25,721 nucleotides of DNA from Promethearchaeia archaeon (lineage in GTDB: Archaea; Asgardarchaeota; Lokiarchaeia; Sigyniarchaeales; SOKP01): positions 1 to 25,721 of the forward strand of contig JAHQWG010000036.1 in assembly GCA_029856045.1 (NCBI GenBank), given 5' to 3'. The notes under the pieces were generated by a model. The model ran no database searches. It worked only from the letters and a program-made list of their open reading frames with translations, and was not told the DNA's origin. Shown piece by piece: positions 1 through 25,721 of this stretch. The stretch's first letter is position 1. The number at the start of each line of letters is the position of its first letter. Position numbers and translations under genes: made by a program.

Positions 1-1
1 A

Positions 2-1003
2 GCAGTGCTCTCAGCTTGGCAGGCAATAGCCTCAGGTTATTGTGATTGTATTCTAGCTGGTGGTATTGAGGTTCAAAATAGATATCCAATCATGGAGGAT
101 CTTAAAATCTTTAAAGAAGGAAAAATGATCACGGTCAGTCCTCATAAAGATATTGTACGTCATCCTGAAATAAAAGCAAGTGCAGAAAAATACAAACAAG
201 GAATTCAAACCCAGATTTCAGCTGCAGATCTGATGGGACGGATTTGGCAAGAAAAAGCAGGATTTACTCGAGAAAGAATGAGAGAAGAACTTGATAGAAT
301 TTCATTGGACTCACATAAGAAAGCGTGCTCAAATTACGATAGAAGGGGTAAAGAAATTGAACCAATATGGTCTCCTAAATTAGATGAGAATGGAGAACCA
401 ATTTATGATGAAAATGGAAATGTAGCACAAGATAGTAGCACGTCTGAATTAGTTGAAAAAGATGAAGGTCCAAGACCTACCACTTCCTTTGAAATATTAC
501 AAAAATTAAAAGTTTTAGGAAGTAAAAGGAAAGGATTATTAACTGCGGGAAATAGTTGTCCAACTTCTGACGGAGCTGGAGCACAGTTGTGGATGTCAAG
601 ATATTTAGCGGAAGAATTAGGTTTTAAACCTCGCGCCTCAATAGTTTCTTCTGCCGTGATTGGATGTGATCCGATTACAATGCTTGAAGGACCAATACAT
701 TCCATGCCTATAGCGTTAAAAAGAGCCGAAACAACATTCGATGAGATGGATTTTATCGAAATTAATGAAGCGTTTTCCACGGTTGTTTTTGCATGTTGCC
801 ATGATCTAGGAATAGATTGGCATGATGAGCGATTTAATGTATGGGGTGGTGCCATCGCTCTTGGCCATCCTACAGGATTTACGGGTAATCGATTAATAGG
901 CACTAATTTGCAGCAACTAGAGCAATTTAATAAAACATACGCGATAAGTTCAATGTGCGTTGGATTTGGAATGGGACAAGCGACAATTATAAAAAGAGAG
1001 TAA
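2..1003 (+). CDS. Acetyl-CoA C-acyltransferase (thiolase), 5'-truncated by the window edge
   Basis: Thiolase motifs AGNSCPTSDGA, EINEAF, GGAIALGHPTG and SMCVGFGMG. The frame is open back to position 2, so the true start and N-terminal catalytic Cys lie upstream of the window. Confidence 0.93.
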   Translation, partial: AVLSAWQAIASGYCDCILAGGIEVQNRYPIMEDLKIFKEGKMITVSPHKDIVRHPEIKASAEKYKQGIQTQISAADLMGRIWQEKAGFTRERMREELDRISLDSHKKACSNYDRRGKEIEPIWSPKLDENGEPIYDENGNVAQDSSTSELVEKDEGPRPTTSFEILQKLKVLGSKRKGLLTAGNSCPTSDGAGAQLWMSRYLAEELGFKPRASIVSSAVIGCDPITMLEGPIHSMPIALKRAETTFDEMDFIEINEAFSTVVFACCHDLGIDWHDERFNVWGGAIALGHPTGFTGNRLIGTNLQQLEQFNKTYAISSMCVGFGMGQATIIKRE

Positions 1004-1084
1004 ATATTAGTAAATAATCTTATTTTTTTAATTTTTCTTCTTTAAGTCTATATTTCATCTTTGAAAAGAAAAAAAGAGAAAATG

Positions 1085-1202
1085 TGCAGGGAGGGAGATT
1101 CGAACTCCCGAAGGCCTACGCCACTGGATCTTAAGTCCAGCACCTATAATCAGTCTTGACCCATATTCAAGTTTCTTATTGACCAGGCTCGGTTATCCCT
1201 GC
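1085..1202 (-). tRNA. tRNA-Leu (anticodon UAA) with a 33-nt intron in the D-loop
   Basis: Reverse complement: GCAGGGA TA ACCGAGCCTGGTCAA [33 nt] AGGT G CTGGA CT-TAA-GA TCCAG TGGCGTAGGCCTTC GGGAG TTCGAAT CTCCC TCCCTGC A. Perfect 7-bp acceptor stem, 5-bp anticodon and T stems, long variable arm, discriminator A. CCA is not encoded. Confidence 0.95.
1146..1178 (-). other. tRNA intron at position 21/22 (relaxed bulge-helix-bulge junction)
   Basis: Removing TAAGAAACTTGAATATGGGTCAAGACTGATTAT restores a standard D-arm (ACC-GAGCCTGGTCAAA-GGT). Central helix GGTC/GATT with 3-nt bulges AAT and ATA; internal hairpin CTTGA/TCAAG. Confidence 0.85.
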
Positions 1203-1234
1203 AATATTACTGCTGAAAATTAAAATAATATTCT

Positions 1235-1243
1235 TATTTAAAA
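1235..1243 (-). promoter_or_regulatory. Putative TATA box for tRNA-Leu
   Basis: TTTTAAATA on the minus strand about 33-41 nt upstream of the mature tRNA 5' end, preceded by an A-rich BRE-like stretch. The AT-rich background weakens the call. Confidence 0.35.
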
Positions 1244-1393
1244 TGTTGTTTATCTAATTTATAATTATTTTATATTCGATCTTTAAAAATTATTTCTAGT
1301 TAAAATATCATTAATTCAGTTAAAATTGTTTAGAAATGCCTTTTGAGATTGTTAGAAAATAAATTCAAATAAAAAACAAGTTGCCTAAATTTC

Positions 1394-2854
1394 TTAAAAT
1401 TCTTTAAATAAATTTCTGACTTTTAAGAATGAGTTAATAAGTGATATTAATCGAATTGGATTTAGAACAAAAAAAAGTCCACGTGCTTTTATAATTCGTA
1501 AGGGAAAACTTTTCCAATTATTGAAATACCTTAATTTTCTAAAAGAGTAATGTAATAGATTAGATAAATTTCTTGGACTTAATTGATATGTTTTAATAAC
1601 AGGGTCAAATACTGTATATTTCGACCAATCTTTAGTAATAACTAGATTTTTTGCTTCTAAATCCTTTAAAGTTTCACTTCCGGGAAAGGGTGTTAATAAA
1701 CAATAACTAACGATATCTACATCGACATTTTTCATAAATTGAATTTCTTTTTTAATATCCCTTTCAGTTGCATTCAAATCAAGCCCAATTATTAAGTTTC
1801 CGATAACTATAATATCATTTTCATGTAATATCTCTAAAGCTTTTAATACTTTAGAGAAATTAAACCCTTTTTTTATCATTTTTAATGTTTCTTCATCTAC
1901 AGTCTCAATCCCAATAAAAACCACCCAAAATCCGGCTTCCGCCATTTTCTTTACCATATAAGGTGCTTCTACAATTGAATCTACTCTAATCTGCGCAAAA
2001 AATTTAAAATTACTAATTTCCTTTTTTTTTTTACATTCAATGATTCTTTCACACAATCTTTCAATCCTTTTAGTATTAGCGGTTAAATTATCATCTACAA
2101 AAAAAATATCCGAAATTCTTCTATTATGTGATATCATTTTTAACTCTGTAATTATTTTCTCAATTGGTCTAGGTCGCCATTTCCCTTTATTGATAATATG
2201 AGTTGTGCAAAATGTGCATTTATAAGGACAACCCCTTGAGGTTTCAATCGTTTCTAACCTTACGGTGAACATCTTATATTTATTTTTTTTTGTAAGATCT
2301 CTTACTGGAAATCTAATTTTTTCAAAATTTTTAATTAATGGGCGTTCAGGATTGTGGAGTGTTTTTCCATTCGATTTATAGGAAAGTCCTTTAACAGCTT
2401 CTGGGGTTCCTTTTATTATTAAATCTCTGAATGTTAGTTCTCCTTCTCCCCTAACAACATAATCGATATCATTACATTTTAATGTCTCATAGGGTTCGAA
2501 GGTTGGGTGTCGCCCCCCAAATACGACTATGCAGTCAGAATTAACTTCTTTCACAATTTTTGCGATATCATAACAACAATTTATCGCTGCAGAAACAAAT
2601 ACTGAAATTCCTACAATATCAGGGTTGAATTTTTGTATCTTTTTCTTTATTTGTTTATGGGTTAAATTATTTACTTTTGCATCAAGTATTTCCACCTTAA
2701 CATTTAAATCTATTAAATAACTCGCAATATAAGTTAAATTTATTGGTGGGAAATCCATATTATAGTAATCCCAACCAGTTGTCCTATAGTTTGGTTTGAT
2801 TAACAGAATTCTTTTCCATCTAAAATGATTTTCTATAGGAACGGTAATTACCAT
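1394..2854 (-). CDS. B12-binding domain radical SAM protein
   Basis: N-terminal cobalamin-binding domain (PPINLTYIASY, PDIVGIS, GGRHPT, VRGEGE), then ETSRGCPYKCTFC (CxxxCxxC), FVDDN, FIGIE and LTPFPGS. Confidence 0.92.
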   Translation of the reverse strand: MVITVPIENHFRWKRILLIKPNYRTTGWDYYNMDFPPINLTYIASYLIDLNVKVEILDAKVNNLTHKQIKKKIQKFNPDIVGISVFVSAAINCCYDIAKIVKEVNSDCIVVFGGRHPTFEPYETLKCNDIDYVVRGEGELTFRDLIIKGTPEAVKGLSYKSNGKTLHNPERPLIKNFEKIRFPVRDLTKKNKYKMFTVRLETIETSRGCPYKCTFCTTHIINKGKWRPRPIEKIITELKMISHNRRISDIFFVDDNLTANTKRIERLCERIIECKKKKEISNFKFFAQIRVDSIVEAPYMVKKMAEAGFWVVFIGIETVDEETLKMIKKGFNFSKVLKALEILHENDIIVIGNLIIGLDLNATERDIKKEIQFMKNVDVDIVSYCLLTPFPGSETLKDLEAKNLVITKDWSKYTVFDPVIKTYQLSPRNLSNLLHYSFRKLRYFNNWKSFPLRIIKARGLFFVLNPIRLISLINSFLKVRNLFKEF

Positions 2855-2864
2855 GATACTATTT

Positions 2865-4394
2865 TTAACTCCCTTTTATGATTGCTTGCTTTAATTCAAT
2901 CATATCATTAACATTTCCTAGAAGTAGTTGATTCCTTAGTTCTTTATTTAAATCTTTTATATTCTCCATAACTATCTTTCGCCACGTAAAATAAGACTTA
3001 ACTGTTCTGTATGCCCTTCCAGGATGGAGAATGTATTTAAATCCTCTTGATTTAATTCCTCTACGAAGTAAATTCCATTTAGTGAACCAATCTCCACCAT
3101 AAAAACCAACATAATGGAAACCAAGAAATAATAATTTTCTAAGAACTTTAGGACTGAAATTTTGTGTTTTTATTACAGGTGTGAGCCAATTATATTTTGA
3201 ATAATCTTCAGTTAATAATTGATTTTTTTCCTTTAATTCTACGTAAAATCCTGTTGCAGGAAACGGCGTTAATAAAGTAAAACTTGGTAAATCCAACGTT
3301 AATTCTCTCGTTCGTTTAATTGTAATTAGAACATCTTCCACAGTGTCGTCAAGATTTGCACCAATAATTACATTCCCCATAACGATAATCCCACTTTCAT
3401 GTAATACCTCTATTCCTTTTCTAATGTTCTCCATATTACAGCCTTTTTCTACATTCTTTAATCCCTTGTTATCAGTTGCTTCAACTCCTACAAGAACAAG
3501 CCAAAAACCTGCTTTACCCATTAATTTTGTGATTTCTGGATATCTTGCCATTGAATCTAATCTTCCTTGGAAGAAAAAGTGCAAATGTTTTTTAATCCTT
3601 CTCTCTCTTTTAGCTCTTATAATTTCCAGACAGAGCTTTTCAATTCGTTTCATATTAACAAGGATATTATCATCAACAAAGAATACATCACTAATTTTTT
3701 TATTTTTTGATACAATTTCTAATTCTTCAATTACATTTTCAACAGATCTAGGTCTCCAACTCCGCTTGTAAACTACGTGAGTGCTACAAAATCTGCATGC
3801 TTGAGGACATCCACGTGAAGTTTCTATAGCATCACAATTCATATTAAATGCTTTATATTTATATTGTTTAACTAAATGTCTCGTTGGAAACTTTAACTCA
3901 TCTAAATTTTTAACAAAAGGTCTATCCGGATTATGGATTAATTTTCCATTTGTTTTATAAGATAAACCATTTATATTTTCCGGAGTCCCCTTTTCAATCA
4001 ACTCTCGAAATGTAAATTCCCCCTCACCTCTAACTAAAATATCAATCCAAGGAGATGATAAGGTCTGTTCAACAGCTAAAGTTGGATGCCATCCCCCAAT
4101 TACTGTTGTACAACCAAAATCTTTAGCAATTTTTGCATACAATAATACATCATTAATTGCACTTGACACTGGCACCGATAAACCTACTAAGTCAGGTCCA
4201 TATTCCTCAATTTTTTTTTTAACTTGTTTTAAACTCAAATTATCTGCTTTAGAATCTAAAATTATTACATCGACTAAGTCTTCCACATAAGCTGCAATAT
4301 ATTCAAGAGCTAACGGAGGAAATGCAGAGTCATAAAAATCATAACCCGTACATCTATAGTTTGCCACCAATAATAAAATTTTATTCCATTTCAT
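2865..4394 (-). CDS. B12-binding domain radical SAM protein (paralog of the downstream gene)
   Basis: PPLALEYIAAY, GGWHPT, VRGEGE, ETSRGCPQACRFC, FVDDN, LVGVE and LTPFPAT. The gap to the next gene is 10 bp. Confidence 0.92.
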   Translation of the reverse strand: MKWNKILLLVANYRCTGYDFYDSAFPPLALEYIAAYVEDLVDVIILDSKADNLSLKQVKKKIEEYGPDLVGLSVPVSSAINDVLLYAKIAKDFGCTTVIGGWHPTLAVEQTLSSPWIDILVRGEGEFTFRELIEKGTPENINGLSYKTNGKLIHNPDRPFVKNLDELKFPTRHLVKQYKYKAFNMNCDAIETSRGCPQACRFCSTHVVYKRSWRPRSVENVIEELEIVSKNKKISDVFFVDDNILVNMKRIEKLCLEIIRAKRERRIKKHLHFFFQGRLDSMARYPEITKLMGKAGFWLVLVGVEATDNKGLKNVEKGCNMENIRKGIEVLHESGIIVMGNVIIGANLDDTVEDVLITIKRTRELTLDLPSFTLLTPFPATGFYVELKEKNQLLTEDYSKYNWLTPVIKTQNFSPKVLRKLLFLGFHYVGFYGGDWFTKWNLLRRGIKSRGFKYILHPGRAYRTVKSYFTWRKIVMENIKDLNKELRNQLLLGNVNDMIELKQAIIKGS

Positions 4395-4534
4395 CGGATT
4401 AATTCCATTGTTGAATAAATAACTAAAATTACAAAATCAAAAAAAATCTTTGTCTTTTTAATAAAAGAAAGAAAAAAAATTAATATTTTTTTATCCAAAT
4501 TTTTACAAATTATCGCATAAAATTATTAATATCG

Positions 4535-5758
4535 TTATATTTCCTTTTGGTTTTTATTTTTTAATTCGAGAGCTTTATCAATTTCCATTAATAAATGATC
4601 TTTATTGATTCTTTTTTTACATACAGGACATTGGATAATATCATTTAAAATTAATTGTCCACAAGAAGAACAAAACCCTACCACTCCCTCTAACTTAATT
4701 CCAGAAAAATCTTTAATTTTTTCATCTGATTTTATTTTACTCGGAACAAAATTTAAATCTTTATAATCCTCAGAACCATTGAAAATTTTAATTAATGAGT
4801 CCATTGGTAATTTATTTTCATTAAATTTTTTTGAAGAGAGAATTATATTTATTAAATTGATTTTGGGGAATCCCATATCTAACGCCATTTTGATAAACAA
4901 TTTTTGTATTAATAATTCAAATTCTTTTTTAATCCTATCCCAGATAAGTCCCATTTTTAAAAGAGATTTTGCTATATCTTCTGCAACTTTATCTAAATCA
5001 TCAATTCTCGTTTTTCCCTCAATATTATAATGTATCAATTCTTCTATAAGCAGATCTTTTATTAAACGCAAGGTGATAGTTCCTAAAAGATCTTCAGAAT
5101 GAAAAAAGAATTTATCATCTCCTCGTTCAAACAAATAAAATCCTAAATTACTAGACATAATTTTATAGATATGATAATCAATGCTAACTTCATTTACCTT
5201 GTATAAACTGCAAAACTCCTTAAGTTCAAATCTAAAATTTGGTGTTAGAGCGGAGTTATAAAACATAAAAAAGAGGGACATAAATAAATCTTCGTTTTGT
5301 TCTATGGTAAAAAACTGATCTCCCAATTTTGAAATGATCCTAATTATTCGATTAATTATTGATACATCCACAGAAATATTCTCATAAAATTGAATTAGTT
5401 GTGATAGTTTAGAAATACTGCGATTAATTTTACTTATTAAAATTAAATCATCATCAAATTTTTCAAAAAGTTCTTTTGTAATTTTATTACCAGATTCAGT
5501 AAGGACATATTTTGGCCTTCTTTGGTTATTTTCTAATTCAAATAATCTTTTTTCTATATAATCTTTCTGGAGATGAAGGTTTACATATTTTGAAACTGTT
5601 GATTTGCTCATTTTTGAAAGATCCTTTAATGAGGTAAAGCTTTGCGGCCCAAAAGTTCGAAGAACAAAAAGAATTCTGTCAGATTTAGCCATAGATTTAA
5701 AATAATCTTGATTTAATATTTCTTCTTTAATTTTTTGTTTTTCATTTGAAATACTCAT
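4535..5758 (-). CDS. Winged-helix (MarR-like) DNA-binding protein with C-terminal Zn ribbon
   Basis: N-terminal HTH/wing (SFTSLKDLSKMSKSTVSKYVNL...YIEK...YVLTESG); C-terminal CSSC-x10-CPVC. Confidence 0.7.
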   Translation of the reverse strand: MSISNEKQKIKEEILNQDYFKSMAKSDRILFVLRTFGPQSFTSLKDLSKMSKSTVSKYVNLHLQKDYIEKRLFELENNQRRPKYVLTESGNKITKELFEKFDDDLILISKINRSISKLSQLIQFYENISVDVSIINRIIRIISKLGDQFFTIEQNEDLFMSLFFMFYNSALTPNFRFELKEFCSLYKVNEVSIDYHIYKIMSSNLGFYLFERGDDKFFFHSEDLLGTITLRLIKDLLIEELIHYNIEGKTRIDDLDKVAEDIAKSLLKMGLIWDRIKKEFELLIQKLFIKMALDMGFPKINLINIILSSKKFNENKLPMDSLIKIFNGSEDYKDLNFVPSKIKSDEKIKDFSGIKLEGVVGFCSSCGQLILNDIIQCPVCKKRINKDHLLMEIDKALELKNKNQKEI

Positions 5759-6002
5759 GAAATAAAATAAGAAAAATAGTAATAAAAATTATACCCTTGT
5801 TCGAACTAAAATTTAAAAATTGTACAAAAAGATAATCACCAAACACCTAAACTTTAAATATTTGTATCGGTTACCTATAATTAACTGAAGTAATTTATAA
5901 TTTCTGTTGAAAAATTATAAATAACAAAAAAAGATCCAAATCGAAAAATAATTAATAAAAATTAATTTAGACTTAAAATAAATAAAAGAAACTGAAAAAA
6001 TT

Positions 6003-6257
6003 ATGCCGCAATATAGATTTAGGCTAACTGGGGTACCCCCAGACCAAGCAATTAAATTAATTGAAGTAGATCCAAATAATAGTATAGCAGAAATCAAGAA
6101 AACAGTCCAACGAGAGTATAAACTCAATCCCATTTTAGCAATCCAGTTTATTTTTAAAGGAAAAGTACTTCCTGATAGTCTTAAATTTACCAAAATCGGG
6201 ATTCATCCAAAGAAAGACGTTATTACAGTAATGGCCACACAAGCTGGTGGAATTTAA
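6003..6257 (+). CDS. Ubiquitin-like (beta-grasp) protein with C-terminal GG plus a one-residue extension
   Basis: 84 aa. IEVDPNNSIAEIKKTV resembles ubiquitin LEVEPSDTIENVKAKI, and QFIFKGKVLPD resembles RLIFAGKQLED. Ends QAGG-I-stop and is followed by a T tract. Confidence 0.85.
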   Translation: MPQYRFRLTGVPPDQAIKLIEVDPNNSIAEIKKTVQREYKLNPILAIQFIFKGKVLPDSLKFTKIGIHPKKDVITVMATQAGGI

Positions 6258-6276
6258 CTTTTAATTTCTTTTTTTT
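6258..6276 (+). terminator. Oligo-T tract between the convergent Ubl and PUA genes
   Basis: ctttaatttctttttttttt-type T-rich run directly after the Ubl stop; oligo-T tracts act as archaeal terminators. Confidence 0.45.
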
Positions 6277-6792
6277 TCATTTAAAGGTTTTTGCGAATTT
6301 CCAGATTTCATCTTTTATTGTGTGTAGGTTTTTAATTACTTTCCCGGTTGTCTTGTTTTCCATCTCTCCCGCATTAAACATAGCTTGTCCAACAGCAAGA
6401 ATTCGATCATGAGTTTCATCTGCTATTCTGACTATATCACCTTTTTTGATTGAAGGTTCAATTTTAGTTATTCCAGGACGCATTATATCTGCACCATTAG
6501 TCACAAATTTTATTGCACCCATATCTACAACGATGGTTTTTAATCCTAAATTATCTTCTAATAATAACGATAGTGTAGGAATATAGATTTCACCCTTTTT
6601 CCACAAGCTAAGTTTATTATTAATTGCGATTAACTCATCGCCATGTTCAATTAAGATTCTCTCAACCTTAGATTTTTTTGGTAAAATTTTATCAACAAAA
6701 CCTTGAGAATAAGTTTTTTTAATTTGTGAAATAATTTCTTTTATTTCAGAAGAACGAATAAAATGCCGCTGTTTAATATCCAAAAATTTCAC
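6277..6792 (-). CDS. Pre-PUA + PUA domain RNA-binding protein (MCT-1/Tma20-like)
   Basis: IYIPTL followed by PUA signatures IVVDMGAIKFVTNGADIMRPGI and GKVIKNLHTIKDEIW. Confidence 0.9.
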   Translation of the reverse strand: MKFLDIKQRHFIRSSEIKEIISQIKKTYSQGFVDKILPKKSKVERILIEHGDELIAINNKLSLWKKGEIYIPTLSLLLEDNLGLKTIVVDMGAIKFVTNGADIMRPGITKIEPSIKKGDIVRIADETHDRILAVGQAMFNAGEMENKTTGKVIKNLHTIKDEIWKFAKTFK

Positions 6793-6868
6793 TCACTAAA
6801 GAATTGAAATCAAAAACTCTATTATATTTAAAATTTCTATTGCTTTTAGTTTTTCGCTTTGAAATTAT

Positions 6869-7225
6869 TTAGTGAGAAATCTTTATATGACTGTTAGGTG
6901 TAATTATTAAATAAGTATCTCCGATCCTGCCTATAGATCCTCCTGTTAAATTAATTTCTGCCCTTATTTGGTCAATAGATCTCTTAAAATCGACTATTGA
7001 CACATTTTGATCCCCCAAAATAGTAGATACATTAATAATTAAAATATTACCCCTCAATAACTGCTTTTTTACATCAGCAACCTGATCTATGGATGACAAA
7101 TTATACTTTTTAATTAAATACTGTGATAGATGTGAGCTCTCAACTGCCCCCATTCTGTGTAAACATCCCATAGTCTCCTCTACTGAGGTTCTAAAGTCAT
7201 ATCGACCTTTTTTCCACAGTTTCAA
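6869..7225 (-). CDS. sepF: Archaeal cell-division protein SepF
   Basis: SepF core LSSIDQVADVKKQLLRGNILIINV...FKRSIDQIR...GGSIGRIGDTYLIITPNSHIKI. It lies next to the PUA gene as in many archaea. The start is probably the in-frame TTG at 7225 rather than 7318 (uncertain). Confidence 0.8.
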   Translation of the reverse strand: MKLWKKGRYDFRTSVEETMGCLHRMGAVESSHLSQYLIKKYNLSSIDQVADVKKQLLRGNILIINVSTILGDQNVSIVDFKRSIDQIRAEINLTGGSIGRIGDTYLIITPNSHIKISH

Positions 7226-7597
7226 TCCAACACACAACCTTTTTTTTAAAAAATTATTTAAATCTAATTTTTTATAATAAATTGAATTATGATGATATTT
7301 AAACTCGAAAAATATCAAGATCTATTTCTAAATTATACTTGTATGTGATCCAGAGAATATCCAAATAATACACAAATAATATATGTGCATTAGCAAGCCA
7401 TTTCCTTTTTATAAATTCTTCTAAATATTCAGTAATATTTTATATATATCAAATCGCCTATTATTGTTATATTACAATGTAAATTTTCTTATTTTCAATA
7501 AAAAAATAGACTTATTAACATCCAAGTTGATAATTTAAATGATATATAATAATTTAAAAAAATTTATTTGAAAAATATAAAGGCGATAAATTAAAAA

Positions 7598-9124
7598 ATG
7601 AGAACTTTCGAACAATATTATGAAGATCTTAAAAAGATGAAGCATAATATTTGGATAGGTGAAGAAATAGTGGGTAGAGACGACCCCCGAATTAGAGGAG
7701 GCATGAATATAATAAAAGAAACCTTTGATCATGTAAATGAAGAAGAATTTAAGGATTTATGCACTGCAACCTCTCATTTAACTGGGAAAAGAATAAACCG
7801 TTTTTGTCATATACACCATAGTGTAGACGATCTATTAAAAAAGCAACAAATGACTAGGCTTCTTTGCCATAGAGTAGGTGGTTGCATTCAGAGATGCATG
7901 GGAATAGATGCTATAAATGCATTATCTGTTATCACGTATGAGGTTGACCAAGCATTAGGAACTGACTTCTATAAACGATTCGAAGATTATCTTAAATTTT
8001 TTCAGGAAAATGATTTGGTCGCGAGCTGCGCACAAACTGATACTAAGGGAGATAGATTAAAACGCCCTCACGAACAAGAAGATCCAGATCAATATTTAAG
8101 AGTAATTGAAACAAAAGAAGATGGTATTATTGTAAGAGGTTGTAAAATATGCATAACAAATACTGCTTATGCTGATGAATTTATCGCAATTCCAACAAGG
8201 TTTATGGGACCTGAAGATAAAGACTATGCTGTTGCATTTGCTTTACCATCAGATTGGGATCGTGTTAAATTACTTGCTAGACCAGCATGGTTTCGGCAAA
8301 GTAAATATGGATTGGATGCTCCAGGGTTAAATATTGGTGATGTTGAAACTATGATTATCTTTGATGATGTTTTTGTTCCAAATGAGCGAGTTTTTTTAAA
8401 TGGAAGTGTGGATTCAAGGCAAACTCCCTATGCTGGTTTTTTAGCTTTAATGTTCGCTCATTATCATCGGCATTCATATACGGGTTGTAAACCAGCTGTA
8501 TCTGAAGTTATTGGAAGCGCTGCGGCATTAGTAGCGGAATATAATGGGATCGAAAAAACTTCTCATGTTAGAGATAAATTATCTCATATAATTGGTACAG
8601 CGGAGCTTGTAAATGCTGCAGGTATAGCAAGTGCGTATCGCGCTGAGAAAGCGCCTTCAGGAACTTTTATCCCAGATGAAGTTTTAACTAATGCAGGAAG
8701 GAGATTAGCTGGAGAGGAAATTTATAACGAATATAAAATACTAGCTGATCTTTGTGGTGGCTTTGTTGCAGCTATGCCCTTTGAGGGTTCTTTTTTTGCT
8801 GAAGATGTGGGTGAATTAGCAATGAAATATTTAAAGAGAAATCCAAAGATTAAGCCTGAAAATATTCTTCGTTGTATGCGAGGAATTGAAAATATGCTTG
8901 TATCAGATCTTGCTGGTGTAATGCAAGTAGCAGGATTACATGGTGGAGGCTCACCCCAGATGGAAACTATTACTATGATGGCGAGATATGATTTGGAAAA
9001 ATTGAAAAATATAGCCAAATATCTATTTGGAATAAGGAAGACATTGCCTAAATATGAAAGACCACCTGTAACACCTAGAAAAATGTTAGAAAAGTATAGA
9101 AAAGTAATGGAACTAAAAAAATAA
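7598..9124 (+). CDS. abfD: 4-hydroxybutyryl-CoA dehydratase / vinylacetyl-CoA isomerase family (FAD, 4Fe-4S)
   Basis: CIQRCMG and HRHSYTGC supply the Cys/Cys/His/Cys cluster ligands; also AQTDTKGDR and GLHGGGSP. Confidence 0.88.
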   Translation: MRTFEQYYEDLKKMKHNIWIGEEIVGRDDPRIRGGMNIIKETFDHVNEEEFKDLCTATSHLTGKRINRFCHIHHSVDDLLKKQQMTRLLCHRVGGCIQRCMGIDAINALSVITYEVDQALGTDFYKRFEDYLKFFQENDLVASCAQTDTKGDRLKRPHEQEDPDQYLRVIETKEDGIIVRGCKICITNTAYADEFIAIPTRFMGPEDKDYAVAFALPSDWDRVKLLARPAWFRQSKYGLDAPGLNIGDVETMIIFDDVFVPNERVFLNGSVDSRQTPYAGFLALMFAHYHRHSYTGCKPAVSEVIGSAAALVAEYNGIEKTSHVRDKLSHIIGTAELVNAAGIASAYRAEKAPSGTFIPDEVLTNAGRRLAGEEIYNEYKILADLCGGFVAAMPFEGSFFAEDVGELAMKYLKRNPKIKPENILRCMRGIENMLVSDLAGVMQVAGLHGGGSPQMETITMMARYDLEKLKNIAKYLFGIRKTLPKYERPPVTPRKMLEKYRKVMELKK

Positions 9125-9264
9125 ATATTTGATTTTAATAATTGAAATCTTTTTTTTTTCTTTTTTTAAGATTTAGAAATCAAGTTAAATTTTTTTTAAA
9201 CCATTAATTTATTAATAGCAATATTAGTAATAAAAAATTTTAACACGCAATTTGGTAATATTAA

Positions 9265-9987
9265 ATGTCTGATAAAGAAGAACGTGAGATTCAAAGGTTT
9301 ATGGAACTTGACAGTAATAAATTGACTAAAGGAAAAGAAAGAGAACTTGCGATACAAATAGAAGAAGATATTATGAATCAAAATGAAGTTTTAGCCGATC
9401 AAATAAATCAAGAATTTAAAAAATATAATATAAAATCCATTGATATAGTCGGTGCAATTGGCGCTGGCAAGACCGCAATAATAGAAAAAATACTTGAAAA
9501 ATTAGCTTCAAAATATAGGATATTAGTTATATGCGGTGATGTTACAACCAGAGTGGATGCAAATCGAATAGAAAAACATAATGCGGAGTCAATCCAAATA
9601 AATACTGGCCGAGAATGTGCTTTAAACGCTTATCACATAAACCAGATAATTAAAAATAAGGATTTGAATAATTATGATTTGATTATTATTGAGAATGTCG
9701 GAAATTTAATTTGCCCCTCTGATTTCATTTTGGGCACAGATAAAAGAGTAACAATTGTTTCAATTACAGAGGGGGAATGGGTTATTGAAAAGCATCCGAT
9801 GTTGTTTAAAATGTCCGATGTTGCAGTAATTAATAAAATAGATCTGGCTGAGATATTAGAAACAGACGTAGATAAGATGATAAATGATGCAAAAAAAATC
9901 AATCCTAATATTCAAGTTATAACTACAAGTGCTAAAACAGGAAAAAATATTGATAAATTAATTGAAATATTTGGTTTAGAAAATTAA
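9265..9987 (+). CDS. hypB: HypB-family metallochaperone GTPase
   Basis: GAIGAGKT, GDV, INTGREC, ENVGNLICP, SITEG, KHP, NKID and SAKTG. Confidence 0.9.
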   Translation: MSDKEEREIQRFMELDSNKLTKGKERELAIQIEEDIMNQNEVLADQINQEFKKYNIKSIDIVGAIGAGKTAIIEKILEKLASKYRILVICGDVTTRVDANRIEKHNAESIQINTGRECALNAYHINQIIKNKDLNNYDLIIIENVGNLICPSDFILGTDKRVTIVSITEGEWVIEKHPMLFKMSDVAVINKIDLAEILETDVDKMINDAKKINPNIQVITTSAKTGKNIDKLIEIFGLEN

Positions 9988-10050
9988 TTAAGTACTAGAA
10001 ATAAAAAGAAATTATATATTCAATAAGTAAAAATAAGGAATTGAAAGAAA

Positions 10051-10482
10051 TTGAAAGAGAAATTAGAAATTATTAGAGAACTTTTAGCAAATAATCAAGA
10101 AATTGATGCTTCAAAAATCCATATTTTAATGTTAGACTTATTTAAAACGCAATTTAAAGGGCTTCATGTTGAAAATTACATCGGTGATTATCCCACCTTT
10201 ATTGAACCTGTATATCTTGGAGATAAAGTTAAATTAGGCGATGATGTTCTTTTAGGACCGAATGTCTATATCGGAAAAAATTCAGAAATAGGTGATTATG
10301 TTCAACTTACTAATAGTATTATTTTTGATAATGTAAAGATTGGAGCTAACATTAACTTGGAAAATTGTATTGTTGCTAAAGATAGTTCTTTGAACTTTAA
10401 TAATCCTAACATAAAGAATTGTATAATTATCGGGAAAGCAGATTCAGAAGAAGATCTTAAAAAAATTTCTTTCTCAATTTAA
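10051..10482 (+). CDS. Stand-alone left-handed beta-helix (hexapeptide repeat) protein
   Basis: PVYLGDKVKLGDDVLLGPNVYIGKNSEIGDYVQLTNSIIFDNVKIG resembles the C-terminal domain of NDP-sugar pyrophosphorylases. Confidence 0.75.
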   Translation: MKEKLEIIRELLANNQEIDASKIHILMLDLFKTQFKGLHVENYIGDYPTFIEPVYLGDKVKLGDDVLLGPNVYIGKNSEIGDYVQLTNSIIFDNVKIGANINLENCIVAKDSSLNFNNPNIKNCIIIGKADSEEDLKKISFSI

Positions 10483-10504
10483 AAATAACATAAGACTTAA
10501 AATT

Positions 10505-10972
10505 ATGATTCGAAAGGCAGAAAAGAAAGATATTGATTCATTAGTAAAGTTGGTTATTTTATTTGAAGAAGCAATTGATGAGATTTATCAGGGTGATTTT
10601 GGTGAAATTGAGATAAATAAAGATGTAATTAAACAAATAATGATTGAGGGATTTGACGATAAATATCATACTATTCTCGTTGTTGAAGAAAATGACCAAT
10701 TAATAGGATTTGGAGATATTTGGATGTATCCCGAATTTGGCCATGCAGGTTTTGCCGTATATCTTCATAATTTTTTCATTAAAAAGGAATTTCAGAATAG
10801 AGGATACGGTAAGAAACTGTTAAAAGAATTAATCGATATAGCAAGATCGAAAAAAGCTACGGCGTTCCACATTACTACAAGTTTTAAAAATAAAAAAGCA
10901 ATTGCTCTATATAAAAAAATGGGAATTGACGATGAGGGTCTATTATTAGATAAGGTTTTAACTTATGATTAG
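10505..10972 (+). CDS. GNAT family N-acetyltransferase
   Basis: MIRKAEKKD start; acetyl-CoA motif FQNRGYGKKLL; NKKAIALYKKMG. Confidence 0.88.
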   Translation: MIRKAEKKDIDSLVKLVILFEEAIDEIYQGDFGEIEINKDVIKQIMIEGFDDKYHTILVVEENDQLIGFGDIWMYPEFGHAGFAVYLHNFFIKKEFQNRGYGKKLLKELIDIARSKKATAFHITTSFKNKKAIALYKKMGIDDEGLLLDKVLTYD

Positions 10973-10989
10973 ATTGCAAGGGATCTCTT

Positions 10990-11730
10990 ATGATTCAAAA
11001 AATTACAAATGAAATTAAATCTAAATTAAAAGAAAATGTTCGAACGCTAACTCAAGATCAAAAAGAGCGAATGTTAAAGATATTTAATTCAAGTAATCCC
11101 AATTTTAATACATATGCTCTTAAAATATCTGAGATTGAAAAGATAGTAAGAGATGTTTTTAAAGAAAACAATGCATCTTTTGATGATTCAATTGAGATTT
11201 TTAAAATTTTATTAAAATCTAATATCAACGATGAAAAATTTGCTGGATTTTTTTTTATTAATAAGTTTAAAAAACATTTTGATGAACAAACTATTAATTT
11301 ATTTCATGATGCCCTTTTCGAATCTTGTGATACCTGGGCTTTATGTGATAGTAGTGTTATTAGAGTAATTGGACCATTTCTCTCAAAGTATGATAAGTTG
11401 ACGAAAAAAACTATCGAAAAGTGGTCTCATTCTGAAAATTTATGGATTCGACGTGCATCTATGGTTAGTTTATTAAAAATTATTTCTTTAAAAAAAGATT
11501 TTGATGAGTCTTATGTATTTAACTTAGTAGAAAAAATGCTTTTGAACAATGAAGATTATATCCAAAAAGGAATAGGATGGTTGCTTAAGACGTGTTCAAA
11601 ATATAAACCTGGTATAATTTTTAATTACTTAGAGGAGAATAAAAAAACACTTCCAAGATTAATTCTTAGGTATGCTAGTGAAAAATTACCAAAAGAGAAA
11701 AGAACACAAATTCTAAAAAATAACCTTTAG
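10990..11730 (+). CDS. DNA alkylation repair protein (AlkD-like HEAT-repeat glycosylase)
   Basis: DTWALCD, WSHSENLWIRRAS, EDYIQKGIGWLLK and LRYASEKL. Confidence 0.88.
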   Translation: MIQKITNEIKSKLKENVRTLTQDQKERMLKIFNSSNPNFNTYALKISEIEKIVRDVFKENNASFDDSIEIFKILLKSNINDEKFAGFFFINKFKKHFDEQTINLFHDALFESCDTWALCDSSVIRVIGPFLSKYDKLTKKTIEKWSHSENLWIRRASMVSLLKIISLKKDFDESYVFNLVEKMLLNNEDYIQKGIGWLLKTCSKYKPGIIFNYLEENKKTLPRLILRYASEKLPKEKRTQILKNNL

Positions 11731-11815
11731 AAATTAAATTAACAATATACATTCTTAAATATGAATTTTTTTTATTCTTATAGATAAAAAATCATAGAAA
11801 TAGGAGAATTTTCTT

Positions 11816-13159
11816 TTGAGTTTTTGTTTAATTCTACTTAATTGGGAAAGAGAAAGGGGTATTAAAATAGATTTCACATATCCTGAGTCAGTAAACCTAA
11901 CAAAAGAAATAATTGATAAAATATACGCGACGCATACTTTTTTACAAGATGAAACAAAAAATGAAGAATTTATTGAGATTGATCATAAAGATCAAATTAT
12001 CATGAGTTATTTTAAGAAATCAATGGATCCAGAAGAAGAACATGAATTATTAATTTTTTTAACTCTTGCAAATGAGAAACCAGAATATTTCAATTTAAAA
12101 TTAAAAGTTATATCTTTTGCTAGAAATGTTTTTAATATTTCTAAAGAGGAACGCAAAGATTATGTTATTAATAATATTGAGGCTAAATTTTCAAAAGAAA
12201 CTCAGAAAAAAAAGATCTTAATATTAGGAAGAGCAAGTACGGGAAAAACAAGTATAAAAAAAGTAATCTTTGAAGGTAAAAACCCTCAAGAATTTTTAGA
12301 GGAATCAATTGAACCAACAAGAGGAGTTTCTCCTTCAATTTACTCTTGGTTTGATTTAACCTTAGGATTTTTTGATACTTCTGGTCAGGAATTGGACGTT
12401 TTATTAAGTGATGATCAAATACTCAGTACAGCATTTGAAAATTCTGATTATATTATATATGTATTTGATTATATTATTTGGAATTCCCAACAGCAAGAAA
12501 TCATTAATGAAATAAATAATATTTTAAGAATAATTAAAACAAAATCATATAATATGAAATTAATTCTTTTTTGTCATAAAATTGATTTGATAAAGAAGCA
12601 AAAATATGGTTCAAAAGCTTCACAGCAAATTATGGATAAATATTTTCAATTGCAAATTTCAGGGATTAGACATAAAATTGAAGAAAACTTTAATCTTCCC
12701 ATATATTTCACAAGTCTTTATCCCAAATTAATTTATAATTTATATACTGCATTTTGTGATATTTTAGGTAAATTATCACGGCAATCATTAAATATAAAAA
12801 GCTTAATTGAGGGAACAATCATAAATTTTTCAAAAACTATGGGTTTTATCACAAATACAAAAAACAATATAGTAGCACAAGTGATTTCCGAAGATTTTAA
12901 TATTGAACTTCTTAATTACGCCCATAATTTAACGGCTCAATTAAACCAAACTTTCTTAGATATGGTTGAGAATGATAATATTAATTATTTTCTATTATCT
13001 AGCTATAAAGGGTTAACTATTATCATGAAACATCTAAATCTTAAAGAGCTCAATATAATGAATTTAATTTGTATTTCAGAAACTTTAACTAATGACGAAA
13101 TAGTTGATTTAGCAATGCAAAGTGGGATTCATATTGAAAATATCTATACATATTATTAA
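11816..13159 (+). CDS. Rag/Gtr-like small GTPase with N-terminal longin/uDENN-like and C-terminal roadblock-like domains
   Basis: G1 GRASTGKTS (aa ~138), G2 EPT, G3 DTSGQ, G4 HKID (His as in Rags), G5 TSL. About 130 aa N-terminal and about 125 aa C-terminal extensions; their folds are assigned by pattern only. Confidence 0.8.
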   Translation: MSFCLILLNWERERGIKIDFTYPESVNLTKEIIDKIYATHTFLQDETKNEEFIEIDHKDQIIMSYFKKSMDPEEEHELLIFLTLANEKPEYFNLKLKVISFARNVFNISKEERKDYVINNIEAKFSKETQKKKILILGRASTGKTSIKKVIFEGKNPQEFLEESIEPTRGVSPSIYSWFDLTLGFFDTSGQELDVLLSDDQILSTAFENSDYIIYVFDYIIWNSQQQEIINEINNILRIIKTKSYNMKLILFCHKIDLIKKQKYGSKASQQIMDKYFQLQISGIRHKIEENFNLPIYFTSLYPKLIYNLYTAFCDILGKLSRQSLNIKSLIEGTIINFSKTMGFITNTKNNIVAQVISEDFNIELLNYAHNLTAQLNQTFLDMVENDNINYFLLSSYKGLTIIMKHLNLKELNIMNLICISETLTNDEIVDLAMQSGIHIENIYTYY

Positions 13160-13188
13160 AACTAAAAAAGTATTGAATATTTTTTCTT

Positions 13189-13944
13189 TTGAATTTAATG
13201 AATATTGATACATACAGGAAAACTCAAAAGTTTTTTTATCACTGCTATTTCAAGATATATCATCGATTGAAAGTTATTGGATTAGAAAATATACCAGATG
13301 GTGCAGCTCTTATTGTAGCACATCATGAAGGTGGTTATGATTTAGATAATCATGCAATAAGTTGTTGTCATCCAACAAGGGATATTCATGTCTTAGATTG
13401 GGATAAATATCATTATATAAATTCAATGTGGGGTAGATATATTTTAGTTGGAGGAATTCCTTTATGGCTACGTGGAGGTATTAGATGGAAATACATAAAT
13501 CCTTATTTACATAAAAAAGGAAGTCAATACCCATCCTTAGTATGTATCTTTCCAGAAGGAAATTCTGGAACTTTCTTAAATCGCCATATTCTTTGGAAGT
13601 TTTTCCCTGGAGTAGTTAGAATTGCCTTGAAATATAAAATCCCAATAGTCCCTACAGCTTTGATTGGATTTCAAAAGGCTAGCCCGATCTTAATTTCAAT
13701 TGAACAAGAACATGGTCCAGCTGATCCAATATATTTTCCATTGATTAATTTACCTTTTAAATTAAAAATTGAATTTGGAACCTCTTTTGAATTAGATAAT
13801 TTTTATGATAAAAAATTGACTAGAGAAGAAGAGTTCTGGATTGCCAATCGTGTAATTCGCCCAAAAATTGCAAAACTTTGTATGAAACATAGAAAAGTTC
13901 AATTACAAAAAGTAGATTTTAAGATGAAAAGACCAGACTTTTAA
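13189..13944 (+). CDS. PlsC/LPLAT-family acyltransferase
   Basis: GLENIPDGAALIVAHHEGGYD (HxxxxD-like), IFPEG, GVVRIALKYKIPIVP and IEFG. Confidence 0.85.
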   Translation: MNLMNIDTYRKTQKFFYHCYFKIYHRLKVIGLENIPDGAALIVAHHEGGYDLDNHAISCCHPTRDIHVLDWDKYHYINSMWGRYILVGGIPLWLRGGIRWKYINPYLHKKGSQYPSLVCIFPEGNSGTFLNRHILWKFFPGVVRIALKYKIPIVPTALIGFQKASPILISIEQEHGPADPIYFPLINLPFKLKIEFGTSFELDNFYDKKLTREEEFWIANRVIRPKIAKLCMKHRKVQLQKVDFKMKRPDF

Positions 13945-13982
13945 ATATCTCATTTTACTTTTATTAAAAATAGGGACTTATC

Positions 13983-14636
13983 ATGAGTTTGAAAATATAC
14001 GGTGAAAATGACTTAGATATTCATGTTGTAGAAAATGGTTGGAAAGGGAATGGTACTAAAGAAAGTCCATTTATTATCGAATCCCGTGCGAATATTGAAG
14101 ATAAAATAAAAATAAAGAATATTACAAGATTTTTACACATAAAAAATTGTGATTTTCACTCAATTTACTTAAGAAATTGTAAAAATATTGCTATAGAAAA
14201 TAATAAAATCCAATATCTCGATTTATTTAATTGTTCTAAAATTATAATTAATAATAATAAGATTTTTTTTATTGAAATACTTCACAGTCCTGAAAACATT
14301 TTTCAAAATAATGATTTAACTGAGTTTGCACTAATTAATTTAGTTAAATTCACTAATACTAAATCTCAATACAATAGTTTTATTAAAAGTATTCTTTTTT
14401 TGATAATTGGATTTAGTGTTACTTCATTAATATTTGGAATACCATTATTTACATTCGAAACAGACCTTATAGCATTTATAGTTCTTTCAGTCATATTTAT
14501 TACTCAATTTTTAGCAGTGATTGCTGGAATATTAAATCTTATAGTTCATACCAATTGGTATAGAAAAGTTAAATTTCTTCCACCTAACAAAATATTAAAT
14601 AATTCAGAACTTCTAGATTTGGAGGATTTTAATTAA
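13983..14636 (+). CDS. Short right-handed beta-helix (NosD-like) protein with two C-terminal TM helices
   Basis: GNGTKESPFII motif, repeats of the I-x-L-x-N-C-x-N-I-x-I-x-N-N type, and two hydrophobic segments at aa ~135-190. Confidence 0.6.
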   Translation: MSLKIYGENDLDIHVVENGWKGNGTKESPFIIESRANIEDKIKIKNITRFLHIKNCDFHSIYLRNCKNIAIENNKIQYLDLFNCSKIIINNNKIFFIEILHSPENIFQNNDLTEFALINLVKFTNTKSQYNSFIKSILFLIIGFSVTSLIFGIPLFTFETDLIAFIVLSVIFITQFLAVIAGILNLIVHTNWYRKVKFLPPNKILNNSELLDLEDFN

Positions 14637-14828
14637 ATTTTTACGAAATAATACATTATCTCTATACATTACCATCTATGTAATATTTTAAAATATAAAA
14701 TTTAGTATTAAGAATTAAAATTGTTTTGAAAACAACAAAAATATTAAGATTTATCAATGACTAACAAGAATGTTCAAAATTTTCAATTACTAAAATATTA
14801 GAATTATTTTAATTTTAAATTTAAGAAT

Positions 14829-15932
14829 ATGAAAAAAATTGGACTATTAATAAATCCAATAGCCGGGATGGGAGGAAGTGTTGGACTAAAAGGAACAGAT
14901 GGCCATATTTATAAAAAAGCAATAAAGATGGGAGCTCAACCAATAACACCAAAAAGACTTAGTGAATTATTATCAAATTTAGAAAACAAAGAAGATATGT
15001 TTTTCATTGCAGCCCCTGGAAAAATGGGTGCAGATATTATTAAAAATAAAGGGTTTAAATTTAATACTGTTGGGGAGATTGGCAAAGATACTTCAGCGAA
15101 GGATACAAAAAGAATTGCAAAAATGATGTTAGAAAAAAATATTGATTTACTAATTTTTTGTGGAGGTGACGGAACTGCCAGAGACATCTTTGATGCTATT
15201 GGATTGAAAAAGCCCGTTGTAGCTATCCCATCTGGAGTGAAAATGTTTAGTTCTGTTTTTGCTCTCAACCCTAGAGCAGCAGCGGAAATGGTGGATGCTT
15301 TTATAAAAGGAACAGATACCCAAGAAAAAGAAGTTCTCGATATTAATGAAGATTCTTTCAGAAAAGGCATATTGGATTCAAAATTGTATGGTTATTTAAA
15401 GGTTCCGAATATTAAACGCCTATTACAATCAGGAAAAATAGGTTCAAAAATCAATAAGACTGCAGCGGAAAATAAAATAGAAATTGCCGATCATATAATT
15501 GAAAGTATGAAGAACGATATTTTATATTTATTGGGCCCTGGTACAACTGTTAAAGGAATTACTGATGCGTTAAATTTACCTAAGACTCTCCTTGGAATCG
15601 ATGCCATATATAATAATAAGCGAGTTGGAGAGGATTTAAATGAGGAAGGTATTCTAAGATTACTTGATAAATATAATAATGTAGAAATAATAGTTTCCCC
15701 TATCGGAGGGCAGGGGTTCATTTTTGGAAGAGGAAATAAACAATTAACCCCAAAAATCATTTCAAAAGTTGGAAAGGAAAACATAAAAATTGTAGCAACA
15801 GTAGATAAAATGAAAGGATTAATGTGTTTGAGAGTAGATACCGGTGATATTGAAGTTGATAATATGCTAAAAGGTTATATCAAAGTAATTATTGGATATA
15901 AAGAAGAACTCATAACGCAAATAGAATGTTAA
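14829..15932 (+). CDS. ATP-NAD/AcoX kinase family protein
   Basis: INPIAGMGGSVGLKGTDG, GGDGTARD, IPSGVKMFS and GGQGFIFGRGN. Confidence 0.85.
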   Translation: MKKIGLLINPIAGMGGSVGLKGTDGHIYKKAIKMGAQPITPKRLSELLSNLENKEDMFFIAAPGKMGADIIKNKGFKFNTVGEIGKDTSAKDTKRIAKMMLEKNIDLLIFCGGDGTARDIFDAIGLKKPVVAIPSGVKMFSSVFALNPRAAAEMVDAFIKGTDTQEKEVLDINEDSFRKGILDSKLYGYLKVPNIKRLLQSGKIGSKINKTAAENKIEIADHIIESMKNDILYLLGPGTTVKGITDALNLPKTLLGIDAIYNNKRVGEDLNEEGILRLLDKYNNVEIIVSPIGGQGFIFGRGNKQLTPKIISKVGKENIKIVATVDKMKGLMCLRVDTGDIEVDNMLKGYIKVIIGYKEELITQIEC

Positions 15933-15957
15933 ATTTATTATTGAAGGACATTAAAAT

Positions 15958-16932
15958 ATGAGAATTAGATTAGATAAAAATGAAATGTTTAAACCCCCTC
16001 CAAAAGAAATTATTGACCCAGTAAAGGAAAGTATTGAAAATATAAATCGTTATACTCCCCAAGTCAAAATAGAAGAATTAATTGGATTAATATCTGATTA
16101 TACAAAAATACCTCAAGATTCAATAATTTTAAGTTCAGCTTCAGATATATTGATAAAAGAATTTATTTATCTTTTTGCAAGAAATCGACAGATAATTATT
16201 GCAGATCCAACATTTTTTTTGGTCACAAATACCGCTCAAAAAACATCTTCACCGTTGTTAAAAATCAGATTAAGAGAACCCGAATTTAAAATTTCTTTAG
16301 AACAATTTATTGATGAAATTAATAAACCAACTATGATTGTGTTTGACAATCCTAATAATCCCACTGGATCTTTGCTATTAAATAAAAAAGATGTAAAGAC
16401 AGTTTTGGAAAATGAAAATGTGATATTTCTAATAGACGAGGCATATTTCGAATTTTCAAAGATATCTTATGTAAATTTATTGAATGATTTTCCTAACTTA
16501 GCTATTGTAAGGACATTAAGTAAATCTTTTGGTTTAGCGGGTTCTGGAATTGGGTATATACTTTGCGGAGATGTTATAAAAAGGAAATTTATTGGTTTAG
16601 AAACTATGCTACCTTATCCTAGTGTCGTAGCTGCTATTAATGCATTACAAAATTTGGACTACATGAAAAAATATATTAATGAAATTGAAAAGGAAAAAAA
16701 AAGGATAATAACTTCAGTTTCAAAAATGGGAATTATGGTTTTTCCAAGTTATACCAATTTTATTTTAATGAAAACTGGTATTCAAAACATTTCTCAAAAT
16801 TTAGTAAAACTAGGAATTTATGTTCACGACATATCTGAGCAATTAAGTTCAGAATATATAAGAGTAACAATAGGAACCGAAAAAGAAAATAATTATTTTT
16901 TAAGTTATATTGAACAATTAACTAAATCTTAG
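15958..16932 (+). CDS. HisC/CobD-like fold-type I PLP aminotransferase
   Basis: RLDKNE, NRYT, NPNNPTG, DEAY, RTLSK(PLP Lys)SFGLAG and IRVTIG. Confidence 0.82.
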   Translation: MRIRLDKNEMFKPPPKEIIDPVKESIENINRYTPQVKIEELIGLISDYTKIPQDSIILSSASDILIKEFIYLFARNRQIIIADPTFFLVTNTAQKTSSPLLKIRLREPEFKISLEQFIDEINKPTMIVFDNPNNPTGSLLLNKKDVKTVLENENVIFLIDEAYFEFSKISYVNLLNDFPNLAIVRTLSKSFGLAGSGIGYILCGDVIKRKFIGLETMLPYPSVVAAINALQNLDYMKKYINEIEKEKKRIITSVSKMGIMVFPSYTNFILMKTGIQNISQNLVKLGIYVHDISEQLSSEYIRVTIGTEKENNYFLSYIEQLTKS

Positions 16933-16945
16933 GTGAAAGTAAAAT

Positions 16946-17767
16946 ATGGTTAAAGAAATAAATGTTGTTGCAGTAATAGGAGCTGGATTTATGGGCGATC
17001 AGATTATACGAAAAACAGCATTAAAAGATTATACTGTACGTTTTTATGATGTGAATCCTAAAGGATGTGAAAAATTAGCAAATTCATTAACAAGAAAGAA
17101 AAAACGTAATGAAATACAAGGAGAGGTTACTTTTCACGAAAAGCTTAGTGAAGCTGTAGCAGACGCAGATCTTATCATTGAAGCAGTACCTGAAAAGTTA
17201 GAATTAAAAAGGGATATATTCTCACAAACTGATAAAAGATCTCCACCTAATGCAATAATTGCTACTAATAGCTCATCGATTGCAGTTTCTAGGATTGAGA
17301 ATGCTGTTGAAAGAAAGAATAAAGTATTAAATATTCACTTTTATAACTTAACTTCAATCCCAATGGCGGATATAATGAAAGGTTCTAAAACAAGCGATGA
17401 TACTTTCGAAAAAGGAAAAAAATGGCTTGAGAGTATAGAAATTACACCTCTTATTGTTAAAAAAGAATGTTTTGGTTTTGTATTTAATAGAGTGTGGAGA
17501 GCCGTAAAAAAAGAATGCTTGGAAATATGGGCAGGTGGATATGCAGATATTGAAGAAGTGGATAAAGCATGGAAAATTTATACTAAAATGGGAGTGGGAC
17601 CTTTTAAAATAATGGATGCTATTGGACTTGATGTTGTTTATGATATAGAAATGTCTTACTATAAAGAAAGCGGAGATCCTAGAGACAAACCACCACAACT
17701 TCTTAAGGAAAAGGTTGAAAAGGGTGAATTAGGATTAAAAACACAAAAAGGGTTTTATTCCTATTGA
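16946..17767 (+). CDS. 3-hydroxyacyl-CoA dehydrogenase
   Basis: GAGFMG, EAVPE, TNSSS, HFYN, GFVFNR, GPFKIMDAIGLD and GLKTQKGFY; GGTGA Shine-Dalgarno upstream. Confidence 0.9.
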   Translation: MVKEINVVAVIGAGFMGDQIIRKTALKDYTVRFYDVNPKGCEKLANSLTRKKKRNEIQGEVTFHEKLSEAVADADLIIEAVPEKLELKRDIFSQTDKRSPPNAIIATNSSSIAVSRIENAVERKNKVLNIHFYNLTSIPMADIMKGSKTSDDTFEKGKKWLESIEITPLIVKKECFGFVFNRVWRAVKKECLEIWAGGYADIEEVDKAWKIYTKMGVGPFKIMDAIGLDVVYDIEMSYYKESGDPRDKPPQLLKEKVEKGELGLKTQKGFYSY

Positions 17768-17776
17768 AAAAAACAT

Positions 17777-17800
17777 TTCTTTTTTTTTTTTACCTTTTAT
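17777..17800 (+). terminator. Oligo-T terminator-like tract
   Basis: Long T run just after the dehydrogenase stop. Confidence 0.45.
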
Positions 17801-17897
17801 TCTATATTTAATTTATGGTAAGAATATATAAGTTCATAAATTAATCTTATAAAAAACTTCAAATAATAAATTTAGAATAAAATATAGTGATACTTTT

Positions 17898-19289
17898 ATG
17901 AGTGATTTAAAAAATCAGCAAGAAGTGGAAATTCAACGATTTGGGAAATTGCAAAAATGGAGTTTTGGAATGGGGAGTTTTGCGCAATTCTTCATTAATA
18001 GCGCTTTCAATACTTGGGTTTTTTCATTTTATTTTACTGCAGTTGGTTTACCAGTTCATTATATCATACTTGCTTATGTTTTATGGACAATTTGGAATGC
18101 AATTAACGATCCATTAATCGGTATAATTTCAGATCGGACAAAGACCAGGTGGGGACGCCGAAAACCATATATCATGCTTGGGACTATCCCAGTTCTTATC
18201 ATTGAGATAATCCTCTGGTTACCACCCACGGGTAATGATATATTTGGGTTTGTATATCTGCTTATTATGCTTTTTTGCTACGATACATTCTATACTATGA
18301 TTGCGCTCCCATACGATTCTCTCTTTCCAGAACTTTACACTTCAATAGAAGAAAGGGCTGAAGTTAATACAATTAAACAAATTCTTGCTACAGTTGGGTT
18401 AATTTTAGCTTTTTTAGTACCCGGATTCTTTATTGGTGAACTTACTGAGATGACCGGTTACCTTATTAATGGAATTGTCACGTCTATTATCGTGGGATTA
18501 TCCCTACTATTCTCAATAAAATGGGGCGTATTAGAACGGGAAGAGTTTAAATTAGACTATAAACATGAGTTCAAATTTTTCCAAGGACTGAAATATACAT
18601 TAAAAAACAAAGGATTTGTTTTGTATACAATAATGTTTTTCTTATATGAATATATTTTGCTAGTTCTTGCCACAGTTGTCCCCCTGTTCGGTGAACATAT
18701 TTTACATGTGGAAAGCACTTTCCAAACGGGAATTTTATTAGGGGTAATGTTCATTGTGGGCATTGGTACAGTCATCATCTGGAGAAAATTGGATGTTAAG
18801 TATGGGAGTAAAAATATATATGCATTTTCAATGATTGTGTATTTTATTACAACGCTTCCATTATTATTCGTGGATACCTATATTAGCGCACTTATTACAG
18901 TGATCTTTATGGGTTTTGGTTTTGGTGGTATGTTATACTTCATATACCTTATTATTGCAGATGTTATTGATGAAGATGAGTTAAAAACCGGTGTGCGACG
19001 TGAAGGAGCCTTCTTTGGAATTACAAATTTTTTCATGCGACTCGCAATGGTTATGTCTATTGTAACAGTAGGACTTGTGTTTTCAACAACAGGATGGGAA
19101 GATTATATTCCAACACCAGGAGTGAATGTAATACTTGGATTACGATTATTGGTTGTTCTCTTCCCCGGTATTGCACTTGGTATCTCACTTTTATGCCTTT
19201 ATTTCTATCCTTTTCCTAAAAAGCGTGTTGAAGAAATTAAGAGTCAATTGATTGAACTACATAAGAAAAAGAAAGAGCATATTCAATAA
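17898..19289 (+). CDS. MFS transporter, GPH/MelB-like (MFS_2) family
   Basis: WNAINDPLIGIISDRTKTRWGRRKPY, EERAEV and ADVIDEDELKTGVRREGAFFG; about 12 TM segments. Confidence 0.9.
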   Translation: MSDLKNQQEVEIQRFGKLQKWSFGMGSFAQFFINSAFNTWVFSFYFTAVGLPVHYIILAYVLWTIWNAINDPLIGIISDRTKTRWGRRKPYIMLGTIPVLIIEIILWLPPTGNDIFGFVYLLIMLFCYDTFYTMIALPYDSLFPELYTSIEERAEVNTIKQILATVGLILAFLVPGFFIGELTEMTGYLINGIVTSIIVGLSLLFSIKWGVLEREEFKLDYKHEFKFFQGLKYTLKNKGFVLYTIMFFLYEYILLVLATVVPLFGEHILHVESTFQTGILLGVMFIVGIGTVIIWRKLDVKYGSKNIYAFSMIVYFITTLPLLFVDTYISALITVIFMGFGFGGMLYFIYLIIADVIDEDELKTGVRREGAFFGITNFFMRLAMVMSIVTVGLVFSTTGWEDYIPTPGVNVILGLRLLVVLFPGIALGISLLCLYFYPFPKKRVEEIKSQLIELHKKKKEHIQ

Positions 19290-19325
19290 ACTTGAGATTA
19301 AAGTAATTCTGTCTATTTTAAAATA

Positions 19326-19360
19326 ATTTTTTTATTCTTTTTTTTATTCTTTTTTATTTT
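19326..19360 (+). terminator. Three tandem T-rich units (T6-8ATTC/T) between convergent genes
   Basis: The sequence reads ttttttattc-ttttttttattc-ttttttatttt downstream of the MFS stop. Confidence 0.4.
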
Positions 19361-19384
19361 CCATTTAAGAGAAAAGTTTTTAGA

Positions 19385-20662
19385 TTATAATTGAGCTAAT
19401 GCTTGAGATAAATCATCGATTAAATCATCTGGATCTTCCAATCCTACCGAGAATCGAAAATGTGTATTTGAGATATTCATAGATTTTCGCTCCCATTTGG
19501 CAAGATCGACACCTGTCATGAATGATGTATATTCAATGAGTGAGGTTGTATCTCCAAGCGATACACCAACCTTTATCAATTTTAAGACTTCTATGAATTT
19601 TTTACTTGCGTCTTCAGATTTCAATTCAAATCCGATCATACCTCCAAAATCAGACATTTGTTTTTTTGCAAGTTTATGATTTGGATGTGATTCTAATCCA
19701 GGATAAGCAACTTTCAACACTTTAGGGTGTTTTTCCAAATATTGAGCAACTTTCATTGCATTTAATGAATGTTGAGCCATTCGGATACTGAGAGTTCTGA
19801 CACCTCGCAGAATCAACCATGCGTTGAAAGGACTTAAAACTTGACCTTGTGTTTCTAGCCAGAAATAACGAATGTTTCTGATATTATTATCAGCCCCAAT
19901 AATCGCACCTCCGAGACAATCACCATGACCATTAATATATTTTGTTAGGCTTTCAACAACCAGATCAGCCCCCAATTCCATAGGTAGTTGAAGCGCAGGA
20001 GATGCCCAAGTATTATCAACAATACATTTACCTCCTACTTCATGTATTAAATTTGCACATTCTTGGATATCTAGGATATCTACTGTTGGATTGGCTGGTG
20101 TTTCGATAAAGATAAGTTTTGTTTGGTTATTAATGGCTTTTTTGACTTCACTTAAATCACACATATTAATAGATTTGGTTTCAATACCCATTTGAGGATA
20201 AATTCTCGTAAATAGTCGATATGAACCTGTATATTGATTTGTATGGATTATCATATTGGGAATCTTATCTGGGTTAGTTTGTGGAAAAAACTTTTTGATT
20301 CTATTTGGACTTAATCGCTCTATACGTTTTTGTAATACGCTTGAGCAAGCAAGATGGACTGCAGCCATTCCAGATGCGACTGAAATTGCTCTTTCTCCTC
20401 CATGAAGTATTGCAAGTTTTTTATCAAGAGCAAATAAGGTAGGATTTTCTGTTCGCGAATAAAAATATCGATTTGCAAGCAATTCGGAGAGAGATGAATA
20501 TGTATAAGATTTCGTTGCATAAATTGGTGTTCGAATGCTATAAGATGTTTCAGGATAAGGATCCTCGCCAGCTCTGATTAATTTTGTATCAAATTTCTGT
20601 TTTTCCCATTTCTCTCGATTTTCTTGATTAATTTGCCTAACATCTTTCTTTTTTTCTGCCAT
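19385..20662 (-). CDS. Cys/Met metabolism PLP enzyme (methionine gamma-lyase / cystathionine gamma-synthase-like)
   Basis: YSRTENPT, SGMAAV, ETPANPT, DNT, SLTKYINGHGD, VSLGD and RFSVGLED. Confidence 0.9.
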   Translation of the reverse strand: MAEKKKDVRQINQENREKWEKQKFDTKLIRAGEDPYPETSYSIRTPIYATKSYTYSSLSELLANRYFYSRTENPTLFALDKKLAILHGGERAISVASGMAAVHLACSSVLQKRIERLSPNRIKKFFPQTNPDKIPNMIIHTNQYTGSYRLFTRIYPQMGIETKSINMCDLSEVKKAINNQTKLIFIETPANPTVDILDIQECANLIHEVGGKCIVDNTWASPALQLPMELGADLVVESLTKYINGHGDCLGGAIIGADNNIRNIRYFWLETQGQVLSPFNAWLILRGVRTLSIRMAQHSLNAMKVAQYLEKHPKVLKVAYPGLESHPNHKLAKKQMSDFGGMIGFELKSEDASKKFIEVLKLIKVGVSLGDTTSLIEYTSFMTGVDLAKWERKSMNISNTHFRFSVGLEDPDDLIDDLSQALAQL

Positions 20663-20838
20663 CCCATATCACAGTAATTTTATTTTATTTTATTTATTGA
20701 TTTTTATTGATTTAATTAATATTATTCTACTAATATCATTACTAATTAATTTGAAACTTTTAAAAAACCTTTTTTACAAATCTTAATAGATAGTAAATTA
20801 AATAAAATTCAGTATTTCTTTAAGAGGAAAGTAGCGTA

Positions 20839-21477
20839 ATGTTTGAAGAAAGTATGAAAAAAGCCATCTTGGAATGGGATGAAGATGGATTAAAAAAAAT
20901 GTGCCAGTCAACAATTGAAAATAAGGAAGTATCTCCTGTTGAAATTATAAAATTAATTGGAAAAATAATGCAATTTGTGGGAGATCGTTTTGAACGAGAA
21001 GAAATTTTCCTTCCCGATTTAGTAGGATCAGCTAATACAGTTAAGGCTGCTATTGATGAAGTTCTTGATCCTGCCATCAAGATTATGGGGGAAGAAAGAA
21101 AAACACGGGGTAAAGTAGTACTTGGAACTGTTGAAAGTGATGTCCACAGTATCGGTAAGGATCTTGTTGGCTCGTTTCTCTTTGCTAGCGGGTTTGATAT
21201 ATATAATTTGGGAGTTGACGTTCCCGCTATAAAATTCATTGAAAAAGCTGAAGAAGTTGGGGCTCAAGTTATCGCATTATCCTCGCTTTTAACTATGTCA
21301 ATGGATTTTCAGCGCCAAGTAATTCAAGAGTTGAAAGAGCGGGGATTAAGGAATAAATATAAGGTTATTGTTGGAGGAAGTCCTACATCAGAAGAATGGG
21401 CAGAAAAAATTGGTGCTGATGGTTGGGCGGATGATGCAATAGAAGCAGTTTCCCTAATAAAGAAATTATTAACTTAG
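20839..21477 (+). CDS. Methyltransferase cognate corrinoid protein (MttC/MtbC-like)
   Basis: Cap domain VGDRFEREEIFLPDL; B12 motif GTVESDVHSIGK (DxHxxG); SSLLT, VGG and IGADGWADDA. Confidence 0.92.
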   Translation: MFEESMKKAILEWDEDGLKKMCQSTIENKEVSPVEIIKLIGKIMQFVGDRFEREEIFLPDLVGSANTVKAAIDEVLDPAIKIMGEERKTRGKVVLGTVESDVHSIGKDLVGSFLFASGFDIYNLGVDVPAIKFIEKAEEVGAQVIALSSLLTMSMDFQRQVIQELKERGLRNKYKVIVGGSPTSEEWAEKIGADGWADDAIEAVSLIKKLLT

Positions 21478-21501
21478 TTAAATTTAATTTAAAAAAATTA
21501 A

Positions 21502-23043
21502 GTGCAAAATTATATTATGAAATTAAATCGAATTAATGTTCTTTCAAAGGATGAACTTCAAACTATCCATTCAGCAACGATGGAATTACTTTCAACTGTG
21601 GGCATCAAGATTGATGCTCAAGACACACGAGATCTCCTTGAAAAACATGGTGCAGAAATCGACCAAAAAACTACATTTGTAAAATTTCCCGAAACACTCG
21701 TTAAAGAACAATTAAAAAAGGTACCCAATTCCTTTAAATTACACGGACCAGATGGTACGTTTAATTTTGAAGTGAACACAATCAGTACTCAGTTTGCCAC
21801 TATAGGAACACCTGTTAAAATCTACGATCCAAATAATAAAAATAATGTTCGCAAATCCTTACTTGAAGATATGATTAAGCAAATTCGAGTTGTAGATAGT
21901 TTGGAACATATTAATAATTCTCATGTAGATGTTTGGCCGAATGATGTTAAGTATACGGCTCTTCATGCCCATGCAATGTATCAATGGGTGAAAAATACAC
22001 GGAAACCTTATGGACTTGGGTGCTATGGGAAAGTAGCAAGCCAAGATATGATTAATATGGCGTCAATTATTGTAGGTGGAGAAAAGGAGTTAATTAATAA
22101 ACCTCGTCTTGTAGGTTTTTTTAACCCTACTAGCCCGCTTCACTTCCCGCAGATTATGACAAATGGTCTTTCCATATTTGCAAAATATAAACAGCCTACA
22201 ATTATCGCTCCTGAAGCACTTGCCGGGAGTTCTGCTCCTGTCACATTGGCTGGATTGATAACTCAAACTAGTGCAGAAACACTTGGAGGTATAATTCTCG
22301 CCCAATTATATAACCCAGGAGCTCCAGTATTTTTTGGAACTGTTTCTTGTATTACAGATATGCGAACTGGTAATTCTGCATTAGGATCAATTGAGACAGC
22401 GCTGATTACTACAGGAGTTGCACAAATAGCAAGATTTTACAACATACCATCTAGAGGTCCAGGATCAATTACAGAATCTAAGTGTTTTGATCTGCAAAAT
22501 GGATTCGAACGTTTACAAACATTGATGTTGGCGGCTCAAGCAGGTATAAATTATATTACATGCGCTGGGACATATGAATCTACATTAGCAGAGGCATTGG
22601 AACTACTAGTTATTGATGATGAATTAGCAGGAGTAGTAAAAAGAGCACTTGATGGAATTACCGTAAATGAGAATACAATTGGATTAGATGTTATTGAAAA
22701 GGTTGCAACAGCTGGAAAACCAGGCGCTAATTTCTTAGGTGAAAAACACACTCGAGAACATATGAAGAATGAACTTTATATACCAAAGTTGATCGATCGT
22801 AATAGAAGAACAACTTGGCGTAAAAAAGGGTCTAAGGATATTATTACAACGGCAAGAGAAAAAGTGGATCATATCCTTCAAAATTTTAAACCACCCGAAA
22901 TTTCAGCTGAAATTGAAGCGCAATTAAAAGAATATATTAAGAATGTGGAAGCACGGTCTTTTGAATACTATAAAAAAGCTGAAGGAATATCAGACAGTAG
23001 CATTTCCATCGCTGGTACTGAAATTAAAGCGGATGAGAAATAA
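21502..23043 (+). CDS. Trimethylamine methyltransferase (MttB) superfamily protein, non-pyrrolysine
   Basis: IHSATMELLSTVGI, NPTSPL, AGSSAPVTLAG, PGAPV, DMRTG, LVIDDEL and NFLGEKHT; no in-frame UAG. The start may be the ATG at 21517. Confidence 0.9.
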   Translation: MQNYIMKLNRINVLSKDELQTIHSATMELLSTVGIKIDAQDTRDLLEKHGAEIDQKTTFVKFPETLVKEQLKKVPNSFKLHGPDGTFNFEVNTISTQFATIGTPVKIYDPNNKNNVRKSLLEDMIKQIRVVDSLEHINNSHVDVWPNDVKYTALHAHAMYQWVKNTRKPYGLGCYGKVASQDMINMASIIVGGEKELINKPRLVGFFNPTSPLHFPQIMTNGLSIFAKYKQPTIIAPEALAGSSAPVTLAGLITQTSAETLGGIILAQLYNPGAPVFFGTVSCITDMRTGNSALGSIETALITTGVAQIARFYNIPSRGPGSITESKCFDLQNGFERLQTLMLAAQAGINYITCAGTYESTLAEALELLVIDDELAGVVKRALDGITVNENTIGLDVIEKVATAGKPGANFLGEKHTREHMKNELYIPKLIDRNRRTTWRKKGSKDIITTAREKVDHILQNFKPPEISAEIEAQLKEYIKNVEARSFEYYKKAEGISDSSISIAGTEIKADEK

Positions 23044-23280
23044 CTCTCTAAGTTCCAGCTATTTAGTGTTCTAATTACTCATGAAACTTATCAATTTGGA
23101 GAATGAAAACTAGATTAAATTAAAATGAACATATTTTAAAAAAATAGGAACTTATTTAACCCTATGCTCAATTCCAAAGAACAGATTTCCCTTATCGTTC
23201 TGGTTTAAATTCTTCTAAAGAAATAAAGAATCTAAATAATTCTTTTCCTTTTTTATTTTATATTAGCTTATTTTAAAATT

Positions 23281-23856
23281 ATGAAGAAGAAAAAAGATTT
23301 AGAATTATATGATTACTCTTTATGTCTTATTCCAGCTCCTGTATACCTCATTTCAACAATGGCTAAAAGTAATATTTTAAATATTGCCCCTTATGGAATG
23401 GTTATGCCTGTTTCTTATAATCCTTTAATTATTTGTGTTGGGTCAGCTAAAAATCGAGATACTTATAGAAATATCTTAGAAACTAATGAGTTTGTCTTAA
23501 ATATACCAAGTATAGAACTTTTGAGAAAAGTTAATAAAACCGCTGATCCAATCCCATCCGAAGAAGATGAATTTATACACGCTAATTTAACCCCTATTAA
23601 ATCTTTGGTTGTTAAACCTCCAAGAATCGAAGAATGTAAGGCTCATTTGGAATGTAAAACAATTTGGATAAAAGAAGTTTCAAATGATGCTGAAAATAGA
23701 GTTATAATTACTGCAAACGTAGTTGCATTATCACTTGACGAAGATATTTTTATAAAAAATCTCTGTAAACAAAAAGGATTACTGAAACCATTATTTTATG
23801 AAGGAAAATCATATTTTACTCTTGGTAGCTATATAGGTAATCGAAAAATGAGATAA
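23281..23856 (+). CDS. Flavin reductase-like FMN-binding protein
   Basis: PAPVYLIST, NIAPY, RDTYRNILETNEFVLNIP and PPRIEECKAHLEC. Confidence 0.88.
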   Translation: MKKKKDLELYDYSLCLIPAPVYLISTMAKSNILNIAPYGMVMPVSYNPLIICVGSAKNRDTYRNILETNEFVLNIPSIELLRKVNKTADPIPSEEDEFIHANLTPIKSLVVKPPRIEECKAHLECKTIWIKEVSNDAENRVIITANVVALSLDEDIFIKNLCKQKGLLKPLFYEGKSYFTLGSYIGNRKMR

Positions 23857-23978
23857 TTTATTAGTTGATATCATAATGATTGCAATAGTAATAGTGAAAA
23901 TGTCAAATTTAAGAAAACTCTTTCCTTCTATTAGTGAATTTAACTATAAAAATAAATGAGGGAAAGAATAGAAGAAAA

Positions 23979-24206
23979 ATGATTATCATTAAATGCGCTA
24001 AATGTAAAAATAAAATTATTAAATACGTGAAATTAGGAAAAGGAAATGTCCATCGTTGTTATAAAAGCCGTATTCAAAAATATTATGTGCCACTAAATAA
24101 TAAAGAATTAAAATGCCCTAATTGTGGAAAAGTAATTGGAACTGATCGAGGATATTATATTAAAATGAACCATCATACATTTACATACTCTGGAACAATT
24201 AATTAA
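23979..24206 (+). CDS. Small Zn-ribbon protein
   Basis: CAKC and CPNC pairs. The ATG at 23979 is preferred over the GTG at 23934. Confidence 0.65.
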   Translation: MIIIKCAKCKNKIIKYVKLGKGNVHRCYKSRIQKYYVPLNNKELKCPNCGKVIGTDRGYYIKMNHHTFTYSGTIN

Positions 24207-24216
24207 TCTTAGAAAA

Positions 24217-24429
24217 CTATTTTAAATTAGAATCCTCGCTCCCATCTGGAAGAATATAATCTGGAGAAATATATCCTTCCTCTTCAAATCTTTTTTTTCG
24301 AACACAATTTTTTCCACCACTCCAACAATAATTTTCAACCCATCTCTTATCAATTAACCCTTTATCATAGGCACGTTTAATTGCGGAACTCTCATCAAAC
24401 CAACGGCATAAATTTTTTTTCACATTCAT
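24217..24429 (-). CDS. Small Cys-containing hypothetical protein
   Basis: 70 aa with a CRW...WVENYC...CVR...PDYILPDG pattern; it fills an otherwise empty gap. Confidence 0.6.
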   Translation of the reverse strand: MNVKKNLCRWFDESSAIKRAYDKGLIDKRWVENYCWSGGKNCVRKKRFEEEGYISPDYILPDGSEDSNLK

Positions 24430-24541
24430 AATTCTATTAGATACTTTTTCAAGCTATTAATTAAATTATATCTTCTTTAAAATAATAACAATTATTAAAA
24501 TCAAAAAAAATTATAAATTCCATTGGAAAAAGTTTTTCAAC

Positions 24542-25282
24542 TTGAAAGAAGATACATATCAACTTGCTACTAAATGGATTTTAGAATCAAAATATGTTGT
24601 TGTCTTTTCTGGAGCAGGTATTTCTGTTGAAAGTGGAATACCTCCATTTAGAGGTGCAAACGGATTATGGAGTAAATATAATCCTATCTTTTTGGAGACC
24701 AGTTATTTTTTGAAAAACCCGTATAAATCTTGGTCCTTAATTAAGGAGATCTTTTATGATTTTTTTGGGCAAGCAAAACCGAATAAAGCTCATTATATAA
24801 TTGGAAAAATGGAGAAAAAAGGATTGATCAAAACAATAATTACGCAAAATATAGACAATTTACATCAAGAAGCAGGAAGTAAAAATGTTTTAGAATTTCA
24901 TGGAACAGCACAAACCTTAACTTGTATTAAATGTAAAAAAACATTTAAAAGTCATAAGTTAATAAAGAAATTACCTCCGCATTGTCCTGATTGTGGTGGT
25001 TTATTAAAGCCAGATTTTGTGTTTTTTGGAGAACCAATTCCTCAAAAAACGCACAGTGATTCAATAATGGCAGCAAAAAATGCAGATCTATTTATTTTAA
25101 TAGGCACTACTGGAGAAATTATGCCTGCATCCTCCATTCCATATGTCGCAAAAGAAAATGGAGCCAAATTTATCGAGATAAATATAGAACCATCTAAATA
25201 TACATATACAATTGTAGATATTTTCTTAAAAGGAAAAGCATCTGATGTTATGTTAAAATTAGGAAATTTTTTGGAATTATAA
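24542..25282 (+). CDS. cobB: Sir2/CobB NAD-dependent protein deacylase
   Basis: GAGISVESGIPPFRG, QNIDNLHQEAG, FHG, CIKC/CPDC Zn site, KPDFVFFGE and EIN. Confidence 0.93.
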   Translation: MKEDTYQLATKWILESKYVVVFSGAGISVESGIPPFRGANGLWSKYNPIFLETSYFLKNPYKSWSLIKEIFYDFFGQAKPNKAHYIIGKMEKKGLIKTIITQNIDNLHQEAGSKNVLEFHGTAQTLTCIKCKKTFKSHKLIKKLPPHCPDCGGLLKPDFVFFGEPIPQKTHSDSIMAAKNADLFILIGTTGEIMPASSIPYVAKENGAKFIEINIEPSKYTYTIVDIFLKGKASDVMLKLGNFLEL

Positions 25283-25306
25283 AAATATTTAAAATTTTTA
25301 TTCATA

Positions 25307-25720
25307 TTAAAAAAAAGGGAGCAATCCAGAAATTCCAAATGCTTCCAAAAGTAATCCCAATCCAATGTATAATAAAATTATTGCAAATATTTTCTGAAGT
25401 TTAGAACCAACTTTAATCAATTTAACAAAAAATCTTTGTTTTATTTTTCCAATTGTAGCGCCTATAATCATATAAGGAATCATAATTCCTAAAGCATAAA
25501 GAAAAAATAAAACAGCTCCTATTGCGATATCTTGGTTTGGCAAAACTATAGCAACTATAGAAATATAAATTGGAGTGATGCATCCAATCCATGACGAACC
25601 CAGTGAAAATCCCAAAATAAAGGATCCACTATATCCTTTATATCTCTTTATATTCATATCCATGGTTGATGCATCTATTTCTTCATTATTTTGATTTATA
25701 TCATTTGATTCAGCTATATC
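25307..25720 (-). CDS. CcdA/DsbD-like transmembrane protein, 5'-truncated by the window edge
   Basis: SFILGFSLGSSWIGCITP and LFFLYALGIMIPY. The frame stays open from the ATG at 25663 to the window end. Confidence 0.78.
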   Translation of the reverse strand, partial: DIAESNDINQNNEEIDASTMDMNIKRYKGYSGSFILGFSLGSSWIGCITPIYISIVAIVLPNQDIAIGAVLFFLYALGIMIPYMIIGATIGKIKQRFFVKLIKVGSKLQKIFAIILLYIGLGLLLEAFGISGLLPFF

Positions 25721-25721
25721 T

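Follow-up and report, generated by a model that had tools for sequence, protein, structure and literature searches.

Can one archaeal polypeptide carry both a Rag-type GTPase and a domain of the kind that regulates Rag GTPases in eukaryotes, and does the fusion then work as a self-contained switch? The question is raised by a gene in a 25,721-nucleotide stretch of contig JAHQWG010000036.1 (hereafter the window), from the assembly GCA_029856045.1 of a Promethearchaeia archaeon. A reading of the sequence alone had described its product as a longin-like domain, a Rag-type G domain and a roadblock-like domain in a single chain, and had put it forward as a candidate for a novel system which might pre-date TORC1 signalling. 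To our knowledge, archaea have no TOR.

The claim of novelty falls to earlier work, as the longin-GTPase-roadblock layout has already been described for 'Candidatus Prometheoarchaeum syntrophicum' MK-D1, in which LGR and LG Rag-like GTPases were catalogued by Tran et al. 2024 (Commun Biol 7:273; PMC10933270). The same authors also drew the inference that fusion implies functional interaction, and AF2 predicted the MK-D1 proteins to form homodimers through typical roadblock or longin contacts (PMC10933270). Asgard RagGtr proteins have been grouped with eukaryotic Rags in the literature (10.1101/2024.02.28.582541), and a 2025 survey left open which Asgard GTPases are served by GAP-like longins (PMC12290439). 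Our literature search returned no biochemical work on LGR proteins and no paper on the deposited LokiRag structures, and archaea are not mentioned in PMC12557722.

Results

The gene and its surroundings

The longin-Rag GTPase-roadblock gene at 11816-13159(+) is intact and a chance reading frame is excluded; the opposite strand of 11816-13159 holds no competing frame of at least 60 aa. The frame is as first described, with 447 aa and all the quoted motifs, among them 'GRASTGKTSIKKVIF', which contains the P-loop G138-T145, and an N-terminus that reads LILLNWERERGIKIDFTYP. The features of the gene and its product are collected in Table 1.

Table 1. Coordinates of the gene, its domains and its motifs within the window
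Feature	Position	Strand	Basis or remark
GGAG, possible ribosome-binding site	11803..11806	+	10 nt before the TTG start; function putative
Whole gene	11816..13159	+	447 codons and stop, TTG start; homologues and relatives' gene calls begin at the same residue
Longin domain, aa 1-128 (b-b-a-b-b-b-a-a)	11816..12199	+	AF2 pLDDT 84.9; VIA-align, Foldseek, Atlas
Beta1-beta2 loop, W10-E-R-E-R-G15-I16	11843..11863	+	Family consensus W-D-x-K-x-G-[S/A/P], from column counts
Beta4-beta5 loop, aa 67-77 (KKSMDPEEEHE)	12014..12046	+	Family consensus D-K-x-[R/K]-V-x3-G-Y-E; here Met70 and Glu75
Rag/Gtr-type G domain, aa 129-320	12200..12775	+	Pfam PF04670, 8e-20; family profile against PDB; RagD/RagC structural match
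G1 P-loop, G138-R-A-S-T-G-K-T145	12227..12250	+	G138, G143 and K144 invariant in the family alignment
G3 / switch II, D187-T-S-G-Q191	12374..12388	+	Catalytic Gln retained; D187, G190 and Q191 invariant
G4, H254-K-I-D257, Rag-type HKxD	12575..12586	+	Aligned to HKMD of RagA and Gtr1
Lineage-specific 11-aa insertion after G4, aa 264-274	12605..12637	+	Family alignment columns 301-311
G5, T299-S-L301	12710..12718	+	T299 and S300 invariant
Roadblock domain, aa 321-447 (a-b-b-a-b-b-b-a)	12776..13156	+	AF2; structural match to Gtr1/RagA/RagC
Predicted homodimer interface, aa 365-406, central helix and next roadblock strand	12908..13033	+	Dimer prediction

The gene lies among housekeeping genes, a context which is kept in the relatives P0007 and P0008, and the window neighbourhood contains neither Ragulator, GATOR or TORC1-type genes nor two-component genes. 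Gene and synteny are preserved across lineages down to 90% identity. Furthermore, the DNA of the window was detected in 14 sediment and salt-marsh studies; no RNA dataset was among those listed as carrying the stretch.

A Rag/Gtr-type G domain followed by a roadblock domain

Pfam, the profile search against the PDB, Foldseek and VIA-align all agree with the assignment of the G domain to the Rag type made in the sequence-only reading. The motif set G1 to G5 is complete, with the Rag-type HKxD form of G4, and the switch-I residue T168 is present. With a curated threshold of 22 bits, Pfam Gtr1_RagA (PF04670) scored 71.6 bits, compared with 27.6 for Arf and 24 for Ras. The family profile retrieved RagA (2e-21) and Gtr1 (1e-19) from the PDB, with the RagA/Gtr1/Gtr2/RagC matches ranging from 2e-21 to 1e-12 and the best non-Rag match, G-alpha, at 4e-7. 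The first 37 chains returned by Foldseek were all Rag/Gtr or Loki Rag-like, and in VIA-align the RagD and RagC G domains superposed on that of the window protein with Z 19-20 and rmsd 2.3-2.5. Model confidence was low for the block 261-270 (pLDDT 55), which overlaps the insertion after G4.

The roadblock domain, which follows directly on the G domain in the predicted structure, is supported by the AF2 topology and by the superposition of residues 130-447 on whole Gtr1/RagA/RagC (Z 20-22, 264-289 residues aligned), and the phmmer alignment to Gtr1 extends to aa 409. The order of helices and strands that had been guessed from the letters for both terminal domains is that of the AF2 model. Taken together, profiles and predicted structure place the window protein among the Rag/Gtr GTPases and give it the LGR order, longin, Rag-like G and roadblock in one chain.

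The dimer prediction gave a homodimer joined at the roadblock domain, scoring 0.52 against 0.01 for the best of 3 controls. By rough counts, with own alignments used, 20 of 30 proteins solved as one-chain pairs scored as high, as did 1 of 23 solved as single chains. Agreement of contacts among the runs was at least 93% and the partner pLDDT at least 70; confident contacts are limited to the interface listed in Table 1, with none on the longin domain. The pass in this test may reflect the likeness of the domain to the solved Rag/Gtr and MglB roadblock dimers.

A predicted longin domain with Rag-GAP longins as nearest structural neighbours

The proposal of a longin fold at the N-terminus was borne out by the topology of the AF2 model and by its nearest structural neighbours, which are Rag-GAP longins. 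In VIA-align the best match was shared by the Lst4 longin (Z 11.7, 122 residues aligned, rmsd 3.0) and the Loki Roadblock-Longin protein 8yqg (Z 11.7), followed by FNIP2 (Z 11.1), SEAC 8adl_S and NPRL2 (both Z 10.6). The leading Foldseek matches were chains of the GATOR1, FLCN-FNIP2 and Lst4 structures (1e-4 to 2e-3), and the Atlas matches included eukaryotic NPR2 (TM 0.72) as well as a Heimdall cluster, 23% of whose members carry Pfam Folliculin. The Atlas feature search gave as its best hit a Promethearchaeota cluster (Pfam NPR2 in 19%) at 0.81, a value below the tool's level for telling signal from chance and thus a lead only. Longins outside the GAP group, namely those of CPLANE, Mon1, BLOC-3, Sedlin and AP sigma, were also matched, at Z 8-9.8, so that the preference of the modelled domain for GAP-type longins is a modest one of about 2 Z units. 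A short linker, aa 126-130, joins the longin to the G domain, and the placement of the one relative to the other is uncertain (full-model pTM 0.66).

At the level of sequence, the N-terminal domain alone had no match in Pfam, and its profile returned only noise from the PDB (E 0.4 or worse). A profile search of 1.84 billion proteins gave 163 matches, and no recognised eukaryotic GAP longin was found among those scanned; the long multi-domain matches scanned were archaeal-looking surface, TPR or uncharacterised proteins, and not FLCN, NPRL2 or C9orf72.

Loop residues conserved in the family and replaced in the window copy

Column counts over 106 full-length sequences revealed a conserved beta1-beta2 loop, with W10 in 103, D11 in 89, G15 in 103 and S, A or P at position 16 in 95 (S 39, A 32, P 24). 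P23 is present in all 106, R113 in 98 and G75 in 97. Position 70, in the beta4-beta5 loop, is basic in 87/106 (R 59, K 28) and neither R nor K in the other 19; such a pattern appears unlike that of a strict arginine finger. The spacing of the WD-x3-G element is that of the C9orf72 WD/GP motif, W33-D34 and G38-P39 (PMC12290439), in which the double substitution W33G/D34K almost abolishes GAP activity (PMC8213707). Family position 70 falls in the region of NPRL2 Arg78, an equivalence obtained solely by interpolation of aligned ranges.

The window copy departs from its family at conserved positions of the longin loops: E11, I16, F66, K67, M70 and E75 stand in place of D11, P/S/A16, C66, D67, R/K70 and G75. 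The beta1-beta2 loop consequently ends in G15-I16 and not in a GP motif, and Met70 occupies the place at which, by interpolation, a catalytic arginine beside the loop would be expected; in the relative P0008 this residue is Ile. The arginines of WERERG, which had been singled out for mutation, are specific to the lineage of the window copy: across the family, position 12 varies and a hydrophobic residue stands at position 14. A conserved catalytic site at these arginines was ruled out by the column counts, with positions 11 and 12 varying even among the closest relatives, and the motif is found in lineage variants as WKKERG and WKRERG. R14 may be a relocated finger peculiar to the lineage of the window copy.

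A divergent duplicate maintained by selection

More than 100 full-length relatives were recovered (E 1e-60 to 1e-130), and in the genomes searched they were confined to the order to which the window belongs. The usual neighbours of these relatives are genes for a receiver-domain protein and for PAS histidine kinases, together with a Rag-like gene of about 500 aa located 10-95 nt downstream; the window copy lies outside this two-component/GTPase island. The genome of the window encodes two LGR paralogues from different clades, the canonical one being on contig C36 and retaining the loop residues as WDKKMGP with K70, a Lys and not an Arg. Two paralogues per genome were considered as a general rule and rejected, since most related genomes, with five candidates scored in each, showed a single full-length LGR. 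Under the same scoring, the only match in a genome of the same genus that is 100% complete had 48% identity, the level of the in-genome paralogue; no match lay closer to the window copy. The genome of the window also holds about 15 strong Rag-like paralogues and weaker small-GTPase matches.

The stem of the window clade measures 0.56 substitutions per site in the tree. All 24 family-invariant residues are kept in the window protein, every G motif included, and purifying selection is evident from a dN/dS of about 0.26 overall and in the domains (0.14-0.29 in the N-terminal domain). The window copy is therefore a divergent, fast-evolving duplicate without the longin motifs that its relatives keep, and the whole protein is still under selection.

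Discussion

Relation to known systems

The closest described systems are the LGR and LG proteins of MK-D1; the switch signatures GKTSIKK, EPTRG, YSW, DSSGQE and IIYVFD..W of WP_147664208.1, as read from machine-recognised text, match those of the window's family (PMC10933270). The window copy differs from them in being only 29-30% identical, in its altered longin loops, in the 11-aa insertion after G4 and in its genomic context. Likewise, a complete single-contig genome of 4.4 Mb from the same order contains two genes of LGR layout, with 29-30% identity to the window protein. Solved Loki structures comprise Rag-like G plus roadblock proteins, LokiRagO (8yl2; Z 19.7 over model residues 131-444) and LokiRagM (8zla/9m28). 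In these and in 8yqg the domains are separate or otherwise combined, at 3-19% identity, and none has the longin-G-roadblock chain.

With eukaryotic Rag/Gtr proteins (RagA-D, Gtr1/Gtr2) the window protein shares the HKxD and TS[IL] motifs, a C-terminal roadblock and a predicted roadblock-roadblock dimer through the central helix and the next strand. It is nevertheless only 15-19% identical to them and has the additional N-terminal longin; a homodimer is predicted in place of the obligate A/C heterodimer, and two-component signalling genes, instead of a TORC1 setting, surround the LGR family. Compared with the longins of FLCN-FNIP/Lst7-Lst4, NPRL2-NPRL3 and SMCR8-C9orf72, which provide the best structural matches of the N-terminal domain, the family has WD-x3-G[S/A/P] at C9orf72 spacing, together with a basic residue close to where NPRL2 Arg78 falls by interpolation. 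It differs from them in lacking detectable sequence homology in Pfam, the PDB and the scanned matches of the 1.84-billion-protein search, and in the G domain, not a DENN or C-lobe domain, that comes after the longin; the window copy differs further in its WE..GI motif and in the Met which replaces the basic residue.

In the MglA/MglB polarity system of Myxococcus, with RomR, a small Ras-like GTPase is described as being under the control of a roadblock dimer and linked to a response regulator (PMC9481161, PMC13408092). The resemblance lies in the receiver-domain and histidine-kinase genes that adjoin LGR family genes, and the differences in the Rag type of the G domain, in the fusion of the regulator-type domains and in the absence of two-component neighbours around the window copy.

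Proposed function and alternatives

Every G motif for nucleotide binding and catalysis is intact, and for this reason the window protein would be expected to cycle between GTP and GDP. It would dimerise through its roadblock domain, in the manner of Rag/Gtr heterodimers and MglB, and its longin would form a built-in platform for docking or regulation of a GTPase. The likeliest ancestral role of the longin, by analogy, is a GAP-like or GTPase-holding one, because the WD-x3-G loop sits in the GTPase-holding pocket of eukaryotic longin GAP complexes and because the basic residue of the family lies, by interpolation, roughly at the NPRL2 arginine-finger position. The window copy has departed from the two-component/GTPase island and exchanged its longin-loop residues. 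Its longin probably supplies no catalytic residue any more and would instead be a non-catalytic module for docking or for binding a partner. As a whole, this account of a Rag-type LGR GTPase with a roadblock dimer and a longin turned from GAP-like or holding to docking is the one we favour, with moderate confidence. The self-contained switch that was first envisaged finds in the window copy the poorest candidate of its family for a joined GAP and GTPase, because the conserved residues D11, P/S/A16, C66, D67, R/K70 and G75 have all been replaced.

The loss of GAP-type residues would also suit a longin which is not related to GAPs at all and acts as a GEF-like, adaptor or localisation platform, with another small GTPase, a membrane or a helix of some other protein as its binding partner. 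Such is the usual role of longin and roadblock platforms (TRAPP, Mon1-Ccz1, DENN and SNARE longins); GEF and adaptor longins match the domain at Z 8-9.8, the DENN-family proteins Avl9 and DENND11 are among the Atlas matches, and the strong Rag-like paralogues and weaker small-GTPase matches of the genome offer possible clients. The top structural matches and the conserved WD-x3-G loop favour the GAP-type subgroup, however, and the fused G domain or its dimer mate is the simplest client, which leaves the platform reading credible though unlikely. Quite unlikely is an arrangement in which the window protein is the 'dead-longin' member of a pair of unequal subunits, joined by a roadblock heterodimer to the LGR of contig C36 or to another Rag-like paralogue. 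The two paralogues of different clades, the loop residues lost from one and kept in the other (WDKKMGP; K70), the persisting selection and the interface predicted to be competent are consistent with it. Moreover, eukaryotic longin GAPs always occur as catalytic/non-catalytic pairs (PMC8213707; PMC12290439), and the arrangement would echo the split of FNIP/NPRL3/C9orf72 from FLCN/NPRL2/SMCR8 as well as the asymmetry of RagA and RagC. Against this stand the single full-length LGR of most related genomes and the lone 48% match of the 100%-complete genome of the same genus (five candidates scored in each), the homodimer already predicted, and the Lys, not Arg, at position 70 of the supposed catalytic partner.

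A bolder joint reading, decidedly unlikely in our estimate, would make the LGR a self-contained unit of an FLCN/C9orf72-type longin and a Rag G domain, with the window copy as a 'finger-less' subunit paired through its roadblock with the canonical paralogue. If true, the self-contained unit would be Rosetta-stone evidence that Rag/Gtr and not Arf-related GTPases were the ancestral clients of 'GP-motif' Asgard longins, and the finger-less subunit would be a forerunner of two eukaryotic features, the pairing of catalytic with non-catalytic longins and the asymmetry between RagA and RagC. A functionless, decaying duplicate is very improbable: the long stem branch, the lost longin residues and the displacement from the ancestral island would fit decay, but the frame is intact, 24/24 family-invariant residues remain with every G motif, each of the three domains has a dN/dS of about 0.26, and gene and synteny persist down to 90% identity in DNA seen in 14 sediment and salt-marsh studies.

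Circumstantially, the fusion of longin, GTPase and roadblock speaks for a wiring of Rag GTPases, longins and roadblocks that predates eukaryotes, and it suggests Rag-like GTPases as clients of GAP-like Asgard longins. At the level of architecture the point on Rag-longin wiring is already in print, and no member of the family is less canonical than the window copy, which would be of use mainly as a natural counterpart with which to compare the canonical paralogue in the matter of longin function. The gene next to that paralogue on contig C36 encodes a Rag-like protein of 501 aa.

Gene and reading frame

The longin–Rag-like GTPase–roadblock (LGR) gene is preceded by a GGAG 10 nt 5' of its TTG. 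Alignment places the same first residue in more than 100 homologues, so that this start is correct, and the gene calls of close relatives have the identical length of 447 aa. On the opposite strand, no overlapping ORF of at least 60 aa covers the gene. All the motifs quoted in the earlier sequence-only reading were found in the frame: the P-loop is G138-T145, within GRASTGKTSIKKVIF, and the further G motifs are switch-I T168, D187-TSG-Q191, H254-KID257 and T299-S300-L301. The N-terminal sequence is LILLNWERERGIKIDFTYP.

Coordinates of the LGR gene, the genes downstream of it and related loci of the same genome
Feature	Sequence	Position	Strand	Remarks
LGR gene	window	11816-13159	+	unbroken 447-codon frame, TTG start
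PlsC-type acyltransferase	window	13189-13944		30 nt past LGR
217-aa protein	window	13983-14636		no Pfam match
Stand-alone N-domain homologue	contig C14	L004:1474-1866		130 aa, HMM E 6e-15
L025	contig C46	107685-108800		~370 aa, no Pfam match
L026	contig C46	113740-114846		~370 aa, no Pfam match; near-identical to L025
L028	contig C36	56711-57838		375 aa
L027	contig C20	7896-8534		212 aa, longin fused to winged-helix DNA-binding domain
LGR island	contig C36	311000-330500		L034:1-19501

A Rag-type protein carrying a longin domain

Residues 129-447 are, according to profiles and models, a complete Rag-type protein with G and roadblock domains. Pfam Gtr1_RagA scored 71.6 bits (cut-off 22), ahead of Arf (27.6) and Ras (24), and a profile built from 43 family members retrieved RagA, Gtr1, Gtr2 and RagC from the PDB at 2e-21 to 1e-12, with G-alpha next at 4e-7. 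In the AlphaFold2 model of the full protein (mean pLDDT 82.8, pTM 0.66) the G domain is followed by an a-b-b-a-b-b-b-a domain; the top 37 Foldseek matches were all Rag/Gtr or Lokiarchaeal Rag-like chains, and VIA-align laid residues 130-447 on the whole of Gtr1 (1-301), RagA (4-303) and RagC (61-370) with Z 20-22 over 264-289 aligned residues.

The description of the N-terminal domain as longin/uDENN-like was borne out by the predicted structure of residues 1-128, which, modelled alone (pLDDT 84.9, pTM 0.80), has the longin order b-b-a-b-b-b-a-a. Among 48,161 PDB representatives, the best matches were the Lst4 longin (Z 11.7, 122 aligned, rmsd 3.0) and, with equal Z, the longin of the Lokiarchaeota Roadblock-Longin protein 8yqg, then FNIP2 (Z 11.1), a SEAC subunit and NPRL2 (both Z 10.6), with C9orf72-SMCR8, Mon1, Sedlin and AP sigma chains behind (Z 8-9.8). 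Foldseek was led by GATOR1, FLCN-FNIP2 and Lst4 structure chains (1e-4 to 2e-3), and the ESM Atlas returned eukaryotic NPR2 (TM 0.72), a Heimdall cluster partly with Pfam Folliculin, and Avl9/DENND11. No sequence-level link to eukaryotic longin families was found among the matches scanned from Pfam, the PDB profile and the profile search of proteins.

In the same genome, the stand-alone C14 protein, with YPE and a WDNEIGP loop that is intact, is a free-standing 'GP-motif' longin; four more proteins, L025 to L028, open with the longin signature G..I.KWDE..G....YPE.

Distribution and previous knowledge

A search of 5.8 billion proteins yielded more than 100 full-length relatives (430-440 aa, 32-52% identity), whose names identify them only as MAG proteins of Promethearchaeota or Lokiarchaeota, together with ~310-aa forms without the longin domain. 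Across 301 genomes of the phylum, matches to this query at E <= 1e-20 were confined to two families of one order: the window's own, with 37 of 68 genomes, and a sister family, with 6 of 7. The other 28 families had none. The window genome (3.34 Mb, 100% complete) carries a second LGR, 48% identical, on contig C36, and ~15 strong Gtr1_RagA matches. The latter, in open frames of roughly 300-504 aa, represent a large expansion of paralogues, to which several different domains have been added.

For MK-D1, a Lokiarchaeon in culture, Tran et al. 2024 (PMC10933270) predicted the structures of 74 small GTPases, modelled homodimers for longin-GTPase-roadblock-type fusions and took the fusions as a sign of functional interactions; the aligned switch regions of one of their proteins, WP_147664208.1, bear the signatures of the LGR family. 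In the PDB, Rag-like proteins from Lokiarchaea and a Roadblock-Longin protein are also represented by crystal structures. The architecture is therefore already known, and the window gene is another member. The three-domain observation of the sequence-only reading is confirmed, and its interpretation is supported only in part.

Gene neighbourhood

In relatives, the LGR gene lies in a conserved island together with a receiver-domain gene, PAS histidine kinases, a Rag-like gene of ~490-560 aa that starts 10-95 nt past LGR, and other Rag-like genes; the surroundings of the C36 paralogue are exactly the same. The conserved association with receiver, HisKA and PAS kinase genes suggests a connection of the family with two-component signalling, which recalls MglA/MglB with RomR. 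The C36 island recurs in three other loci (L029, L031, L033); its content includes a stand-alone receiver-domain protein of ~122 aa, HisKA-receiver hybrids, a PAS histidine kinase and more Rag-like GTPases near LGR.

The window gene has neighbours of housekeeping type (HpaB-like, CobW/HypB-type GTPase, hexapeptide-repeat protein, GNAT, DNA-alkylation repair, acyltransferase, NAD kinase, aminotransferase), a context preserved in its close relatives P0007 and P0008. The succession of acyltransferase and 217-aa protein is kept in the P0007 contig; gene order past the GTPase gene differs in that of P0008, so a shared operon with the GTPase gene is doubtful.

Longin loops, predicted dimerisation and proposed role

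Among 106 full-length family sequences, the beta1-beta2 loop has W10 in 103, D11 in 89, K13 in 73, G15 in 103 and S/A/P16 in 95, and is followed by Y22-P23, P23 being present in all 106; R113 occurs in 98. The WD-x3-G spacing equals that of C9orf72 W33-D34...G38-P39. The GP motif has been described as specific to GAP-type longins, adjoining the arginine finger (PMC12290439), and C9orf72 W33G/D34K almost abolished GAP activity (PMC8213707). The beta4-beta5 loop has the consensus C66-D67-K68-x-[R/K]70-V-x3-G75-Y-E77. NPRL2 Arg78 would fall near model residue 68 in this loop, as interpolated from the alignment of model 1-128 with chain 6-142, which is not a residue-level match. A strict arginine finger at position 70 is opposed by the Lys found there in many members (R in 59/106, K in 28/106).

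At family-conserved positions, the window protein and P0002-P0008 (90-100% identical) have E11, I16, F66, K67, M70, D71, E75 and H76, and the window protein has an 11-aa insertion after G4. The arginines of 'WERERG', put forward as worth mutating, proved private to this lineage, within which positions 11 and 12 differ (WKKERG, WKRERG). The lineage sits on a stem of 0.56 substitutions/site inside a 27-member clade, and the C36 paralogue in another.

Two copies folded together scored 0.52 as a homodimer, against 0.01 for the best of three controls; among proteins solved as one-chain pairs 20 of 30 attained this mark, compared with 1 of 23 among those solved as single chains, a calibration that is only rough, as a custom alignment was used for the LGR protein. 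Runs agreed in at least 93% of contacts (partner pLDDT >=70), and confident contacts were confined to residues 365-406, the roadblock central helix and next strand, with none from the longin domain. The pass may reflect likeness to the Rag/Gtr and MglB roadblock dimers, since these are solved.

The analysis shows a G domain of the Rag family whose catalytic motifs are intact, longin and roadblock folds, and purifying selection. In the proposed mechanism, the window LGR would act as a GTP/GDP switch dimerising by its roadblock domain, and its longin domain would be an integral platform for docking or regulation. For canonical members, the conserved loops point to a role that is GAP-like or holds the GTPase; the window copy has lost these loop residues, which makes docking or partner binding without catalysis its likelier role. 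This copy might otherwise be a pseudo-GAP subunit paired with the canonical paralogue, or its longin a GEF or adaptor platform for a different client. Of the rival readings, only that of a duplicate in decay is clearly disfavoured: every residue invariant in the family is present and dN/dS is 0.26 overall (longin 0.14-0.29, G domain 0.18-0.44, roadblock 0.25-0.37, from small substitution counts), so the gene is under purifying selection. The window copy is of use chiefly as a naturally 'loop-degenerate' counterpart with which the canonical LGR paralogue can be compared.

DNA near-identical to window positions 11000-14000 was present in marine-sediment and salt-marsh metagenomes of 14 studies; the organism is therefore widespread in such sediments.
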